Notes under the pieces: model-generated | Seen by the model: the letters and a program-made list of their open reading frames with translations, nothing else | Told to the model about the DNA's origin: nothing | Databases searched by the model: none | Part shown: one piece after another, positions 1 to 64,000 of the stretch | Layout: each line of letters begins with the position of its first letter | Numbering within the stretch: position 1 is the first letter of the stretch | Made by a program: the position numbers and the translations under genes | IMG/VR virus record: IMGVR_UViG_3300025735_000294 | Location: 1-64,000 of that record | Source: a virus | Taxonomy: Duplodnaviria > Caudoviricetes | Length of the DNA: 64,000 nt | Reading direction: 5' to 3' (one strand)

Positions 1-10
1 CGGGTATTCG

Positions 11-313
11 ATGACAGACGGCTATATCGAGGTCGGTGATCCAAGCCTACCAGTACGTCATGTATCAGATGCTGATATGGAAACGCTACGAAATATGCTG
101 CGTGCTCTGATACCGAAACTCGATATCGAGGTCGACGGGAATCCGAACATACGACCAGGTATGGCAATTGAGATCCTCATCTATCGCTATGACGCTGAAA
201 ATCAGATCGACGAGTCAATTCCGCAGAAAATGATCATCAAAAACGTAGCGCATTATGAGGACCGTGTTGGTTACACAACTCGTATGCTTTTAGGGGTGCC
301 AAGCGATGTCTAA
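11..313 (+). CDS. C-terminal part of baseplate hub protein (P1 gp5-like), probably 5'-truncated by window edge
   Basis: Frame is open back to the window start; overlaps the spike gene, as P1 genes 5 and 6 do. Confidence 0.55.
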   Translation: MTDGYIEVGDPSLPVRHVSDADMETLRNMLRALIPKLDIEVDGNPNIRPGMAIEILIYRYDAENQIDESIPQKMIIKNVAHYEDRVGYTTRMLLGVPSDV

Positions 314-899
314 GCGTAGAGCGGTTATTGTGGGCACCAGGCATCCTGGTGGCGAAATGAAGTCTCAGATAAGGCTGGTTCCAGACTGGAATGGTGTGCC
401 TGATTCTGATCTCCCTTGGGCTGAGTACGTTCTACCTCTTAATTACGCATTCACTCCGTCACATGCAGGTGATGCGGTCTGGGTGGAGTTTCCTTACGCG
501 GGGGATCTGAGGCGACCGCTGATTGTTGGAGCCGCTCAGGATGCCCCTGCAGGTGTACCTAACGTTGCGCCTGAAGCTTCCGGCCAGGGTAGTGCATGGG
601 CACCAGACCCCGTTGATGGAGCGCCGGATCGCCCTTCCCTATCCAGTAGCGAGGATTACGTGGTTCATCGCAACAATCTTCTCGAAGTTCGCACTGCTGG
701 TGGCGGGTACGAGATAGCGAATACAGCAGCTGGTTCGCGTATTGGGATGAACGAAGCTGGGCAGATTTATATCATTGGTCCTTCAGATTTTTTCGTTAAT
801 GCTGGAGGTGATCTGAAGTTTGTCGCAGGAGGAAGCATAGCCTTCGAAGCCGGTGGAGCTATGACAGGAAAGGCCAGCAACTACGATTTCTCGCAGTAA
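306..899 (+). CDS. Baseplate central spike protein (P1 gp6 / gpV-type OB fold)
   Basis: N-terminal OB-fold motifs LPWAEY..P, GD.VWVEFPY.GD.RRP.I.G; Gly-rich beta-repeat C-terminus. Confidence 0.75.
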   Translation: MSKRRAVIVGTRHPGGEMKSQIRLVPDWNGVPDSDLPWAEYVLPLNYAFTPSHAGDAVWVEFPYAGDLRRPLIVGAAQDAPAGVPNVAPEASGQGSAWAPDPVDGAPDRPSLSSSEDYVVHRNNLLEVRTAGGGYEIANTAAGSRIGMNEAGQIYIIGPSDFFVNAGGDLKFVAGGSIAFEAGGAMTGKASNYDFSQ

Positions 900-904
900 A
901 CATG

Positions 905-928
905 TTAGATTACAGATACGAAATCTAA
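905..928. promoter_or_regulatory. Palindromic operator TTAGATT-N10-AATCTAA (candidate C1-like repressor site) upstream of rdgC
   Basis: TTAGATT acagatacga AATCTAA; same arms and 10-nt spacer at 50804, 57611, 58951 and (1 mismatch) 49505. Confidence 0.7.
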
Positions 929-939
929 ACAATGGTTGT

Positions 940-1848
940 GTGATGAAAAACGTTGCATTCAAAAATGTCTGTATTTACCGACTTTCCAGAGATATACGGA
1001 TTTCTGGCTATGATTTAGAGGTGGCGCTGGGGAAATATGCATTCTCTCCATGCGGCTCACAGGACATGGCCAGAACTGGCTGGGTGCCGACAATCGGTGA
1101 TTTGTTTGTCCAGAAGCATGAGCAGCAATTCATGATTACGCAGAAGCATGAAGAGAAGATCCTCCCCTCTCATGTCCTGAAAGAGGAGTTGAACAAGAAA
1201 GTGGAAGTATTGCAGCTCCAGCAGGGCCGCAAGCTTAAAAAGACCGAGAAAGATTCTCTGAAAGATGAAGTCCTTCACTCTCTCCTACCCCGCGCTTTCA
1301 CTCGTTCGAAACTCACCCGGATGTGGATTGATGCTGATCAGGGTCTGGTGTATGTGGAGACTGCCAGCGCCCGAAAAGCTGAAAATATGCTGGCGCTACT
1401 TCGCAAAACATTAGGTAGCTTGCCGGTTGTTCCGTTCACACTCCAGAACCCAGTAGAACTGACAGTGACAGAATGGCTGAAAGCCGGTTTTCCTCAATCC
1501 TTCACCGCCGGTGATGAGGCATCGTTCAAAGCGCTATTGGAAGATGGCGGCGCCGTTCGCGCGATGAAGCAGGATCTCTTTTCTGACGAGATGATGGCCC
1601 ACGTCGAAGCTGGCAAGGTTGCTGTTAGCATAGGCATCCACTGGGGCGACCGGGCGACATTTCGACTGAGTGATGACCTCACAATCAAAAAGCTGACATT
1701 CTGTGACGAGCTGAATGACCAAAACGACGACATAGACCTTGAGGATGCTGAGCTAAGGCTAAAAGCCGACTTCATTCTTTTCACTTCTGAGTTCTCAGTG
1801 CTGTTTAAACAGCTCGTCGAGGCCCTCGGAGGTGAATGTGAGCGTTAG
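940..1848 (+). CDS. rdgC: Recombination-associated protein RdgC (P1 HrdC)
   Basis: FSPCGSQDM..TGWV, EEKILPS.V, SLLPRAF, LRKTLGSLPVVP motifs; precedes dmt as in P1. Confidence 0.95.
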   Translation: MMKNVAFKNVCIYRLSRDIRISGYDLEVALGKYAFSPCGSQDMARTGWVPTIGDLFVQKHEQQFMITQKHEEKILPSHVLKEELNKKVEVLQLQQGRKLKKTEKDSLKDEVLHSLLPRAFTRSKLTRMWIDADQGLVYVETASARKAENMLALLRKTLGSLPVVPFTLQNPVELTVTEWLKAGFPQSFTAGDEASFKALLEDGGAVRAMKQDLFSDEMMAHVEAGKVAVSIGIHWGDRATFRLSDDLTIKKLTFCDELNDQNDDIDLEDAELRLKADFILFTSEFSVLFKQLVEALGGECER

Positions 1849-4384
1849 TCTTACCTATGGCAGTGTTTGTTCAGGTATTGAGGCCGCTAGCCTCGCCTGG
1901 GAACCTCTCGGGCTTAAGCCTCTTTGGTTTGCAGAGATAGAAGATTTTCCGTCTCATGTGCTCGCTCAGCGATGGCCGAGCGTACTCAATCTTGGCGATA
2001 TGACGACAATCGCCAAAAAAATTCTATCCGGGGAAGTGGAAGCTCCGGATGTGCTTGTCGGTGGAACACCGTGCCAAGCTTTCTCTATCGCAGGTCTTCG
2101 CCAGGGACTTAATGACGAACGTGGCCTGCTAACTCTAAAGTTTGTGGAATTAGCAGATGCAATTGATACAGTCCGAGCAGCAAAAGGACTCCTGCCAGTC
2201 ATCATCATCTGGGAAAACGTGCCAGGTGTCCTCTCAAGCCATGACAACGCCTTTGGTAACTTCACCGCCGCCCTGGTTGGAGAGCCTGAACCGTTTGAAC
2301 CTGGTGAACGACCTGCAAGAGGAAAAACCAGCCAATACTGGACGTGGAATGCGAAAGCCGGTCAACATGTTTCGAAGTGGTCAAAGCACGGTGCTATTGC
2401 TGGACGACAAAGGCGACTGGCATGGGCAATCAAAGACGCTCAATATTTCGGAGTGGCCCAACGACGCCGACGTTGTTTTGTTATCGCAAGTGCTCGAAAC
2501 GATCTCTATCCCTCGGAAGTTCTATTTGAGTCAGGTAGCGTGCCAAGGGATATTGCGCCGAGCAGAGGTTCGAAAGAAGAAGTTGCCGGAACTTTTAAGG
2601 CTCGCGCTAACTCAGGTGGCTGGTCACAAGATGTAGATCTGGCTGCTGGTGGCTATATGCAGGTAGTGGGCACAATCGCAGCCCATAGCTTCACAGGCGG
2701 TGCTGGCGGTAGACCTGAGGGGACACTGGCGGCACAATATGATTCATCACCCTGTGTAGAGCGAGGGATCAATATCCTTGGTGCATACCGGATGTCTGCA
2801 TTTGGCCAATATACTGATGACGAAACCGCTTCAACAATCAAAACTCGTGACTTTAAAGATGCAACGGATTTGGCTGTTACCTATTCAGACATTAGCCGAA
2901 CTTTGCTCGCAAAGGGACACGACAGCATGGCGGAGGACCTAGAAACCTACGCAATTCACGGCACTCAAGATCCTAATATTTTGAACGATATGGCTCACAC
3001 CTTAGGAAGGAATCATGGTCAAGAAAACGCCGTTATTGCTTTCAGTTCAAAGGATAGCGGCCATGATGCATCTTTTGAAGTTTCACCAACCTTAAGAGCA
3101 GGCAATAGCGCCCAAAGCAATCAAAATGCTGGCTCACCTCCTGCTATTGCTTATGGTTTTAAAGCAGGGCAAGGAGCAAAAGCCGGAGGCATTGGCTATG
3201 CATTTGAACAGTCTCCGACTTTGACCAGTGCCAGCAGCGGCACGAATCTGGCACCCACCGTCATGCAAAACATGGCTGTACGCCGCCTGACTCCCCGCGA
3301 ATGTGAGCGCCTCCAAGGATTTCCGGATGACTGGACCTTAATCCCTTACGGTCGCTCAGTTCGCCCAGAAAAAATGGAAGCTGACTACGCTAAATACTTA
3401 ATGCGCGGAGGCAATCGAACCTTCGAAGATTGTTGTCGGGCAGCATCTGATGGCCCACGCTACAAAGCGATTGGTAACAGTATGGCCGTCCCAGTTATGC
3501 GATGGCTAATGAAGGGAATACTGTCGAGTCTTGCTGAAGTTAACCGCAGCGAAATCGTTATAGAAAAGCATGAACCGGAGCGCTCAATTTTTAAGTGGGC
3601 TGGTGGTAAATTCGGTGTTCTCCCAAAAATACTCCCCCTCCTTCCTTGCGGTAAACGGCTCATTGAGCCTTTTGTTGGTGGTGGAGCCGTGTTCACGAAC
3701 GCTGGTTACGAGCGTAATTTGCTTAATGATGTAAATAGCGATTTGATAAACGCCTATAAGATGTTGGCCCTTGAGCGGCACTCGCTGATCACCCTCACCC
3801 ACTCGTTCTTTTCTGATTACAACAGCCAAAGTGATTATGAAGATGTAAGAGCCAAGTTCAACGGTGGTGAATACAGCCCACTGGAGCACGCAGCGGCGTT
3901 TATCTACCTCAACCGGCATTGCTTTAATGGCCTTACCCGATACAACCTCAAAAAGGAATACAACGTCGGCTACGGCAAGTACAAAAAGCCCTACTTCCCG
4001 CTTCAAGAAATGGAGGCTTTTTTAGGCATTGCTGGACGTTGTGAGTTTATCAGTGGTGATTTCGAAGACGTAATAGCTCGCGCCGGTAATGGCGATGTTG
4101 TTTTCTGCGACCCTCCATATGACCCGCTACCAGGTACTGCCGGGTTTACGCGATATTCAGGAGCTCACTTTACCTTCGAAGATCAAATTAGGCTTGTGGA
4201 GGCGTTGGTGAGCGCTCGTTCGCGAGGTGCGTATGTTGTAATAACAAATAGTGCATCTCCAAAGATTCGAGAGCTCTATAATCTCTCTGGATTTTCCATC
4301 CACCAGCTGGCGGCCAAGCGCTCTATGTCATGCAAGGGAGACGGGCGTGTAATGGCTCATGATATTATCGCTACGTTGGATTAG
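1832..4384 (+). CDS. dmt: Bifunctional DNA methyltransferase: N-terminal C5-cytosine MTase plus C-terminal Dam-like N6-adenine MTase (P1 Dmt-like)
   Basis: C5 motifs GGTPCQ, WENVPG, QRRRR, RRLTPRECERLQGFPD, GNSMAVPV; Dam motifs KWAGGK, EPFVGGG, DPPY. Confidence 0.92.
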   Translation: MNVSVSLTYGSVCSGIEAASLAWEPLGLKPLWFAEIEDFPSHVLAQRWPSVLNLGDMTTIAKKILSGEVEAPDVLVGGTPCQAFSIAGLRQGLNDERGLLTLKFVELADAIDTVRAAKGLLPVIIIWENVPGVLSSHDNAFGNFTAALVGEPEPFEPGERPARGKTSQYWTWNAKAGQHVSKWSKHGAIAGRQRRLAWAIKDAQYFGVAQRRRRCFVIASARNDLYPSEVLFESGSVPRDIAPSRGSKEEVAGTFKARANSGGWSQDVDLAAGGYMQVVGTIAAHSFTGGAGGRPEGTLAAQYDSSPCVERGINILGAYRMSAFGQYTDDETASTIKTRDFKDATDLAVTYSDISRTLLAKGHDSMAEDLETYAIHGTQDPNILNDMAHTLGRNHGQENAVIAFSSKDSGHDASFEVSPTLRAGNSAQSNQNAGSPPAIAYGFKAGQGAKAGGIGYAFEQSPTLTSASSGTNLAPTVMQNMAVRRLTPRECERLQGFPDDWTLIPYGRSVRPEKMEADYAKYLMRGGNRTFEDCCRAASDGPRYKAIGNSMAVPVMRWLMKGILSSLAEVNRSEIVIEKHEPERSIFKWAGGKFGVLPKILPLLPCGKRLIEPFVGGGAVFTNAGYERNLLNDVNSDLINAYKMLALERHSLITLTHSFFSDYNSQSDYEDVRAKFNGGEYSPLEHAAAFIYLNRHCFNGLTRYNLKKEYNVGYGKYKKPYFPLQEMEAFLGIAGRCEFISGDFEDVIARAGNGDVVFCDPPYDPLPGTAGFTRYSGAHFTFEDQIRLVEALVSARSRGAYVVITNSASPKIRELYNLSGFSIHQLAAKRSMSCKGDGRVMAHDIIATLD
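2157..2636 (+). CDS. Candidate overlapping (+1 frame) gene inside dmt, resembling the beta polypeptide of split C5 MTases; start uncertain
   Basis: Encodes LNISEWPND..LLSQVLET..IP.KFYLS..AC.GILRRAE, resembling the post-motif-VIII segment of C5 MTases and M.EcoHK31I beta as recalled. Confidence 0.55.
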   Translation: MQLIQSEQQKDSCQSSSSGKTCQVSSQAMTTPLVTSPPPWLESLNRLNLVNDLQEEKPANTGRGMRKPVNMFRSGQSTVLLLDDKGDWHGQSKTLNISEWPNDADVVLLSQVLETISIPRKFYLSQVACQGILRRAEVRKKKLPELLRLALTQVAGHKM

Positions 4385-4401
4385 TTGCACCTCACCTCTC
4401 T

Positions 4402-4430
4402 AAAAAAAAAGCCCCGACATTTGGGGCTTA
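4402..4430 (-). terminator. Intrinsic terminator hairpin AAGCCCC-N7-GGGGCTT with A9 run
   Basis: GC stem; A-tract on plus strand gives U-tail on minus strand. Confidence 0.6.
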
Positions 4431-4443
4431 TATGCTGAAATGC

Positions 4444-4563
4444 TCATATGATTACAGAAGTATATAATTACAGAATTATTTCTCGTTTTCGCTTTATTGG
4501 CTTTTAGCCAATCGTTAAGCATCTTAATGACAACATCTGTCATCTCTACGTCCTCATCCAGGC
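4444..4563 (-). pseudogene. Duplicated 3' fragment of parG with downstream repeats
   Basis: 4500-4549 is identical to 5763-5812 (50 nt); similarity extends to CATCCAGGC and the TTACAG repeats; parG 5' half is absent. Confidence 0.75.
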
Positions 4564-4857
4564 TAAGGGCCACCTGCGGTATGGTGGCCAAAAGCATTTA
4601 CTCCCCCACCACAACATTTCGTGCGACAGCTTGTCTCTTAATCAACTTGTAGTTGATCTCTTAATGATCACACCATACTATGTATGTACGGCAATGCACC
4701 GTACATGATTCGTATGAGTACAAAAGCAGGCCGTACACAATTTGAAAGCAGTGCCTATAGGCTTCTGGCCTAGAAAATACACTTAAAGCCGATGGCTTAA
4801 TATATATCAAGGGAGTTGACCGCCCTTCCCAAATCACGGGCAGTCGAGGAGAAATAA

Positions 4858-5127
4858 ATGTCAGCACTGAAGAAGCAGCGCATCGATCTCAGATTAAACG
4901 ACGACGACAAAAGCATGATCGAAGAAGCCGCGGCAATGTCTAACCAGACGATTACCCAGTTTATGGTTAGCACTGCCTCTGAACGTGCAGCGGAAGTTAT
5001 TGAACAACATCGCCGCCTGGTCCTTAACGAGGAATCATGGAATTTGGTAATGGATGCAATCAGTAACCCACCAGCACCGAACGACCGGTTAAAACGAGCA
5101 GCCAAGCGTCTACAAGATATGGAGTAG
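4858..5127 (+). CDS. ataR: DUF1778 ribbon-helix-helix antitoxin (AtaR/TacA family)
   Basis: KKQRIDLRL.DDDKSMIEEAAA...RAAEVIEQHRR..LNEESW..VMDA.SNPP.P closely matches recalled AtaR. Confidence 0.92.
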   Translation: MSALKKQRIDLRLNDDDKSMIEEAAAMSNQTITQFMVSTASERAAEVIEQHRRLVLNEESWNLVMDAISNPPAPNDRLKRAAKRLQDME

Positions 5128-5130
5128 TGA

Positions 5131-5652
5131 GTGGACGATTTAAAGATAGAGATTTATTCAGAGGATGTACCCTATGATTTAAGCAATTTCGATTGCGGAG
5201 AAGAGTCCCTAAACACTTTTCTCACAGACCATCTAAAACGCCAGCATGGTGGCAAGATTTTACGAGCGTATATGCTTGTTACAAGGGAAGAAAAGCCTCG
5301 CGTAATGGGCTATTACACGCTCTCTGGTAGCTGTTTTGAGAAAGAAGCGTTACCAAGCAAAACGCAACAGAAGAAAGTGCCCTACAAGAACGTGCCAAGT
5401 ATCACTTTGGGACGTTTGGCGATAGAAAACAGCATCCAGCGTAGAGGCTATGGAGAAATCCTGGTTACTCATGCAATGAAGGTCGTTTATCATGCTTCAC
5501 AAGCAGTCGGCATTCACGGTATGTTTGTGGAAGCGTTAAATGACGAGGCGAAGAATTTCTATCTTAAACTTGAGTTCACACAGCTCAAGGGGGAGAACGA
5601 AAACACACTCTTCTACCCCACAAAATCCATTGAAAAGCTTTTTGAAGATTGA
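5131..5652 (+). CDS. ataT: GNAT aminoacyl-tRNA acetyltransferase toxin (AtaT family)
   Basis: FDCGEE.LN.FL, GYYTL.GSCF, TLGRLAI, QRRGYG acetyl-CoA motif, GIHG.FVEALN; operonic with antitoxin. Confidence 0.92.
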   Translation: MDDLKIEIYSEDVPYDLSNFDCGEESLNTFLTDHLKRQHGGKILRAYMLVTREEKPRVMGYYTLSGSCFEKEALPSKTQQKKVPYKNVPSITLGRLAIENSIQRRGYGEILVTHAMKVVYHASQAVGIHGMFVEALNDEAKNFYLKLEFTQLKGENENTLFYPTKSIEKLFED

Positions 5653-5662
5653 GCTAATGAAT

Positions 5663-5690
5663 AAAAGCCCCTTAATCGGGGCTTTTTGTT
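5663..5690. terminator. Bidirectional intrinsic terminator between ataT and parG
   Basis: AAAAGCCCC-TTAATC-GGGGCTTTT between convergent genes. Confidence 0.75.
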
Positions 5691-5700
5691 TCTATGCTCT

Positions 5701-5740
5701 TATAATTCCGTAATTACAGGATTACAGGATTACAGGATTA
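5701..5740. repeat. Tandem 8-bp GATTACAG-type repeats downstream of parG (candidate centromere)
   Basis: taattacaggattacaggattacaggatta. Confidence 0.6.
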
Positions 5741-5971
5741 TTTTTCGTCTTTTGCTTTCTTAGCTTTTAGCCAATCGTTAAGCATCTTAATGACAACATC
5801 TGTCATCTCTACATCTTCATCCAGGCATGCTTTTTTAAATTCTTTATGCAGAGTTTCCGGGATGTTCATTTGCAAGCGCTTAGTGAGCCCAGTAGGTTTC
5901 AGTACCGCGTCGACTGCTGCTGGTGTTGATCGGTTTTGGCCTAACTTCATTTTCATGGCTGGTCCACTCAT
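5738..5971 (-). CDS. parG: Type Ib partition centromere-binding protein (ParG-like RHH)
   Basis: 77 aa, flexible N-terminus then KRLQMNIPETLHKEFKKAC....MTDVVIKMLNDWL; overlaps parF stop. Confidence 0.8.
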   Translation of the reverse strand: MSGPAMKMKLGQNRSTPAAVDAVLKPTGLTKRLQMNIPETLHKEFKKACLDEDVEMTDVVIKMLNDWLKAKKAKDEK

Positions 5972-6591
5972 GCTGTGATCTCCAGAATTTCGTTTGTCAG
6001 TACATCAATCTCACCTTTAGCCGCGCCATCATCTGTGTCAAAAACAGTGCTGCCATCTAGCATTACACGCACGTATGACTGGCGTTGAGATATGGCCGTT
6101 CTGAATGCTGGAACGCCGGTATCTAGGATCGATTCTTTAAGTACGGATAGCATTTTGCTATGGGGTACTTTCTTAGTGATTAAGAAACGTGCTTCAACAG
6201 GCTGCAAATCTTGGCGAGCCTCAATTACAGCCAGAATTGCACCGCAGGCTGCAAAGTCTAAAGGTGATGGAGTTACGGGAATGATCACCAAGTCAGAAAC
6301 CATTACAGCTGCGGAAGATATCGCCGAGATAGCTGCCGCCCCGTCAATGATAACGTAGTCATAATCCTTCAGCGCTTTGCGAACCTGGTAGACCTCTTTT
6401 TCAGACGCCGCTTCAGTTAGGTCGAAGGCGCATTTATCTTCTTCAAACCAGTTACTAATGCTTCCCTGTGGGTCAGTATCTACAACAGCGACAGAGAACC
6501 CCTTACGCTTAATCGCGGTAGCGACGTTGATAGTTGATGTCGTCTTACCAACACCGCCTTTACCGTTCAGTATTGAGATAATCTTAGCCAT
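5968..6591 (-). CDS. parF: Short ParA-family Walker ATPase (ParF, type Ib)
   Basis: Deviant Walker A KGGVGKTT, VDTDPQGS, YVIIDG; 207 aa without N-terminal HTH. Confidence 0.92.
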   Translation of the reverse strand: MAKIISILNGKGGVGKTTSTINVATAIKRKGFSVAVVDTDPQGSISNWFEEDKCAFDLTEAASEKEVYQVRKALKDYDYVIIDGAAAISAISSAAVMVSDLVIIPVTPSPLDFAACGAILAVIEARQDLQPVEARFLITKKVPHSKMLSVLKESILDTGVPAFRTAISQRQSYVRVMLDGSTVFDTDDGAAKGEIDVLTNEILEITA

Positions 6592-6594
6592 ACA

Positions 6595-6735
6595 TCCTCA
6601 TATGATTATTTGACCATATGATTCTGTAATCATTGAATTATGTAATTACGGAATCATAAACTGATTGAATCATAATAGGAGGTGCTGATTATAGCAATAC
6701 AGGATTACATGATTTTAGAATCATATGATTCTATG
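6595..6735. repeat. Degenerate ATGATT(C/A)/(G)AATCAT repeat cluster upstream of parF (operator/centromere candidate)
   Basis: Many copies of tatgatt, gtaatcat, gaatcat in 140 bp. Confidence 0.65.
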
Positions 6736-6798
6736 CTTATTATGGCGTGGGATGCTTTACGTAGGGAAACACGCAACCCAGAAGGGCTGCGGAGGGGG

Positions 6799-7206
6799 TT
6801 ACTCTGGGAGCATTGTACGAAGATTTTCTGCCGACTCATTTTTAGGTGGGCTGCTTACTCTTGTTGGTTCTGGCATGGGAGCCGAACCCATATTTAAAAA
6901 CGCCCTAAGCACGGCTTCAACTTCATTGCCGCTAACACCAGGTTTCAGCATAGATGCCAGCACAGCCGGAAGCCTACTATCAACTTCAGCGATCGCCAAT
7001 CCAGCAAGAGCATACAAGCGCATCTGCTCCTGAATTTCACCTTGCCGTTTATCAAGCATCTCTGCTGCGTACTTTTCATTTTCAGCTTTGGTCGGGCGCA
7101 GATAGAAACGAATGTCTTTACGCTCTTCAGCGGCTGCCATGTTCTTCCGTCCGGGTGCTTTTCGCCCTGTGTTATCCGTCAAAATGACCTCCAGTAAAAG
7201 GGGCAT
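6799..7206 (-). CDS. Type II partition adaptor (ParR/StbB-like)
   Basis: RKDIRFYLRP N-terminal strand, R.AL.AGLA helix; downstream of parM. Confidence 0.75.
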   Translation of the reverse strand: MPLLLEVILTDNTGRKAPGRKNMAAAEERKDIRFYLRPTKAENEKYAAEMLDKRQGEIQEQMRLYALAGLAIAEVDSRLPAVLASMLKPGVSGNEVEAVLRAFLNMGSAPMPEPTRVSSPPKNESAENLRTMLPE

Positions 7207-7222
7207 TTAGCCCCTTCGATAC

Positions 7223-8182
7223 TTATCCAATAACCTTCAGTCCGTTAACCAGATCGAACTGTGGGTCATCAGACACAAAGAAACGGTCTTCTCTAATATG
7301 GGTATTCTCGCGGATAGCTTCAGCAATGAGAGGCGCTCCGCCACCTATAACCATTATATGTGTGTAACCGTCAAAGTCGTTAACTACGTCAAGAACACGG
7401 CGCTGAAGGCGGGAAATGGCCGCCTCCATTGCCTTCTTAACGTCACCTAACGCTTCCACATCATTAATATTGTCGGCGAGATAGGCGTCGTTGTTTCGGT
7501 TGATGATCAGGTTATCGACATTAAAGCTCGATGTTTTTGTTTCTGCGTTAGCCAGCGCCAGTTTTACGGCAGAGGTCACAAGCGATACACCCAGTTCAGA
7601 GTTGCCGTATACGCGAGAAATCCCGGTCATCTTTCCGACCACAAGCGACACATCGAGTGTGGTGCCCCCTAGATCAACAATCAGCATTGAATGCGAGGTG
7701 CTTAGCTCGTCGCTTAATCCGACTCCAGCTGGAATGGATTCAGGACGGACCGTGACTTTTTCGATAGTGAATGCATCTTCCTTGTTTAGCTCAACAGCAC
7801 GCATAAGGCTTTCTTTCTTACGTGCAATGTTATCCATGTTTGGCTGAGCGTCAGCATCAAAGAACTCAGCCAATGGGAGCGTTACGACGATCTCAACGGC
7901 TTGGGGTTCGATGCCGCTCGTCTGTAATGCGTGATGGACGGCAATCACATTTAACGGACTGTACTGCCAGGATACGTTATTAGTTTCAAGCGCCGATGGG
8001 CTTATGAGGTCGTGGGAATACTTTTCACCATCCAGGACATAGTTGTAGACCTTTCCTGTACCAAAGCTTGCTGACCATCCGCGTTTGAAGCTATTGGGAC
8101 TAATGTGGCGGCGTTCGCTCCCATCTTTATCATTCCACAGCATTTTGATGTTCGTAGAGCCATCATCCATAAAAATTTTCAT
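7223..8182 (-). CDS. parM: Actin-like plasmid segregation ATPase ParM/StbA
   Basis: IFMDDGSTNIK, SPNSFK, VVTLPL.EFFD, IVDLGGTTLD, VIGGGA, DPQFDLV.GL. Confidence 0.95.
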   Translation of the reverse strand: MKIFMDDGSTNIKMLWNDKDGSERRHISPNSFKRGWSASFGTGKVYNYVLDGEKYSHDLISPSALETNNVSWQYSPLNVIAVHHALQTSGIEPQAVEIVVTLPLAEFFDADAQPNMDNIARKKESLMRAVELNKEDAFTIEKVTVRPESIPAGVGLSDELSTSHSMLIVDLGGTTLDVSLVVGKMTGISRVYGNSELGVSLVTSAVKLALANAETKTSSFNVDNLIINRNNDAYLADNINDVEALGDVKKAMEAAISRLQRRVLDVVNDFDGYTHIMVIGGGAPLIAEAIRENTHIREDRFFVSDDPQFDLVNGLKVIG

Positions 8183-8211
8183 CGTTCCACTCCTGAAAAT
8201 CTAAAAAGGTC

Positions 8212-8365
8212 ATTTGTGCGTCGTTTGTGCGGCATTATTGCGGCGTATTAATGACTTTAACAGATTCAGTGGGTTGTGTACATGAAATGCTGCGGCTTAT
8301 GTGCGGAATTCTGGCGGATTCTATGTTTAATCTTCTCTAGGTGCGTCATATTTGCGTCATTAAAT
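8212..8365. repeat. TGCG(T/G)C repeats at ~11-bp spacing upstream of parM (parC candidate)
   Basis: tttgtgcgtc-gtttgtgcggc-attattgcggc; gctgcggc-ttatgtgcgg; gtgcgtc-atatttgcgtc. Confidence 0.5.
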
Positions 8366-8378
8366 GTATCGCTTACGC

Positions 8379-8399
8379 AAATCACAAACTGGATACGAT
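8379..8399 (+). promoter_or_regulatory. Late promoter motif AAATCACA-N7-TAnnnT upstream of PAAR operon
   Basis: AAATCACAAACTGGATACGAT; one of 8 fixed-spacing copies before late genes. Confidence 0.7.
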
Positions 8400-8424
8400 G
8401 CCCGTAACACATTAAGGAGGTGTT

Positions 8425-8709
8425 ATGAGCGCAATAGCGATAAGTGATTCTGTCTGTTCTGGTCACGGCGGGTTCCCACCGCGCCAAGTAGCAGAGTCTA
8501 TTCCATGGTTCACAGTAAACGGGAAGCCGGTTGTTGTGGACGGAAATCTATTCCCCGACCATTCAGACGGTAATTCAACGCATAGTGGCGTTGCAGTGTC
8601 TTCACGCCCCTGGTTTGTGATTGGAGGAAAGGGGGTTGGCTGTGTTAATGATCCCGTTTCCTGTGGCTCTGTGATTGCAACCGGCGACAGCGGGTTTCAG
8701 GTGATGTGA
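8425..8709 (+). CDS. upfC: PAAR-like spike tip protein (P1 UpfC-like)
   Basis: CSGHGGFPPR, VNGKPVVVDG, H..H, GC..DPVSCGS metal-binding pattern. Confidence 0.85.
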   Translation: MSAIAISDSVCSGHGGFPPRQVAESIPWFTVNGKPVVVDGNLFPDHSDGNSTHSGVAVSSRPWFVIGGKGVGCVNDPVSCGSVIATGDSGFQVM

Positions 8710-9476
8710 TGCTGGATAACAAAAACCAAATAGCAGCATTCAAGATACTCAACTCATCAAGCCTAGTTGAGCCTGATTCTGTAACGGCTTGCCTATCTTC
8801 TGCAGCTGAATCAAATGCATTGAATGAGTTACTGAAAGGGCTTCTTAGAGATGAACTCGTATATCCATCGTCGATAGGCCAGTACATAGCGGCTATCAGA
8901 ACTTTTAACGACGTTCTGCAGCAAGCCGAAAGCACAGCTATGTATTTTTCTGACTCGATCACCCCGTTTACAACACCTTCGGAAATCCTACAGATGAAGC
9001 TGGGATGGGAATGCCACGCAAAGGGCACTGAGTTAGAGCCTATGCCTCCTTTTTCACTCGTGGAGGGGATAGAGGACCAGGTAATAGCGAGCGGTCTTTT
9101 TACAGCGTTAGACGCTGTAATAACCGACCCCCTTGTTAATGCGATGGAGGCAATAAACCAAACGTTGTTACTCACATTAGGTGGTGAAGAGGGCGGCGCT
9201 GGGGAAACTGTGATTCCTAATGAACAAATATTGGCATTAGCAACTGCCACCGAAAATATGCAAATACAAATTGAGCTGGTGGCCGGTGCCGCAACTCAGG
9301 TTTCAGCAATGGCCAACGCTATCGAAACTTCCACCGGCATATCGCGTAAAGCCCTACAAGATGCGGTCGCCATTACGTTAACAAACAACCTAAAAGAGGA
9401 TGCTTTAATGTCTGGAGCAATCGCTCAGATCATGCCTGAAGGTGTCATTGATGCGTTAAGTAAGGAGGTGGCATGA
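8706..9476 (+). CDS. P1 UpfB-like protein, function unknown
   Basis: Size and position between upfC and spanin genes as in P1. Confidence 0.55.
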   Translation: MMLDNKNQIAAFKILNSSSLVEPDSVTACLSSAAESNALNELLKGLLRDELVYPSSIGQYIAAIRTFNDVLQQAESTAMYFSDSITPFTTPSEILQMKLGWECHAKGTELEPMPPFSLVEGIEDQVIASGLFTALDAVITDPLVNAMEAINQTLLLTLGGEEGGAGETVIPNEQILALATATENMQIQIELVAGAATQVSAMANAIETSTGISRKALQDAVAITLTNNLKEDALMSGAIAQIMPEGVIDALSKEVA

Positions 9477-9955
9477 GAATCTTTAAGGGCCTTTTAGGAA
9501 TGTCTCTAGCCTTTGTGTTGGTCTTGTCCATACATAAGGTTGCGAGCATCGTGCAGGCACATTTTGACCACATTGATAATATTGAGTCCAGTAACCAGGT
9601 ACTCACTGAAAGCAATTCGGTGCTTCAAGACAATAACGATGTCTTACAGGCTGCGATTATAGAAAGTGAAGAGGGTAAAGGGGATCTCATAGACGAAATT
9701 AAACGACTACAAGGAGCAAATGAAGAACATGAACGGAAGCAACTGCAGCAGCAGCGTCAATTTGATAAACAGCAACAAGAAAACTTTCAGATTATGGCTG
9801 CTATGGCCGAAGAAATGCATAAAGCTGGCCTGCATAACATCCGCTTGCCTGCTGATGTTGTCAGGATGCAGCGCGAGCAAGCCAAAGCCATCAATACCCG
9901 CGCACGTAGTTATAGCGAAGCAGAAAGTGGAAGTGCCGAGGAGCAAACCGAGTAA
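9473..9955 (+). CDS. Inner-membrane spanin (Rz-like, P1 PpfA position)
   Basis: N-terminal TM followed by coiled coil; 3' end overlapped by a lipoprotein ORF. Confidence 0.7.
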   Translation: MRIFKGLLGMSLAFVLVLSIHKVASIVQAHFDHIDNIESSNQVLTESNSVLQDNNDVLQAAIIESEEGKGDLIDEIKRLQGANEEHERKQLQQQRQFDKQQQENFQIMAAMAEEMHKAGLHNIRLPADVVRMQREQAKAINTRARSYSEAESGSAEEQTE

Positions 9956-10100
9956 ATATCAGCCATGCTTTGTGCCTGAAGATACTCCAGAGCTTCTGGA
10001 CCAATATCCAGAGTACACGTCTAATTTGCTATTAGTTATTGACCAGTGCAATCAGCGAAACCGGCTCATTTCAGAGCGTAACGAAAACATGATTAAATGA
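9720..10100 (+). CDS. Outer-membrane spanin lipoprotein (Rz1-like, P1 Mlp position); true start likely downstream of 9720
   Basis: Hydrophobic signal with lipobox LMLSGC, Pro-rich linker, C-terminal helix; overlaps i-spanin in another frame. Confidence 0.7.
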   Translation: MKNMNGSNCSSSVNLINSNKKTFRLWLLWPKKCIKLACITSACLLMLSGCSASKPKPSIPAHVVIAKQKVEVPRSKPSKYQPCFVPEDTPELLDQYPEYTSNLLLVIDQCNQRNRLISERNENMIK

Positions 10101-10202
10101 GTATGTGATTCTAGAATCATGGGCGCACAGGATTCCCGATCAGTGCTCATTGGCTGATATGATGATGAGAGCATGGAATTATAGAATCATATGATTCCAT
10201 GT

Positions 10203-10601
10203 TTATTTGCTCATGTCATACGCCTTTATTAATTCATCTACACCCGACTCCAGCGCAAGCTTACGCAGACCCTCATTCATTTTCCCATCCCCATGCTCAA
10301 CCAGCCATTCACGTACTTTTTTGGGGATATAAAACGTCGCTGTTACAGGGTTCGGTACTTTCCGGGGGGCGCCACCAACAGGCCATTTAATCTTCTTGCG
10401 GATCTCCGAGGGGGGGAGGGTGGTGCTGGCGTTTAGTATGATACGTCTGCCGTACTTCATTATGATCCGTTCTGCCATGTGCAACGTTTCACTATCTGCC
10501 AGTATCTCATTGATATGCTTTTCAACTGTGTTACGCGTATTAATTTTTAGCCGGTGTGACCGGCTGCCGCCTTTGTACTCAATATAAACCTGATAGGACA
10601 T
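10203..10601 (-). CDS. P1 UpfA-like hypothetical protein
   Basis: 132 aa basic protein next to the mlp-like gene; RBS present. Confidence 0.5.
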   Translation of the reverse strand: MSYQVYIEYKGGSRSHRLKINTRNTVEKHINEILADSETLHMAERIIMKYGRRIILNASTTLPPSEIRKKIKWPVGGAPRKVPNPVTATFYIPKKVREWLVEHGDGKMNEGLRKLALESGVDELIKAYDMSK

Positions 10602-10757
10602 CTAAATGTTCTCTGTTAAATAAACTTTTGCACACGTTAGCGAGCCGAGCCTAACAATTCAAATAATTCGTTAGATTTTCGATCAGAATAAATAACACAT
10701 GTGTTAGATTAATTACGCCAAAAAACCTCTCACCGCGCCCGTACACAGGGCTAAACA

Positions 10758-12557
10758 GTGAGTACAAAAGATATCCAGCCAGCTCGCCTACGCGAGCAAG
10801 AGATCGTGTCCCGTGCGGGTGACGTGATGTCGATGACCGTCGGCGCTATTCATGATGCCGCAGGTAACATGCTCCCGGACCATACATTAATCCGTTCAAA
10901 CATCTCGTCTGCTATTAAGCAGAACGGCGGTGTAATGTTCGAAGCAGTTGGTGAAGAATTCGGCGTACAGGTCATGGGTGCCTGGGCAGATTCGATTGAC
11001 CAATACCGTGATAAATATGGTGCATATCCAGCCATGGATGTGCTGGCAAATGCGCATAAATCTCTCGAAAATTTGATGCTGGAATGCGCACCTAACAAAG
11101 AGCATTCAGGAGAAGGCAAAGCCATGTTCGAATCCGTGCAGTCAATGCGCGAGTCCGACGGCGTAATGCGTCTTGCCTTGTATGCAGCGTTGATCCTTCC
11201 GGCAGCGCTGGGTGCAGCCACTAGCGATGCATGTACTTTCATTCCGTGTGAACGCGACAAATCAGACATCTATGAACTGATTAACATTGCGGGTACTAAC
11301 TTCGGTACGTTTAAGCCTGGCGATGAGCTCAATATGCAGAGTGCGGGTGTTTATACCCAAATGCTGCGTCTGTATCAGCTCAAAGAGAAGGGGGATGGCA
11401 CTAAAACCGCCTTCAAGTTTGATATCAAAGACCACGAAGGGCAGACCTGCCCAATCCGTAAAGGCTACAACAAGCTTCTGATCAACCGTAAACCATCAAA
11501 AGTTGATGACAGCGACGGTAACTTGTATTTCAACGGCAATGACAGCTTTGGTGAAGCCTTCTCTGCGACTGCGAAGGTTGATTACGAAAATGGCATCATC
11601 GATATCACCTTTACTGAACCGCCAGCTGAAGGTACTGAAATTGCTGTTCGTGTAGAGATTAACATCGAGCAAAATCCTAAGCTGATCCCGGTTATTAACC
11701 AGGCGATGCGTAGCTATTCTGTGTATCCGTCTCAATACGTTGTTGCTTCAGAGCATACGGTTATGTCTGGGTCATACGCGAATCGTGAATTCGGTATCAA
11801 CATGCAGGCAACTCAGTTCTCTGCAATGCGTAACCTGCTTTCCCATGAGCAGGACATCATGCGCCTGCGCACGTTGGTATTCCATACTGTATTCGGTCGC
11901 AAATTTGATGTGGCTATGCCTGTCACTCAAAACTTTGAGTCATGGGTCGGTATTATGAAGCATGTGGTTAATGCTCTCAGCCAGGATATGGCCAACCGCA
12001 CACTGACCACCGGTATTCGCGGCGGCTTTGCTGGTGGAGATGCCGCAAACTTCCTGCGCTCTTTGCCTCCTCAGCACTTCCAGCTTGCACCTGGCTACGT
12101 CCAATCCCCATACGTCCAGTACATTGGCACGCTCTTCGGCACTATCCGCATTTATGAAGTGCCAGCGCCAGTATGTCAGCAGTTCATGGAACAGGGGTAC
12201 GATCTCGGTCTGGACGATATTTATTTCTACGGTCGTGGGGATGATATTGGTAAAGCTGGCCTTATCGCCGGTGATGCAGTCCCTGCCATTCCATACGTGC
12301 ATGAAACAAACCCAAGCCTGGTTAACCGCACTACTCTGTGGGGATCGGCAATCAACGATGTTCACCCTCGAAACGGCGAAAACTACTTTGCTCGTTTAAC
12401 TCTGACCCACGCGAAGGACGGTGCCATTGACTACTTGACGGGTCAAGTGAATGGCACCTCAGGTACGGTTGTTGAGGGTGTAACCCTTTCTCCCGCTTCG
12501 ATCACGGTTTCCGCTGGTGATGAGATCACCGCTGGCAACACCAAAAAAGATTCCTAA
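10758..12557 (+). CDS. Major capsid protein precursor (P1 gp23-like) ending in the first strands of an Ig-like domain
   Basis: 599 aa; MFES site at ~aa 122; YAALILPAALGA, HETNPSLVNRTTLWG; upstream of sheath; tail VEGVTLSPASITVSAG is a Big_2 start. Confidence 0.88.
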   Translation: MSTKDIQPARLREQEIVSRAGDVMSMTVGAIHDAAGNMLPDHTLIRSNISSAIKQNGGVMFEAVGEEFGVQVMGAWADSIDQYRDKYGAYPAMDVLANAHKSLENLMLECAPNKEHSGEGKAMFESVQSMRESDGVMRLALYAALILPAALGAATSDACTFIPCERDKSDIYELINIAGTNFGTFKPGDELNMQSAGVYTQMLRLYQLKEKGDGTKTAFKFDIKDHEGQTCPIRKGYNKLLINRKPSKVDDSDGNLYFNGNDSFGEAFSATAKVDYENGIIDITFTEPPAEGTEIAVRVEINIEQNPKLIPVINQAMRSYSVYPSQYVVASEHTVMSGSYANREFGINMQATQFSAMRNLLSHEQDIMRLRTLVFHTVFGRKFDVAMPVTQNFESWVGIMKHVVNALSQDMANRTLTTGIRGGFAGGDAANFLRSLPPQHFQLAPGYVQSPYVQYIGTLFGTIRIYEVPAPVCQQFMEQGYDLGLDDIYFYGRGDDIGKAGLIAGDAVPAIPYVHETNPSLVNRTTLWGSAINDVHPRNGENYFARLTLTHAKDGAIDYLTGQVNGTSGTVVEGVTLSPASITVSAGDEITAGNTKKDS

Positions 12558-12596
12558 CCACGTTTAGCCCCCGGCTAACGGGGGAAAGGATTGAAA

Positions 12597-12887
12597 ATGC
12601 CTCAGATCATCAAAGTAACTATCTTGCCTGAAAACGCAACGGATAAAGCTTTCACTATCAGCTCCAGCGATCCTGAGATCGTTGAGGTTCAAGCTGATGG
12701 CGTCTCATGCAAAGTGGTCGGCAAAGCGGGCGAAAAGGCCACACTGACCGTCACCACACATGATGGCGAGTACACAGCTGAATGTGAAGTCACAGTAAAG
12801 GCAGCTGACGTCCAGGTAGAAGGCGTCTCTGTTGACATTGATTCTACCGAAGCCGAAGAAGGTGAAACCATCACCGTTACGCTGTAA
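12597..12887 (+). CDS. Small Big_2 (Ig-like) capsid-decoration candidate, apparently circularly permuted
   Basis: VTILPENATDK...SSSDPEIVEV...ATLTVTTHDG..TAECEVTV then VQVEGVSVD...GETITVTL; own RBS AAAGGA. Confidence 0.75.
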   Translation: MPQIIKVTILPENATDKAFTISSSDPEIVEVQADGVSCKVVGKAGEKATLTVTTHDGEYTAECEVTVKAADVQVEGVSVDIDSTEAEEGETITVTL

Positions 12888-12935
12888 CTGGTATCCCCAG
12901 TAATGCTGGGGTGCCTTTTCTGACAGGTAGAAACA

Positions 12936-14618
12936 ATGAATAAAATTGCATTCTCAGTGGGGCAGGCCGCCGAAACAGCAGTAATGGCTGTGAACGCGGA
13001 TGCAACACTAACCAGCGCGAGTGGTGGCGCTTCTGTTTTCGCTGGTTTGGTCATTTCTCGACGTGGCCAACCAGGTAAAGTCCTTTCTGTTACTTCGGCT
13101 ACCTACAGCTCGGTACTCGGTGAACCAATTCACCCGCGAATGGGAGCATCATTTGAGCCGTACCGTCATGTCGAACGCGCAGTAGCTGGTGGGAACGGCG
13201 TGGTAGTTCGTGTATGCGCACCGGATATGAAAATACCGGGGCTGTCATTAGCGATTGGCGCGTCAGCATATGACGCCGACAATGTAGCAGTTGAAAGCGT
13301 ATCGCTGGGCAGCTCCTCTTTGGATCTCGTAGAAGGTTCCGCTTTAAACTTTGAGCTATCAGAAATTGATAGTGAAGAGGGGTTAATTACCAGCGAAGTA
13401 ACGTTTGGTCCTCATGTCGTGCCGGAACTGCCGGATGGTGCAGTGCTAATGCTGTACATCAAAGATGGCGACGCTTCGGCAAATCGCACGTTATCAATTG
13501 AGACTGAAGAAGACAGCGATCTTTTTACCATCTATCTGCGCGAGGTGCTGGCAGATGGCTCAGTTTCCGTACTGGAAAGCCACCAGGCTTCACTTAATCC
13601 ATACAGCGTAACGGATATGGGCGAACCGGCATGGCTTCAGACAGTGCTGGAAAATGGTTCTACTCGCCTTGCGGCCTTAGTCGCTGACGATGCAGAGGAA
13701 GTGCTGGCAGAGGTAGATCTTAATCTCCCGCAGACCTACTTCACCGGCGGCTCTGACGGAGATTTAAGTGGTATCACGTCGAAGGAATATCTGACAGCAC
13801 TCACGACCTTGGAAAATTCCAATGTCAACTTTACCGCTTTGCTGTCCCTGGGATGCTATGACGCAACTGTACTTGCCGCCTTGAACACACTGGCTGAAGA
13901 AGTTCGGGTTGATATGTTCTATGACCTGAAAGGCAATCAGCTCGCAGAAAAGGCTATCAGCGAAGCAGAGAGCCATGGTCTTTCAGGTTCTCACCAGCCT
14001 GCGCGATATTACTTCCCATACAGCTGTCGCGATAAATCCACCAGCATGAACGTTGTGTTTGGGATCAGCTGTGATGCGTTTGTCGCAAAAGCAAAAGGTG
14101 TAGCGCTTATTCCGGATGTTGGCGGCTGGCATTATGCCCCCGCCGGTTCTTCTCGCGGGGTTATTTCTCGTCAGAACATCACACCAATCGCGAACCTGGA
14201 TGTTATCGACCGTGAAGCGTTCGTGAAGGCCCGTATTAACCCAGTATGTATTGGTTCCGATGGTTCAGTGGTTATTGATGATTCATTAACTACCTATGGA
14301 AAAAACAACTATCTCCGCTTCCAGCATGTTTCGTCACTGATGAATGCGATAGCACGCGACTTCTACGCCATCGCCCAGGCTGTTAAGCACGAACCCGACG
14401 GCGTAACACAGAAGTCCCTTACTGATGCGATGAGTAACTTGCTGGACCGTTATTTCGCCGCTGATGCGCTGGTGAAACCGCGTGATGACTCACAAGGTAC
14501 TGAGCCATACATCCTGACGGTCAAACAACTCGAAATCGACTACTGGCAAGTTGAATGGGCTGTATGCCCAACGGGAACCGCTCGCCGGATCATCGGTAAA
14601 CCAATCCTTATGCGCTAA
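12936..14618 (+). CDS. Contractile tail sheath protein (P1 gp22-like)
   Basis: GWHYAPAGSSRG, RINPV, DDSLTT, LRFQHVSSLMN, CPTGTARRI sheath C-domain motifs. Confidence 0.9.
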   Translation: MNKIAFSVGQAAETAVMAVNADATLTSASGGASVFAGLVISRRGQPGKVLSVTSATYSSVLGEPIHPRMGASFEPYRHVERAVAGGNGVVVRVCAPDMKIPGLSLAIGASAYDADNVAVESVSLGSSSLDLVEGSALNFELSEIDSEEGLITSEVTFGPHVVPELPDGAVLMLYIKDGDASANRTLSIETEEDSDLFTIYLREVLADGSVSVLESHQASLNPYSVTDMGEPAWLQTVLENGSTRLAALVADDAEEVLAEVDLNLPQTYFTGGSDGDLSGITSKEYLTALTTLENSNVNFTALLSLGCYDATVLAALNTLAEEVRVDMFYDLKGNQLAEKAISEAESHGLSGSHQPARYYFPYSCRDKSTSMNVVFGISCDAFVAKAKGVALIPDVGGWHYAPAGSSRGVISRQNITPIANLDVIDREAFVKARINPVCIGSDGSVVIDDSLTTYGKNNYLRFQHVSSLMNAIARDFYAIAQAVKHEPDGVTQKSLTDAMSNLLDRYFAADALVKPRDDSQGTEPYILTVKQLEIDYWQVEWAVCPTGTARRIIGKPILMR

Positions 14619-14657
14619 TTTTCGCCCGCCTCCGGGCGGGAATTATGTGAGGAACTA

Positions 14658-15377
14658 ATGAGAAACAATTTTGTACACGCCAACCCGCTTTTGATGGCTA
14701 TTTATAGCCCTGCAAGCGTAGAAACACCGCCTTCTGGCCCAGTGCCAGATCCGATGTTTGAAAGCCCGTCTGACAAGCGGCGTAAGCAAAGCGAAGATCT
14801 AGAAACAGCTATGTTTGAGGCTGTGGAACAACGCGCTTCCGCTGATTTGCGTTCTGTGGCTGCGTCAATGCTGGCTGGCTGGATTGAAGACGGTGAGCCT
14901 GAAGCAGTCGACTTTGACTCCTTGGCGATCGTTATGTGCGGTCTGGAGGATGTTGAGAGCGACGACGATTTTACCGACGAACAGGTTGAAGCCTATTTCA
15001 CCGCGTTGTCAGCGTTGGCTGATGCCGCTGTTGCAATGGGAGCCGATCAGGACGATGTAACGGCCATGATTGATGAGGAGGACGACGATGCGGCGAGCCG
15101 CGTATTCGATTCTTTATCCACCGGATCTGACGCAATGGAAGAATCTATTGCCGAATACACAGTATTTGGTGGTAGTGAAGATCCTATGTTCGAAGCTGTT
15201 CGTAAAAAAGTTATTCGTAACGGCAAGGTCAAAATTATTCGTAAACGCCCGCGTCCACGCCGATTGAATGCCGCCCAAAAGGGGGCGCTGAAGAAGGCCC
15301 GTCGTAAAGCGCATACTTCAGTAGCCAAAATGCACCGTAAAAAATCCATGACTATCCGCAAAAAACGCGGGATGTAA
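14658..15377 (+). CDS. Acidic core with very basic C-terminus; probable prohead scaffold/internal protein (P1 gp21 position)
   Basis: Three MFE(S/A) motifs; the last releases an Arg/Lys-rich 59-aa tail. Confidence 0.6.
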   Translation: MRNNFVHANPLLMAIYSPASVETPPSGPVPDPMFESPSDKRRKQSEDLETAMFEAVEQRASADLRSVAASMLAGWIEDGEPEAVDFDSLAIVMCGLEDVESDDDFTDEQVEAYFTALSALADAAVAMGADQDDVTAMIDEEDDDAASRVFDSLSTGSDAMEESIAEYTVFGGSEDPMFEAVRKKVIRNGKVKIIRKRPRPRRLNAAQKGALKKARRKAHTSVAKMHRKKSMTIRKKRGM

Positions 15378-15413
15378 TAAGTTACTGGCCGCTGGCTTTG
15401 GTCGGCGGCGCCA

Positions 15414-16016
15414 ATGGAGGTGTGTGTGTATTGTGGCGCGATAATGCCGGATGGGATAAGTCCATTTTTGAAAGTCTATATCACGTCTGAAACCGACATG
15501 GTTGTCGGTTATATCGGTGATGGAAGCACGTCTTCACTGTCTTCAATGTGGCAGTCGCCGTTCGAAAACCAGTCTCTTGGTGGCCTGGCCGGACAAATCA
15601 GTGAAGCCGCCCGTTCAGCCGCTGGGGTATTTCAGACAGTATCGGGGCATACATCGAAAAGCGTTCTCAACTCGATGCTGGTATGGGAGGGTCAGCAGCC
15701 TCCAGAGTTCAGTCTGACCATAGACTTGCTGGCCACTACCAATGCTTTCTTGGAAGTAAACAGCGCAATAACCTGTTTGCTGAAAATGGCATCGCCTGAG
15801 TTGAATGACTACACCCCGATGGGCCGCCGACCAGAAACGGTCGTGTTAGATATTGGCCGACGTCTAAAGCTGATGGATGTCGTCATTAAGGACGTTAGCT
15901 ACCTGCTTGATGCGCCAAGAACACAGGCCGGTTATTACTCGCAAAACACCATAACTCTTCAGTGCTCCGGAAACACATCAGTGAACCGAAGCGATGTTCC
16001 GTTTATGTTTCTTTAA
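15414..16016 (+). CDS. pmgG: Baseplate tube-initiator protein (P1 PmgG-like)
   Basis: DG.SPFLKV, WQSPFEN.S.G, LVWEGQQPPEF; synteny. Confidence 0.65.
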   Translation: MEVCVYCGAIMPDGISPFLKVYITSETDMVVGYIGDGSTSSLSSMWQSPFENQSLGGLAGQISEAARSAAGVFQTVSGHTSKSVLNSMLVWEGQQPPEFSLTIDLLATTNAFLEVNSAITCLLKMASPELNDYTPMGRRPETVVLDIGRRLKLMDVVIKDVSYLLDAPRTQAGYYSQNTITLQCSGNTSVNRSDVPFMFL

Positions 16017-16025
16017 AGGTTTAAT

Positions 16026-16517
16026 ATGTCTGGTTTCGGAAATACAAAGGCAGATACCGCTTTTCTGAAGGCTCGCTTTAACAAAAGTGTGGCTGCTGGC
16101 GAGCGTCTCGTCGGTTCAGAATTTTGGATGACAATAAAGGGTTATGAGAATCTTTCGATTCTGGTAACAACAACTCAATTGCCAGAAGTGGCTCGTGAAG
16201 ACGTCGAGTTCTTTGCGCCGAGTGGCATGAAGTTTAACCAATATGGACCTCTTCGAAATTCAGGCGAATTTCAGGTGACTTTCCTCGAAACGATCGAAGG
16301 TGACGTACTGAAGAAGGTCAAAGAAATCGTTTATGGCAAAAAATACTTGGACGTTGTGTTCGCAGCATCTGCTGAATCTAATAGCGGTAGTGATAAAGGG
16401 CTTACTCGCACTTTCTCGCACTGTAAATTGCGTTCCGATGCAGTGGACTTTAGCGCCGAAGATGTGACGACCGTCGTCCGTCCAACAATTGCAATCATCT
16501 ACAACTGGCAGGAGTAA
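16026..16517 (+). CDS. bplB: Tail tube protein (P1 BplB-like)
   Basis: G.GNTKAD..FLKARF, QLPE..RE.VE, GP.RNSGE; 163 aa tube-size protein. Confidence 0.7.
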   Translation: MSGFGNTKADTAFLKARFNKSVAAGERLVGSEFWMTIKGYENLSILVTTTQLPEVAREDVEFFAPSGMKFNQYGPLRNSGEFQVTFLETIEGDVLKKVKEIVYGKKYLDVVFAASAESNSGSDKGLTRTFSHCKLRSDAVDFSAEDVTTVVRPTIAIIYNWQE

Positions 16518-16520
16518 GTA

Positions 16521-17078
16521 ATGACCCCTGCTGATCTCCTGGAAGGCGTTAAAAAGCGCTTTAATCCGCTGCTAGTGGACAAAAAGGAAGAGCTACACTC
16601 ACTTCTTCGAAAGGCATTGGCCGCCTATCAGGATAGGGCAGGGGTTATCACTTCCCTTAAGTTGGAAAAAAGTGATGGCCTGGCCATCGCTTTTCCTGAC
16701 GATTACCTATCACTAGTTCACGTCACGGATAAAGACGCTTTTCTTGTCTATTCCGCGATACAGCACGACGGCATCGAACTGGAAATGACCGGTTATGAAA
16801 CATGGCCGTTGCGCCTGACATATCTGATGAATTTGCGCGACCGTGATTTTGATAGTTGGCATTTGCCGCCGTCCATCGTTGGTATGGTTGAGGACTATCT
16901 GGAAGCGCTCATTAAAGTGCAAAACGTTGCCCGCATTCGCCGTGTATCCATTGATGGAAAATTTGACTACTCGGATCTGCCTGATGAGCCCACGCTGCAT
17001 CAAAGGGTCTTGGATTTAGAGGATCGAATGTCATATAACAGGGCGATCATACCGGGTGCAACTTTGAGGCCGTTTTAA
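16521..17078 (+). CDS. Head-tail adaptor (P1 PmgC-like)
   Basis: TP..LLE.VKKRF.PLL, AL..YQDRAG; synteny with tub. Confidence 0.6.
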   Translation: MTPADLLEGVKKRFNPLLVDKKEELHSLLRKALAAYQDRAGVITSLKLEKSDGLAIAFPDDYLSLVHVTDKDAFLVYSAIQHDGIELEMTGYETWPLRLTYLMNLRDRDFDSWHLPPSIVGMVEDYLEALIKVQNVARIRRVSIDGKFDYSDLPDEPTLHQRVLDLEDRMSYNRAIIPGATLRPF

Positions 17079-17086
17079 GAGCGACT

Positions 17087-17800
17087 ATGGGTTATTTTGA
17101 CGGGATTACTAACTCTTTATCGGTTGATACTGGCTCCTTCACCAGTAACTTGATTAGTGACATCCTTGAGAGTTCGCTCTCTTCAAGCGGCAGCGGCGCT
17201 AAGTTCGCGAACGATGTAGCATTCGGGAAGAACTACGTGAATTTGGCGATGCGAATTCGCTATGCCCAGGGCTGGCAGTGGACTGTTGAGGTAGACGGTT
17301 TAAGCGGTTTTGAGATGTTCGCTAAGGACATCACATACGGATTCGGGAACATCGAACATGACACTAAAGTGATTGGCAGTGTTGAGTTCAATAAGCCGAC
17401 ACATGCTACCGCCGGTACAATCACTTTGACGGTCATGGATACTGAAGACGGTAAAATTCACTCATGGTTTCAAGCGAGAAAAGCCCGCGTCACCAATGGC
17501 GATGGCACAGTGAATTTGCCACCTGAGTACCTACTGGGTATTAGAATTTACCGCGTTACTCAGGAGGGGGCGAAGCAGCTTGAACAGGAGGTGAAAGTGT
17601 TTCCGACCCAATTGGGTGAGATCACCCGTTCCCGCGACCAGGTGACAGAGTTTCTTAGCTATCCTCTGACATTCGTAAAACACACATCTGCAGGTAGTGC
17701 GGTAACTGGCGTGCTGGGAGCCGTTGCTGGGACCGTAACAGGTTCAGTTACCGGCGCGGCAAGTGATGCAATTGCATCTGCACAGGTGATCAAGTTCTAA
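17087..17800 (+). CDS. tub: Tube-like baseplate protein (P1 Tub-like)
   Basis: YAQGWQW.VEVDG, FAKDITY, TFVK; synteny. Confidence 0.65.
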   Translation: MGYFDGITNSLSVDTGSFTSNLISDILESSLSSSGSGAKFANDVAFGKNYVNLAMRIRYAQGWQWTVEVDGLSGFEMFAKDITYGFGNIEHDTKVIGSVEFNKPTHATAGTITLTVMDTEDGKIHSWFQARKARVTNGDGTVNLPPEYLLGIRIYRVTQEGAKQLEQEVKVFPTQLGEITRSRDQVTEFLSYPLTFVKHTSAGSAVTGVLGAVAGTVTGSVTGAASDAIASAQVIKF

Positions 17801-17831
17801 CTCGTAGTAGGGGCAAATATGCCCCTACTCG

Positions 17832-17852
17832 AAATCACATACTCCCTACACT
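17832..17852 (+). promoter_or_regulatory. Late promoter motif
   Basis: AAATCACATACTCCCTACACT; implies the next gene starts at GTG 17882. Confidence 0.72.
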
Positions 17853-17881
17853 GCGATTTTCACACCCTATCGGAGACGAAT

Positions 17882-18706
17882 GTGGAGATCGCAAAATTCC
17901 CGCTTACATCAAACCCTTTGAAAGAGATTGTCTTCACTCAACCAACGGTTGCTGACGGACTTGCGTTTGCAGCGCTTGTCGAGTCTGAAGATGAAGTGAA
18001 TACCACGCACTACCTGAACAAACTGCAAGGCGAAAACCCCGATGATAGTGCTCTCTGGACCGTCCAGGACAGACGAACGGCGTTGTGGTGGATCTTCGTC
18101 AATTCTCGATCCGATGCAGTGATGACATTTTCATATGAATGCCAGTTTTGCAAAGGGATGCATCACGCGGATATTGATATGACAAGTCTCGCTGATACGG
18201 TGGAGTTGTTGACCGTACCAGCGTTTGTAAAAACCTCAGTGCCTGTTAATGGCGTACCGACCAACTGGACATTGAAGCCTCTTGATGGTCGTGGCGCGGA
18301 GATGCTGGAGAGACTGAGGGAACTATTACCCGATCCAGAAGATACAAAAAACCACGAACAGAAACTGGCAGAGCTGCGCATTGCTGAAATTGCCCTTTGC
18401 ACCTCACTTGACGATGATCCGGATGACTTCAAAGAGGCTGCGAACCGGCGTTTTGACATCATCAATACCATGGCGATTGAAACCGAATTTACCCCGCTTG
18501 TTGCCAGAATTCAGCTCATGCAGCGCGATCTCCGACATGGCCTCGACATGGTGATCGATAAGGGTAGGGCGCACTTTGTTTTACCTCCTCAGCAATGCAA
18601 GAAAGCACAGGAGGGGGTGGACGCTAAAACAGTGCTCCACGTTCCCTTTTGCAATCACGAATTTATCCCATCACTTAAGCCAAAGCGGGTGGATCACCCT
18701 GATTGA
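17882..18706 (+). CDS. pmgB: Tail assembly chaperone / hub-assembly protein (P1 PmgB-like)
   Basis: FPL.SNP..EI.F.QPT, WT.QDRRTALWWIF, C..C..H; precedes tape measure; RBS GGAG before GTG 17882. Confidence 0.65.
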   Translation: MEIAKFPLTSNPLKEIVFTQPTVADGLAFAALVESEDEVNTTHYLNKLQGENPDDSALWTVQDRRTALWWIFVNSRSDAVMTFSYECQFCKGMHHADIDMTSLADTVELLTVPAFVKTSVPVNGVPTNWTLKPLDGRGAEMLERLRELLPDPEDTKNHEQKLAELRIAEIALCTSLDDDPDDFKEAANRRFDIINTMAIETEFTPLVARIQLMQRDLRHGLDMVIDKGRAHFVLPPQQCKKAQEGVDAKTVLHVPFCNHEFIPSLKPKRVDHPD

Positions 18707-18827
18707 TAACCTGACTTTATACGGAAATCAGCCAGTAGGGGATGTCGATAACCTCCCTCAATGGCGTGCCCTGAGAATGAATAAGTCGGTAGAAGAGAAA
18801 TATAAAGCTAAACCAGGCCGCCGCTGA
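18640..18827 (+). CDS. Small +1-frame ORF overlapping the pmgB end (possible frameshift extension, G-T type chaperone)
   Basis: GWITLIDNLTLYGNQPVGDVDNLPQWRALRMN fills the gap to the tape measure; no clear start with RBS. Confidence 0.5.
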
Positions 18828-18847
18828 CGGCACTGACAGGATGATGC

Positions 18848-21800
18848 ATGAAAGGTAACACTGATCGCGTTGCAATAATCAATGCAATTGAGCACGCAAG
18901 CCGGGAGGAATTAACAGCGCTTTCGGCCATAGAAAAATCCATTCGTGGGATGGGGAATGCAGTAGACGGTGCTGAGGCGAAGGTCACTTCACGTCTTCGC
19001 CAGCGCACCGTAAATCAGGCTGATGTTGACCCTGGACGTCGACCTAATCCGTACCGGCGCTCCTTGAGCAAATCAAAAAATCGCAAGCAACCTCCACGAG
19101 TCAATAAATCTGCTGCCGCGCCATCGACGGCTGTTTCAGTTCGTCCCAGAAAGCCTTTTGATATTGAGGCAGACGGCGAACGTGCGCCACTCAAAATCAA
19201 ACTTAAGATCGAACAGGAAGAGCCAAAAAAACAGGGACCCAAGAGAGACAGTAACGGACGATATATTTCACAAGATGCAGCAGCCCAAAATCGACAGAAA
19301 TTACATGATCGGGCCAATGGGGACCTAAAAAATGGGTTCTTCCGTAAACTCGGAAGTCTTTTTGGAGAGTCATCAAAGGGAGGTGGCGGCGGTGATAACG
19401 CTATTGGTGATGCTGTAGGCTTATCTGCTGGTGGTCCCTTATGGATGGCAACTAAGGGGCTTTATGACATGGGCAAAGCCGCCCATAAAAATGTGGTTTC
19501 GATGTCCGACTGGATGAAAGATAAGGAGCAAGAGCAGGGCGAGAAAAATAAAAAGTGGTTCGCTCGTAAGCAAAAACCCGCGTCTCCCGTTACAGATAAT
19601 GTCATTCATTACCCTGCGGCTACTGCCGCGCATACTACGGCTCCGGTCTTAGGATCAGCTAAAACATTTGGCAATGCAGCTGAAGTCAAATCGGCAAAGG
19701 CAGTCGAAGAGCAGACTAAAAAATTAGCTGCTAATGATGAGCGAATAGTTGATGGTCTTGATGATGTTCAGGACGAGATCCAGAAGTTAAGGAAGTCACT
19801 TAAAAATGGATTTGGTTTATCGCTCCCCAGGCGTTTCCCCGGCAGGCCCGGAAGAAATAACAGAACACCTAGTAAACCTGGTAAAAATTCTCCAAAAGAA
19901 AAGCCTAAGAGGTCCAATAATAGTAACCCCGGCAACAAAAAGCCTCCAAAGAAAAATCTCCTGAAGAAAGTATTGTCTTCGGGAAAAACTAAAATTATTG
20001 GGGGGCTTTTAGCAGGCGCAACTGCTATTGGAGGGGCGCTTTTGACCAAAAAAACGAAAGCTCCAGCTCTAGATAACCTGACACCAGATAAATCAGTAAA
20101 ACAAGCTACTAAAACTACCGAAAAGGCAGCTGAAAAAGCCGCGGTAAAGACTGCTGAAAAAACCACGGCTAAAACAGCTGAAAACACTGCGGAGAAAGCA
20201 GCGAAGGTTGCGGCAACAAAATCCACTGAAGTTGTTGCAGAAAAGGGCGCGGTTGCCGCTTCTGAAAAGGTGGGTGAAAAAACCCTGGCAAAGGGTGCTG
20301 CGCATACCGGGGCAAAAATAGCTGGGAAAACAGCGCTAAAAGCTATTCCCTTGGTAGGGACGGCATTGGGTGTCGGCTGGGATGCGGTTGATGGTTGGTC
20401 GGATGAAGACAATCAGCGAAAAGCCTTCAAGCTTGCTGATGATCAGGAAGTTTCTACCCGCCAAAAAGCAACCTTTTCCGCTGCGAGTATTCTCGATCTC
20501 GGTGGTTTGGTTTCTGGTGGTTCAAGCTTGCTTGGCTCTGGGCTTTCAGCCATTGGCTTAGATGGCATTGGCAATAAGATGCAGTTTGATACGGCTGATA
20601 TTGCAGCTGGGCTGAATGGCGCCATTGAAGGAGCGAAAACCGGCATTATTTCGCTTACTGATGGTGCGAAATCATTCTTCACTGCTGATACAAAAGCCTC
20701 TAAGGAGATCGCAAAGGCTGTAGATGACGGAGCGGGTAAAACTGTCATTGCGATAAATTCCCTTGGAACGAAACTTCAGGGCGGCACCTTTGGGGAGGAC
20801 GGTGTTGGGACATACGGGACCAACGTTTCAGATTTCAATTCTCCGTCAGAAAACAATATCGGAACGGATCTCAATATTGGTGGCCAGAACGCCAAAAACC
20901 GCTCATTCCGAAATAACAACTTTGGCAACCTGAATTACATAGGACAAGAAGGGGCATCCCTCGAAGCCAAAAATAGTAAAGGCGAAGCCCGATTTGCGCG
21001 CTTCAACACCCCTGAAGAGGGTATGCGTGCATTAGCAAATCAGGTGACGCTGTATTCGACAGGGAGAAGTAAAGCCGCCGGATATCAGAAACTCGAAACC
21101 GTTTCACAGATCATTTCAAAATGGGCTCCGACAAATGAGAATGATACCAACGCCTACATTCAGGCTGTCTCTCAGAAGTTAGGGGTGAAGCCCAACGACA
21201 AAATTGATACCAGCGATCAAAACGTCATGACCGCGCTAATCCGGGCTATCGCAACGCATGAAGGCGGCAACCCTCAGGTAAACGATGATTTTATCAAATC
21301 AGCGATCGGGAACTATGACAGTGCTTCAGGCAAGTGGGTTGGCGGGCAGTTCTCTGATGAGTCGTTAGCGAAAGTCAATGAGGAGCGAGCAAAGCAGGGG
21401 CAAGGAGCTGTGTCGAAAGATTCGCTCTACAGCTCAGGCAGTAAGGTTAAGTTACATGGTGGCGCTCAGGCGAGCGTTATTCCTAAATCTGTCCCGCTGG
21501 TATCCCCAACTGCCAGCCCGGTAAGCAATGAGGCTTATGCCAAAGCTGAAGCAGCCCAAAATAATAGCGTCACCGCGCAAAAAGTTGAGACATCATCCGG
21601 CGAGGAAGCGCCGAAGACGATTGACGCTCAAATTAGTGAACAAAATGCATCACTGATGAATGAGTTGGCTAATGCCAAATCACCAGAAGAGATAGCTGCA
21701 ATTGCGGCAAAAGCTAAGAGCGGCCAACAGGGAATGCTCGATATGCTCGCTGGTGGCCAGCTTCCATCTTTGGCTATGCCAGAACTGCCAGCAGCGGTGC

Positions 21801-22666
21801 AGGAGAAGGTTAGCCAGGTCAAGGAGCTTGTAGCCAAATCTGGGGCACGCATTGGTTTCCGTCGGCCCGGTTCAGAGTTAAGCACGCCTAGTGGTCAGGA
21901 AATTCCTGCAGGATTGATTGGCGCCACTGAAAATCCCACAGATTTAGCTAAACGACGTTCAGCAAAGGCAAAGGTTGAGGGGGTCGATCTCATCGGGAGT
22001 TCCGCACCTGAGGCTATACCAGGACCAGCAGGGGAAAATCAATCTATTTTGACCGGTCGGGAAGCTGGCGAGGATAAGGGATTACTTGGCTCATTAATGG
22101 ACTCGTCCCTCACAGGACTAAAAAACGTGGGCGCGGCAGTCCTACCTGCTTTAGGAGATCGGGCATCCAACCTCATTGGGGGGATTCAGGGAACCAATGT
22201 GGTGAACGATCTTATTACCCGATTCTCCGGGAATAATACCAATATTACCCGCGCGGTTAGCCCTTTAACACAGCGTGCCGGTGAGTATCTAAATGGTGGT
22301 ATTCAATCAGCTGCTGATGGCACTAAAAATACATTAAACGACATCAACAACTCACTCTTCTCCCCATCCTCGGTAGTGGCAAGGCAGGAGCCAATTTATT
22401 CAATGCCACGACAAATGCCGACAGTAACGGACTTGGCCGCCAGCGGCGTTCGCCAACCAACTACTGCTGACAAGGGAAATCACGATCTGGATATCCTGAA
22501 ATCTCTTGAGCGGCTGAATTCGACGCTAGGCGATTTACTTGGGGTTAGCAAAACCGCCGCCAAAAAAGAGCCTGATCGCGTAACAAGCACTGCCCAACCA
22601 GCTCCACGCGAGAGAGTCAGCACTTCTATCAACGATCCGTCTTTGGACGCGCTACTCAAAGATTGA
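18848..22666 (+). CDS. sit: Tape measure protein with lytic transglycosylase-like domain (P1 Sit-like)
   Basis: 1272 aa; RNNNFGNL, ARF.TPEEG.RAL, II.KWAP..ENDT.AYI..V, AIA.HEG lysozyme-like domain. Confidence 0.85.
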   Translation: MKGNTDRVAIINAIEHASREELTALSAIEKSIRGMGNAVDGAEAKVTSRLRQRTVNQADVDPGRRPNPYRRSLSKSKNRKQPPRVNKSAAAPSTAVSVRPRKPFDIEADGERAPLKIKLKIEQEEPKKQGPKRDSNGRYISQDAAAQNRQKLHDRANGDLKNGFFRKLGSLFGESSKGGGGGDNAIGDAVGLSAGGPLWMATKGLYDMGKAAHKNVVSMSDWMKDKEQEQGEKNKKWFARKQKPASPVTDNVIHYPAATAAHTTAPVLGSAKTFGNAAEVKSAKAVEEQTKKLAANDERIVDGLDDVQDEIQKLRKSLKNGFGLSLPRRFPGRPGRNNRTPSKPGKNSPKEKPKRSNNSNPGNKKPPKKNLLKKVLSSGKTKIIGGLLAGATAIGGALLTKKTKAPALDNLTPDKSVKQATKTTEKAAEKAAVKTAEKTTAKTAENTAEKAAKVAATKSTEVVAEKGAVAASEKVGEKTLAKGAAHTGAKIAGKTALKAIPLVGTALGVGWDAVDGWSDEDNQRKAFKLADDQEVSTRQKATFSAASILDLGGLVSGGSSLLGSGLSAIGLDGIGNKMQFDTADIAAGLNGAIEGAKTGIISLTDGAKSFFTADTKASKEIAKAVDDGAGKTVIAINSLGTKLQGGTFGEDGVGTYGTNVSDFNSPSENNIGTDLNIGGQNAKNRSFRNNNFGNLNYIGQEGASLEAKNSKGEARFARFNTPEEGMRALANQVTLYSTGRSKAAGYQKLETVSQIISKWAPTNENDTNAYIQAVSQKLGVKPNDKIDTSDQNVMTALIRAIATHEGGNPQVNDDFIKSAIGNYDSASGKWVGGQFSDESLAKVNEERAKQGQGAVSKDSLYSSGSKVKLHGGAQASVIPKSVPLVSPTASPVSNEAYAKAEAAQNNSVTAQKVETSSGEEAPKTIDAQISEQNASLMNELANAKSPEEIAAIAAKAKSGQQGMLDMLAGGQLPSLAMPELPAAVQEKVSQVKELVAKSGARIGFRRPGSELSTPSGQEIPAGLIGATENPTDLAKRRSAKAKVEGVDLIGSSAPEAIPGPAGENQSILTGREAGEDKGLLGSLMDSSLTGLKNVGAAVLPALGDRASNLIGGIQGTNVVNDLITRFSGNNTNITRAVSPLTQRAGEYLNGGIQSAADGTKNTLNDINNSLFSPSSVVARQEPIYSMPRQMPTVTDLAASGVRQPTTADKGNHDLDILKSLERLNSTLGDLLGVSKTAAKKEPDRVTSTAQPAPRERVSTSINDPSLDALLKD

Positions 22667-22676
22667 GGACAAAATC

Positions 22677-23045
22677 ATGTTGCGAGAGATAGACCCTATG
22701 CTTCGTGTGAATGAAAGCGGAGTAGTGATTAACGAAGGAGATAAAGAATCTTGGATGGTGAGGTTAGAAGAATGGCTGCTTACGCCGGTCGGCACCGTTT
22801 ACGGACTCCCACACTGGGGTAATCCCATTGCTGAATTTAAGCATGAGCCGATAGGGGAGGGAAGTTCTCACGTAGAGGTCGCGATTGAAAACAGACTGGC
22901 AAAAAAACTACGTGCCGATCTGCCTGGCCTCAATCTTCAGGCGATCCGTTGTGAGTCAATTAGTGAAGATAAAATATCGGTCGCCTTCTATGCAAAAGGC
23001 GGTGTCACAAAGGCTGTGTTGCAGAATACTTCAGGGAGTTTATAA
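22677..23045 (+). CDS. pmgA: Baseplate wedge protein, gp25-like (P1 PmgA)
   Basis: RL.EWL.TP.G.VYG.P.WGN..EFKHEP. Confidence 0.75.
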   Translation: MLREIDPMLRVNESGVVINEGDKESWMVRLEEWLLTPVGTVYGLPHWGNPIAEFKHEPIGEGSSHVEVAIENRLAKKLRADLPGLNLQAIRCESISEDKISVAFYAKGGVTKAVLQNTSGSL

Positions 23046-24497
23046 GTGAGCCTAAGCGATTTATTGGCACGGTTTAACGCCATTTTGAGTGAAAACAAAT
23101 GGTGGTCCAGATATGCAAATTCTCAGTTCGTTCAGATGATGACTGTGTTTGCCTCGCAAGTGATCTACATAGCGCAAACATTTGCGAGTAGAGCACTTGC
23201 TGAAGGTTTTCTTTCAACAGCTGCACAGCGTTCAAGCATTCTTGCTGCTGCGGAGGATCGGGGCTATGTGGGGCGTTTTGTTACCCCATCGCATGGAAGC
23301 GTGTCTATAAAAAATAAGACCGATAAGGACATCATCCTCCCTCCTAATGCTGAACTTCTCACGAGCGACCAAACCGCTATATGTACCTTAAGTCACGTTG
23401 TGATCCCAGCGGGAAAAACTATAGGTGGTATAGAGGTGTTACAGCGTGAAGCTATGAGCATTTACTATGAGATAGATTCAGAAATACCGTTTAAAACGTT
23501 GCTTCTACCACGAGATGTTACGGCAGAGGTTTCCGCTTTAGACGTATTTCTCGTAACAGGTACTGAAAATAATCAGCACGAGGTCAAATGGACTTATAAC
23601 CCATTATTTCGTATGTCTCGCAGCACCAGTCAACACTACACCTTGCTATATAAACCAACCGAGCAGATCGGCGTTCGTTTTGGCGATGGTTCAATGGGGA
23701 AAATGCCGCCATCTGATTGCACAGTGCGCATTGATGTTTGGGCTAGCTCTGGTGACTATACGCTGGCCGAAGGACAGAAACTTGAGGCGGCCGGAAATAT
23801 CGCAAACTACAAAGATGCGCTGGAAATAATCAGTGACAGCGTGATTACCGGCGGTGATGGGCTTGAGTCAACCGAAGTTACTCGCATGAGAGCCATGTAT
23901 TACGTGCCATTTGATGAGCAAGTTGTATGGAGCGGTGATTATCGTCATTTTATAGACGGGCGCGTGAGTAATATTGCCTGGCTAAATGCATGGGGCGAAG
24001 CTCGCCAGGAGGAAATTACAGGGTTTGATGTTCGCAACATTAACCGGATTTTCTTCAGTGGCAATAAAAGCGGCCTTACTCAGGAGGAATTTGCTGCTGA
24101 GGTGATGGAAGCACTTGCTGATGTCCCTAATGAACTTAATAAAAAGTTTGAATATGTACCATTAAACGAAATGCCATTTACGATAGCTTTTAATGGGATT
24201 CTTAAGAAAGATGAAGTAGTAGAGGATTCGGAAAAGGCCGTACAAGATATACTTAATGAACGGTTTGGGCGGGAATCACCATATTTTAAAGAGAAACTGG
24301 AAAATGAAAACGATAAACAGCAGGGCCGGGCTGTTGTTGAAATTAAAGAAATTTGGAGTGCAGTAGAGTCATTGGGGTTATTTATTTCATATGAAATTGA
24401 AGTCGTGAATAAAAAAGAAGCAGTGGCTTATAATGATTTTGTCTATATGGATGTCTCCGAATCTGTTTTTAATATTGATTACCAGAAGGCGAACTAA
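23046..24497 (+). CDS. bplA: Baseplate wedge protein, gpJ/gp6-like (P1 BplA)
   Basis: E.FLSTA..RSSILAAAEDRGY, VRFGDGS.G..P, GG...ES..TR..A.Y. Confidence 0.85.
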   Translation: MSLSDLLARFNAILSENKWWSRYANSQFVQMMTVFASQVIYIAQTFASRALAEGFLSTAAQRSSILAAAEDRGYVGRFVTPSHGSVSIKNKTDKDIILPPNAELLTSDQTAICTLSHVVIPAGKTIGGIEVLQREAMSIYYEIDSEIPFKTLLLPRDVTAEVSALDVFLVTGTENNQHEVKWTYNPLFRMSRSTSQHYTLLYKPTEQIGVRFGDGSMGKMPPSDCTVRIDVWASSGDYTLAEGQKLEAAGNIANYKDALEIISDSVITGGDGLESTEVTRMRAMYYVPFDEQVVWSGDYRHFIDGRVSNIAWLNAWGEARQEEITGFDVRNINRIFFSGNKSGLTQEEFAAEVMEALADVPNELNKKFEYVPLNEMPFTIAFNGILKKDEVVEDSEKAVQDILNERFGRESPYFKEKLENENDKQQGRAVVEIKEIWSAVESLGLFISYEIEVVNKKEAVAYNDFVYMDVSESVFNIDYQKAN

Positions 24498-24499
24498 AG

Positions 24500-26428
24500 A
24501 TGAGAGCTAACTGGCTGAAGGATCGACTAACGCAAGCAAAAGCAAATTCCCCCCTCTGGGCAGCTTTCGCAGATGCACTGCAAACAATCTGGGGAGAAGA
24601 AGTGGAAGGTACGCTAACGCGCATTAGCGAACGTAAAAACTTCTTCACTATGGACCCGGAAGACGTGGAAACCCGTATATCTGAATACGGGCGTTTCTTC
24701 ACTATCACAGAGAAAGACGCAACGCGTAAGCCCATGCTATTAACGCAGAGGCTGGACGAGGTTCACTTTAAAGGTACTGACAGACCGTTAGAGCAAACCT
24801 TTTGGCGTGAATTCGGGGAAATGCCGGTCACTTGGGAAGGACTTTACGCACCAGTCAATCTTGATGCATTTCCTTATGGTTCAGTTTTCATAACTGAAGC
24901 AGATGTAGCGGTTTCTGAAGCTATTTATGGAGAATTTTTTCTGACATCCAGAGGGATGATTCTCATTAATCTTAATGATCTGGCTACTCGCTACGGAAGG
25001 ATGGACAAAGATGAAGCCGTAGAACGTCTATTGAAAGACTTCGATCGAATAGTAGCCCCTCTTCTCCCGCTTCATATTGTCTTTGATGGCGTTACTCTTC
25101 GCTTAGTAGTCGAGTTCAAACCTGAATATACCGAAGAATTGCATCAAACCCGAATCGAGGTGGTTAACAAGCCATTAGAGTCATTTGCGTCTGCAGAGGA
25201 TTCCGTAATGTTATCTTCGTCTGCGGGTATCGCAACTGAATTCACCGATCTGTACCAACCAAAAAAGGCATTGCAAATATCATGGGATACAATGCCGGTC
25301 GATGCTTGGCTGATAGACTTTGATGTGCTCAATCAAATTAAAGTCATACCATCGCCTGAAGTAACACATCTTTACCTTCTCCCTGGGGAAACAAAGCGAA
25401 TACATGTCACGCTTACGCCAGAAAGCTCAAAAGATGCTTATTTCTCAGCCTATGAAGATGATTCCAGTATTTGTAATGCAACGTTTGATGATGCATATGT
25501 GACAGTTACTGGTAAGTGGCTGGGAAATACTACCGTTCAAGTCATCAGCAATACGGGAAATGTTGAGCTAATCTATATCGATGTTATGGCTGGGGCGAAG
25601 TTTGATGTGACATTCAACTCTTATTTAGCCCCTATTTTCTACGCAAATGAGGGGGCTGAATTTATTGTGGATTGGGGCGATGGCGTTCCGGGGAGAGACT
25701 ACGTTCAATATAGTTCAGGGAAAAATGGCTACATACCTTCCGAGCACATATATGAAGAGAATCGGTCCTATACTGTTACTGTTTACGGTTCTGATTCGAT
25801 TGCTTTTGGGCAGTCTGGAACATCCACACCCATAAACAGCATATCTAAAGTACATATGATTGCAGGGGCTAGAACTAAAGCTGACTATATTTTTTATAAC
25901 CAAAATAAATTAACGTTAATAAGCAATATTTGCCTGCCTAACATTATTAGTGCTATTTCAATGGCGGAGGGATGCAGTTTACTTGAATCATTACCGGATG
26001 ATTTTTTAACTGATGAAACGGATATCGAAAATCTTGAAGGGAGTTTCAGGCTTTCTGGCATAACTTCATTGCCTGTTGGTTTTTTGAAAAAAGCCGCAAA
26101 AATTAAAAGCATGTATAGAACTTTTGCCTATTGTCCTTTGAAAACTGTGGAAAGTGGAATGTTAAATTCTTGCTCGTCATCTCTGACGACTGGTGCACAT
26201 ATGTTCTTCTGTTGCTATGAGCTAATTTCGGATGTCAATGAAATATTTTCAGCCAATAGTTATAACAATATTACCAATTCTACCTCCATGTTCAGTAATG
26301 CAATAAACGTAACTGGTAGGGGAATGCTATTGATCGAGAAAATGCCAAACTTGAAATCTCATACTAACATGTTCACAAAATGCACAAAGCTTGATGATTG
26401 GGTGGAAATACCAACTGGATGGTACTGA
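24500..26428 (+). CDS. Baseplate protein (P1 gp16-like N-terminus) with Ig-like, PKD-like and BspA/LRR-like C-terminal extension
   Basis: N-terminal WL..RLT..K..S.LW, QR.DE.HFKGT; then LLPGET..I.VTLTP, FIVDWGDG, repeats MF..C..L, terminal IPTGWY. Confidence 0.7.
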   Translation: MRANWLKDRLTQAKANSPLWAAFADALQTIWGEEVEGTLTRISERKNFFTMDPEDVETRISEYGRFFTITEKDATRKPMLLTQRLDEVHFKGTDRPLEQTFWREFGEMPVTWEGLYAPVNLDAFPYGSVFITEADVAVSEAIYGEFFLTSRGMILINLNDLATRYGRMDKDEAVERLLKDFDRIVAPLLPLHIVFDGVTLRLVVEFKPEYTEELHQTRIEVVNKPLESFASAEDSVMLSSSAGIATEFTDLYQPKKALQISWDTMPVDAWLIDFDVLNQIKVIPSPEVTHLYLLPGETKRIHVTLTPESSKDAYFSAYEDDSSICNATFDDAYVTVTGKWLGNTTVQVISNTGNVELIYIDVMAGAKFDVTFNSYLAPIFYANEGAEFIVDWGDGVPGRDYVQYSSGKNGYIPSEHIYEENRSYTVTVYGSDSIAFGQSGTSTPINSISKVHMIAGARTKADYIFYNQNKLTLISNICLPNIISAISMAEGCSLLESLPDDFLTDETDIENLEGSFRLSGITSLPVGFLKKAAKIKSMYRTFAYCPLKTVESGMLNSCSSSLTTGAHMFFCCYELISDVNEIFSANSYNNITNSTSMFSNAINVTGRGMLLIEKMPNLKSHTNMFTKCTKLDDWVEIPTGWY

Positions 26429-26464
26429 TTATGCCAAGCCTGATTTGCTAACAGGTAACACTCT

Positions 26465-26485
26465 AAATCACACACTCCATACACT
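26465..26485 (+). promoter_or_regulatory. Late promoter motif upstream of tail-fibre operon
   Basis: AAATCACACACTCCATACACT. Confidence 0.75.
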
Positions 26486-26518
26486 CCGTTGCATTAACTA
26501 CTATGTAACGGAGGTTTT

Positions 26519-26983
26519 ATGGCTGACATCCTCGCCGTCGAAGAAGGTGGCACACTTTACAAATCTCAGCTGCTCACTTATTACTACACCCGCCGAGCCG
26601 AATCTTCAATCGGGCAGGGTGAGCGATTTTTAATAAAGCATGCCTACTGGGGTAAAACTGACCTTGTAACCAAAAGTGATGGAGATGGCTGGGACATTGC
26701 CGATATACCATTAGACTTTTCTTTGGAAGATCTACAGTCTCACTTCGCAACTAATGACCTGATCTGCTCCGTTCAGGGAACGACAATCGCCATTAATATT
26801 TCACTGCCAAGAGAACAGCTTGAGGCTGGATCTCGATATGACTTCAATACGCTCGTGCTAGTGGATTCAGAAGGTGAACCTTTTGCTGTCATGTGTACCC
26901 AACAGGAAACGATGTATGCGGAGAAAAGCTACAACATTTTCGTGACGATTGAACAAGTTGGGGGAACCGAAGATGACAGTTAA
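26519..26983 (+). CDS. Tail fibre attachment protein (P1 gpR-like)
   Basis: LYKSQLL.YYY.RRAES.I, AYWG, Y.FNTLVL.D; directly before the fibre gene. Confidence 0.7.
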   Translation: MADILAVEEGGTLYKSQLLTYYYTRRAESSIGQGERFLIKHAYWGKTDLVTKSDGDGWDIADIPLDFSLEDLQSHFATNDLICSVQGTTIAINISLPREQLEAGSRYDFNTLVLVDSEGEPFAVMCTQQETMYAEKSYNIFVTIEQVGGTEDDS

Positions 26984-28664
26984 AGTTGTTTCGATAATGT
27001 CAGCTGAAACGACCTTCCCACTATTGGCCGACGTTCAGTACATGGAGCCATATGGTTCAGCAGCATTCAACCGAAAGTTAAAGAACATTATTAGACCTGG
27101 GTTCTTCGAAGGATTCACACCAGTGCCAGGTAATGGGCTTGAACTCATCATTCGTTCTGATAATTCCGGCGGTGCCGCGTCTGTTGACGTTAATGGATTG
27201 CAAATCACAGTACAGCAAAATAGTGATGTGAGTCTATTATTGCCGCCGGGTTCAACATCTATCATTGTGCTGGAAGCCAATTACGTACATGGAGTAAAAA
27301 CGACACAGGTCGATAGCTCTTCAAGCGTTCCTGCCACTCAGATTATTGCGTTAACTGATGATAAATTGGCTTCAAACCAGATTGAGGTTTGCCGCGTAAA
27401 TATTCCTGCTGGAGCTCAGCAGATCGATGAGTCGATGATTGACCAGTCACACCGTGTTAATCGTGGTATTGGCATCCAATTATCGAGCGAAATAGATAGT
27501 GACCGGGATGATATCGCAGCATCATCAAATGCGGTTAAAAAGCTTCACGAAATGATTTTGGGCATTGATTTTCCTGATGGCTCAACAGAGCAACCTGGTT
27601 TGGTTCAATTAAGTAGTGCAACCGATAGTGACGCTGAAGATAGAGCGGCAACACCGAAAGCGGTAAAGGTGGCAAATGATAACGCCAACGGACGCGTACC
27701 TTCAGAACGCAAAGTGAATGGCCGGGAGCTGACGGCTGATATCAGTGTAACCGCGCAGGACATTTTCAACGGTCAGACGGTGGGGCTTGGTAGTGCGGTT
27801 GATCTAAACAGTGTTACGACTCCGGGGCTTTATTATCAGCCAGCGAATGCGCAGGCCGAATCCGGGATGAATTACCCGGAGGCAAATGCCGGTTCGCTTG
27901 AGGTGTATAAGCATGCCGGTGTGACTCAGATTTACCGTGTCTACAACAATTCTCGCAGCTATATCCGCACCCTGTTTGACAGCGTGTGGTCCGCCTGGGC
28001 AAAGCAGTATGACGCGTCGAACAAGCCTACGCCAGCCGATATTGGCGCTTTGCCCCTAGGGGGCGGCAGGCTGACAGGAACGCTTGAGATTTATAATGGC
28101 GCACCCATCATTCAGCTCAGTGAGTCCGATACGGGCAAAAACTATTTCATTGTTGCAGATGGTAGCGGTTTTCGTATTAACGAAGATTCTACGGCTGGAA
28201 ATGCACTCCTTTCGTATGCTGGAGCGAGTAAAAAATTAGTCACTGTGGGCCAGATAGCTCCCGGTGATTGGACGAATATCGATGCGCGATACTACACAAA
28301 AGCACAATCAGATGCGGCATACATGCCGCGTACGGGGGCTTACACCAAAGCAGAATCCGATGCTCGGTATCAGCTTACCAGCTCCGCTGATACACATGGG
28401 ATTAGTGGGAAAATTTTGTGGTCGAAAAACGGGAAAACAGGCGTGATACGAATGACGGGGATAACCGATAACGTGACAAACAGTGGTCGTGTTGCATTCC
28501 CATTTGCTTTCCCAACTAAGTGCTACTCAGTGGTTGCCAATAGGCATAATTCGGATGGGCATTCGGCTGCAATGCAACCATATGATATCTCCACCTCAGG
28601 GTGGTATTTACGTATTGCCGGTGGTGGAACCGAGTCAATATCATGGACGGCAGAGGGCATTTAA
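26949..28664 (+). CDS. Tail fibre protein (P1 gpS-like constant N-terminus, distinct distal part)
   Basis: L.ADVQY.EPY.S.A.NRK..I.RPGF; fibre repeat GLVQLSSATDS..E..AATPKAVK; gp53-like C-terminal FP.AFP..C. Confidence 0.9.
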   Translation: MNKLGEPKMTVKVVSIMSAETTFPLLADVQYMEPYGSAAFNRKLKNIIRPGFFEGFTPVPGNGLELIIRSDNSGGAASVDVNGLQITVQQNSDVSLLLPPGSTSIIVLEANYVHGVKTTQVDSSSSVPATQIIALTDDKLASNQIEVCRVNIPAGAQQIDESMIDQSHRVNRGIGIQLSSEIDSDRDDIAASSNAVKKLHEMILGIDFPDGSTEQPGLVQLSSATDSDAEDRAATPKAVKVANDNANGRVPSERKVNGRELTADISVTAQDIFNGQTVGLGSAVDLNSVTTPGLYYQPANAQAESGMNYPEANAGSLEVYKHAGVTQIYRVYNNSRSYIRTLFDSVWSAWAKQYDASNKPTPADIGALPLGGGRLTGTLEIYNGAPIIQLSESDTGKNYFIVADGSGFRINEDSTAGNALLSYAGASKKLVTVGQIAPGDWTNIDARYYTKAQSDAAYMPRTGAYTKAESDARYQLTSSADTHGISGKILWSKNGKTGVIRMTGITDNVTNSGRVAFPFAFPTKCYSVVANRHNSDGHSAAMQPYDISTSGWYLRIAGGGTESISWTAEGI

Positions 28665-28665
28665 T

Positions 28666-29094
28666 ATGGGCTATGTATACCGACCATTAACTCGTGCTTT
28701 TTACAATGATGAGTTCGAAGCTGACTATCGAAAAGCTGGGACATGGCCCGGATTTTATGTCCGTGTGTCAGATGAAGATTATCAGAAGCTAATGGATGGC
28801 CAGTCCCAAGGGAAAGTCATTGTTACAGGGGAGCGCTGTTACCCGGTTTTGGCCGATCCTGTTATTGATTGGAATGCTGAAGCCGAAGCTAAGCGAGCAA
28901 TTCTGTTAGCTGAAGCAGCCACAGAAACTGCTGATTGGCGTATTGAGCTGCAACTAGATGTCATCAGTGATGAAGACAAAGACTTGTTAATTGACTGGAT
29001 GGCATACACTAAATTGCTGAAGGCGCTTCAGCTCGAATCCGTAGCAGATGAAGAGGGCTTTAAAGGAATAACCTGGCCTGCAGTGCCCGCGTAA
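28666..29094 (+). CDS. Tail fibre assembly chaperone (Tfa/gpU)
   Basis: AEAKRA.LLAEA, W..ELQL..ISDEDK..L..W..Y...L, I.WP..P. Confidence 0.9.
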   Translation: MGYVYRPLTRAFYNDEFEADYRKAGTWPGFYVRVSDEDYQKLMDGQSQGKVIVTGERCYPVLADPVIDWNAEAEAKRAILLAEAATETADWRIELQLDVISDEDKDLLIDWMAYTKLLKALQLESVADEEGFKGITWPAVPA

Positions 29095-29388
29095 CTCCAG
29101 GGCGATAGAAGACTATCGCCTTTTCTACAATTTCTGACAACCATGGTATCTCGCGGTTATAACGCTGCAATATCTTGTATGTCTTCGATAACTAGTGACA
29201 TCGGCATAATGGTTACATCATGTCCGATTTTTCGATCGCCAATAATGCAGCTAATCTCGCCAATAATTACATTATCGACGATTAATTTAGTTATATCGAA
29301 CGACGTAAACCATCAACTACATATCAACCTTAGGCGCTTTCAGTACATAAAATACAAAACACCATTCTGCATGATGCCTTAACGCTGG

Positions 29389-29409
29389 AAATCACATTCT
29401 CCCTAAACT
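29389..29409 (+). promoter_or_regulatory. Late promoter motif upstream of holin-dar operon
   Basis: AAATCACATTCTCCCTAAACT. Confidence 0.72.
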
Positions 29410-29442
29410 CCCCCCATTACAGCTCGCATAAGGAGAGGAGGA

Positions 29443-29760
29443 GTGCCTCAGTTAGATGAAACATTGCTGTATGCAATATGCCTTTCCCTGGTCAGTGGCT
29501 TGGGCGTGTTTATGAATGGTGTTAGAGGGCAAAAGCATAAAGCTTCGATCTTTGACTTCATTGCCGAATGCGTCAATGCACTTACAGCAGGGTTAGTAAC
29601 GTTTTTTTTGGTCAAGTGGCTTGGCTGGGATGAGAGCTTTTTGTATGCCGCGATTCTCCTCTGCGGTAACAACGCCAAGGAGTTCCTTGAAGTCGGAGGG
29701 AAAAAAATGACGGGAATGATATTGAATGCAAAGCGGGGAGATAGCGCTGATGGATCTTAA
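29443..29760 (+). CDS. lydA: Holin (P1 LydA-like)
   Basis: Three hydrophobic segments; L.SG.G.F...VR, E...A.TAG, GW, NN..E pattern. Confidence 0.75.
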   Translation: MPQLDETLLYAICLSLVSGLGVFMNGVRGQKHKASIFDFIAECVNALTAGLVTFFLVKWLGWDESFLYAAILLCGNNAKEFLEVGGKKMTGMILNAKRGDSADGS

Positions 29761-30199
29761 ACATATAGCCTTTATGGTCTTAATAGTAATTCTTTTCATT
29801 GACCGGTATGTCTTAAAAAGGGTCAGTGTAAGGTTGCTTGGTATTGGTAGCGCTGTTCTAAAGGAGAATGCAGTGGCGTTTCCAATGAAGATCTCTACAC
29901 ATCGAGGTGGTATTGGCGATGCGAGAGTTGATTACTTCTTTCGCGATCTCCGCAATCCATCCGTAGTAATTTCCGGCAAATCGCGCACGATCGATTGTAG
30001 TAATCGCGGCACGCGCGAGGAGTATCTACTAATCAGTACCCGCTACCTCGATCCTGCTGAATGGGAACTGGTTGTACGAGTGACGAACAGTAATTGCCGG
30101 TTGAATCCCCTATATAGGATCTTCCCACTTATAGCCTCTCAGACAAGACGTTATGCGTTAACCAAAACGAGTGAAGGGGAATTGCATGTTAAGCCCTAA
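29750..30199 (+). CDS. lydB: Antiholin (P1 LydB-like)
   Basis: N-terminal TM then DRY.LKR, Y..RD...P..VI.G, NPLYRIFP. Confidence 0.78.
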   Translation: MDLKHIAFMVLIVILFIDRYVLKRVSVRLLGIGSAVLKENAVAFPMKISTHRGGIGDARVDYFFRDLRNPSVVISGKSRTIDCSNRGTREEYLLISTRYLDPAEWELVVRVTNSNCRLNPLYRIFPLIASQTRRYALTKTSEGELHVKP

Positions 30200-30824
30200 G
30201 AGCAATACAGACAGTAAATATGTGCAGCTGAATTTTGACGAATTGAATGAGAAAGGCTTGGAAAAGCTGCGTAAGCAGATCGGGAAATCCGGTTATAACG
30301 TTGTCAAAATTATCCCGGCAGGGAAGGCTCGGAAGAAGGATGGCATACCGACAAAGACATTTACTTTTATCGGGCAAGACAGCCAAACCATGGATATTCA
30401 GGTGAACGACACCGGAGATATCTCGGGTATTCGCGTTAATGGCAAAAATGCGCCTTATCAGCACGCAAAGAGCTTTAATGACCTGGCAAAAACGCTTTCA
30501 GAACTCTTTAAGAAAGGGGCGACAGCCTTCCAAAAGACAATGGCCAGAAACATAGCGCGTGCAGCCAAAAAAAGCGTTGATAGCAATGCACCTAAGAGGC
30601 TAGGAGTGAAATCCAGCGCCCAGCAATACACTGAAGCTAAAGCGCGGCGTGATGCTGTCAGTGAAGATCTTCAGGCGGCCAGCGCAAAACTGGTAAGCAC
30701 AACGACCAAAGCCTCGGAGTGGAAGCAAAAGACAGAAAAATTGGTATCAGACTACACCAGTGAGCAAGCTCTTACACGGCAGCTCAAAGAGGAAATTGCC
30801 AAACTGGAAGCGGGAGAGATTTAA
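30186..30824 (+). CDS. hdf: Hdf, DarA N-domain homolog of the virion antirestriction system
   Basis: YV.LNFDELNEKGL.KL, .VND.GDI..I..NGK..P; position between lydB and darA. Confidence 0.8.
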   Translation: MLSPKSNTDSKYVQLNFDELNEKGLEKLRKQIGKSGYNVVKIIPAGKARKKDGIPTKTFTFIGQDSQTMDIQVNDTGDISGIRVNGKNAPYQHAKSFNDLAKTLSELFKKGATAFQKTMARNIARAAKKSVDSNAPKRLGVKSSAQQYTEAKARRDAVSEDLQAASAKLVSTTTKASEWKQKTEKLVSDYTSEQALTRQLKEEIAKLEAGEI

Positions 30825-33421
30825 TGCTCGGGAATCGAATCAACATAGATACAAGAACCAGTATTGCCGATGATATTTTTGGTAAGAAGTTGGCTTTTGA
30901 TGGTTATGACGCACTGGCCCTGGGCGACACAGAGGGGCTTTTACTTGAAGCGCCCAGCCTCGAAGATGTTGAAATGACATATTTGGGTACTGAGTTGCTG
31001 GCTCGCGAAGTGGGCGCCATGTTTGAAGCCATAACCACCAAACGTATTCGCCTGGCACAAACGATGCGTGCGTTTATTCGCGTCCTTAATCGGAGTTTAA
31101 ACGGAACTGATATTCGCGCCGGTGCCGATGAAGCGGGCGTGGACACTCACGATAATAATACAGTGTCCGGGGCGATTATTGGGAAAGTAAGGAAAGTTGC
31201 AGGCGTACCGGTGATGACTGCGCTAATCCCACTGTCTGACGGTCAAACAACCAGTATTGTTTTCCACTCTCCTACCGCCGACAGCCCACGCATCAAAAAT
31301 GATGATCTGCTGGTGGCATTTCAGTTTCTACTGAATAAGCGCGATGTGACTCATGTAGTGGCCCCGATTGGTGGTCGTGATGTCATGCTAAATCAAGTGT
31401 GTCAGGTACTCTCAAATCTGATTGAGCGTAATAGCGGGAAATTCAAAAAAGCACAGGATAAGCAGAGCAAGATGCGCTCCGATATTCAGTCGCTTGAAGC
31501 GGAGGCCGATAAGCTCGAAGAAGAGCGATCTGTGCTGATTGGCCGTGTTGATGATGCTCAAATACAACTGGTAAAAGCCAAGGAGGGTTACTCTGATGCA
31601 GATGAGAAAGTCAGGTCGCAAAGAGAAATCAACGCCGACCTTACGGCATACCTGGAACAGTTGAAAAAAAATGCCGCTAACACAGTACCGAAGCGGTTCA
31701 CTGAGCAGATTAGAACGGTAAAGAAACGTCTACTGGAGAGCGGTGTAACGTCGGTTGGTAATGCCCAAATTAAGACGGATGGTAATGACGTTATTATCAC
31801 CACAGTAGAGGGGCAAACCTTCAAAATTACCGCAGAGGGCGGCGATCTGGATAAAGCCGCTTCAACTCTCTTAAAAGCCTACCGCAATGATACTGCTGAG
31901 CAATATCAGGTAACGGTATCGGATGATCCACAGCTGACTGAGGATGTTAAATATTTATCCTCCCTTCTGGGCATGGAAGAAGAGTATTTCCACGAAAGAA
32001 TCGACTTTGGTGACGTTACGCCTGAGGTCCTGAATCAAATTGCTTCCGGCCTCAGAGCAGACCCATCAGAGAGTAACATCAAAACAGCTAAGTCCATGGC
32101 TGCTGGGGAGGTGGGCCAGAAACTATATGACAGCAATCAGGCCAAAGATGCGGCGATACTCGATGTAAGCAAACAAGTTAAGCGAACGCCGGTGGTGATT
32201 GAAAAATGGATGGATAGATTCAACCTCACAGCTGCTGACTTGTTGGGTTATGCGAGTGTGAATGCTGCCATGGAAGGTCAAGAGAATATTAACGCCAATG
32301 ACTCATGGTTATCCGAAGCAATTCGAATCAATGTAGACCCTTCTCAATACACACCTATGATGTTGAAGGCTTACGCCAGATACGTTGAGATGTCTCGCGA
32401 AGATCGCGCTGAGTTGACACATGAACAGGTGCAGAAAGTCTATAGCGATCGACTGAAGCAGGGCATGAATCCCAATGCTACCGAAGAAGAATTGCGTCTT
32501 GATGCTGACATGTTCCTTTACTCATTTTTCGGGACAGATGAAGAGCGTGAATTCATTGATAAGTTACGCTGGGGAAGAGTTAGTGACGAAGCGCGATCAG
32601 ATATTATGGCTAAAGCTGGTCAGTTACGTGAAGAGCACAATATCGCTTTGATCCCGGAGTATACGATCAGTAATCATGACCATGAACCTCAGGAACTAGA
32701 AGTGTCGCCTGAGCCGGAAGTCGAGAAATCATCTTTCGGAGAAGGAACTTTCCAGTATGCGTTAGTAAATCGTCCTGCAGGTATTGGTGCGATACCCGAG
32801 GGGCAGATTGGTTTATTAGATCGCCCTGAAAAAGGGAGTGCCTACCACGATGTTGCTCGCCATGGTATCGCCGTATATCCCCGCCAACTGACAGATGAAG
32901 AAGTTCGTCAGTATGAGTTGAAGTATTTGCCTCCTGAGTCCGAGCAGATCGATATAGCCTCTCGATTTGTTAATGAAGCATTCAATAAGTATGCATCTGA
33001 ATATCTCGAAATGGTTGAAGAGGATCGCGATACATTCGAAAAAACAGTGCGTTCGAAATTCCGTAAACATATGGCTGGTGTAGCGTTCCCGCAAGGCGAA
33101 GCTGGCAAAGCGATGATGCAGAAAATCGTTAATGCTTTAGCTGCAATGCCAAATCAGGAACCAGCCCCGGCAAGTAGTGAACCGCATGTTTCGGAAGCTG
33201 ATGAAGCTGCTAACCAGGCATTGTCTTTCCTGAAAACCATCCCAGCCCTTGAGACAAAGGATATGGCTCAGCTGCGCGGGGTAAGAGGCCAGGTACGCGA
33301 AGCGATCACATCCCTTCAGGCAGCTGGTCGTTTTGAAGAGAATGAGTCGCTGGTGAACGATGCAGCCCGGCACTTATCCGATCTGCTGGTGGCGATACAG
33401 CAGCAGGGAGGGGCTAATTGA
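30824..33421 (+). CDS. darA: Defense-against-restriction protein DarA
   Basis: MFEAITTKR..L..TMRAF, L.DGQT..IVFHSPT.D, FLLNKRDVTH.VAPIGG; C-domain Y.L.NRPAG.G..P, HG...Y.R.LT.EE...YEL. Confidence 0.88.
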   Translation: MLGNRINIDTRTSIADDIFGKKLAFDGYDALALGDTEGLLLEAPSLEDVEMTYLGTELLAREVGAMFEAITTKRIRLAQTMRAFIRVLNRSLNGTDIRAGADEAGVDTHDNNTVSGAIIGKVRKVAGVPVMTALIPLSDGQTTSIVFHSPTADSPRIKNDDLLVAFQFLLNKRDVTHVVAPIGGRDVMLNQVCQVLSNLIERNSGKFKKAQDKQSKMRSDIQSLEAEADKLEEERSVLIGRVDDAQIQLVKAKEGYSDADEKVRSQREINADLTAYLEQLKKNAANTVPKRFTEQIRTVKKRLLESGVTSVGNAQIKTDGNDVIITTVEGQTFKITAEGGDLDKAASTLLKAYRNDTAEQYQVTVSDDPQLTEDVKYLSSLLGMEEEYFHERIDFGDVTPEVLNQIASGLRADPSESNIKTAKSMAAGEVGQKLYDSNQAKDAAILDVSKQVKRTPVVIEKWMDRFNLTAADLLGYASVNAAMEGQENINANDSWLSEAIRINVDPSQYTPMMLKAYARYVEMSREDRAELTHEQVQKVYSDRLKQGMNPNATEEELRLDADMFLYSFFGTDEEREFIDKLRWGRVSDEARSDIMAKAGQLREEHNIALIPEYTISNHDHEPQELEVSPEPEVEKSSFGEGTFQYALVNRPAGIGAIPEGQIGLLDRPEKGSAYHDVARHGIAVYPRQLTDEEVRQYELKYLPPESEQIDIASRFVNEAFNKYASEYLEMVEEDRDTFEKTVRSKFRKHMAGVAFPQGEAGKAMMQKIVNALAAMPNQEPAPASSEPHVSEADEAANQALSFLKTIPALETKDMAQLRGVRGQVREAITSLQAAGRFEENESLVNDAARHLSDLLVAIQQQGGAN

Positions 33422-33828
33422 TGCTTAGTGCTCTTGAACGTCTGGATCTTACTGACCGACTCGATGAGCTAATGGTCAGGGCATCTTCAGCTAATGGCCT
33501 CGACCTACTCGATATCAACGATGAAATTGATGTCGTTATGGAACGGTTGGGGTATAGCTCTGCTGCAGTTGAACCCGTTGGTGAAACCGAACCTGATCCT
33601 ATATCCGAACCAGAACCTGCAGGCTCCCCGGAGACGGTTAAAGAAGAGGAACTGGTTACTCCTCCAATCGTTACTGAGTTCCTTGCGGGTAAATTCATCC
33701 AGCAATCGCAGTCGGGTTTCTTAGACACACTCCGATCACTAAGTGAATATGTCGGCCTGTTCCTATCTCTCGACCAGGTAAAAGAGCAGTCAGAAAAATG
33801 GATAACTGAAAGCGGATACTCACTGTAA
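33418..33828 (+). CDS. ddrA: DdrA-like protein
   Basis: LSALE.LDL.D.L.EL, GLD.LD..DEI..VM..LG; follows darA. Confidence 0.65.
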   Translation: MMLSALERLDLTDRLDELMVRASSANGLDLLDINDEIDVVMERLGYSSAAVEPVGETEPDPISEPEPAGSPETVKEEELVTPPIVTEFLAGKFIQQSQSGFLDTLRSLSEYVGLFLSLDQVKEQSEKWITESGYSL

Positions 33829-34060
33829 TTACCGGCCCCTTTTGTAGGGGCTGTTTTCATAGATGGATTCCACACATCCTTTAACTTCTCCATTGGTGCC
33901 CCAACAGTAACAGAGTGAGAGGTTGTCTCTTATGTGGTTTTACTTTGTTTATACGCAAAGTATGTTACTATTTTGAGTAAGAAGAAAAAGTAACACATTG
34001 AACTACTATTAAATTTACAAGGAAGCATTCATGCCTGTACTGCTAAAGGGGGATTCAAAT

Positions 34061-34666
34061 ATGCCAATTATGCCTATGACGTTTTCTCCTAGTGCTGTAG
34101 CTCGTAGGTTTGCAGTGCTGGAAGAAGTTACCTTGGGTGACACTCTGTACCAGGTCCTTTTTGACAGCAAAGTGCCATTTGTCGCCGTTATTGAAGCTGA
34201 GCCTACGCTCAACGGAAACGAACTCCGCCACAAAGTTGTGGCAACCTTGGAGCTCCAACGTCGTCCTCAACTGGAGGGTGTCTTGGTTAAGAAGTTCTGG
34301 GAAGATTGCGATGTTGCGCAGGTTGAAGGTGTCGTTGTTGATGGTGCCATTCGAGATGTGGGTTTAGCAACTTTCATATACGAGACTGTCGCTATTAAAG
34401 CAGGCATTACACTTCTTAGCGACAACGAGCAATATGCGGGCGGAAAAGCCCTATGGCAGCACATCGCTCGCCAGTCCAAAGAATTGGTTGTTTATGTGCT
34501 TGATACAGACACTGCACAGTACCTTCCGTTCGATGGCGATCGCATCCAATATGATGGAACATGCATCCCTGAATCTGATATTTGGAGTGAACATCCGGAT
34601 ACCAGCAAGCACAGCGTGGTGCTCGTTGCTGAAGCTCGTATGAAACACAGCGTTGCGGCTGCATAA
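34061..34666 (+). CDS. Stand-alone GNAT-fold protein of unknown function (moron)
   Basis: QVEGVVV...R..GLAT..Y, L.SD..QY.GG..LW resembles GNAT motifs A/B; own AT-rich promoter region and flanking terminators. Confidence 0.55.
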   Translation: MPIMPMTFSPSAVARRFAVLEEVTLGDTLYQVLFDSKVPFVAVIEAEPTLNGNELRHKVVATLELQRRPQLEGVLVKKFWEDCDVAQVEGVVVDGAIRDVGLATFIYETVAIKAGITLLSDNEQYAGGKALWQHIARQSKELVVYVLDTDTAQYLPFDGDRIQYDGTCIPESDIWSEHPDTSKHSVVLVAEARMKHSVAAA

Positions 34667-34745
34667 TCGCTGATACGATTTGCTAGAATGGCTCCCAGAA
34701 GGGGGCCATTTTTGATCTACTGGCCCTCTTTTTTTTCCCGGCATT

Positions 34746-34766
34746 AAATCACATACTCGGCACAAT
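34746..34766 (+). promoter_or_regulatory. Late promoter motif upstream of ddrB
   Basis: AAATCACATACTCGGCACAAT (-10 one mismatch). Confidence 0.6.
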
Positions 34767-34795
34767 ACCCCCCTTGGCTATTCACTAGGGAGGGC

Positions 34796-36148
34796 GTGGC
34801 AGTGCCAGGCATCACTTATCAATCATTATTTGCCGCGACGAGCATAGATGCTGTTATAGGCATTGTAGCAGCGGCACGCTTTAAGCAAACGAGGCTTGGG
34901 CGAAGTAGTTTTGTTGTGACCAGCAAAGGCAATGAAGTTAAGACAGCTTTTAAGATTGTGGATGTCAGGGACCTGGTTATCTCAAACAATCTTGACGGTA
35001 CGATCAACCCTTCCTTTCCTGCGGAACTTCAGCCCCGCGATAGAACGCGACTTTCCAGTAAGATCCAGGTCAACAGCATTGCTTCAAACCTTCGACCTGC
35101 TCAGCTCACAGATTCCGGAATGAGTAGCCATGGAGCTCCAATTGTTGGCAAGGATAATGTCGTTGAATCGGGTAACGGTCGGTCTATGGGGATTTTACGA
35201 GCATATGCTCAAGGCCAGGCTAATGACTACCGGCAATATCTTATCGAACACTCTGCCGATTTTGGTATGAAGTCGGATGAAGTGGCCAGAATGGAAATGC
35301 CGGTCCTTGTGCGCGAGCGTTTAACTGAAATTGACCGGGCGCAGTTTGCTAAAGATTCCAATATCTCTGACCTGCAGGAGATGGCCGCCAGCGAAAAGGC
35401 ATTCGTCGACGCTCAATTTCTCACTGATTCTGTGATGGCTATTTTCAATCCTTCGGATGACGGAAACCTTTTGGCAAAGTCCAATGATGCATTTATCCGG
35501 GCTTTTCTTCGTGAAATAGGCGACACCGCAACAGCGGGTCTTCTTACTGATGACGGACGTCCAACGAAACAGCTGATCGACCGCGTACAGAATGCCATAT
35601 TCGCAAAAGCCTACAAGGACGAGCGCTTGGTGAAACTTGTGTCGGAAGAACCCGATCCTGATATGCGCAATATTCTCACCGCGCTAAACACGGCGGCCAG
35701 TGAGTTCGCGCAGATGCAGATGCTTTCAGGCGATGCTCATAAGCACGCTGTGAATGGTCTGGTTGACGGCATTGAAGAAGCGGCCGGGCTTGATACTCAG
35801 GCGATCGCAGCACTCCAGGAGGCAATTAACCTGGTAAGGGAGGCCAAGGATAGTGGTCAGGCACTGGAGGAAGTAATATCGCAACGTGGTCTGTTTGGCG
35901 ACAGCTCCCCAGAAGCTGAAGCGCTAGCTATATTCATCGTATCCAACAACAGAAGCGCAAAACGAATGGGGGCTGCGTTTAAGTTGCTGGCATCCAAAAT
36001 CAACAGTGAGCTCACTCACCAGCAGCAGGCGCTTGGGGATATGTTTGGTGGCGGTGAAGTGGATCTGCGTAGCGTTCTGACAGCGGTATCTGCAGAAATG
36101 GAGCAAGAGTTTGGAGAAGGGAAGGGGCTAGACTTCTCAATGTTCTGA
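34796..36148 (+). CDS. ddrB: DdrB-like protein with ParB-like domain
   Basis: NP.FPAELQPRDRTR.SS..Q...IA.NLRP..L, GAPIVG.DNVVESGNGR. Confidence 0.78.
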   Translation: MAVPGITYQSLFAATSIDAVIGIVAAARFKQTRLGRSSFVVTSKGNEVKTAFKIVDVRDLVISNNLDGTINPSFPAELQPRDRTRLSSKIQVNSIASNLRPAQLTDSGMSSHGAPIVGKDNVVESGNGRSMGILRAYAQGQANDYRQYLIEHSADFGMKSDEVARMEMPVLVRERLTEIDRAQFAKDSNISDLQEMAASEKAFVDAQFLTDSVMAIFNPSDDGNLLAKSNDAFIRAFLREIGDTATAGLLTDDGRPTKQLIDRVQNAIFAKAYKDERLVKLVSEEPDPDMRNILTALNTAASEFAQMQMLSGDAHKHAVNGLVDGIEEAAGLDTQAIAALQEAINLVREAKDSGQALEEVISQRGLFGDSSPEAEALAIFIVSNNRSAKRMGAAFKLLASKINSELTHQQQALGDMFGGGEVDLRSVLTAVSAEMEQEFGEGKGLDFSMF

Positions 36149-36196
36149 TCATTACACCGACGGCCCGGTCACTCCGGGCATTTTCATTCACGCTGT

Positions 36197-36217
36197 AAAT
36201 CACACACTCCATAAACT
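36197..36217 (+). promoter_or_regulatory. Late promoter motif upstream of portal
   Basis: AAATCACACACTCCATAAACT. Confidence 0.75.
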
Positions 36218-36236
36218 GCCAGCCATATCTATACGG

Positions 36237-37925
36237 ATGGCGAATATGGCAACCAACGAAAGAAAATCAGGTTTAATGAAGGCTCTCAAAAAAGCCTTTG
36301 CTGGTGGGAGTGTGACGCCAGCAGACCCTATTGTTTTCACAAGTGGGCATAGCGTGGTCGCCAGGTCGGGGCTTTCCTCACTGAATCCAGGAAGTGGAAA
36401 AAACATAAATGCGCTTTCAAGCGTAGCAGACGCAGTTAACCTGTCAGCTGAGCTCCCTTCGGATCGACTATCCCGTTACTCAGTTCTAAACACGATGGCT
36501 AAAAGCCCGACGATATCAGCGGCTCTAAATATTCACATCGCTCATGCCCTGGCTCCATCAAAGAAGACTGGCCTATCATTCTTGATCGCACCAGTAGATA
36601 GCGCAGACAAAGAAGCAATAAAACGTTGTGCAGAGCTCACGGCTGATCTGGGTGAAATGATAAATACCGGCCTTCCATCATGGACCATGATTATGGCCGT
36701 GTTTGGTGTTTCATATTTGCGGCCATACGCCGAAAAAGGAAAGGGCATCACCAGCATGGAAAGCAGTTATTACACGCTGCCGCATTTCGTGCAGGAGTTC
36801 GTCAGAGGCTCGGATCTGGTTGGATTTGGTGGGGATTACCTGCTTGATCCGACGAACATGGGACGTATTATTGCGGAGCCATGGAAGCTGGTTCCCATGA
36901 AAAATCCTCACTGGATACCTCAGCACAACATCATTCCCATTACGACCGGCACCCGCGGATATAGCCTGCTGAGTGAGCAACCAGATAAGCAGCTGATGGA
37001 GACGCAGAATTACGGTACGTCATTCCTGGAGCACAGCTATGAGCCTTACTTAAATTTATGCGCGGGGCTGGCTTCACTCAAAGCGACCCGTAACAACGCA
37101 GCCAAGATTGACCGGCTTATCGCGTTAACAACGAATACCATCGATCCTGTTAATGCTGCGCTATATACGAACAACGTAGGCCAGTCTCTTATGCGTCACG
37201 GGCAATCAATGGCGCAGAAATCCATTAACGGAAACTACATGCCCACAGTCTTCAACCATCTGATCCCGGTTATGGGGGATGGCAAGAACGGCGTTACGAT
37301 CGACACCCAGTACATTCCCGCTGATATCTCAGGGATTGAGGACATCATGTTCCACCTGCGCCAGCTGGCGGCAAGTTTAGGGATTGATGCAACCATGCTG
37401 GGTTGGGCTGACATGATGAGTGGTGGCTTGGGGGAGGGTGGATGGACGCAGACCGCTATCCAAGCAGCGCTACGTGGAAACTGGATCAGATTCGCTGCTA
37501 AAACATGCATGTATCGCTTAATTGATATTCACCTCGCATTTAAATATGGGAAAGTCTACCCGGCTAATGCGCGTCCCTACGTAGTTCAATTCAACTCTAT
37601 GAATACAGCTATTCAAGAAGAGGAAAATAGAGAGCTTGATGCAAGAGCAAATTTCGTCGCGATTATTTCTCAGATTATGGAGGCCATTCAGAATAATCCA
37701 AAGCTGGCGGGTAGCGACACATTTATGCGTTATCTATTTACCGAGCAGTTACGAATAGATGAACAAACATTAGATGGGATGATTAAAGAATTTAAGGCTA
37801 CTACAGCTGAAGATGACAATGACCAATACATGTATGAATCCGCGCCACTAGCGGCTTCTGACGCCCCTGAAACTTGGTCTACGCAGCAATTGATTAATTT
37901 TGCAAAGTTCGCTCTTGGTAACTGA
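36237..37925 (+). CDS. prt: Portal protein (P1 Prt)
   Basis: 562 aa; MAKSPTI.AAL.IH..HAL, E.QNYGTS.LE..YEP, F.LRQLA..LGID..MLGWAD.MSGGLGEGG. Confidence 0.9.
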   Translation: MANMATNERKSGLMKALKKAFAGGSVTPADPIVFTSGHSVVARSGLSSLNPGSGKNINALSSVADAVNLSAELPSDRLSRYSVLNTMAKSPTISAALNIHIAHALAPSKKTGLSFLIAPVDSADKEAIKRCAELTADLGEMINTGLPSWTMIMAVFGVSYLRPYAEKGKGITSMESSYYTLPHFVQEFVRGSDLVGFGGDYLLDPTNMGRIIAEPWKLVPMKNPHWIPQHNIIPITTGTRGYSLLSEQPDKQLMETQNYGTSFLEHSYEPYLNLCAGLASLKATRNNAAKIDRLIALTTNTIDPVNAALYTNNVGQSLMRHGQSMAQKSINGNYMPTVFNHLIPVMGDGKNGVTIDTQYIPADISGIEDIMFHLRQLAASLGIDATMLGWADMMSGGLGEGGWTQTAIQAALRGNWIRFAAKTCMYRLIDIHLAFKYGKVYPANARPYVVQFNSMNTAIQEEENRELDARANFVAIISQIMEAIQNNPKLAGSDTFMRYLFTEQLRIDEQTLDGMIKEFKATTAEDDNDQYMYESAPLAASDAPETWSTQQLINFAKFALGN

Positions 37926-38936
37926 TTGGAGAGGTTTATGAAAGCGCTAAAAACTGTAACTGACCGTTTTTCGTTGGTCGAAACCATTAGAAAACATACG
38001 CCGCAAAATGGCAGGAAATACGTACTTGAATCTGTGCGGAATACCTTCAACCGCGCCGATGTAAAAGAGCGAATTTCATTAGGTGAGATGTACGGTTATT
38101 ACGGGCATGGTCGCCGAGCACTATATTACAACAAAAGTAAAAGCCTCAATTTACCGGAGGTGAGTGTGGTGATGGTGGAAGGCAAGCCGGTAGTGCTGGA
38201 AAACGTACCCTCTAACCGTACTTTGGAAGTGTCATTAGACGATGATGGGATCGTGAGCCACACCCAAGAAATTTTGGATACTGAGTCCGGAAACATCGTG
38301 CAGGGCATGCATAACTCAAATGCTGGTGGCTGGTCCTGGGCGACAAGCGGCAACGACAGCGCTTTATCGCTTGTCACTGCGTTTGACGGCTTCGATTACG
38401 TAACCACCCCAAATTATATCAGCCTGGATCGGGCGCATCTCATGCTTGAATCTGCGAGTGAGCGCGATGCTGAGTTGCACGCCTCTCTGATTGCCCAGGG
38501 ATATAGCGAGAACGCCGCGACGGACATTGTTCAGCACTTCGAAAAACTGCGGTCGTACCAACCAATGCTTGAATCAGTTCATGCTACTGAGTTGGAAGGT
38601 GCAATGCTGTCCCGCGATGCTGAAATACTTACCCTGCAGGGACGGTTACGCGAGCAACAAGCCATGCTTGATAGCCAGAATGATAAAGCCCGGCAGCGTC
38701 GAAAGGTGCTTCGAAATGGGGTGAATAATTTACCGATATTTGTCAGCCATCAGCAAAAGGAGGCTTTGTGCAGACTGGAAACAGCGGAAGATGCAGAAGT
38801 GGTTGTCGCTATGCTTGAGTCAATGGGATCGGATGTGACAAAAGGACTTCCAGTTGGCGATGCGTTAACCAAAGGGAAAGGCAATCATAATGAACCTGTC
38901 TCACCATTCCTCTGGGCTCTAAATAGAAAGTTATAA
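37926..38936 (+). CDS. pro: Prohead maturation protease (P1 Pro)
   Basis: L.TVTDRFSL, LGE..GYYGHGRR, V.H.QE.L.T..G, GGWSWAT.G, FDYVTTPNY.SL; MLES self-cleavage motifs. Confidence 0.88.
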   Translation: MERFMKALKTVTDRFSLVETIRKHTPQNGRKYVLESVRNTFNRADVKERISLGEMYGYYGHGRRALYYNKSKSLNLPEVSVVMVEGKPVVLENVPSNRTLEVSLDDDGIVSHTQEILDTESGNIVQGMHNSNAGGWSWATSGNDSALSLVTAFDGFDYVTTPNYISLDRAHLMLESASERDAELHASLIAQGYSENAATDIVQHFEKLRSYQPMLESVHATELEGAMLSRDAEILTLQGRLREQQAMLDSQNDKARQRRKVLRNGVNNLPIFVSHQQKEALCRLETAEDAEVVVAMLESMGSDVTKGLPVGDALTKGKGNHNEPVSPFLWALNRKL

Positions 38937-39167
38937 TTAACAGGTAGTTAAGATCTTATGAATAACAAATCTAAACATTTACCACTGCTTCATGTTGATC
39001 CGTCTAATGGATCTGAGTAGGATCGCGCTCATCGGATCAGATGATCCAGGCGTAAAAAAACCGCCTTCGCAGGGCGGTTTCTTTACACTTCATGCAGTGT
39101 TGTAGCAAACATTTTCAACGATGACACGCTACAAGCACTGTTCTTATATACATGGATAATTATATAG

Positions 39168-40028
39168 ATGTGTAGGATGCCTGGCAATAACAAAGCTGTT
39201 GAAATTTCCGGCTTTGAGCTCGCTTTTTTAGTTGCTAACTCATCAATACCGCATGGAGTCGTGCGGGTTTTATCACAGCTGGCCAATCTTGCAGCCAGCA
39301 CGCCAAGTTTCTTCATCAGCCGGTCCCACAAGCGAATAGCGGAAGAGGTGCTTTGCAGTGAATCGACCGTTCGCAGAGCATTCAGGTGGGCTGTTGAAAA
39401 TGGAATGCTCACTAAGCAGGCTGTGGTTCATGAAAAATCGAACGCCCGGCTGCCTAACCTGTACCGCTTTTCTTCTTCCTTCTTGTCTTATGCTCGTCAC
39501 GTTAAAGCTAAGCTGATAGAGAAAAACCTAACCTTTTTCTCCCCGGTCAGAGCAGTAAGAGATGTGATAGCAAGCCTCAGGGTTTTCTTGAATTTTCATC
39601 CACAGCCACCTGTTCAAAATGAACACCCCCCCCTCGGTCAAAATGACCAGGCTAAGAATAAGAATTCTTCTTTAAGAAAAACAAAACAACCAGATCCCGA
39701 TGTGGCTATTCGCAATACTCAAATCACTCGTCGAGAGATGATCCACGAAGTCGCGGCGGCAAAAGCAGCTGGAAAGAACTTACGTAGTTCTGAGAGACAT
39801 GCGCGTGAACGACAGCTGAACGAAATAGCTGACAAAAAAGCGAAGAGCTTTGCGTGGGTGAAATGGTTTAAAGGGAAGCCTAAACGCAAGCTTGGGCTTC
39901 CCGAACCGGAATACAACTTTGAAGGCATTCCAACAGTGGCGACGATCAGCGATATGATGAGTCGCATCTCCGGCGCTGCAGGATCATCATTCTCTGATAA
40001 TTCAGTGCCTGATGGATTCAGGGGTTAA
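39168..40028 (+). CDS. repL: Lytic replication initiator RepL
   Basis: SG.ELA..V..S, LSQ.ANLAA.T..FI..H..IA, S.STV.RAFR.AV..G.L, NLYRF..SFL, C-terminal P.GFRG. Confidence 0.9.
   Translation: MCRMPGNNKAVEISGFELAFLVANSSIPHGVVRVLSQLANLAASTPSFFISRSHKRIAEEVLCSESTVRRAFRWAVENGMLTKQAVVHEKSNARLPNLYRFSSSFLSYARHVKAKLIEKNLTFFSPVRAVRDVIASLRVFLNFHPQPPVQNEHPPLGQNDQAKNKNSSLRKTKQPDPDVAIRNTQITRREMIHEVAAAKAAGKNLRSSERHARERQLNEIADKKAKSFAWVKWFKGKPKRKLGLPEPEYNFEGIPTVATISDMMSRISGAAGSSFSDNSVPDGFRG
39612..39648. promoter_or_regulatory. Candidate lytic origin iterons inside repL
   Basis: GTTCAAAATGAAC and GGTCAAAATGACC, two self-complementary 13-mers 24 bp apart, followed by an A-rich tract; P1 oriL lies within repL. 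Confidence 0.5.
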
Positions 40029-40525
40029 ACCGCGACAGATCCCCCAGCAGTTTTATAGGCTGTTACAAGCTTCTCCATTGAGTTTTCATGCTGGCCGTAA
40101 CCAGCCCCTGGCAAAGATGCCCAGCGAGAGCGACATTTAGTGATCGCCTCTTCAATGCGACCAGCGTAAATATCTTCAAGCGCTTTGCACTCTTTGATGA
40201 GCTGGATTGCCCATTTATCCTGTGATTCAGGGTTAAAGTCAGGCAAGTTGAGTTGTGCTTTGTAGTGCGACCAATATTTTACGAGGAATTGATAACGACC
40301 TGAAGCTGTGGAGCGTTCGCCCTTGGAGTTAAAAATTTTGCCAGGGCGTCCATCGGCAAACGGATGGGTGCTGAAATCGGTAAAAATCTCCGGTTTTCCA
40401 TCTGTGCCATAAACGATCACGTCATAGCCGTGATTTTTGGTTAGCGGGTGATTTTCGGTGCCTTCAGATACAGCCAGGGTATATAAAAACGCGTGTAAAT
40501 TTACTTCTTTCTGATCCATTTTCAA
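40025..40525 (-). CDS. Endolysin, lambda R-type lytic transglycosylase
   Basis: AFL..LA.SEGT, GYDVIV, TASGRYQFL, DF.P.SQD..A..LI, WASLPGAGYGQHE. Confidence 0.92.
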   Translation of the reverse strand: MKMDQKEVNLHAFLYTLAVSEGTENHPLTKNHGYDVIVYGTDGKPEIFTDFSTHPFADGRPGKIFNSKGERSTASGRYQFLVKYWSHYKAQLNLPDFNPESQDKWAIQLIKECKALEDIYAGRIEEAITKCRSRWASLPGAGYGQHENSMEKLVTAYKTAGGSVAV

Positions 40526-40551
40526 GTTCCGTAATGATGATTGGAACTTGA

Positions 40552-40572
40552 ACCCTATTGAGTTTGTGATTT
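40552..40572 (-). promoter_or_regulatory. Late promoter motif driving endolysin
   Basis: Minus strand AAATCACAAACTCAATAGGGT. Confidence 0.68.
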
Positions 40573-40603
40573 TCGCCGTGAGTAGAACATCCGGTACGAG
40601 TTG

Positions 40604-40624
40604 AAATCACATACTCCATACCAT
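40604..40624 (+). promoter_or_regulatory. Late promoter motif driving darB
   Basis: AAATCACATACTCCATACCAT. Confidence 0.72.
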
Positions 40625-40655
40625 CCCCCCACTTTCATGTAGTGGGGGATCACCT

Positions 40656-43600
40656 TTGAATCCAGTTAACGCCTTGCTTGCTTCCGCGACAAGCATGGAT
40701 GAAATTCTTGCGGTAATAGCACGCCTTCATAAACCTCGACCGTTAGCAACATTCGGAGTCACAAAACGTGAAGGTGTGAGCCTTCAACGTGAGCGCCGTC
40801 AGGCTAACGATCTCGCGATAGAACTTTTGCAGTCCCTTCCACAAAACTTTGATGGAAACCGGCTAACTGATGATCAGCGGCAGATCCTTGCCCGTTATTC
40901 AGGTGAGGGAGGTTTGAAAGGCAAAGAAGGGAGTCAGTACGAATACTACACGCCGCAATTTATGGCTGAGGGTATTTGGGATCTCTTTGCTAATTACGGT
41001 ATTAATGGCGGCCATATGCTTGAGCCTTCAGCCGGTACTGGCATTTTCCAAGAAACAAAGCTGCCTGGCGCCATAATAACCAGCGCTGAATTATCGCCAT
41101 TGTCGGGCCGTATAAACCAGCTCCTACACCCTGAGGATGATGTACGCGTAGGGGCATTTGAAGATCTTGCCTCAAACGTACCGGATAACACATACGATCA
41201 CGCCGTTGGTAACGTTCCATTTGGGGAAGGGCGCTCAGGAGTTGCCAGTAGGGACCCTGCCTACGCCAAAGAGATGAACGTAGGCAATTATTTTGTCCTT
41301 CGAACAATAGACAAAGTAAAACCAGGTGGCCTGGTCATTCTTGTAGTCCCGAACGGCATGACCGACGGGACCAAAAGTAAAAAGTTGCGCGATAAAGTGA
41401 GTCGCCGCGCCGAATTCCTTGGCGCCCACCGCATGCCTTCTGGCACCTTCTCTGAGAGTGGTACAGATACCGTCGTTGATGTCTGGGTACTGCGTAAGCA
41501 CCCTTCTGAGTTTGAAGATATATTGCGGGATTCCACAGATGCGCAGCTGGCCGGTGCCAACGTGCTTTGGTCAACCTTCATAAAGGGTAAGTGGTTCTTG
41601 ACCACTGAGGGGCGGCGTTTTGTTCATGGTGAGATGGAGCGGACTAATTACCAGAATATGCTGGTGGTTAAAAGTGATGGCCGAGTCACAAACGCCGCGA
41701 TGAAAACAGCTCTTTCACGCCGTTTTGATAGCCGTATTGATTGGGATTCTTTAGGCGTTGTAACTCCGGCGTGGCAGGGTGCAAAAGAAGGGGATCTTCG
41801 TATTGTTGGAGGCATTTGGCATAAATTTGATGGTGTCCGTTGGGTCATTGATGCTGAGTCATTCAGTCTTCATGTTGATGAAGCGCGTTATGGCGCGAAG
41901 ACCCAAAGTGAACTCCATGCCAAAATCGGCAGTACCCAAGGCATCCTTTCTCTGACCCTTGAACAGATAGCGGCGATCGCCAATGACTATCCGAGCCTCA
42001 TCCCTGACGACATGGCCTCATTGCTCCGGTTTGTGTTGAAGCAACGTAAGAAAGACCGGGAGAGAATCTGGCGTGGCTCAATCGTGGGGCTGAAGATAAA
42101 CCGCGCGATGGATCTGCGCTCGCTTGGGCAAGAATTCACTGACGTTATGGCTGACGCAGCGCAACTGACTGCAAGTGAGATCGACCGATACGGCAAGCCA
42201 GGCGATGTTAAGTTGAAAGACCTTAGCGAAGCAGGTAGCCGCCACTGGCTAACCTTTGCGGGTAATGTAACAACTGATGGTAGCACCTCTGCGCTTCTTA
42301 ATGGCCAGATCGACGTATCCGACGGCGCTGCAGGTATCGACTTCTCTAAACCAGATCAGGTTGTGGCCCACTTATTCAGTGATGTGGCCCTGGTCCCTGT
42401 TTCCCTTGCTGAATTCCGAGCGACGTTCGCCGGTGAACTCCCTGCTGACGATGATGCACTACTCAACTGGTTAGCGACCTTCCCTGAAATCGCAATAGAC
42501 GGCTTCGGCAACATCCTCCCTATGGGCCGTGCCGCCAGCGGCGATATCAAGTCCAAGGTTTCGGCGCTGGTGGCGCTTCTTGAAAGCGCCACAGGTGAGC
42601 AGAAGGCGAACTTTGAGCGTCAACTGGCCCTTATAAACGAGAAACGAGAGTTCACACCACTGGATAAAGTAACAGTGAACATGAATGCTCGCTGGCTTGA
42701 TCGTCGGCTCATAAAAGAGTTTCTCGCTGAGCAAGGGTATGACGAGTTCAAATACACCGAACCTGAAATGCAGATCGTGGATGGAGTTCTCGTTTCTGCT
42801 GATGACTATGACGGCAAGGATGGGGTGTTTACTGGCTATCAAATGCGAACCGTGTCGGGCAAGAACGGTAATGAATTCAAGAAGGCTAACAACAAAGATG
42901 GCTTCCTGAATCAGCTTGAGAACTACCTGAACGGGGTTAAACCGCGTGGGGTAAACGCTAACGAATACCTCGATAAGATTGCCGCGCTGGAGACGTCCTT
43001 CAACGACTGGTTACGTACTCATCCCAACGCAGAAAGCATTGCTAACGACTATAACGACGCTTTCAATGGCTACATCCCTTTCAGCCACTCCTCTGCTCCA
43101 CTGGGATTAACCGGCATTAGCGGTAAACGAATTCCCCTTAGCTACCAAAACGAAGAGGTTCGCCGCCTATCTGAAGACGGTCGCGGTATTATGGGTTTCG
43201 GTACTGGGTTAGGGAAAACGACAACTGCATTGGCACTGGAAGCCTACAACTTTGAAACAGGGCGCACGAAGCGTACTTGTATTGCGGTTCCGAAGGCCGT
43301 GTATCAAAACTGGTATCACGAAGCTCAAGGCTTTTACAGCCAGGAAGCCTTTGCTGGAATGCTCTTTGTTGGTCTGGATGAGGTGATGAATGAAGGGGGA
43401 GAAATTTCAACAGCGCCGGTGCTCGATGAGAATGGGGAGCCTCGCCTTGATAGTGCTGGTATCGCCATTTTGCGTAATGTCGTTAAAGAGTCCAGCAGCG
43501 CGACGGTGATTCAGCGTATGAACATGATCCCAACATCCAATTACCGAACGGTGATCATGACCAAAGAGCAGTTTGCATCTATCCCCCTACGTGATGAAAC

Positions 43601-46600
43601 GATAGAGGAAAACTCTCAGCAAGCGGTGTTTAACGCAGTTGATATGGGACGACTCGACCTTGCTTCCGGGCGGCATCGAGACGCGGCAAAGAAAAATAGA
43701 ATTAAGGACCAGGCCGCTGACACCGGCACAACTAAAAAACGCAATGTTCCGTACTTTGAAGACATGCGCTTTGATAGCGTGATTGCTGATGAAGGTCACA
43801 ACTACCGCAACTCATTTGGCGCTGGCCGCGAAGCCGGTCAATTAGCTTATTTGCCGAATCCCTCAGTCTCTCAAATGGCACGCGATATGGCTGTGAAGTC
43901 AGCCTACATGATGCAGAAAAACAATGGGCGCGGCGTGGTTATGCTTACGGCTACACCATTGGTAAATAGCCCGATAGATGCATTCAATATGCTGTCAACG
44001 GTGGTCCCACAGTCCGAATGGATCAGAATGGGCATCCTAACCCCAGATGATTTTGTTCGTGTCTTTGGCAAAACCGAAACAGTGCAGGTGCAAAAACTTT
44101 CCGGGGAAGTGGAAGAGAAGCAGGGCCTGGTTGGTTTCCAGAACCTTAACGGTTTGCGTGGCATTTTCCATCGCTGGACGACACTGAAGAACGCTGCTGA
44201 CGTCGGGGAAACGGTCAAAATCCCGGACCTTGAAGAGAATACGCTTTCCATCCCAATGACCGATGAGCAAGCAGAGATCTATGAAACGCTTCGCAAGCGC
44301 GCTCAAGAGCTCAGCAGCCCTGTAAAAACCGTTGTCATTAACGATGAAAATGGCGTCCCGCAGGAATACCACTCGATAAAGGACCCTAACGAGAAGCCGG
44401 ATGATTTCATATTCTCCATCATTCGCGACATGGATAAAGTTGCGATAGATCCGGATCTGTATGCCAGCGCCATAACCTTCCAGTTCCCTTCGGACCAGAG
44501 CGTAAGAGCCAAGGGTATATTTGATGGCTTACCATCGATTGCCGGTGGCAGATTGTCAGACGATGAAGATGAGGCCGTTGAAGGGCTGGTGGATACGCGG
44601 ACGAGTAAGGTTGTCAAAACCGAGTTTTTCGACCGCACTACGCATGTTGAGATCAGGGCCAGCATAGAGCTGGAGCCAGAGATACTTAAGGCCATTAAAG
44701 CTGCAGGCATTCATCCTGAGACTGTCTCCCACCCAATACCACCAAAATATGCCGCGCTAATAGACAACCTCCGGGAAGGTCTAAAAAGCGGTAAGCAGAT
44801 CATCTTTATTGATGAGAAAGCACAGCACGAGAAATTGCGGCGAATCATCTCCAGCGCCCTTCAAATCGACCCAGCAGAGATCGGCATAATCAATGCAACT
44901 ACTGTTCAAAAAGCTGGTGGTGTGAAGCTCAAGGCGGTGAAGCTGCCAACCGAGCCGAAACCGAATAAAGATGGTGAGTTTAAAGACGGCGCCTGGGAAG
45001 AGTATTACACCAAAAAAGCCCAGTACGACGATTACGTAGCGGCCAAAACAGATACCAGCCTTGAAGGTATGGAGGGTATCGCTGCTGATTTCAACGAAGG
45101 CCGCACCCGGATTATTATCTGTAACAAAAAGGCAGAAGTAGGGATAAACCTTCATATTGGCACTACTGATGTCCACCATCTCACCTTGCCGTGGACACCG
45201 GCCAGTATTGACCAACGCAATGGTCGTGGCGCCCGTGTTGGTTCGCCTCAGGAAAAAGTCAGAGTCCATTACTATTGCGGTAAAGGTACTTTTGATGATT
45301 TCCGTCTTGAAACGCTAAAGCGCAAAAAGGACTGGATAAAGTCTGTGATGACCAGCGACATCTCCGAGATTTCCAATGGGGACGTTGAGGACGCTGATGA
45401 ACGCGCCAGCATGCTGGCAGAAAACCCTGAGGCACGCCGCGCGATAATGGAACGTCAGACTGAAGAGCGCAGACAACGGATAGCTGAAAAAGCACTACGC
45501 GATGCGAACAATGCTCTTGATAGCTTCCTCAAAGCGGCAAACGCAGCTAATCAGGATCTGGAAATGCTTAGCCTTGAGCTCCAATCAGCGACTGAAAGGC
45601 TGGAAAAAGACCAGGCCTATCACGATAAAATGGTGGCGTCCGGGACAACTCGAAATGGCCTTAAGATCTCTCTTGAGGGGTTAAGCAGAGGGAAAAAGCG
45701 AGTCCGAGAGTTGAAAGGCACTTTAGCGCGAGCCAAAACCGCAGGCACAACGATGAAGCGTGCGCGTGGGGATGTGGAGCGTGCTATCACAAACGGCGTG
45801 TTGGACATCGACATCGATGTTGTTCAAAACCCACAGTCATACATTCGCGTGCCGTCGGGTGTCATGCTCAGGATTGGCAGCTACTTCCGGGTGCTGACTG
45901 ATGGAGCTGATCTCCCTTATGCCGGTGTCGTGCAGGTTAAGAAAATCTACCCAGAACGTGGGGAATTCGACTGCAAACTTATGTGGAAAGATGCTGATAG
46001 CCGCTATTCCTCGCGCAATGCTGGCAGCTCATTAACGCTCGATTTTGGTTCGGTGTTGGAGCCGGTTGTTTTTGAGAAGGATGCAGCTGAAGCCAGAATG
46101 AAAGCCGCTATAGGTGTTCCCTCATTCGAACTGTCTTTAGAGCTCACACGCGAGCAATTTGTTGACGCTATTACAATCGGGCAAATGCTCGTTAAAGGTA
46201 AGGCGGCATCGAGCTATTACGGCTATCAGGAAAAAGTTAACTACTGGGTATACCGAGATGCGCTTGGCAAGCTCCATCTTAGCTTCTGCGGTGATGGAAA
46301 AATAGGCAATACGATAGGCAATTCTGGCAACAAAGAGATCCTTCCGGAGCAATGGGTTTACCCAGATCGAAATGACGAATCACTTAAACGTGAGCTGGTG
46401 GCCCGTATGAATAGTGATGAACCGTTCAGCGAAAATGATGCTGCAGGTTTCCTGCGTGCCGTTTTTGGTTACGACTATGAGAAAGGCATGGAGGCATATG
46501 GCAATCAAGCCTCATATGACGATGTGGTCACTATTGTCGATAATTGGATGGCCAGCCGAGACTTAGATGGTCGTTCCCTGGATAAACTCTCTAGCGAGGA

Positions 46601-47531
46601 TGTGATAAGCGTTTACCGGAAGCCAGCTGGTGATGGGCTTAAATCATTCTGGGAAGGTATCATGGGCGTTCGCGGCTTCCGTGGTGAGTCGAAAGCGTTT
46701 GCCAACAAGAGTGAAATGGAGCGCATGTTTTACCAGGTCCGGGATGCGAGAATAAACGACAAAATCAGCAGGGCGCAAACCGGCGCGAAAGAGCTGGGTG
46801 CCAAGATGTTTGCACAATACAAGAAGCTGACCGAAGACCAGGGCAAGGCTATGCTTCCGGCAATGTTGGTTGATTCAGCTGCAAATGCCTACAAGGTGGT
46901 CAATGAAACACTAAACCCGCTGGAGACAGATGCCACTATGTGGATTAATGCCGGTAAGGTGATCCACGCATACGAAGATAAAGACATTGGTGTCGATAAT
47001 TTCTCGTCTACCGCAAGCCTTCTGATCCTCGTGAACATGGCCTTTAATCAGCTGGCAAAACTGAAAGCCGGTGGTTACAAGGATCTGCTTAGCGAGGAAT
47101 TGACTGGCGCTTCATGGGACGAATATCTGGGCATCTTCATGGGTGATTTGACCTCTGAGAGTGTAAAAGTCCGTCTGCAGGAGGCAAGGGCATTACGTCA
47201 GGACAGCGCCGAAGTGCAAGCAGAGGTCACGAAAGAAGCTGACGCAGATTACACCATTGAGATAAACACGACGGCGATCATTGGTAGGGTAAACGTGCGG
47301 CGGCGCTGGTTCAGTATCAATGAGCCAGAGGGACAGGTCTATCTGATCGCAGATAACCCTGGTAGTTCTGTTATCTACAGAGCCAAGAACGTCATCAAGA
47401 ACCAGTTCAACGGACGTTTCTGGAACTTCGAAGCGAATCCGATTGCCGATGTTGAGTTTGATCGCCCGGCTTGGGTGGTTTCGACGCATTACAAAATTGA
47501 TGAGATTCGGGCTGCTATTGCCCGCGGATAA
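40656..47531 (+). CDS. darB: DarB antirestriction protein (N6-MTase-like plus SNF2-type helicase domains)
   Basis: 2291 aa; EYYTP, LEPSAGTG.F, GNVPFG; helicase GTGLGKT, IADEGH, LTATP..NSP, EVGINL, QRNGRG.R. Confidence 0.93.
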   Translation: MNPVNALLASATSMDEILAVIARLHKPRPLATFGVTKREGVSLQRERRQANDLAIELLQSLPQNFDGNRLTDDQRQILARYSGEGGLKGKEGSQYEYYTPQFMAEGIWDLFANYGINGGHMLEPSAGTGIFQETKLPGAIITSAELSPLSGRINQLLHPEDDVRVGAFEDLASNVPDNTYDHAVGNVPFGEGRSGVASRDPAYAKEMNVGNYFVLRTIDKVKPGGLVILVVPNGMTDGTKSKKLRDKVSRRAEFLGAHRMPSGTFSESGTDTVVDVWVLRKHPSEFEDILRDSTDAQLAGANVLWSTFIKGKWFLTTEGRRFVHGEMERTNYQNMLVVKSDGRVTNAAMKTALSRRFDSRIDWDSLGVVTPAWQGAKEGDLRIVGGIWHKFDGVRWVIDAESFSLHVDEARYGAKTQSELHAKIGSTQGILSLTLEQIAAIANDYPSLIPDDMASLLRFVLKQRKKDRERIWRGSIVGLKINRAMDLRSLGQEFTDVMADAAQLTASEIDRYGKPGDVKLKDLSEAGSRHWLTFAGNVTTDGSTSALLNGQIDVSDGAAGIDFSKPDQVVAHLFSDVALVPVSLAEFRATFAGELPADDDALLNWLATFPEIAIDGFGNILPMGRAASGDIKSKVSALVALLESATGEQKANFERQLALINEKREFTPLDKVTVNMNARWLDRRLIKEFLAEQGYDEFKYTEPEMQIVDGVLVSADDYDGKDGVFTGYQMRTVSGKNGNEFKKANNKDGFLNQLENYLNGVKPRGVNANEYLDKIAALETSFNDWLRTHPNAESIANDYNDAFNGYIPFSHSSAPLGLTGISGKRIPLSYQNEEVRRLSEDGRGIMGFGTGLGKTTTALALEAYNFETGRTKRTCIAVPKAVYQNWYHEAQGFYSQEAFAGMLFVGLDEVMNEGGEISTAPVLDENGEPRLDSAGIAILRNVVKESSSATVIQRMNMIPTSNYRTVIMTKEQFASIPLRDETIEENSQQAVFNAVDMGRLDLASGRHRDAAKKNRIKDQAADTGTTKKRNVPYFEDMRFDSVIADEGHNYRNSFGAGREAGQLAYLPNPSVSQMARDMAVKSAYMMQKNNGRGVVMLTATPLVNSPIDAFNMLSTVVPQSEWIRMGILTPDDFVRVFGKTETVQVQKLSGEVEEKQGLVGFQNLNGLRGIFHRWTTLKNAADVGETVKIPDLEENTLSIPMTDEQAEIYETLRKRAQELSSPVKTVVINDENGVPQEYHSIKDPNEKPDDFIFSIIRDMDKVAIDPDLYASAITFQFPSDQSVRAKGIFDGLPSIAGGRLSDDEDEAVEGLVDTRTSKVVKTEFFDRTTHVEIRASIELEPEILKAIKAAGIHPETVSHPIPPKYAALIDNLREGLKSGKQIIFIDEKAQHEKLRRIISSALQIDPAEIGIINATTVQKAGGVKLKAVKLPTEPKPNKDGEFKDGAWEEYYTKKAQYDDYVAAKTDTSLEGMEGIAADFNEGRTRIIICNKKAEVGINLHIGTTDVHHLTLPWTPASIDQRNGRGARVGSPQEKVRVHYYCGKGTFDDFRLETLKRKKDWIKSVMTSDISEISNGDVEDADERASMLAENPEARRAIMERQTEERRQRIAEKALRDANNALDSFLKAANAANQDLEMLSLELQSATERLEKDQAYHDKMVASGTTRNGLKISLEGLSRGKKRVRELKGTLARAKTAGTTMKRARGDVERAITNGVLDIDIDVVQNPQSYIRVPSGVMLRIGSYFRVLTDGADLPYAGVVQVKKIYPERGEFDCKLMWKDADSRYSSRNAGSSLTLDFGSVLEPVVFEKDAAEARMKAAIGVPSFELSLELTREQFVDAITIGQMLVKGKAASSYYGYQEKVNYWVYRDALGKLHLSFCGDGKIGNTIGNSGNKEILPEQWVYPDRNDESLKRELVARMNSDEPFSENDAAGFLRAVFGYDYEKGMEAYGNQASYDDVVTIVDNWMASRDLDGRSLDKLSSEDVISVYRKPAGDGLKSFWEGIMGVRGFRGESKAFANKSEMERMFYQVRDARINDKISRAQTGAKELGAKMFAQYKKLTEDQGKAMLPAMLVDSAANAYKVVNETLNPLETDATMWINAGKVIHAYEDKDIGVDNFSSTASLLILVNMAFNQLAKLKAGGYKDLLSEELTGASWDEYLGIFMGDLTSESVKVRLQEARALRQDSAEVQAEVTKEADADYTIEINTTAIIGRVNVRRRWFSINEPEGQVYLIADNPGSSVIYRAKNVIKNQFNGRFWNFEANPIADVEFDRPAWVVSTHYKIDEIRAAIARG

Positions 47532-47568
47532 ATGCTTAAGGAGCTGCCCCGCAAGGGGCAGAAGGCAA

Positions 47569-48009
47569 ATGACAACGCTTATTGAAACTATTATGCCAAC
47601 AGAAGGCTATGTAACCAGTCTGTTAGAGGAAGCACTGAACGGGAAATCAGAACAGGAGTTTGTTGCATTTTATTTGCAAGGTGTAATTGATAGGGTGATA
47701 CGTGAACCACGCACCTATCGTTGTTTTGGTCCCTGGTGGCCAGCCATCAAAACTTTAATAATTGCTGGTGGTTGTACGAAACTGGGCCAAATCGTCGAAA
47801 GTGACGTAGCTGAAACTTATAAACTGAGTCGTCCTGCTTTAACCGTTATCGCCGCTCATCTTTATTCAGATGAGCGGGTGGACAGGGAGGGACTCTTTAA
47901 CTCAATACATCAATTAGTTGTGCTGCCGACTTCAGATGATACTGAACCGTATATTTATACGAGCTATGATGAATCTATTGAGAAATACAAAGGGTTAGGT
48001 GGTGTGTAG
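47569..48009 (+). CDS. ulx: Ulx (DarB packaging factor)
   Basis: AL.GK.E.E.V.F.L.G, YR..GP.WP.IK, RPALT.IAA.LYS.ER match recalled P1 Ulx; follows darB. Confidence 0.8.
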   Translation: MTTLIETIMPTEGYVTSLLEEALNGKSEQEFVAFYLQGVIDRVIREPRTYRCFGPWWPAIKTLIIAGGCTKLGQIVESDVAETYKLSRPALTVIAAHLYSDERVDREGLFNSIHQLVVLPTSDDTEPYIYTSYDESIEKYKGLGGV

Positions 48010-48245
48010 TGAAGAATAGAGTTTTCACATTTGAAGATCTGAAAATCTATGCAAAATTTAAGGGTTATGATTTAGGATTTCACAGATACCGAGGAGTTTT
48101 TACATTAACAAATCTTTCGAATGAAGAAGAGTGGGGCTGGGTGTATTTTCCTCATGCAGATCAGACAGTAGCGAAGATTAATGACTTAAACCTCGAAGGG
48201 TGGAAACTAGCTATTGATCATTCAATAGCGCTCGTTAATAAATAG
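48009..48245 (+). CDS. Small protein in the P1 lxc (bof) corepressor position
   Basis: 78 aa, translationally coupled to ulx; sequence similarity weak. Confidence 0.45.
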   Translation: MKNRVFTFEDLKIYAKFKGYDLGFHRYRGVFTLTNLSNEEEWGWVYFPHADQTVAKINDLNLEGWKLAIDHSIALVNK

Positions 48246-48416
48246 GCGTCATAATGACATCTATTCTGTTGATCGCGATCATTAACAAAAACCCACTGAT
48301 TAAAAAACAAACGCCCCTTTTAAAGGGGTATTTGTGATTGCCCTCACATTTATGTATCGTCAAATTCACTTTCTTTATCTCCAAAAAATGCTATTCGCGA
48401 TTCGCCAGAGGCATGT

Positions 48417-48935
48417 GTGCTCAAATTCACGGAAGATTGGTACCAGACCCACGTAAATAAATCAAAAACGCGTAAAGGCACCACTACCCCGAAAATAAAA
48501 GCACTTTTAGATAAATATATTTCACCTCATGCTCAGGCGCTTGCAGCATTAGTAAAAAACCCTACATTGTCGAAGGGCAATGAAGAGCACTATCTGCAAG
48601 TCCGGATCTTTGACTGGCTGGAGCGCGAGCTTCCTGAAATATATGACCTCACACATGCAACTCCCAATGGCGGAAAGCGTGGGAAAAAGACAGCTTTTGC
48701 AATGAAGGCCGAAGGGCAAAAGAAAGGTTATTTAGACCTTTCCATCGACCGGGCCTGCGGCGGCTTTCACGGCTTCCGGATGGAAGTGAAGTTTGGCAAA
48801 AACAGGCTGACACCCGAACAAATCCAGTGGGTTTCTAAACTGGAGCGGGAAGGGTACAAGGTTGTCGTTGTCTGGACGCTAGAAGACGCTGTAAAGGAAA
48901 TTACAGATTACGTTTCTTTGGAGGAATTGTCGTGA
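48417..48935 (+). CDS. VRR-NUC domain nuclease (PD-(D/E)xK)
   Basis: EE..LQ..IF.W, ATPNGGKR, K.EG.KKG..DL, MEVK..KNRLT.EQ..W. Confidence 0.88.
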   Translation: MLKFTEDWYQTHVNKSKTRKGTTTPKIKALLDKYISPHAQALAALVKNPTLSKGNEEHYLQVRIFDWLERELPEIYDLTHATPNGGKRGKKTAFAMKAEGQKKGYLDLSIDRACGGFHGFRMEVKFGKNRLTPEQIQWVSKLEREGYKVVVVWTLEDAVKEITDYVSLEELS

Positions 48936-49126
48936 TATCAAAGCTTATGGAAGGGACATTTGGATCAGCAGGAGTTTATGCGCGTCGCGCTGCATGGCCG
49001 TTGACCCAAGTAGCCGAGTTTACACGTTCAGGTGACGACGTTGTAGCTAGGTCTGCCAGTACCGGACACCGCATCGAACTTGGTCCAGAAGACTATCTGG
49101 CAAAGGATTGGGTGCTATGTTGCTAA
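48932..49126 (+). CDS. Hypothetical protein
   Basis: Coupled ORF with RBS in early operon. Confidence 0.5.
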   Translation: MISKLMEGTFGSAGVYARRAAWPLTQVAEFTRSGDDVVARSASTGHRIELGPEDYLAKDWVLCC

Positions 49127-49422
49127 AAAAAAGATATCACTATTTTTCAATCTGTCTTTCCGAAGAAACGGGCAAGATCCGCAGCGCGATAATGGTCGGG
49201 CAATCGCGGTGTGTTACGGCCCCTCTAATCAAAAGAGCTTATGAGCACTTAAGCTTCCCTGAAACTGCTGTGGTCGTTAATGCCTGTTGGCTTGGAAAGA
49301 TGACGCAGGAAGAATATCAGAATGGGATAGTGATACGCTCCCGAGCTGAAGCGGCAAAAGCATATATACCGTGGGTTTGCTGTTTAACTCTGGCCGCCAG
49401 CCTCGCTTACCAGTTTCTGTAA
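49108..49422 (+). CDS. Hypothetical protein
   Basis: Overlapping coupled ORF followed by terminator at ~49431-49455. Confidence 0.5.
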   Translation: MGAMLLKKRYHYFSICLSEETGKIRSAIMVGQSRCVTAPLIKRAYEHLSFPETAVVVNACWLGKMTQEEYQNGIVIRSRAEAAKAYIPWVCCLTLAASLAYQFL

Positions 49423-49504
49423 TCCCCATCAAACCAGCGTTCGCTGGTTTTTTTGCGCCTTAAAACCTCCCATAGACAAACCAACATTTTCCAATAGAAT
49501 ATGT

Positions 49505-49528
49505 TTAGATTGTGCATCACAACTCTAA
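49505..49528. promoter_or_regulatory. Operator TTAGATT-N10-ACTCTAA (1 mismatch) upstream of pmgS-like gene
   Basis: TTAGATT gtgcatcaca ACTCTAA. Confidence 0.62.
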
Positions 49529-49531
49529 GGA

Positions 49532-50803
49532 ATGAAAATGAGCACTGTTTTACCACAGCAAAAAGCCGTAACTGAGGATGTCTTAGCTGCAGGGATTGAA
49601 GCGCTGCGTAGCCAAATATCTCTCGCCATGAAGCGATCTGCCGGTGATGACCTTACCGTGAGACTTTTTGAGAGTGCATTGCTCTCACTCGATAACCTGG
49701 TATCGGCTATCAACATACGATTGGACGATTCGGTTGATGAGTTTAACCGGGTTGTTGATCTGCTAGAACAGTATCAAGAAGACATGAACACTCATCATCT
49801 GGAGGTGGTCAAGCTATGTGGCTTGGAGATGGGGCCATATAGCGAGTTAGCCGGATTACTTGCTACCAGGCTCGAAGACCTTAAAATTCAGGTCCAGCAC
49901 GCCAATAATCGCACCGACGCCTCAATGCTGATGAACGACGAGCTTAGGCGTTCCTTCAACAAGTATAAAAAAGACTACCCTGAAAGCCTCGTAATTGACC
50001 TGCGGAGCCGTGAACGTGATAACAACAGCTTGAAGCGTGAGCGCAAGGCGCTCAAAGAGGAGATAGCTGAGCTTGGAAAAAGCCTGAGAGAACATAAGAA
50101 GAAATGCGTTCATCTTGAAAGTGATAACCTGGCTCGTGCGAAGGAAATCCAAACGTTAAAGGAAAACGATTTAGCGTTGAGAGAAACTCTTGATGAATAC
50201 AGCGGCATTCGGGACAAAGTGAAATGCTTCGATATCACAAAGAACGGTGGTAACGGAGGTTTTGCCTATATCTATAGCTACCCCTTTGGCCTGGCCGCCG
50301 ATGTAGGCCGTCGTCACGAAGTCATTTTAACCGCGCGTTTCCACTTTCAGATCCGGACCAGTCACCTTCTGGCCATGGATGTGATCCCAACAATATGGGG
50401 AGCTCCGTTATACAATCGGCTGAAGGATTTCGAGGAGAATTGGAACACTGAAATCGATGAAGAGCTCCACCAAAGGATCATGATGAAGCTTGAGAAGAGC
50501 TTCCCTAAGCTGCATAGGCGTATCAGTGCTTCCAAAGTGGCGAGTGTTGACGAACTAGATATGCGTCCCACTACGCTGGTGGTCCTTAAAGCACTGGGCT
50601 TTACGACCGTCTTCAATGTTGCATCTATACCATCTACTTTCATGCCTTCCATTGAAGGGTTAGACAAACAGATGGATGAGGAGATCGTTGCTTCGGTGCG
50701 CATGTGGGCATCCAAATGGGATAAACAGAACGGAATCGTCGAAGAGCTCTATGGCATGAAAAACACGGTAACAGGGCAAGTATTTTACAAAGCCAACAAG
50801 TAA
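49532..50803 (+). CDS. pmgS: P1 PmgS-like coiled-coil protein
   Basis: DVL.AGI, DDLT.R.F..A, long coiled coil, W.K.NG C-terminus as recalled for PmgS. Confidence 0.7.
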   Translation: MKMSTVLPQQKAVTEDVLAAGIEALRSQISLAMKRSAGDDLTVRLFESALLSLDNLVSAINIRLDDSVDEFNRVVDLLEQYQEDMNTHHLEVVKLCGLEMGPYSELAGLLATRLEDLKIQVQHANNRTDASMLMNDELRRSFNKYKKDYPESLVIDLRSRERDNNSLKRERKALKEEIAELGKSLREHKKKCVHLESDNLARAKEIQTLKENDLALRETLDEYSGIRDKVKCFDITKNGGNGGFAYIYSYPFGLAADVGRRHEVILTARFHFQIRTSHLLAMDVIPTIWGAPLYNRLKDFEENWNTEIDEELHQRIMMKLEKSFPKLHRRISASKVASVDELDMRPTTLVVLKALGFTTVFNVASIPSTFMPSIEGLDKQMDEEIVASVRMWASKWDKQNGIVEELYGMKNTVTGQVFYKANK

Positions 50804-50856
50804 TTAGATTTAGTATCAACAATCTAATTGAATTATCCATTTAGCAGTGTTAAATT
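50804..50856 (+). promoter_or_regulatory. Perfect operator abutting a sigma70 promoter (TTGAAT-17-TAAATT, extended -10 TG) for the RNA cluster
   Basis: TTAGATT tagtatcaac AATCTAA at 50804-50827; -35 at 50828, -10 at 50851. Confidence 0.7.
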
Positions 50857-50863
50857 TCCACAC

Positions 50864-51399
50864 GTTCGCTGAGGTTGGTGGACAGGGAGGCGGGAAGGAA
50901 CCCAGGTATATGCAAGCCACGGTCTTTCGCCCTTACCTGATCAAAATCAAATTTAAGCATTAGATTTTGAATCCTCCCTATACACCACGCCTCAACGGAC
51001 TGCTAATACATGGCATCGCCTTCCCCTTAACTGGGAGGATGGAAAAGCAGCCATTACAGAGATGACTACAGCTCATGCGCTAAGAACCTAGTTAATGAGT
51101 CAAATACAACGGGTCGTATTGTAGTCGTCTCTGCAATGGGAGTAGGACTAGCCAGCCGGAGGTGCTTTAACACCGGCAGTGACAGCGGATTAGTGCGATG
51201 AGCCCATACTCATCTTCCTCCTTAAACCAAAGAGGGTAATCGTATTCCCTGGCAACTGAATAGGGGGAAGTCAGAACGGAAGCGATTATGATTCTTTGTT
51301 CCGTGATATCACCGTTTAGCCCGCGCTAAGGGCTGTTAAGTAAAGGAATGGAATTGCTGTGTGTAGTCTTTGCCCATCTCCCACGATGGGCCTTTTTTT
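50864..51399 (+). ncRNA. Candidate large multi-domain structured RNA or RNA cluster ending in an intrinsic terminator
   Basis: No ORF >=60 aa; long-range stems 50864-50890/50972-51000 and 51051-51070/51120-51139; terminator GCCCATC..GATGGGC-T7. Confidence 0.5.
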
Positions 51400-51491
51400 A
51401 CACCAGCCCATAACAGGTAAGAGCATTGAGAACCGCCGAGACTGACTGAAATAAAGTTAAGTCCGTGCAAACGTCATGCAGTGCTCTTCCC

Positions 51492-51617
51492 GTTGTGGTA
51501 ATGCGGCTCAGCGCTCGTGGTAATTAGTGATGCCATTGCTTTTTCCTGTGGTTTGTATAGCGCCGCTGGTGGTTTTTCACTATCCCATCCAGCAGGGGGA
51601 GGCACCCCCGCCACAAC
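51492..51617 (+). ncRNA. tRNA-shaped C4/CI-like RNA, unit 1
   Basis: GTTGTGG/CCACAAC acceptor stem, AATGCGGCTCAGCG 5' module, T-arm mimic GGGGG-AGGCA-CCCCC. Confidence 0.6.
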
Positions 51618-51830
51618 GTTCTACAGTACAAAGGATCGAAACGGGTCGCCCTCCTAATGAGAGGAGTGTTTTGAGGAAGGTGAACGACAAGTAGCCCCTC
51701 CTGTCACGGCAGTGAAAGCGGTTGATGGCTTATCCCGCTCATAGAATGCCCCGTGAGGCTAAATAAATGCCCGCCTGCTCCCCGTTAACGGAGCACCACA
51801 ATCAAAACGGGTGTTAGACGCTCTTTTTGA

Positions 51831-51958
51831 TTGTGGTGAATGCGGCTAAGCGCACGCGGGGAATTGGTTTTAAATTTGAGCTCCAGTTCATAGGTAAAAA
51901 CTTCCCGTCCACGGTCTAAAGCCAGCCAAAGGACACCGGGAGGCACCCGGCACCACAA
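51831..51958 (+). ncRNA. tRNA-shaped C4/CI-like RNA, unit 2
   Basis: TTGTGGTG/CACCACAA acceptor, AATGCGGCTAAGCG, T-arm mimic CCGGG-AGGCA-CCCGG. Confidence 0.65.
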
Positions 51959-52026
51959 ACCAACACCACGCCCGGAGACGGCTAAGTAACCTGAATGGCG
52001 AAACGTCAATGTACCTGAACCGGCAA

Positions 52027-52081
52027 TGTGTGCCGAGGACGGAAGGCATATGCCGTGACAGCCGAGAGAGTTCGGCACACA
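52027..52081 (+). ncRNA. Mini C4-like RNA, unit 3
   Basis: TGTGTG/CACACA acceptor, GTGACAG element, GCCGA-GAGAGT-TCGGC 3' arm. Confidence 0.5.
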
Positions 52082-52228
52082 ACAGAGTGAATCATTCTTG
52101 CCTCTGGTCCGGGATCGCGACTGGTGGGGGCGGGTAGCCACACAAGCCGTAACGCGAAACGGCCCGAGTGGAGTTAAGCGAGGAGAACCTTATCGGGGAA
52201 GTGAAACCCTGGGGGGATGGTTCACCCT

Positions 52229-52358
52229 GTTGTGGATGTAGCTCAATTGGAACAGAGCGCCCCTGAAGGGGGAGTTGAGCGCTACCTAAGGATCATAACC
52301 CAGGGTATCTCATACGGTCCGGCCGGACGTTATCCGGGTTCAAGTCCCGGCACACAAC
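52229..52358 (+). ncRNA. tRNA-like RNA with canonical D and T arms and an oversized anticodon domain, unit 4
   Basis: TAGCTCAATTGGAACAGAGC D-arm; CCGGG-TTCAAGT-CCCGG T-arm; ~75 nt between them; bulged acceptor. Confidence 0.6.
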
Positions 52359-52395
52359 CTCATAGAATCAAGTAATCATAGAATTCTGTAATCAT

Positions 52396-52509
52396 ATGAA
52401 TATTTTCGAGTTCATGGACAAGAACCCAGGCCTGACATTGGCCATGATTATCGTTGTTGTCTTTGGGTTTGCTAACATCGCAAGTTCGCTCCGCCGCAAG
52501 AAGCCTTAA
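52396..52509 (+). CDS. 37-aa single-pass membrane peptide
   Basis: MNIFEFMDKNPGLTLAMIIVVVFGFANIASSLRRKKP; hydrophobic core with basic tail; below ORF-track cutoff. Confidence 0.5.
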   Translation: MNIFEFMDKNPGLTLAMIIVVVFGFANIASSLRRKKP

Positions 52510-52560
52510 GCCGCCTCGTTTAGTTTTGGTTAAGTCATTGTACTTTAACCTTACGCTCCC

Positions 52561-52665
52561 TGAGGTGAATCCCCCTAAGCGGCGGGGCATATCAGCTGCG
52601 ACAACACCTTGCCAATGCGAGTTCCAATGCTGTGAGGAGCTCACCGGGAGGCACCCGGCACCTCA
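52561..52665 (+). ncRNA. tRNA-shaped C4/CI-like RNA, unit 5
   Basis: TGAGGTG/CACCTCA acceptor, AAT-CCCC-CTAAGCG loop, CCGGG-AGGCA-CCCGG T-arm mimic. Confidence 0.65.
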
Positions 52666-52674
52666 AACTTTCAA

Positions 52675-52751
52675 GGCCCTTTAGCTCAGTTGGTTAGAGC
52701 AATCGACTCATAATCGACAGGTCGCTGGTTCAAGTCCAGCAAGGGCCATCA
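52675..52751 (+). tRNA. tRNA-Ile2 (CAT anticodon, lysidine type, reads AUA)
   Basis: Cloverleaf GGCCCTT..TAGCTCAG.TGGTTAGAGC..CTCATAA..GGTTCAAGTCC..AAGGGCC-A, closely like E. coli ileX; ends TCA rather than CCA. Confidence 0.9.
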
Positions 52752-52912
52752 CCTCTCTCTACTGTTTTCAAATCACATCATCCCGCTGGTGGGCGTGCAC
52801 CTCTCATAGAACACATACTCACTGATACCAAATCTAAACATAAACTTTTATGCAGTTATTAAACGTTTCCTAACTACCTACAATACCGGCAGTGTTGGTT
52901 TTTGGAGTTGTT

Positions 52913-53593
52913 ATGAGACGGATAACAAGCATGCACATTGCTGACTTAATGCTGGAAGAAAATCGCTATATGTCGATTCCAGAGATTATGGCCCTCGCTA
53001 AGCAACGACACCCTGACCTCGACATCACCCGTTGCCAGGTAACAAACATCACGAAGAGTTTTGTTAACTCAAAGTATGCATCCTGCGACTTCAAAAACGA
53101 CAGATATCCAAGGCTCTACAAGCTCTACTACCTCCACAATTACACCTTCAAACCGAGGGATGGCATTGCCAGCTCCCACCGCCGGTTCACAAAATCAGAG
53201 CTCATATGCAGCCTAGAAGTTTCTGCTTTAATGCTCCGGGAACGTCGATTCTTGACTATCACTGAACTGACGAAAATTGCGAAAAAAGAGTACCCGAGGT
53301 TCCGTGTAGAGCGCGGGCAGGTCATGAACATAGTGAGAGCCTTCGTTTCATCTAACAAAGCGCTCTGTGAGGTTGATGCAGATGCATACCCACACAGGTA
53401 CTTTCTGCGAAGCCTGAACGGGTACAAGTTCAAAGTTCGCAACCGCGATGAGCACTTAGACATTCACAATCTTCAAGCGCCTAGCAAAGCCTCCTGTGAG
53501 GTTTTAGAGCGGGAGCGACAATTACTCAGCAACTTAGCCAAAAACATCATGGATGATTCTGCACGCCGTCGTGAGGCAGCTTGTGGCAGATAA
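52913..53593 (+). CDS. lpa: Late promoter activator (P1 Lpa-like) with internally duplicated domain
   Basis: Directly upstream of pacA as in P1; two ~80-aa repeats ending YP.RY.L..L..Y.FK. Confidence 0.7.
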   Translation: MRRITSMHIADLMLEENRYMSIPEIMALAKQRHPDLDITRCQVTNITKSFVNSKYASCDFKNDRYPRLYKLYYLHNYTFKPRDGIASSHRRFTKSELICSLEVSALMLRERRFLTITELTKIAKKEYPRFRVERGQVMNIVRAFVSSNKALCEVDADAYPHRYFLRSLNGYKFKVRNRDEHLDIHNLQAPSKASCEVLERERQLLSNLAKNIMDDSARRREAACGR

Positions 53594-54893
53594 GGTTGAA
53601 TGGGATTGGCACCTTGAGAACTTCATACGCCAGAACAAAGAGCACAAAGTAACCATAGAGGAATACTGCCGCGCTTATGAACTCACATACAGCACTGGCA
53701 GAAAAAAACTCAATAAGAAACGTGCTGCTGCAGGGGATCACTTACCTAAAAGTACCCTTAAAAAGGGGGATCAAAAGCGAAATGATCCCCCTAAAAAGAT
53801 CCCCCGTAACTGCAAAGGGGATCATCCAGAAAAAACCAATACGAATAATAGGTTAGATGATGGGAAGGGGCGAAAAGGGGTAAGCAAAAGCACTCATTTG
53901 CCATCGAGCAGCGTCAAAGTGATCCCTAAAGATGGCGTTGTTCATACCAAAAAGCCACGAGGCGGTACTAGGTTTGCCAAAGGCAACGAGCTGGGGCTTG
54001 TCACAGGCATCGGCGGGACACCGCGAGAGCAGGACGTACAGGCTGCGCTTGAAGCCCTCAGCCAAGGCGATGATACCTATCTCTTTGAGACGATTTTACG
54101 GAATGAATCACACAAGAAGCTTGTCGAAAGGGCGTTTAGTCGCACCGCAGCGCGGTTAGAAGCTGAAATAGAAGCGATGGCTAAGCCCAAGGCCAAGGAG
54201 AAAGACGAAGAGCAACAATTCGGTCCACCTCCAGACATGGTGCTGCTGAAGATGGCACTCGAAGTCGGTTATTACTTCAATGACCACCAAAGCCGTATCG
54301 CTGCTGTCATCCAGGCACGCCAGAAACTCAACTTAGACAAAGACAAGAACCAGGCCAAGGCCCTGGCAGATCGCCGTAAGCTCAATACCGAAGATTTACG
54401 CCTCGAAATGCGCCAGCAAGAGTTGGCCGATAAGCAACATGAGCGCGACCGCACACAGCAAGCCGTTACTGACGCATTGCGTATGCGTGAGAATGACGAA
54501 CTGGACGACATTGGAGTAGCGGAATACATCGAGGTCCTGGGGCTTAAGGTTCCGGCGTTCCTCGCAGCTAGAGCACAAAAAGCACTGGATGGGCTCGAGC
54601 CTCCTGTATCGAATGACAGCACTGTTGATGACGATCAGATTGAGCGAGAAGCTGAAGAATACCGTCGACGTCGAGATGAATTACCGCAGGTGCTTGAAGA
54701 ACGCCGAGAAGCAGTTATTGCCATGGTGGAACAGATGGGCCAGGGCGATGTCGATTTGACTGGAGAGCGGAAAGCAGGGGAGTTTGAGGATGATGACCCT
54801 GATTTAGATTTAGACCCCTCAGCTACCGCCGATATTTACAATGAAGAGCCAGTAGAGATCGCCATTGAACCGCCTGATGAAGGCGATGATTAA
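53553..54893 (+). CDS. pacA: Terminase small subunit (P1 PacA)
   Basis: W.WH...F, I.EYC....L.Y.T.R, acidic C-terminus; coupled to pacB. Confidence 0.85.
   Translation: MILHAVVRQLVADKVEWDWHLENFIRQNKEHKVTIEEYCRAYELTYSTGRKKLNKKRAAAGDHLPKSTLKKGDQKRNDPPKKIPRNCKGDHPEKTNTNNRLDDGKGRKGVSKSTHLPSSSVKVIPKDGVVHTKKPRGGTRFAKGNELGLVTGIGGTPREQDVQAALEALSQGDDTYLFETILRNESHKKLVERAFSRTAARLEAEIEAMAKPKAKEKDEEQQFGPPPDMVLLKMALEVGYYFNDHQSRIAAVIQARQKLNLDKDKNQAKALADRRKLNTEDLRLEMRQQELADKQHERDRTQQAVTDALRMRENDELDDIGVAEYIEVLGLKVPAFLAARAQKALDGLEPPVSNDSTVDDDQIEREAEEYRRRRDELPQVLEERREAVIAMVEQMGQGDVDLTGERKAGEFEDDDPDLDLDPSATADIYNEEPVEIAIEPPDEGDD
53733..53927. promoter_or_regulatory. Candidate pac site: six GGGGATC/GATCCC motifs inside pacA
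   Basis: GATC at 53736, 53769, 53784, 53798, 53820, 53921; P1 pac is a Dam-methylated GATC cluster in pacA. Confidence 0.6.
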
Positions 54894-56407
54894 TGGCTTC
54901 AGGCAAGCATAAAATAAAATGCATTACTGACGATCCGCGCTGGCGCGAGCTGGCCGTCCGTTATCGCAAGGATTACATCTCAGCCATCATTTTCTTGTTT
55001 GGCATGATGCCTTCCCACCAGCAGGAAGAAATTATTGCCTCTGTGGAGGAGGTGGGTAGCCGAACAACTGTTACTTCAGGCCACGGTACGGGTAAATCAT
55101 CTTTAACAGCAATGCTTTTGCTGATTTATATGATTATGTACCCAGACGCCCGCGTCATTATCGTTGCCAACAAGATCGGCCAGGTTAAGACCGGTGTATT
55201 CAAATATGTGAAGCAGTATTGGGGCAACGCCATTAAGCGCCATGGCTGGCTCCAAAATTACTTTGTGCTTACCGACACCATGTTCTATGAGCGCAGCCGT
55301 AAAGGGATTTGGGAGGTCCTGTGTAAGGGCTATCGCCTGGGTAATGAAGAAGCATTAGCCGGTGAGCACGCAAAGCACATCCTTCTGATAGTGGATGAGG
55401 CTTCGGGTATCTCAGATAAGGCGCTGAGCATCATGCGCGGCGCATTAACTGAAGAAGATAACCGTATGCTCATGCTGTCCCAGCCGACGCGCCCGACCGG
55501 TTATTTCTACGATTCTCATCATTCCCTCGCGAAGAATCCTGATAACCCTGAAGGGATTTGGAACGCTATCGTCCTCAACTCCGAGGAATCTCCTTTTGTC
55601 TCCCTTAAGTTCATCCGTGAGAAGCTCCTTGAATATGGCGGCCGTGACTCGCTTGAATACATGGTCAAGGTTCTCGGCCAGTTCCCAAGGGAGATCTCCG
55701 GGTATCTTCTGGGCCGGGACGAGCTCGACCGTGCGGCACGCCGCCGCGTTCTGCTGGAGGCAAACTGGGGATGGGTAGCGACCGCTGACGTTGGTAACGG
55801 TCGAGATAAATCGGTGCTCAATATTTCGCGAGTATCAGGTGTACGAGGGCTGAAGCGCCGTGTTGTGTCATTTAAGCTAACAGAAATGCCTGGCACAATG
55901 GACCCGCTCGCCTTTGGTGACTACATCTATAACGAATGCTATTCAGGGAAATACCCAAACATCACAATTGCGGTCGACAGTGATGGTGTTGGGTATGACA
56001 CGGCCACTCAGATCATCCGTAGAGGGGGTAGTGTGGTGCGAATTCGCTGGGGTGCTCACATGTTCTCAAAAGAGGATAGGGGCCGTTTCGTTAACCAGCG
56101 AGCCTATGCAAACATCATGGCCAGAGATGCTATTAAGTCTGGGCGCATGCGCCCAGATTCCTCGCAGAAAACCGCAGAGCAGGCGTCAAAGATACCCTAC
56201 CTCCTCAACGAGGCGGGGCAGATAGCAATGATGAAAAAAGAGATCATGCGACAGAAGCTTAATATCAAATCACCCGATAGATGGGATACTTTTTGCTTTA
56301 CGCAGCTGGTGGATTACGTTCCTGCGAATGAAGAGACCGGTTATGATGTTGCCAGCGTTCGTAATGAAGCGCTGGCTCTTATGGATACGCCAGAATTAGA
56401 TTTGTAG
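54893..56407 (+). CDS. pacB: Terminase large subunit (P1 PacB)
   Basis: Walker A SGHGTGKSS, Walker B LIVDEASG, nuclease DVG.GRD..V, SPDRWD. Confidence 0.95.
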   Translation: MASGKHKIKCITDDPRWRELAVRYRKDYISAIIFLFGMMPSHQQEEIIASVEEVGSRTTVTSGHGTGKSSLTAMLLLIYMIMYPDARVIIVANKIGQVKTGVFKYVKQYWGNAIKRHGWLQNYFVLTDTMFYERSRKGIWEVLCKGYRLGNEEALAGEHAKHILLIVDEASGISDKALSIMRGALTEEDNRMLMLSQPTRPTGYFYDSHHSLAKNPDNPEGIWNAIVLNSEESPFVSLKFIREKLLEYGGRDSLEYMVKVLGQFPREISGYLLGRDELDRAARRRVLLEANWGWVATADVGNGRDKSVLNISRVSGVRGLKRRVVSFKLTEMPGTMDPLAFGDYIYNECYSGKYPNITIAVDSDGVGYDTATQIIRRGGSVVRIRWGAHMFSKEDRGRFVNQRAYANIMARDAIKSGRMRPDSSQKTAEQASKIPYLLNEAGQIAMMKKEIMRQKLNIKSPDRWDTFCFTQLVDYVPANEETGYDVASVRNEALALMDTPELDL

Positions 56408-56412
56408 GTGCC

Positions 56413-57447
56413 TTAGCTATATTTGGCGTTACGAAGAGCTATGGCGAATGTTATGCCATATTTATCTTCGATAGACTTGCCATATTTTGTGCGCATAGCC
56501 TCCACCGTTTCCAGAGATGGATCACCGGCAGCAATCTTTACGTCAAACAGAGACATATCCATACCGTCGAGTAGTTCAAGGCTCTTCTTTCGGGCCTCTA
56601 TTAGCTGATGAATTTTTTCCTTTGCTTCATCGTTGGCGGCAAGCGCTAAGCGCTCGGCATACTTCGCCTCATAGCGTGAACGTCTCATGGTGATTACGCG
56701 TTGAATATAAGAGCGAAGCTTGGAATGAGCCTGCTCTCTATCGACATCCTCAACACGATACACCTTCATATCTTCAAGAACTGAACATGGTATTGGCTCT
56801 AAATAATCGTATACGGTGCTATATATGCCAGTGTGTTCATTTAATATCTCTATGTCCTTCGCTTTTAATGACTTAGAGTAAATTAAGATGCCATGCGCTC
56901 CGAAACGAGTGCGTTCATTATCGCCATCATGTGAAATAATGTCTAAATATGAATCGGTATACCCAGTTCTACGGGCACGAAATTGAGTGCCTTCTGGCAT
57001 ATCAGAAAACCGTTTCTGTTCATTAATAAATACTTCGACTGAATCGGCGACGCCTGGAATAGCAGATAGCTTTTTAATCATTCTCTCATAACGTCGAATG
57101 ATATCTTCACGCATGTAAGTTGTTGTCGAGGTTGCGTCAGTCCTTGTAATTTTTACTATCCCTTTGGGATCGTAAAAAATACTCGGCACAGGCGAATACA
57201 TGCCAACAAGAATGGTCATTCGCTTACTTCGATTCTTTCGTAAATCAGTGCAATAATCTGCAAATTCCCGCCATTGATTTAAAAGAATTTCGGCTTTAGA
57301 AACCACTGCATCATCATTTGTTAATGCTGCTAACCGAAACTCAGTGCCTACGGCGTTACGATCCGAATAGATTTTGTACTTTTTTGTTATGTCTGCCCAT
57401 TCCTTGGCTACGACGAGGAATCGCTTGTAGCGTTCTTCGAAATCCAT
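56413..57447 (-). CDS. c1: Primary repressor (P1 C1-like)
   Basis: PVP.I...KI, PEG..FR.R..G, .YD..EPI.C...KVYR..D. match recalled C1; convergent with pacB, divergent from lox-cre. Confidence 0.75.
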   Translation of the reverse strand: MDFEERYKRFLVVAKEWADITKKYKIYSDRNAVGTEFRLAALTNDDAVVSKAEILLNQWREFADYCTDLRKNRSKRMTILVGMYSPVPSIFYDPKGIVKITRTDATSTTTYMREDIIRRYERMIKKLSAIPGVADSVEVFINEQKRFSDMPEGTQFRARRTGYTDSYLDIISHDGDNERTRFGAHGILIYSKSLKAKDIEILNEHTGIYSTVYDYLEPIPCSVLEDMKVYRVEDVDREQAHSKLRSYIQRVITMRRSRYEAKYAERLALAANDEAKEKIHQLIEARKKSLELLDGMDMSLFDVKIAAGDPSLETVEAMRTKYGKSIEDKYGITFAIALRNAKYS

Positions 57448-57610
57448 GTTCGATGCGCCGATCATTTTTCAACTCCTACATTCACGCAAATCAGTGCGCT
57501 AAGAATAGCTTAGATTTATGTTCATAATTATGGTGATTATCTCTTTTAATCTTTTTGCCTCTAATTGTAAATAGCTGGGGCGGTTACGTAATTGCGCTCA
57601 GTAACATTTG

Positions 57611-57634
57611 TTAGATTGTAGATACATAATCTAA
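57611..57634. promoter_or_regulatory. Perfect operator in the c1/cre intergenic region
   Basis: TTAGATT gtagatacat AATCTAA. Confidence 0.7.
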
Positions 57635-57732
57635 ACTCATAATGTAATGTTTTGCATGAGATCGTTTTGCCCTGAGCGCTACAAACCCATAAAAATTTTG
57701 TTGGTATGACCAGCATCATTTTACAAATTATT

Positions 57733-57766
57733 ATAACTTTATATAATGTCAGTTATATAAAGTTAT
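57733..57766 (+). other. 34-bp lox/rox-type recombination site
   Basis: ATAACTTTATATA-ATGTCAGT-TATATAAAGTTAT: perfect 13-bp inverted arms, asymmetric 8-bp spacer, 150 bp upstream of the recombinase. Confidence 0.93.
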
Positions 57767-57916
57767 GTGTGTTACTGTATGCTTGATCAGGTTGACACCG
57801 GAGCATTTTCTAAGGGGTGCTCTAACTTTGCAGATTTTAAAAATCTAAGGGTGCGATAGCGTTTTACGCCCTACTTTTTACGTAGAATCGCCAGTGTATA
57901 GGAAGGAAATAATAAC

Positions 57917-58945
57917 ATGGGTGAATTGATTTTGGCGGCAGATTCTCTCTTCCCTGCTGAACGTAATAGCAGTGAAGCCGAGCAACGCCTCAGGAACTTC
58001 CTGCGCGATCGCGAAGCTTACTCCGACAACACCTTTAGAGATTTGGTTAGTGTAATTCGAATTTACTCAGACTGGTGCCGCCAGCGCGGAGCCGCCTGGT
58101 TTCCTGTTGATGATGAGATGGCTCGCATCTACCTCATGGATATGTATGACAGTGGCCTAGCATCTACAACCGTAGATAAACACTATGCGATGCTTAACAT
58201 GCTGCTCAAGCAAGCTGGATTGACAACCCTGGCTGAAAGCCAGTCCGTCACTCTCGCAATGCGCAAAATCAGGCGAGATGCCGGTACTGGCGGTGAAGAA
58301 CGTACAGGCCAGGCAATACCGCTCAGACTCGATGACTTACGACTACTGAATGTCCTGCTTTCGAGGTCCGGCCGGGCGGTTGATCTGCGAAACCTCACAT
58401 TCCTCTTTGTCGCTTACAACACTTTGCTTCGTATCAGCGAAGTAGGCCGTCTGAGAGTGCGTGATCTTGAAATTGAAGGTGACAACGTAACGTTAAATGT
58501 ATCTCATACCAAGACGATCGTCTCGGCTGCAGGTCTTGTAAAAAGTCTCTCTGCTATAAGCTCCCGTCTTGTCATCGACTGGCTGGATAAATCCGGACTG
58601 TCTGATCACCCTGAAGCTATCCTTTTCCCGCCGGTGCGAAAAAACGGAGCCGTGGCCATAGTGGAAAAACCAATGAGCACGCCTGCTTTAGAGAAGATCT
58701 TTTCCGATGCCTGGCTTGAGTTACGTCGCGAGCCAATGCCAGTAAACAAGGGCAGATATGCGACATGGACAGGCCACAGCGCTCGCGTAGGTGCGGCGCA
58801 GGATATGTCGGACCATGGCACCACATTGGTAGAGATAATGCGTGAAGGAACCTGGAAAACACCGGCAACAGTTATGGGCTACCTCCGCAAAACCAAAGCT
58901 AACAAAGGAGCCATGTCGAAGTTGCTCGACGAGAAAGAAACATAG
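57917..58945 (+). CDS. cre: Cre/Dre-type tyrosine recombinase
   Basis: Catalytic R (TLLRISE), K (HTKT), H-x-x-R (GHSARVG), W (GTW), Y (VMGYLR); LASTTVDKHYAMLNMLL as in Dre. Confidence 0.95.
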   Translation: MGELILAADSLFPAERNSSEAEQRLRNFLRDREAYSDNTFRDLVSVIRIYSDWCRQRGAAWFPVDDEMARIYLMDMYDSGLASTTVDKHYAMLNMLLKQAGLTTLAESQSVTLAMRKIRRDAGTGGEERTGQAIPLRLDDLRLLNVLLSRSGRAVDLRNLTFLFVAYNTLLRISEVGRLRVRDLEIEGDNVTLNVSHTKTIVSAAGLVKSLSAISSRLVIDWLDKSGLSDHPEAILFPPVRKNGAVAIVEKPMSTPALEKIFSDAWLELRREPMPVNKGRYATWTGHSARVGAAQDMSDHGTTLVEIMREGTWKTPATVMGYLRKTKANKGAMSKLLDEKET

Positions 58946-58950
58946 TTCAT

Positions 58951-58974
58951 TTAGATTTTGCATCAGCAATCTAA
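58951..58974. promoter_or_regulatory. Perfect operator upstream of post-cre operon
   Basis: TTAGATT ttgcatcagc AATCTAA. Confidence 0.7.
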
Positions 58975-59010
58975 TGACTGTTAATATTCCTCCGCTCTGG
59001 AGGATTTGAA

Positions 59011-59343
59011 TTGAAGAATGGCATTTTAGCTTCAAGGTTTTTTGAGGTCGATGGCCACAAAGTCACTTTTGCCGCTGGCGTTAAAGCTGGTACGCCTGTA
59101 GTAGTTTTCGGCATACATACAAACTTTGAGGCTGTGCCCGTTTTCACTATCGATCGCGAATGGTCGTGCCCGAACGCTGCTGAGAAATATGTCTCAAGCG
59201 TTACCATTCGTGCTGCCGAGAAAATGCTGGCTTTTTACCGCGCTAATTTCCTTCAAATGAGCGAACAGGTGAACCGCGCGTTCACCAGAACAGGCTTTAT
59301 TGCCCCATATACACCGGGGCATCGTTACGGTAAAAAGGGCTAA
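59011..59343 (+). CDS. Hypothetical protein
   Basis: TTG start with GGAGG RBS; first gene after the operator. Confidence 0.55.
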   Translation: MKNGILASRFFEVDGHKVTFAAGVKAGTPVVVFGIHTNFEAVPVFTIDREWSCPNAAEKYVSSVTIRAAEKMLAFYRANFLQMSEQVNRAFTRTGFIAPYTPGHRYGKKG

Positions 59344-59871
59344 TTGACCGTGGACAAAATCTTTGAAGAACTGGGCGCTTACTATGCCCCCTATCCTGAA
59401 TTATCCGACCTTCTCCTCTCAGAAATCGCAACATTGGGCAGTGCATCCAGTCGTGATCTTCTTTCTCGCTACAAGCCTGTGTATGCCAGGCATAGAGTTG
59501 TCCGGGCAATACAAAACCTGATCTCTTTAAAACTTCTCAACTCTGTAGGCTTGAACCTTTCGCTGAGGATAGAAACGGAACAAGTACAAAAGCTCAAAGC
59601 GTACAATTTCACTCAGATTCAGATGCGCATTCTCACTTTCATCCGGCTAAATGGCACGGTGTATTACAACCCGTTCTACATGCAAACAAGAGCTAACCGT
59701 ACCCCATTTAATCAGGCCACAAGGAAACTAATAAACCTTAATTTGCTTGAAATGCACAAAGAATCCACAAAACGCGGTGGCGTTAACCGACACGTTTACT
59801 CCTTCAAGACGGTCGATGCACATAAGTCGAATCCTGGCGCCATAATGCTGCATACTAAATCTAATGTTTAA
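59344..59871 (+). CDS. Hypothetical protein, possible tandem winged-helix
   Basis: Two segments ending in ..AI..L..L.LL helices; operonic. Confidence 0.5.
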   Translation: MTVDKIFEELGAYYAPYPELSDLLLSEIATLGSASSRDLLSRYKPVYARHRVVRAIQNLISLKLLNSVGLNLSLRIETEQVQKLKAYNFTQIQMRILTFIRLNGTVYYNPFYMQTRANRTPFNQATRKLINLNLLEMHKESTKRGGVNRHVYSFKTVDAHKSNPGAIMLHTKSNV

Positions 59872-60637
59872 ATTTGGAGATGTAATGTCACAAGCAACTT
59901 ATCAGTTGATTGGTTCGAAACCTGTAACGATCACCCCAGACAATGGCCTCACTCTTGACGACATCGAGCGCGTAATTATGACGTTCTTTGGCTTTACTGA
60001 AGGTGAATCGACTTTGGCGGGGACCGGCGTTTGGTTAGAAAACGGCAATGTCGCTTATGTGTCCGTTCATGATAAAAGTATTGTCTCCAGCGAAATGCTG
60101 CGCTCGTATGCCGAGAGTCTTGAGGCCACTCCCCTTGATCTCATCAATGACCCGTCATTTGCCCAAGAGACAATGCGCCGTCTTCACATCACAGTTACTG
60201 CGCTACCTTTCATTGAGGGCTCTTTGGTCGGTTTATGGAAGGCAGAACGACTTTCTGTATACCGACCATTCGATACCGCGCGAAACGGGGTGATCGTTAA
60301 CCAGCAGCAGCCACTCGGCAACACCTCCACCAGCATTACACAGGCAATTTTCACACTGGCTTGCCGAATTCTGGGTATCGGCAAACGCGCATACATCACC
60401 TTCCCTAATGGCGCTGAAGGCGAGGCCGCCGAGTTCTATACCGACCCTTCAATGATCCAGCAGTTTGCCTCGGCCATCGGTAGTTCATTCTTCCCGGCAC
60501 CAGCGTTAGATCAGTATGCGCTGGTGGACACTCCACAGCAGGCATTGGACGCAGCGGTTGAAGTGGCCAGAGCACAATGTCGCGCAGCTCTGACGCCGGA
60601 TAGCAGCGAGAATATATCGGAGCCAGAAGACAATTAG
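59864..60637 (+). CDS. mat: P1 Mat-like maturation control protein (likely start ATG 59885)
   Basis: TY.L....PV, .AG.GV, ARNG..V.Q pattern; downstream of cre as in P1. Confidence 0.55.
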   Translation: MFKFGDVMSQATYQLIGSKPVTITPDNGLTLDDIERVIMTFFGFTEGESTLAGTGVWLENGNVAYVSVHDKSIVSSEMLRSYAESLEATPLDLINDPSFAQETMRRLHITVTALPFIEGSLVGLWKAERLSVYRPFDTARNGVIVNQQQPLGNTSTSITQAIFTLACRILGIGKRAYITFPNGAEGEAAEFYTDPSMIQQFASAIGSSFFPAPALDQYALVDTPQQALDAAVEVARAQCRAALTPDSSENISEPEDN

Positions 60638-60641
60638 ATAT

Positions 60642-60671
60642 AAGAAACCCGCCAGTTGGCGGGTTTTTTTT
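60642..60671. terminator. Intrinsic terminator between convergent genes
   Basis: AAACCCGCCA-GT-TGGCGGGTTTTTTTT. Confidence 0.8.
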
Positions 60672-60692
60672 ATGCGCGGAATATGGCCTCAG

Positions 60693-61685
60693 TCAATTCT
60701 CAAACTTAATCACTCCGTGCTCGATGGCAAAATCAAAGAGTTTGTTAGCGATCAGGTATAGCTTTTTGCCCTGCTTTTGTTCCCAACCTTTAATGTCGGC
60801 GTCGACTTCGCGACTGCATTTATCGCATAGCGGGACCAGGTAGCGATCATGTTCACGCAAACTTCGATGCCGATAAAGATAAGGTGTCGCTACAGCGCCC
60901 CCACACCCCTCACATGGACGAGATGAAACAAAGCGACGATAAGATACACTTCGCCCCGTTAAAAGCTTAGGACGGCGCATATAGAGCAACCCTGAGTCCT
61001 CTTCCACGCCGATTCGAGCGATCTCACCTTCATACTTCTGAAGTAACTGCCCATCACTGGCGCTCCATACGATATCCGACTCCTTAAGCGTGCCTGCAGG
61101 TACTGGCTCCTTTTCCCGGCACAGAGCTATGCGCCCAGCATCCGCTGGTAATAAATGGGCCAGGCCACGTCCGATTGCCCACCAGCAAACTTCAATGACG
61201 CTAATATCCTTTCCATATGGTAGCCGCAGCTCCGTAGCGATCGTGTCCAGTATCCAGTTAACCCTGTTCATAAGGAGAACGTTCGCCAGGTCTTCGCGAG
61301 TCCGAAGCATGTAGTGATTGTCGTGATACCAGCACAGCTTTACCGCACTCTCACCATAGGCAGTGATAGCAAATTTGTTGTCATGGTCGCCGCCGTCAGG
61401 TGCCTGACAGCATCCGACGCTTCTATTCAGCCAGGCCTTTAACCCATCAAGTCCACCAGCAGCTTCACTAACCTCGGAACATGCAAAAAACGGTCGCATC
61501 ATCTCGCTACCCGCCAGAGTGAAATCGGAATGAATTACGCCATCCGCTAACCCTGATTGTTCACGTTGCAAAGGCTCCATTACAAAGCGCTTATGGCTTG
61601 CTATCAGGCGGGATGTGTCTACATCCACGTTGAATATAGCCACCCCTGTGTTCCCTTGTGCGTAAGGGCTAACGATGATTTTCAT
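60693..61685 (-). CDS. DUF968-family protein with C-terminal Cys/His (HNH-like) motif
   Basis: LD..L.R..GCCQ, LCWYHDN, E.CWWA, S.PC.GC, HD.Y..PLC..C. Confidence 0.75.
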   Translation of the reverse strand: MKIIVSPYAQGNTGVAIFNVDVDTSRLIASHKRFVMEPLQREQSGLADGVIHSDFTLAGSEMMRPFFACSEVSEAAGGLDGLKAWLNRSVGCCQAPDGGDHDNKFAITAYGESAVKLCWYHDNHYMLRTREDLANVLLMNRVNWILDTIATELRLPYGKDISVIEVCWWAIGRGLAHLLPADAGRIALCREKEPVPAGTLKESDIVWSASDGQLLQKYEGEIARIGVEEDSGLLYMRRPKLLTGRSVSYRRFVSSRPCEGCGGAVATPYLYRHRSLREHDRYLVPLCDKCSREVDADIKGWEQKQGKKLYLIANKLFDFAIEHGVIKFEN

Positions 61686-61935
61686 GCTTGTTCCGTAGAA
61701 TGTTTGTCCTCTGATGAGAGGCTAACAATGGCAAAATCAACTAACAAGCAATTCCAATAGAAAAGCATTAGATTAATGATCTAAATCAGTTGTAAGTTAT
61801 TGATATGAAAAAGACACGCAAATCAAGTGGAGAAAAGTCTTAAGTCTCTAATAATATTATAGAAAAAAGGTGTGCTTAAGCTAAATAAGCCGATTAAAAT
61901 GATGTTTCATTAACCAAATGGAGAGTGGTTTTAAG

Positions 61936-62457
61936 ATGGCATTACATGGAAAGTTGATCCTGAATGGTGCAGATTATGCCCCCTTCAATCTCTATGGAGT
62001 TGGTGTGTTCATGGCTCACTCTGGACGGGGTTCATTTCGCAATAATTCATTCTGTGGGTCTGTTCCTAAGGATGGTCCTTTACCTCTAGGTAAGTATTGG
62101 ATTGTAGATCGGCTTGAAGGCAACTGGCTTTCGCAAGCAGGTCTTGAATTAAAAGATGCAACTAGGCGTGGGCTTGGAATCAAGCAGTTCGGTAAATCAG
62201 ACTGGTTTGCTTTGTGGCGAGATGATTTGGGTATTGACGACCACACATGGATCGATGGTGTAAAGCGGGGCAATTTTAGATTGCATCCAGGGCGCGTATC
62301 TGAGGGTTGCATAACGATTGCCCATGACTCTGATTTTGCGATGATAAAAACTGCTCTGATGAATACTCCACCAATTCAGGTCCCATGCATGCGGTCCCTA
62401 ATGGCCCGTGGATGGGTAGAGGTTGTTGATGGCGGCTTTCAAAACACTTGCCCGTAG
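61936..62457 (+). CDS. DUF2778/Tlde1-family peptidoglycan L,D-transpeptidase-fold T6SS effector
   Basis: SG.G..RN, GPLP.GKYWIVDR, W.AL.RDD..IDD.T.I.GV.RG.FRLHPG..SEGCIT. Confidence 0.85.
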   Translation: MALHGKLILNGADYAPFNLYGVGVFMAHSGRGSFRNNSFCGSVPKDGPLPLGKYWIVDRLEGNWLSQAGLELKDATRRGLGIKQFGKSDWFALWRDDLGIDDHTWIDGVKRGNFRLHPGRVSEGCITIAHDSDFAMIKTALMNTPPIQVPCMRSLMARGWVEVVDGGFQNTCP

Positions 62458-62704
62458 AGCATCAAAGACAGCCTTTTATATTGCACTTTCAATTGCCATA
62501 GGGCGAATATTTGGCCCCGTTGAATCATGGCTAAACATTGATTTTGTGCATAGCGCTGGAGAGGTTATTTATGGACCCGGAGATATGGGTGCAGATAATT
62601 TTTGGGACCTACTCTTTTACATCGACTTTCTTACAACTATGTCAATTACGACAATCGTCTATTTCGTAACAATGAAGTTAACTAATAAAATAAGGAACAA
62701 ATAA
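62429..62704 (+). CDS. Two-TM membrane protein, candidate immunity
   Basis: Overlaps effector 3' end; two hydrophobic helices flanking a loop. Confidence 0.6.
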   Translation: MAAFKTLARRASKTAFYIALSIAIGRIFGPVESWLNIDFVHSAGEVIYGPGDMGADNFWDLLFYIDFLTTMSITTIVYFVTMKLTNKIRNK

Positions 62705-62705
62705 A

Positions 62706-63197
62706 ATGCCTATCCCTCCATATATGTGGCTTAAGGACGACGGTGGCGCAGACATCAAAGGGTCTGTAGATGTGCAAGATCGTGAAGGCAGCATTGAAAT
62801 TATCGGCCTAAGTCACGGCATTAACCTTCCCGTAGATCACTCCAATGGAAAGATTACCGGCACTCGTCAGCACTCATCCATGAGAATCGAAAAAGAGGTT
62901 GATAGCTCCACACCATACCTCTACAAGGCGGCAGCAACAGGTCAAACACTCAAGAGCGCCGAAATAGGTTTCTATCACATTAACGATGCAGGGCAGGAAG
63001 TTTGCTATTACACCGTATTGATGGAGAACGTAAAAATCACAGGTGTTAATTGCAGCGTTCCCAACGTTAAACTGTCAGCCAATGATAAAATTAACCACGT
63101 TGAAAGCGTAAGCTTGCAGTACGAGAAGATCACCTGGCGGATTGTCGACGGGAATATCATGTTTGCCGATGCATGGAATGAGCGTCCGACTGCGTAA
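62706..63197 (+). CDS. hcp: Type VI secretion tube protein Hcp/TssD (orphan)
   Basis: MPIP.Y.WLKDDGG.DIKGSV...REGSIE, G..TG.R.H, KE.D.S.PYLYKA..TGQ.LK, H.E.V.L.YE.I.W. Confidence 0.95.
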   Translation: MPIPPYMWLKDDGGADIKGSVDVQDREGSIEIIGLSHGINLPVDHSNGKITGTRQHSSMRIEKEVDSSTPYLYKAAATGQTLKSAEIGFYHINDAGQEVCYYTVLMENVKITGVNCSVPNVKLSANDKINHVESVSLQYEKITWRIVDGNIMFADAWNERPTA

Positions 63198-63485
63198 ATG
63201 AAATTTACCTCGTTGCTATTGGTTGTATCAAAGTACATCATTCGCGCCATTCTCACGTTTATCGTGTTCTTCTTCGCAAGCGTCATATTATCTGGCGTTA
63301 TAGAATCGACAATTCCTGAAACGTGGATCAATTTCGTGCAAGATTACGGTAATTTCATGCAAGGAAGTGAAGGCTATTACGATGCGTGGGACTTGATCGC
63401 TTTTGTTATCACACTACCCGCAACCATGCTTATTACCTGGTTAACATTCCGTTTTTCTGGGTATCTGCCTTTCCTACGCCCTTAA
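63198..63485 (+). CDS. Two-TM membrane protein, paralog-like to 62429-62704
   Basis: Same topology and shared WDL..F...L...IT segment. Confidence 0.6.
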   Translation: MKFTSLLLVVSKYIIRAILTFIVFFFASVILSGVIESTIPETWINFVQDYGNFMQGSEGYYDAWDLIAFVITLPATMLITWLTFRFSGYLPFLRP

Positions 63486-63570
63486 ACAAGCTGGTGGAGT
63501 ATATCTCCACCAGCTTCATTCGATTACCTAACACTCACCTATACTTTCAGTCTAACCACTGGAGGCTGCT

Positions 63571-64000
63571 ATGTGTGGACGCTTTGCCCAATCCATGACA
63601 CGAGACGATTACCTTGCGCTGCTGGCTGATGAAGCAGATCGTGACATTCCATATGATCCGGCACCGATTGGCCGTTACAACGTGGCGCCGGGTACAAAGG
63701 TGCTGCTGCTAAACGAGCGTGACGAACAGCTGCACCTTGATCCGGTTCTATGGTCATATGCCCCTGGCTGGTGGGATAAACAGCCGCTGATCAATGCCCG
63801 CGTTGAGACGGCGGCCACCAGCCGGATGTTTAAGCCATTATGGGACCACGGCCGGGCTATTTGTTTTGCGGATGGCTGGTATGAATGGAAACGCACCGGC
63901 GACAAGAAACAGCCGTATTTCATTCACCGGGCCGACGGCCAGCCGATCTTTATGGCGGCGATCGGCAGCACGCCGTTCGAGCGCGGAGATGAAGCTGAAG
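63571..64000 (+). CDS. yedK: SOS response-associated peptidase SRAP/YedK, truncated by window end
   Basis: MCGRF N-terminus, RYNVAP, INARVET, ADGWYEW, KQPYFI. Confidence 0.92.
   Translation, partial: MCGRFAQSMTRDDYLALLADEADRDIPYDPAPIGRYNVAPGTKVLLLNERDEQLHLDPVLWSYAPGWWDKQPLINARVETAATSRMFKPLWDHGRAICFADGWYEWKRTGDKKQPYFIHRADGQPIFMAAIGSTPFERGDEAE

Follow-up and report, generated by a model that had tools for sequence, protein, structure and literature searches.

Ig-like capsid extensions appended by -1 frameshifting are described for T3 gene 10 and Lactobacillus phage A2 in Fraser et al. 2006, as cited in PMC5009743. In both cases, a slippery heptamer at the 3′ end of the capsid gene yields a minority product with Ig-type sequence on the outside, and in-frame and frameshifted versions coexist among relatives. 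The system analyzed here, with its D6-like relatives, shares these features. However, T3 gene 10 and phage A2 append whole Ig-like domains, whereas here the extension amounts to the A-A′ segment (24 aa), with a second gene product supplying the remainder of the domain.

Among solved structures, the body of that product most closely resembles in fold the C-terminal Big_2 domain of lambda gpV (2L04, 7T4F), phi29 gp8, and mycobacteriophage Douge gp8, all of them surface Ig domains on phage structural proteins. Each is complete and covalently fused, while the domain described here is split. T4 Hoc and T5 pb10 carry separately encoded Ig-like domains to capsomer centers after capsid assembly, as is proposed here. 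They combine complete Ig domains with a dedicated capsid-binding domain, whereas here the act of completing the Ig fold is proposed to provide the anchor.

Chaperone-usher and type V pili offer a further likeness, in that their Ig-like subunits lack one edge element and carry a terminal spare copy of it. In pili, the spare copy serves the next subunit and gives head-to-tail non-covalent polymers; polymerization here is a proposal. What pilins lack is strand G at the C-terminus, and the extension they donate is N-terminal, whereas here the N-terminal A-A′ pair is missing, the donor is C-terminal, and the primer would be a virus coat protein. No chaperone, usher, or processing protease is found at the locus, where the neighbors are capsid and sheath genes only. 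In the engineered SpyTag/SpyCatcher pair, a β-strand tag docks into a strand-deficient Ig-like partner. That system is man-made, derives from CnaB2 domains, and is locked by an isopeptide bond; such chemistry is not evident at this locus.

The window is the whole 64,000-nucleotide stretch of a Caudoviricetes virus (IMG/VR record IMGVR_UViG_3300025735_000294, positions 1 to 64,000), and all features described below lie on its plus strand. The virus is a phage of the P1/D6 type. An earlier note, made from the sequence alone, proposed that a Big_2 Ig-like domain is divided there between the capsid C-terminus and a small downstream protein. The literature searched yielded no account of a phage capsid with a split Ig domain, although one may still exist.

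The Capsid Protein and Its C-Terminal Tag

The major capsid protein gene (10758-12557) encodes a 599-aa homolog of P1 gp23. Residues 39-564 align with residues 37-561 of the solved P1 Gp23 chain (9ukm; phmmer E = 1.5e-157), a full-length homology that places the protein in the P1 gp23-type HK97 fold, and the gene shares 72% nucleotide identity with the major capsid gene of phage D6. Its C-terminus is about 35 aa longer than that of P1 gp23; the ORF closes with ...GTVVEGVTLSPASITVSAGDEITAGNTKKDS and the TAA stop codon 12555-12557. The A-domain comes last in P1 gp23 and forms the capsomer center, and P1 lacks a decoration protein (PMC12810830, PMC9024508).

The C-terminal tails of the capsid vary freely among relatives, and in the window the tail carries a 24-aa tag (12465-12536) that corresponds to Big_2 strands A-A′. 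Individually, the tags are too short for a significant E-value, and the window capsid tag reaches an E of only 2.8 with a tag profile built without window-lineage sequences. A canonical Big_2 profile, built separately from 16 unrelated canonical Big_2 domains, places the tag at positions 6-26, and its score against the A-A′ region exceeds that of all 3000 composition-preserving shuffles. The claim in the earlier note that the capsid ends with the first strands of a Big_2 domain is thus borne out. The tag lies where D6-like capsids carry a -1-frame extension, but no slippery site is present in the window, where the tag is encoded in the capsid frame and is therefore on every capsid subunit. This in-frame fusion indicates that the tag is meant to be capsid-attached.

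A short basic tail (NTKKDS) and the first TAA stop follow the tag (12537-12557). This tail is not conserved: D6- and L020-type capsids have a longer, Lys-rich version, the L025 type has none, and in L018 and L066 it is frameshifted.

The Intercistronic Region

As the earlier note had it, the capsid ORF and the small ORF share a frame and are separated by two TAA stops and a hairpin. The GC-rich hairpin (12568-12584; CCCCCG/GCUAA/CGGGGG) holds the second capsid-frame TAA (12576-12578) in its loop. It is abutted by the Shine-Dalgarno sequence AAGGA (12586-12590), which lies 6 nt before the ATG at 12597 that opens the small ORF (12597-12887, 96 aa). The TTG at 12591, given as the start in the ORF list, is rejected as too close to the Shine-Dalgarno site. 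The same stops recur in the independent contig L007 (99% identical) and the exact small protein is found on three contigs, so the arrangement is not an assembly artifact.

A hairpin lies directly 5′ of the Shine-Dalgarno site in all four lineages compared, with differing stem sequences. It lacks a U-tract, is not called by a terminator scan, and is rejected as an intrinsic terminator. A terminator-like hairpin with a U-tract is found between the small ORF and the sheath gene (12895-12921). It has a 7-bp stem with five GC pairs, the tail UGCCUUUUCU, and a fold energy of -20 kcal/mol (z = -2.2).

The Small Protein

The small protein consists of a Big_2 body without A-A′ (strands B-G; residues 1-70, 12597-12806) and a spare A-A′ tag (residues 71-96, with the TAA stop, 12807-12887). 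Pfam Big_2 (PF02368) matches residues 6-65 over profile positions 23-79 of 79 (E = 7.6e-7; 29.4 bits versus a gathering cut-off of 22.8). Because the match begins at position 23, the first 22 positions are missing at the N-terminus. In the AlphaFold2 model, residues 1-70 superimpose on lambda gpV 177-246 (Z = 7.0, rmsd 2.3 Å over 68 residues, 29% identity). The gpV domain begins with about 17 residues that find no equivalent at the N-terminus of the small protein. On the canonical profile, residues 5-70 map to positions 27-89 and residues 70-95 to positions 3-28. Both tags therefore map to the part of Big_2 that the body lacks, with a common split point at positions 26/27. The C-terminus outscores 3000 of 3000 composition-preserving shuffles against the A-A′ region, and the spare tag reaches an E of 1.5e-5 with the tag profile that excludes window-lineage sequences. 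Two further statements of the earlier note, that this ORF starts at the strand following the capsid tag with its own ribosome-binding site and that it ends with a second N-terminal-type segment, agree with these mappings.

No single chain holds the Big_2 domain whole and in native order, since A-A′ follows strand G rather than preceding strand B. Judged by this permuted order of elements, the small protein would be a circular permutant of its parent domain. The junction of strand G with the spare tag resembles that between repeats of a tandem Big_2 array, and all members of the family share the C-terminal end point. The small-protein profile matches tandem arrays end to end over repeat borders (profile 2-91), which indicates that the small ORF corresponds to one repeat length of such an array, taken about 25 residues out of register. 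Its incomplete Ig-like fold with a terminal spare of the missing element also has the makings of a donor-strand subunit, a likeness that applies at the sequence level only. A search of 1.84 billion proteins with a profile of the small-protein alignment was dominated by giant proteins with tandem Big_2 repeats, and no other small permuted Big_2 form came up among its hits. In metagenome and phage sequences other than D6-like elements (L093-L129, Rosemountvirus BP63, and others), the matches prove to be complete Big_2 domains of the ordinary kind, each part of a large protein.

The Frameshift Signal in D6-Like Relatives

Three other lineages encode the capsid tag in the -1 frame, behind an in-frame A_AAA_AAG that ends a highly expressed capsid gene. 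This heptamer ranks near the top for shift-proneness in E. coli, and none of that species' 306 most highly expressed genes contains it (PMC5009743). It occurs in all D6-, L020-, and L025-type loci. In the L025 type, ATG, GTG, and TTG are all absent from the extension frame, which is therefore expressible by frameshift only. The position of the tag behind a conserved A_AAA_AAG points to a programmed frameshift whose sole product would be the capsid protein with its tag. A frameshift-stimulating structure common to the lineages was not found, as the folds 3′ of the heptamer differ and have weak z-scores.

The relatives thus hold the elements of a frameshift-appended Ig-like extension, namely a slippery heptamer and an open -1 frame with Ig-type sequence. 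The extension is not a complete Ig-like domain: it is 24-35 aa long and covers canonical profile positions 4-27 only. The earlier note's general statement that Ig domains are usually added to capsids by frameshifting therefore holds for these relatives as to the mechanism, but only the tag is added. That a recoding signal is retained for the sake of 24 residues alone points to a partner for the tag. In GenBank, the D6 extension is entered as a separate "orf50," and RefSeq entries read "capsid protein" and "Ig-like domain-containing protein" only. The D6-like major capsid gene thus appears to contain a conserved programmed frameshift that is unannotated and newly recognized here.

Conservation of the Split

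About 30 distinct D6-like loci, in at least three further diverged lineages, keep the split at the identical point. Four lineages are distinguished: the window and L007, the D6 type, the L020 type, and the L025/Enterobacter plasmid type. The capsids of the other lineages are 72-76% identical in amino acid sequence to that of the window, and all four lineages keep the capsid tag, stop, hairpin, Shine-Dalgarno site, body, and spare tag. No fused capsid-Ig ORF is found in the roughly 30 distinct related loci or in 119 plasmid records, and no fused forms appear across the viral, genome, metagenome, and plasmid collections searched. The arrangement, which the earlier note had suggested checking in reads and homologs, is neither an assembly error nor gene decay.

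D6-like loci differ in the frame that the small ORF takes with respect to the ORF before it (spacing of 146 or 147 nt), while a strong Shine-Dalgarno site and ATG are kept in every lineage; the body is therefore a separate polypeptide. A comparison of the D6 and L020 types gives pN/pS values of 0.16 (body), 0.29 (spare tag), and 0.53 (extension, from 20 differences only), and for each of these segments the other two frames give higher values. The body and spare tag are under purifying selection.

D6-like phage-plasmids are common in E. coli, Salmonella, and Shigella, and the split-Ig family is present in 122 sequenced plasmid prophages. P1 and a Pantoea/Enterobacter group lack the system. The tag-bearing loci probably all form one clade, so co-occurrence among them counts as one evolutionary event.

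Proposed Mechanism

The most economical reading of the common split point, the retained frameshift, and purifying selection is that tag and body interact. We infer, with modest confidence and on balance, that the small protein is completed in trans by the capsid tag, which also serves as its anchor. On the virion, a single Big_2 Ig-like domain would thereby be reassembled, without covalent linkage, from two separately encoded polypeptides. The major capsid protein would bear an exposed C-terminal tag of strands A and A′, which in D6-like relatives a -1 frameshift at A_AAA_AAG would place on a fraction of the subunits. The separately initiated 96-aa protein would supply a strand-deficient body (B-G) that needs an A-A′ segment for native closure of its β-sandwich. 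Insertion of the capsid tag would complete the fold and anchor the Ig domain on the capsid surface near the capsomer center. Of the earlier note's proposal that the capsid tail donates the missing strand, the genetic side has gained the shared split point, the frameshift, and selection, while binding keeps the status of an inference.

The spare tag may serve in either of two ways. Its linker to strand G is no longer than in a tandem Big_2 array, which indicates that it points away from its own body. It could feed the next copy and give a head-to-tail non-covalent Ig chain, or it could cap the free protein transiently until displaced by the capsid tag. Chain growth through the spare tag is plausible. 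The earlier note's idea that Ig chains grow from the capsid nevertheless stands on weaker ground than tag-body pairing, as the top AlphaFold2 monomer looks docked in cis.

A more ambitious version, which we hold only tentatively, is that the 96-aa protein is a self-propagating block. Tags on the capsid, and perhaps the sheath, would prime open-ended head-to-tail donor-strand polymers, forming non-covalent Hoc-like Ig fibers on head and tail. The number of primers would be set by frameshift efficiency in D6-like phages and would be maximal in the window phage, where all 775 coat subunits could act as primers if its capsid is T=13 as in P1. By analogy with the role usually proposed for phage Ig-like domains, the function would likely be weak adhesion to carbohydrate or mucus surfaces.

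Alternative Explanations

It is possible, but unlikely, that the small protein is a self-sufficient circular permutant derived from a tandem Big_2 array by a new start and stop. Its own A-A′ would complete the fold in cis or in a closed reciprocal dimer or oligomer, any virion attachment would rely on other contacts, and the capsid tag would do something else or merely compete. The element order, B-G followed by A-A′, is what such a duplication-and-truncation route predicts, and AlphaFold2 lends it some weight. In the top model of the small protein alone, the C-terminal tag is kept on the body with a pLDDT of 88-93, in what looks like cis docking. The five models range from 89 to 48, and residues 67-96 have no assigned strands.

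However, monomer predictions of strand-swapped proteins often close in cis. In Ig-like sandwiches the two termini are found at opposite poles, and the stretch linking strand G to the tag does not exceed the length of a usual inter-domain join, which makes native-register closure in cis sterically difficult. A self-sufficient permutant also leaves unexplained a conserved 24-residue capsid tag and a frameshift site that makes nothing else. A single-chain AlphaFold2 proxy for the complex, a pseudo-fusion (window 12462-12884, TAA translated as Gly, together with two D6-type rows), was unusable (pLDDT 46.6), and the stored ESMFold model is poor (pLDDT 0.53). AlphaFold2 did not distinguish cis from trans closure, and growth of chains by way of the spare tag therefore stays a plausible proposal.

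Much less probable is that the locus is the functionless debris of a capsid-Ig frameshift extension in decay, truncated by the insertion of a terminator. Ig-like extensions do spread by non-homologous recombination, in or out of frame by chance (PMC5009743), and P1 and the Pantoea/Enterobacter group manage without the system. Debris would hardly show identical boundaries in four lineages at 72-76% capsid identity, purifying selection on both body and spare tag, retention of slippery site, Shine-Dalgarno site, and start, and presence in 122 plasmid prophages.

An ordinary capsid-Ig fusion made by recoding (readthrough, bypassing, or suppression) can scarcely be credited: the shared frame of the window ORFs and a hairpin after the stop, as at the T4 gene 60 bypass site, would suit it, but two TAA stops must be passed in a genome without a suppressor tRNA (tRNA-Met only), matched take-off and landing codons do not flank the gap (no TCC near the window ATG matches the last sense codon TCC, and a landing on the one AAG close to the D6 start would put the ribosome out of frame), the D6-like small ORF lies in either of two frames relative to the extension, its strong Shine-Dalgarno site and ATG are conserved, and readthrough would put about 26 extra residues inside the A′-B turn.

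Significance

The split, kept in all D6-like relatives, suggests a snap-together mode of capsid decoration for which the literature searched gave no phage precedent. If tag and body do snap together, they would form a natural split-Ig docking system on a virus. This would add a third route to post-assembly capsid decoration, beside fusion and dedicated binding domains, and a viral counterpart to pilus donor-strand exchange. D6 is a cultured phage, which makes the system directly testable, and for phage display, a natural pair of 24-residue tag and 70-residue partner would hold practical interest.

A Third Tag-Like Segment in the Sheath

The gene downstream of the small ORF (12936-14618) encodes a 560-aa tail sheath protein homologous to P1 gp22 (phmmer against the solved P1 Gp22, 8jaj; E = 9.1e-121). 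In the alignment, sheath residues 106-156 (13251-13403) form an insertion in place of 12 P1 gp22 residues (109-120), at the start of the outward-facing domain III (PMC10304247). The insertion is present in all 30 loci that have the small ORF and absent from all 21 that lack it. Within it, residues 117-141 (13284-13358) give the third-best tag-profile match in the window (E = 0.007) and beat 3000 of 3000 shuffles against the canonical profile. As a lead, this segment is a candidate third A-A′ tag.

Organization of the capsid-sheath locus

The window comes from a complete P1/D6-like phage genome (89.9 kb, with terminal repeats) and includes its head-tail junction. The P1 gp23-type major capsid gene (10758-12557; E 1.5e-157 against the solved P1 Gp23) shares 72% nucleotide identity with that of phage D6 and encodes a protein that exceeds P1 gp23 by about 35 residues, ending in ...GTVVEGVTLSPASITVSAGDEITAGNTKKDS before a TAA at 12555. 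A GC hairpin of six pairs (12568-12584) holds a second in-frame TAA (12576) within its loop, and the Shine-Dalgarno sequence AAGGA lies 6 nt 5' of an ATG at 12597. This ATG opens a 96-aa small ORF (12597 to 12887) between the capsid and sheath genes, with a terminator-like hairpin and U-tract on its 3' side (12895-12921). The gp22-type sheath gene occupies 12936-14618 (E 9.1e-121 against the solved P1 gp22). The two stops, the hairpin and the separate ribosome-binding site that the earlier note described between capsid and small ORF are all present.

Three Big_2-type pieces with one split point

The small ORF scores above threshold against Pfam Big_2, yet matches profile positions 23-79 only. 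On a canonical Big_2 profile built from 16 domains of unrelated large proteins, its residues 5-70 map to positions 27-89 and its residues 70-95 to positions 3-28, while the window capsid tail maps to positions 6-26. These placements define a single common split point: a body (residues 1-70, strands B-G) and tags matching strands A-A', a 24-aa one on the capsid and a spare one ending the small protein. They bear out the earlier reading that the capsid ends in the first strands of an Ig-like domain and that the small protein starts at the following strand and closes with another N-terminal-type segment.

At their length the tags cannot reach significant E-values, and their fit to the A-A' region was compared with 3000 composition-preserving shuffles. 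None exceeded the window capsid tail or either of the two small-ORF C-termini tested. For the corresponding -1-frame capsid extensions of related loci, the numbers exceeding were 0/3000 (L025 type), 2/3000 (L020 type) and 7/3000 (D6 type).

Distribution among related phages

Related loci were sought with the capsid and with the small ORF in viral, genome, metagenome, phage and plasmid collections, which gave about 85 capsid-sheath loci (51 distinct). The system is present in 30 of the 51, and these fall into four lineages. One comprises the window and L007 (an independent contig, 99% identical); the others are the D6 type, the L020/L042 type, and the L025 type, to which the complete Enterobacter plasmid pJBIWA008_2 belongs. 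All 30 share the capsid tag, stop, GC hairpin, strong Shine-Dalgarno site, body and spare tag, and their small proteins begin at strand B and end right after G[DE]xxTV. The other 21 (P1-like, Pantoea and Enterobacter types) have neither tag nor small ORF, and a capsid-sheath gap of 46-48 nt. No locus found in these collections has a fused capsid-small ORF, so the split proposed earlier stands. The tag-bearing loci probably form one clade.

Several capsids without the system (L003, L006, L027, L046, L053) end in low-complexity sequence that varies between them, for example GETAPEAAATGTGTGS or long AQAEAEAAAA...KSTKTTK runs, an indication that free extensions are tolerated at the gp23 C-terminus. 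In L018 and L066 (~4770-4811), a change in A-run length alters the frame of the Lys-rich tail behind the capsid tag (…KAQKKQSRSKAKTRP). The intact tag in both suggests that this tail is dispensable; the change could instead be a homopolymer sequencing error.

A candidate -1 frameshift in the relatives

In the D6, L020 and L025 types, ...NEKK or ...EEEKKSE closes the capsid zero frame, and the tag is encoded in the -1 frame. Every locus of these three lineages has the junction GAA AAA AAG, which contains the heptamer A_AAA_AAG phased as tandem -1 slippage requires. The L025 extension frame opens four codons 5' of the heptamer; since it contains no ATG, GTG or TTG, frameshifting is the only way in which it can be expressed. 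In E. coli, A_AAA_AAG ranks with the heptamers most prone to shifting, and the genes with the highest expression avoid it (PMC5009743), which makes its conservation at a capsid gene's 3' end meaningful. The conserved heptamer and the start-less L025 frame indicate that the major capsid gene of D6-like loci has a programmed -1 frameshift missing from its annotation.

In-frame fusion in the window and putative frameshifting in its relatives support each other and point to the coat protein as the intended carrier of the tag. As read from these sequences, every coat copy would bear the tag in the window phage, and a fraction of copies in D6-like phages. In GenBank MF356679, the D6 extension (L001 5730-5846) appears as a separate 34-aa 'orf50' called from a TGATG overlap; RefSeq plasmids leave the -1-frame extension without annotation.

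Proposed assembly and alternatives

The reading leaned towards here, by a modest degree of confidence, is that the capsid tag would hold the body on the capsid by completing the split Big_2 domain in trans. The spare tag would then either prime the next copy or cap its own body until displaced; growth of small-protein chains through it is a tentative suggestion.

A self-closed permutant that makes no use of the capsid tag is a rather doubtful alternative. AlphaFold2, given an alignment of 10 rows, modeled the small protein with a best pLDDT of 89 (five models spanning 89 to 48). Model residues 1-70 superpose (Z 7.0, rmsd 2.3 A) on residues 177-246 in the C-terminal Ig domain of lambda gpV; the ~17 N-terminal residues of this domain have no match at the N-terminus of the small protein. 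The C-terminal tag is modeled at pLDDT 88-93 with no strand assigned, and its inclusion in alignments to tandem arrays gives an rmsd of 6.5-11 A, so the model seems to fold it back in cis. Monomer predictions of strand-swapped proteins commonly close the swapped strand in this way, and the model therefore carries no cis/trans verdict. A single-chain proxy of the capsid-tag complex (pLDDT 46.6) is of no use, and the stored ESMFold model is of low quality as well. The linker from strand G to the spare tag is no longer than that between repeats of a tandem array, and the two termini of Ig-like sandwiches lie at opposite poles; the spare tag is thus directed away from its own body, a geometry that favors completion in trans over cis.

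Gene debris without present function is highly improbable. Between D6 and L020 types, the body has a pN/pS of 0.16, the spare tag one of 0.29 and the -1 extension one of 0.53 (the last from 20 differences), and in each case the named frame has the minimum of the three frames. Covalent joining of capsid and small ORF by recoding is the least probable alternative and very unlikely, given the two TAA stops, no matched take-off and landing codons at the locus (window, D6) and no suppressor tRNA in the 89.9-kb genome, whose only tRNA gene is tRNA-Met (CAU; window 52675-52748).

The capsid stop and small-ORF start of D6-type loci are 146 or 147 nt apart, so their frame relation is not fixed: the small ORF is phased with the capsid in some and with the extension in others. 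Directly 5' of its Shine-Dalgarno site, every lineage has a GC-rich hairpin without a U-tract and with differing stem sequences (L010 ~4806-4826; L025 ~4823-4843). It lies 6-13 nt 3' of the stop codon that closes the tag-bearing frame (three lineages) or ~20 nt 3' of it (L025). The hairpin could influence mRNA stability, serve in attenuation, or couple small-ORF translation to upstream termination; terminating ribosomes might open it, linking body synthesis to tag synthesis.

The individual pieces are familiar. Ig-like extensions of capsid proteins, whether frameshifted (-1) or in frame, are known (PMC5009743), T4 Hoc and T5 pb10 are Ig decoration proteins, and pilus donor-strand exchange resembles the proposed docking. 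The literature searched did not yield their combination, in which a frameshift or fusion adds two strands only, the strand-deficient body is a separate protein, and a spare tag is present. P1 has no decoration protein (PMC9024508; PMC12810830).

A tag-like segment in the sheath

The sheath protein has an insertion relative to P1 gp22 in 30/30 distinct loci with the small ORF and 0/21 without. In the window it amounts to ~39 aa (residues 106-156, nt 13251-13403, replacing the 12 residues 109-120 of P1 gp22). It lies at the start of sheath domain III, which projects outward (PMC10304247). Residues 117-141 (nt 13284-13358) align in register with the tags, resemble Big_2 A-A', and are the tag profile's third-best match among 1432 six-frame window ORFs (E 0.007). 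On the canonical profile they outscore 3000/3000 shuffles, and the D6 insert falls short in that test. The D6 and L025 inserts match the tag profile less well (E 0.13 and 0.15), and with a profile lacking window-lineage tags the E-value is 3.1. As a lead, this segment may place a docking tag on the tail too.

Follow-up and report, generated by a model that had tools for sequence, protein, structure and literature searches.

The window, that is, the whole 64,000-nucleotide stretch of phage DNA analysed here, holds an array of structured RNA modules just downstream of an RprA-like sRNA and ending in a tRNA gene. All parts of the array are co-oriented on the + strand. In the list below, R2 is a leave-out covariance model built from 29 sequences, all from other phages and none from the window.

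51285..51401, + strand: RprA-like sRNA that carries an intrinsic terminator and lies just before the array
51404..51504, + strand: module A, a long hairpin whose arms are nearly constant and whose tip is exchangeable
51494..51615, + strand: unit 1, STnc100-type pseudoknotted scaffold, core only (R2 65.0 bits, E 2.4e-13; R1 79.3 bits)
51650..51800, + strand: module C, a structured RNA of ~150 nt that is conserved and absent from Rfam
51794..51838, + strand: hairpin of a second long-hairpin family, here with a minimal tip
51832..51957, + strand: unit 2, STnc100-type scaffold (R2 90.2 bits, E 3.5e-19)
52027..52081, + strand: unit 3, a simple hairpin, not a member of the scaffold family
52076..52234, + strand: module B, a long branched hairpin in the global fold
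52232..52356, + strand: unit 4, an elaborated tRNA look-alike of a family separate from units 1, 2 and 5
52396..52509, + strand: tciC-like ORF for a small membrane protein of 37 aa, with similarity to P1 TciC
52561..52665, + strand: unit 5, STnc100-type scaffold, ending 9 nt before tRNA-Ile2 (R2 63.1 bits)
52675..52748, + strand: tRNA-Ile2, anticodon CAU (ARAGORN; Rfam tRNA 72.7 bits)

When both strands of the 64-kb window are searched with R2, units 1, 2 and 5 are the sole matches (E 3.5e-19 to 6.7e-13), with no further match at E ≤ 10. The Rfam STnc100 model (RF02076) has a gathering score of 47 bits, which unit 5 exceeds with 61.8 bits over model positions 31-147 of 206 and which unit 2, with 38.5 bits (E 3.6e-6), does not reach; for unit 1 the Rfam search gives no match at E ≤ 10. 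The STnc100 matches in the array span only model positions 30-152 of 206, the leader (positions 1-29) and the 3' terminator part (positions 153-206) being absent from them. The alignment of the three units bears out the common 5' motif TG(T/A)GGT(G)AAT, the CT(A/C)AGCG loop and the GC-rich arm with its AGGCA loop, as noted in the preliminary description of this DNA, and it also agrees with the shared scaffold and variable interiors reported there, the scaffolds being 61-96% identical versus 15-20% for the middles. As judged from these matches, units 1, 2 and 5 belong to the STnc100 family (RF02076), the PasD class of prophage sRNAs, and this assignment takes the place of the undescribed system that had been suggested. 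What is new here is the core-only, polycistronic and tRNA-linked form of this already known kind of RNA. The five units had been described as one tRNA-shaped kind; this holds for units 1, 2 and 5 and does not extend to unit 3, a plain hairpin without a model match, or to unit 4, which is of another family.

The single-sequence folding energies of units 1, 2 and 5 are not significant (z -1.3, -2.2 and -1.0, respectively), and therefore the fold is assessed from comparative data. Among 74 distinct homologues the four core helices are 97.7% paired, and 19 of the 25 base pairs show compensatory change on both sides; none of 500 shuffles reaches the observed level of pairing, and slid controls give 29-49%. 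The core also contains a pseudoknot, for which the mean longest helix is 6.5, as compared with 4.8 ± 0.12 in shuffled loops, and which covaries through at least 12 different complementary sequence pairs. In unit 1 the pseudoknot is formed by TAGTGA and TCACTA, and in unit 2 it is 9 bp long. The information content is 1.6-1.7 bits in the scaffold columns versus 0.55 bits in the middle, with 55 distinct inserts in the 74 sequences, and the near-invariant CUNNGCG and AGGCA loops are kept across lambdoid phages, P1-like phages and lytic siphoviruses. By this comparative evidence, units 1, 2 and 5 are real, well-folded copies of a catalogued phage small-RNA family. The inserts may be neutral, because it is the core loops, and not the inserts, that are most conserved.

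An acceptor-like stem stacked on a T-arm-like hairpin had been proposed for every unit. In the descriptor scan, the 7-bp closing stem of units 1, 2 and 5 directly abuts the 5-bp hairpin with no spacer. Unit 4 likewise closes with a stem on a canonical T arm; for unit 3 the arrangement is not confirmed. The same 7+5-bp stacking is present in 109 of 120 pattern matches among viral contigs. The closing stem is prolonged by 7-15 more pairs in 29 of 62 distinct copies, in 28 of these by 13-15, and in about half of the lambdoid copies it runs 13-15 pairs further, giving a duplex of ~21 bp. When considering the sequences of the whole family, the 7-bp 'acceptor' end is thus not a family trait.

Structured modules had been described as alternating with the units, and this is confirmed for the module in front of unit 1. 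The module A segment 51411-51494 folds with z -5.2 (0/200 shuffles) and is conserved in other phages, and the global fold pairs 51408-51498. Across 19 loci, 17 distinct instances of module A occur; their tips measure 35-105 nt, and what follows is usually a unit of the GTGGTGAAT type. In the window, the 3' arm of module A and the 5' closing strand of unit 1 overlap. The hairpin at 51794..51838 (z -5.5, 0/200 shuffles) overlaps with its 3' arm the 5' closing strand of unit 2, and in other phages its arms carry tips of ~75-100 nt and are followed by GTGGTG-AAT units. Module B does not conform to this pattern when considering its energy, since 52084-52229 alone folds no better than shuffles (z -0.7), and the support for it is its conservation, with 95-96% identity in plasmids of Enterobacter and of E. 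coli CH468. Between module B and unit 4 there is again an overlap, of the outer stem CACAACAG/CTGTTGTG of the former with the 5' strand of the latter. The 17-mer core of module C is present in 54 IMG/VR contigs, and the hairpins of this module covary (alignment A5). The Rfam search of modules A, B and C and the spacer hairpins gives no match at E ≤ 10. The arms of the spacer hairpins are almost invariant and their covariation is thin, with one compensatory case, an A-U of the window that is G-C in the P1 lineage in each of the two competing pairings. Unit 3, for which no R1, R2 or Rfam match is found, has as its minimum-energy fold a plain hairpin with an 11-bp stem (z -3.7); the fold as a mini-scaffold given in the preliminary description is one of two alternatives, has no comparative support and is rejected.

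Unit 4 has canonical D and T arms, and its anticodon/variable region is replaced by three hairpins, one of which has an AUCAUAA loop. It scores 24.8 bits with the Rfam tRNA model (RF00005), below the gathering score of 29, and has no STnc100-type match with either Rfam or R2. A homologue is annotated by PGAP as a 129-nt tRNA-Met, and ARAGORN forces a tRNA-Glu with a 44-nt intron in relatives and calls nothing at unit 4 in the window. With calls as inconsistent as these, a real intron-bearing tRNA is rejected and unit 4 is treated as a look-alike; we know of no bacterial splicing route for a 44-nt insert. The tciC-like ORF that follows shows, along its full length, 31% identity with P1 TciC (E 1e-7), and it is 42% identical to a 42-aa ORF at the equivalent place in plasmid L146. 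The terminal tRNA is a true tRNA-Ile2, as had been stated, being ~92% identical to E. coli genes annotated as tRNA-Ile and 85% identical to P1 trnI.

The RprA-like sRNA in front of the array scores 66.1 bits with the Rfam RprA model, against a gathering score of 70, and in the 50 nt at its 3' end it shares 98% identity with E. coli rprA. Its strong intrinsic terminator, at 51372-51400, stands between the only plausible promoter and the array, and is the strongest terminator-like site found; two weaker sites, with stems of 5-6 bp, lie in the gap between units 1 and 2, and none is found after unit 2 or unit 5. The consensus scan of the + strand over 50600-53000 lists no sigma-70-type promoter, hence none inside the array. 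Since the units have no promoters and terminators of their own, they must, as predicted from these scans, be derived from a longer transcript. At 50804-50856 a candidate operator, an inverted repeat, lies across a promoter of sub-threshold score; its motif is without significant repetition elsewhere.

The arrangement of the array can be compared with the head of the ban operon of phage P1 (NC_005856, 68.6-71.3 kb). In both, a module-A hairpin with an STnc100-like unit, unannotated in P1, is followed on the same strand and in the same order by tciC and tRNA-Ile2, and in both there is a look-alike of a host sRNA, which is dicF-like in P1 and RprA-like in the window. Unit 2 is the counterpart of the P1 copy (NC_005856 70080-70199), to which it is ~79% identical. 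The window differs from P1 in having three STnc100-type units instead of one, and in the absence of tRNA-Asn, tRNA-Thr, tciA, tciB and, downstream, ban; here the array is followed by ORFs in the positions that lpa and pacA have in relatives. A P1-type C1 operator is not found for the window within 3 mismatches, unlike at the P1 ban operon head. From one relative to another, the modules of the operon are freely reshuffled. In the literature, neither an account of these RNAs of P1 nor a tRNA-like reading of STnc100 was found.

The closest described RNAs are STnc100 (RF02076) and PasD1 and PasD2 of EPEC, which have the same closing stem, the P2 hairpin with a CUNNGCG loop, the variable insert, P4, and P5 with an AGGCA loop, and which are likewise phage-borne with interiors that differ between copies. 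PasD1/2 are discrete Hfq-bound sRNAs, as observed by Northern blot and RIL-seq (PMC8550237). EcOnc27/sRNA103 of EHEC, which adjoins stx on its 3' side (PMC7873438), is likened to this family by its position, and R1 matches an Stx1c phage at a position of this type, just 3' of stx. The units of the window differ from STnc100/PasD in consisting of the core only, with a closing stem of 7-8 bp and without a promoter or terminator of their own, and in the predicted co-transcription of three copies with spacer hairpins and a tRNA. They have no terminator or U-tail of the kind that the Hfq-dependent relatives carry. Because they are core only, with neither promoter nor terminator of their own, Hfq binding of these units is, as judged from their sequence, doubtful.

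A full scaffold copy (112 bits) is also present between dicF and dicB in the dicBF operon of the Qin prophage of E. coli K-12. It resembles the window units in lying inside a polycistronic RNA, which is reportedly cut by RNase III and RNase E, and differs from them in being a single copy with a closing stem of ~21 bp that is followed by a protein gene and no tRNAs. The stable RNAs species 1 and 2 (rnaC, rnaD) of phage T4, a lytic myovirus, lie in a tRNA cluster, are co-transcribed with the tRNAs, are non-decoding and are matured by tRNA enzymes; their likeness to the window units is by description only, and to our knowledge they have no pseudoknotted core.

It is probable, at somewhat better than even chances, that the array is a non-coding RNA operon of P1-like phage-plasmids, located at the head of a ban-type operon, whose units are released and work in trans as small RNAs. 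The operon, read in this joint manner and with about the same confidence, would comprise the RprA look-alike, the spacer hairpins, module C, the three STnc100 cores, the tRNA look-alike, tciC and tRNA-Ile2, and its units would be cut out and act as stable sRNAs. Host RNases would release the units from the long precursor, with RNase III cutting at the ~20-bp spacer hairpins and RNase P and other tRNA-end enzymes processing the tRNA and perhaps also the stacked ends of 7+5 bp. The 5' strand of a unit, first held in the upstream hairpin, would close the scaffold after cleavage. The mature RNAs, of a predicted length of 105-126 nt, would then work in trans as stable small RNAs, in which the invariant core may bind a conserved host factor and the variable insert may give each copy its own specificity.

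The main competing explanation is that the scaffolds and hairpins act in cis only, as folding and cleavage signals that keep the RprA-like RNA, the tRNAs and the mRNAs further downstream apart and protected, with neutral inserts and no function in trans. This is unlikely, but it agrees with several properties of the family: a gene or a tRNA comes immediately after the units (tRNA-Ile2 after unit 5, tciA after the P1 copy, dicB after the K-12 copy), the inserts are hypervariable, the modules are freely shuffled, and about half of the copies in lambdoid phages cap a ~21-bp duplex, like RNase III sites. The pseudoknot and the near-invariant CUNNGCG and AGGCA loops exceed, however, the needs of a cleavage signal, and STnc100 relatives accumulate as Hfq-bound sRNAs with many RIL-seq partners (PMC7873438, PMC8550237). 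The preliminary description had also considered the units as tRNA decoys; on this reading, mimics of tRNA would, during infection, titrate anticodon nucleases, enzymes that modify tRNAs, or RNase P. The 7-bp stem stacked on the 5-bp hairpin makes a helix of 12 bp, as long as the acceptor/T arm of a tRNA, and there is a real tRNA next to the units. A true D/T elbow and a 7-nt loop of CAU type are seen in unit 4, and similar pairs occur in phage Sf11, ahead of tRNA-Ser and tRNA-Arg, and in an E. coli plasmid, where tRNAs flank them. This reading fits poorly for units 1, 2 and 5: the tRNA model does not match them at E ≤ 10, the 5-nt loop AGGCA stands in place of a T loop, both the D-loop GG and the anticodon arm are missing, and a pseudoknot is present. 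It is also at odds with the ~21-bp closing duplex in about half of the copies and with the distribution of the family, in which 105 of the 108 locus-strands with a scaffold hold a single copy and a tRNA lies within 700 nt for only 2 of 111 scaffolds; decoys are accordingly quite improbable.

The proposed likeness to C4/CI, antisense RNAs of immunity by which a neighbouring antirepressor operon is kept from being translated, is the least credible of these readings and has hardly any chance of being correct. The resemblance is a general one, to a small closed-stem phage RNA that comes from a longer transcript (C4 is said to be matured by RNase P) in a P1-like phage. The models exclude a C4/isrK reading in both directions: the C4 model (RF01695) gives no match at E ≤ 10 over 50500-53500 and matches the phage genome only at 76231-76318 and 76679-76766, the true C4 RNAs of this phage at 76.2-76.8 kb, whereas R2 against C4 loci has a best score of 3.9 bits, which is no match. 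The fold also differs from that of C4 and P4 CI (pseudoknot, P2/P5 loops), and there is no adjacent target operon, with no ant/icd beside the array. The complementarity expected of antisense guides is not seen either: when the unit inserts and hairpin tips are compared with the 89.9-kb phage genome, the longest antisense match is 12 nt, which is about chance. The 421-nt upstream leader has one 14-nt antisense match in this genome. Inserts that mimic host RNAs were likewise considered and rejected, the distant blastn search with 50860-52670 of 5,426 E. coli genomes giving only rprA and plasmid homologues among the matches listed, a sample spread over the records.

Returning to released small RNAs as the preferred reading, a more far-reaching version of it can be imagined, in which the invariant pseudoknotted core would be a handle for a conserved protein of the host or of the phage and the insert a guide. 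P1-type operons would then be programmable arrays of RNA cassettes, separated by RNase III and RNase P, through which a single effector is directed to different RNAs of the host or of rival phages, with the tipped hairpins and module C as further cassette types. This version is improbable and is put forward as a speculation.

Among the prophage RNAs that Hfq binds in pathogenic E. coli, those of the STnc100/PasD type belong to the most abundant, and two textbook systems, the dicF-dicB operon of E. coli K-12 and phage P1, each contain a copy that is not annotated. In addition, annotation pipelines miscall the look-alike of the unit 4 type as a 129-nt tRNA-Met. In the window the bare core occurs three times, with three interiors, in a tRNA-linked operon, and this separates what the core itself needs, namely the fold, the pseudoknot and the two invariant loops, from what the gene context supplies.

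The region from 50804 to 52891 contains no long ORF, and the only small gene identified in it by homology is a 37-codon tciC-like ORF. At the Rfam gathering thresholds two matches are obtained, the tRNA-CAU and an STnc100 RNA at 52561-52665 (unit 5). A permissive Rfam scan was run over 50500-53500, in which neither C4, isrK nor any further Rfam family is found besides the features listed here.

RNA features predicted in and next to the array
51285-51401, + strand, RprA-like RNA (Rfam 66.1 bits; gathering score 70)
51831-51962, + strand, second STnc100 match, unit 2 (38.5 bits, E 3.6e-6, permissive Rfam scan)
52232-52356, + strand, weak tRNA match with a large insert, unit 4 (Rfam 24.8 bits)
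52561-52665, + strand, STnc100 match, unit 5 (Rfam 61.8 bits; gathering score 47)
52675-52748, + strand, tRNA with anticodon CAU (single ARAGORN prediction)

The array consists of folded modules that are all on one strand. A consensus promoter was not found inside it, and the only strong terminator-like site is 5' of the array, where an RprA-type terminator is located at 51372-51400; two weak sites are present between units 1 and 2. On the + strand, four occurrences of the motif TCATAGAA fall within 1.07 kb (at 51739 in the core of module C, at 52360 and 52376 just 3' of unit 4, and at 52804, 56 nt 3' of the tRNA), with about 2.3 occurrences expected for both strands of the whole window. It could be a promoter -10 sequence, a late-promoter element or a cleavage motif.

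The alignment of units 1, 2 and 5 (51494-51615, 51832-51957 and 52561-52665) confirms the common motifs ascribed to them in the preliminary description. A strict descriptor, combining a 7-bp closing stem that is followed by AAT with a GC-rich 5-bp hairpin (RRGCA loop) that stacks on the 3' strand, finds these three units and two obvious chance matches in the whole window. Homologues were collected from P1, from Enterobacter, Leclercia and E. coli phage-plasmids, from an Stx1c phage, a Klebsiella prophage and the lytic siphoviruses KpV2811 and Sf11, and from at least 120 IMG/VR stretches found by a pattern scan. A covariance model of the scaffold (R1), built from 32 homologues including the window units, recovers at least 103 copies, at least 74 of them distinct, among the collected homologues. 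In the R1 alignment of 74 distinct copies, among the matches listed, the four helices are 97.7% paired and 19 of the 25 pairs have changes on both sides; none of 500 shuffles reaches the observed values, and sliding the partners lowers the pairing to 29-49%. Because R1 included the window's own units, a second model (R2) was built from 29 sequences, all from other phages. When searched against the 64-kb window, R2 matches unit 2 (90.2 bits), unit 1 (65.0 bits) and unit 5 (63.1 bits), with no further match at E<=10. Of the five units proposed initially, these three are therefore retained, and unit 3 (52027-52081, a plain hairpin) and unit 4 (a tRNA look-alike) are not members. The scaffold columns of units 1, 2 and 5 are 61-96% identical, as compared with 15-20% for the middle, and the family-wide information is 1.6-1.7 bits per column in the scaffold and 0.55 bits in the middle, so that the description as a shared scaffold with a variable interior is correct. 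There are 55 distinct inserts among the 74 sequences (among the matches listed).

The strand directly 3' of the P2 hairpin is complementary to the loop of the P4 hairpin, generating a pseudoknot, and the complementary sequences vary by subfamily.

Pseudoknot pairing between the strand 3' of P2 and the P4 loop
Most lambdoid copies: CAGTTAA/TTAACTG
P1 copy: TGGTTAT/ATAACCA
Unit 1: TAGTGA/TCACTA
Unit 2: 9-bp helix
Unit 5: 4 bp only

The mean longest pseudoknot helix is 6.5, versus 4.8 +/- 0.12 for shuffled loops, and across subfamilies it is 6.2 with the own loop and 4.6 with the loop of another subfamily. The scaffold units are therefore compact pseudoknotted RNAs and not cloverleaves; of the proposed tRNA shape, only the 7+5-bp stacked helix remains. 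This end is also not general in the family, since the closing stem is 7-15 pairs longer in 29 of 62 distinct copies (13-15 in 28) among the matches listed, and these extra pairs covary.

The suggested likeness to C4, the P1/P4-type antisense immunity RNA, is rejected by the models in both directions. The C4 model has no match in the array but finds two good copies elsewhere in the same phage (outside the window, at 76231-76318 and 76679-76766 in the 89.9-kb record), and R2 does not recognise the C4 loci, whether in this phage, in P1 or in the plasmids of Leclercia and Citrobacter. In the phage's own genome no insert, tip or loop has an antisense match longer than 12 nt. The two C4 RNA genes of this phage are about 450 bp apart and score 48.1 and 79.5 bits; P1 gives one match.

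Nor is the array an undescribed system, as had been proposed, its three members belonging to a catalogued family (STnc100). In published work STnc100 and PasD are treated as prophage sRNAs that are related but differ in their seeds (bioRxiv 10.64898/2026.05.13.724894); PasD1/2 (PMC8550237) and EcOnc27 (PMC7873438) are Hfq-bound, Northern-validated sRNAs of unknown function, and STnc100 has been detected in STEC vesicles (PMC12370729). The literature search found no description of the copy in P1, of the scaffold's pseudoknot or of its tRNA-operon form. Of the 108 locus-strands with a scaffold among the matches listed in viral contigs, 105 have a single copy, and the scaffold is rarely near a tRNA. 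The Klebsiella prophage copy is between Q and the lysis genes and the Stx1c phage copy just 3' of stx1B. E. coli K-12 (BW25113) has a full STnc100-type scaffold (112 bits, 7714-7837 of the extracted stretch), with a closing stem about 14 pairs longer and without annotation in the record. It is located between a sequence that we take to be dicF, also unannotated in the BW25113 record, and the dicB start codon.

Unit 2 has a counterpart of about 79% identity in P1, an unannotated stretch (NC_005856, 70080-70199) between upl and tciA, within the C1-controlled ban operon, which also contains a 'dicF-like region', tRNA-Asn, tRNA-Thr, tciABC and tRNA-Ile2. The window shares with this operon a TciC homologue (ORF 52396-52509) and the terminal tRNA-Ile(CAU)/tRNA-Ile2, which is a true tRNA, as first described, being about 92% identical to the E. 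coli tRNA-Ile(CAU) genes. The closest relatives (Enterobacter plasmids, E. coli CH468 plasmid unnamed5, Leclercia and Citrobacter plasmids) have the same modules in different order and number. Together, these features tie the window to the layout of the P1 ban operon. The gene that separates tRNA-Ile from lpa in the nearest relatives (4264-4839 and 7301-7876 of the respective extracted stretches) has conflicting annotations, as a Thoeris anti-defence Tad2-family protein in one record and as a type I toxin of the MW1434 family in the second; the window ORF in this region has 233 aa (52892-53593).

Module A (51404-51504) forms a long hairpin, in which the arms are nearly invariant and the tip is swappable. 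It was found as 17 distinct instances in 19 loci and is nearly always followed by a unit beginning GTGGTGAAT or GTGGTAAT. Two instances are in P1, one, in an E. coli plasmid, is flanked by two tRNA-like 3' ends, and that of Sf11 precedes tRNA-Ser and tRNA-Arg. By eye, the two P1 tips include T-arm-like hairpins, whose loops read UUCAUAU and UUCGACU, and CCACCA follows one of them; this motif is absent from the tip in the window. A second hairpin family (51794-51838), whose arms start CACCACAATCAAA, has a minimal tip in the window and tips of about 75-100 nt elsewhere. The 3' arm of the hairpin shares sequence with the 5' closing strand of the unit that follows it for module A and unit 1, for the second hairpin and unit 2, and for module B (the branched hairpin at 52076-52234) and unit 4, and the hairpin and scaffold pairings are therefore mutually exclusive. 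In the P1 lineage an A-U pair is changed to G-C in both competing pairings at once, which gives a single compensatory example and falls short of proof.

At about 51650-51800, module C is a structured RNA that is conserved, measures about 150 nt and has covarying hairpins and a core of CCTGTCACGGCAGTGAA ... AGAATGCCCCGTGAGGCTTAAA. It has no Rfam match, and its 17-mer core is present in 54 IMG/VR viral contigs of lambdoid and P1-like size. By eye, unquantified, one hairpin loop seems complementary to a downstream segment, which would form a second pseudoknot. Its 3' neighbour varies, being a long hairpin or an RprA-like RNA. The 3' 50 nt of the RprA look-alike (seed region and terminator) are 98% identical to E. 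coli chromosomal rprA, and its 5' part is unrelated; it is mid-array in relatives, and other phages have an RprA-3'-like segment immediately 3' of module C. Unit 4 has canonical D and T arms, with three hairpins replacing the anticodon and variable region. Its homologue in CH468 plasmid unnamed5 (3316-3444 of the extracted stretch) is a 129-nt tRNA-Met according to PGAP and a tRNA-Glu with a 44-nt intron according to ARAGORN, and both calls look forced. One inserted hairpin of unit 4, near the true tRNA-Ile(CAU), has a CAU-type 7-nt loop (AUCAUAA).

Probably a long precursor is cut by RNase III at the hairpins of about 20 bp and by RNase P at the 5' end of the tRNA, so that unit 5 would keep a 9-nt tail. 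Once free, the 5' strand would close each scaffold, and the released products would act as stable small RNAs. Classical Hfq dependence of the window units is doubtful, because they lack terminators. The invariance of the core loops and the free variation of the inserts fit a protein-binding handle with a variable specificity segment, and they fit equally well a folding signal that acts in cis and whose insert is neutral. The array is a real, well-supported RNA array, neither C4-like nor a new kind of system; three of its units are members of a catalogued family whose function is unknown, and occur in a form that is core-only, polycistronic and tRNA-linked.
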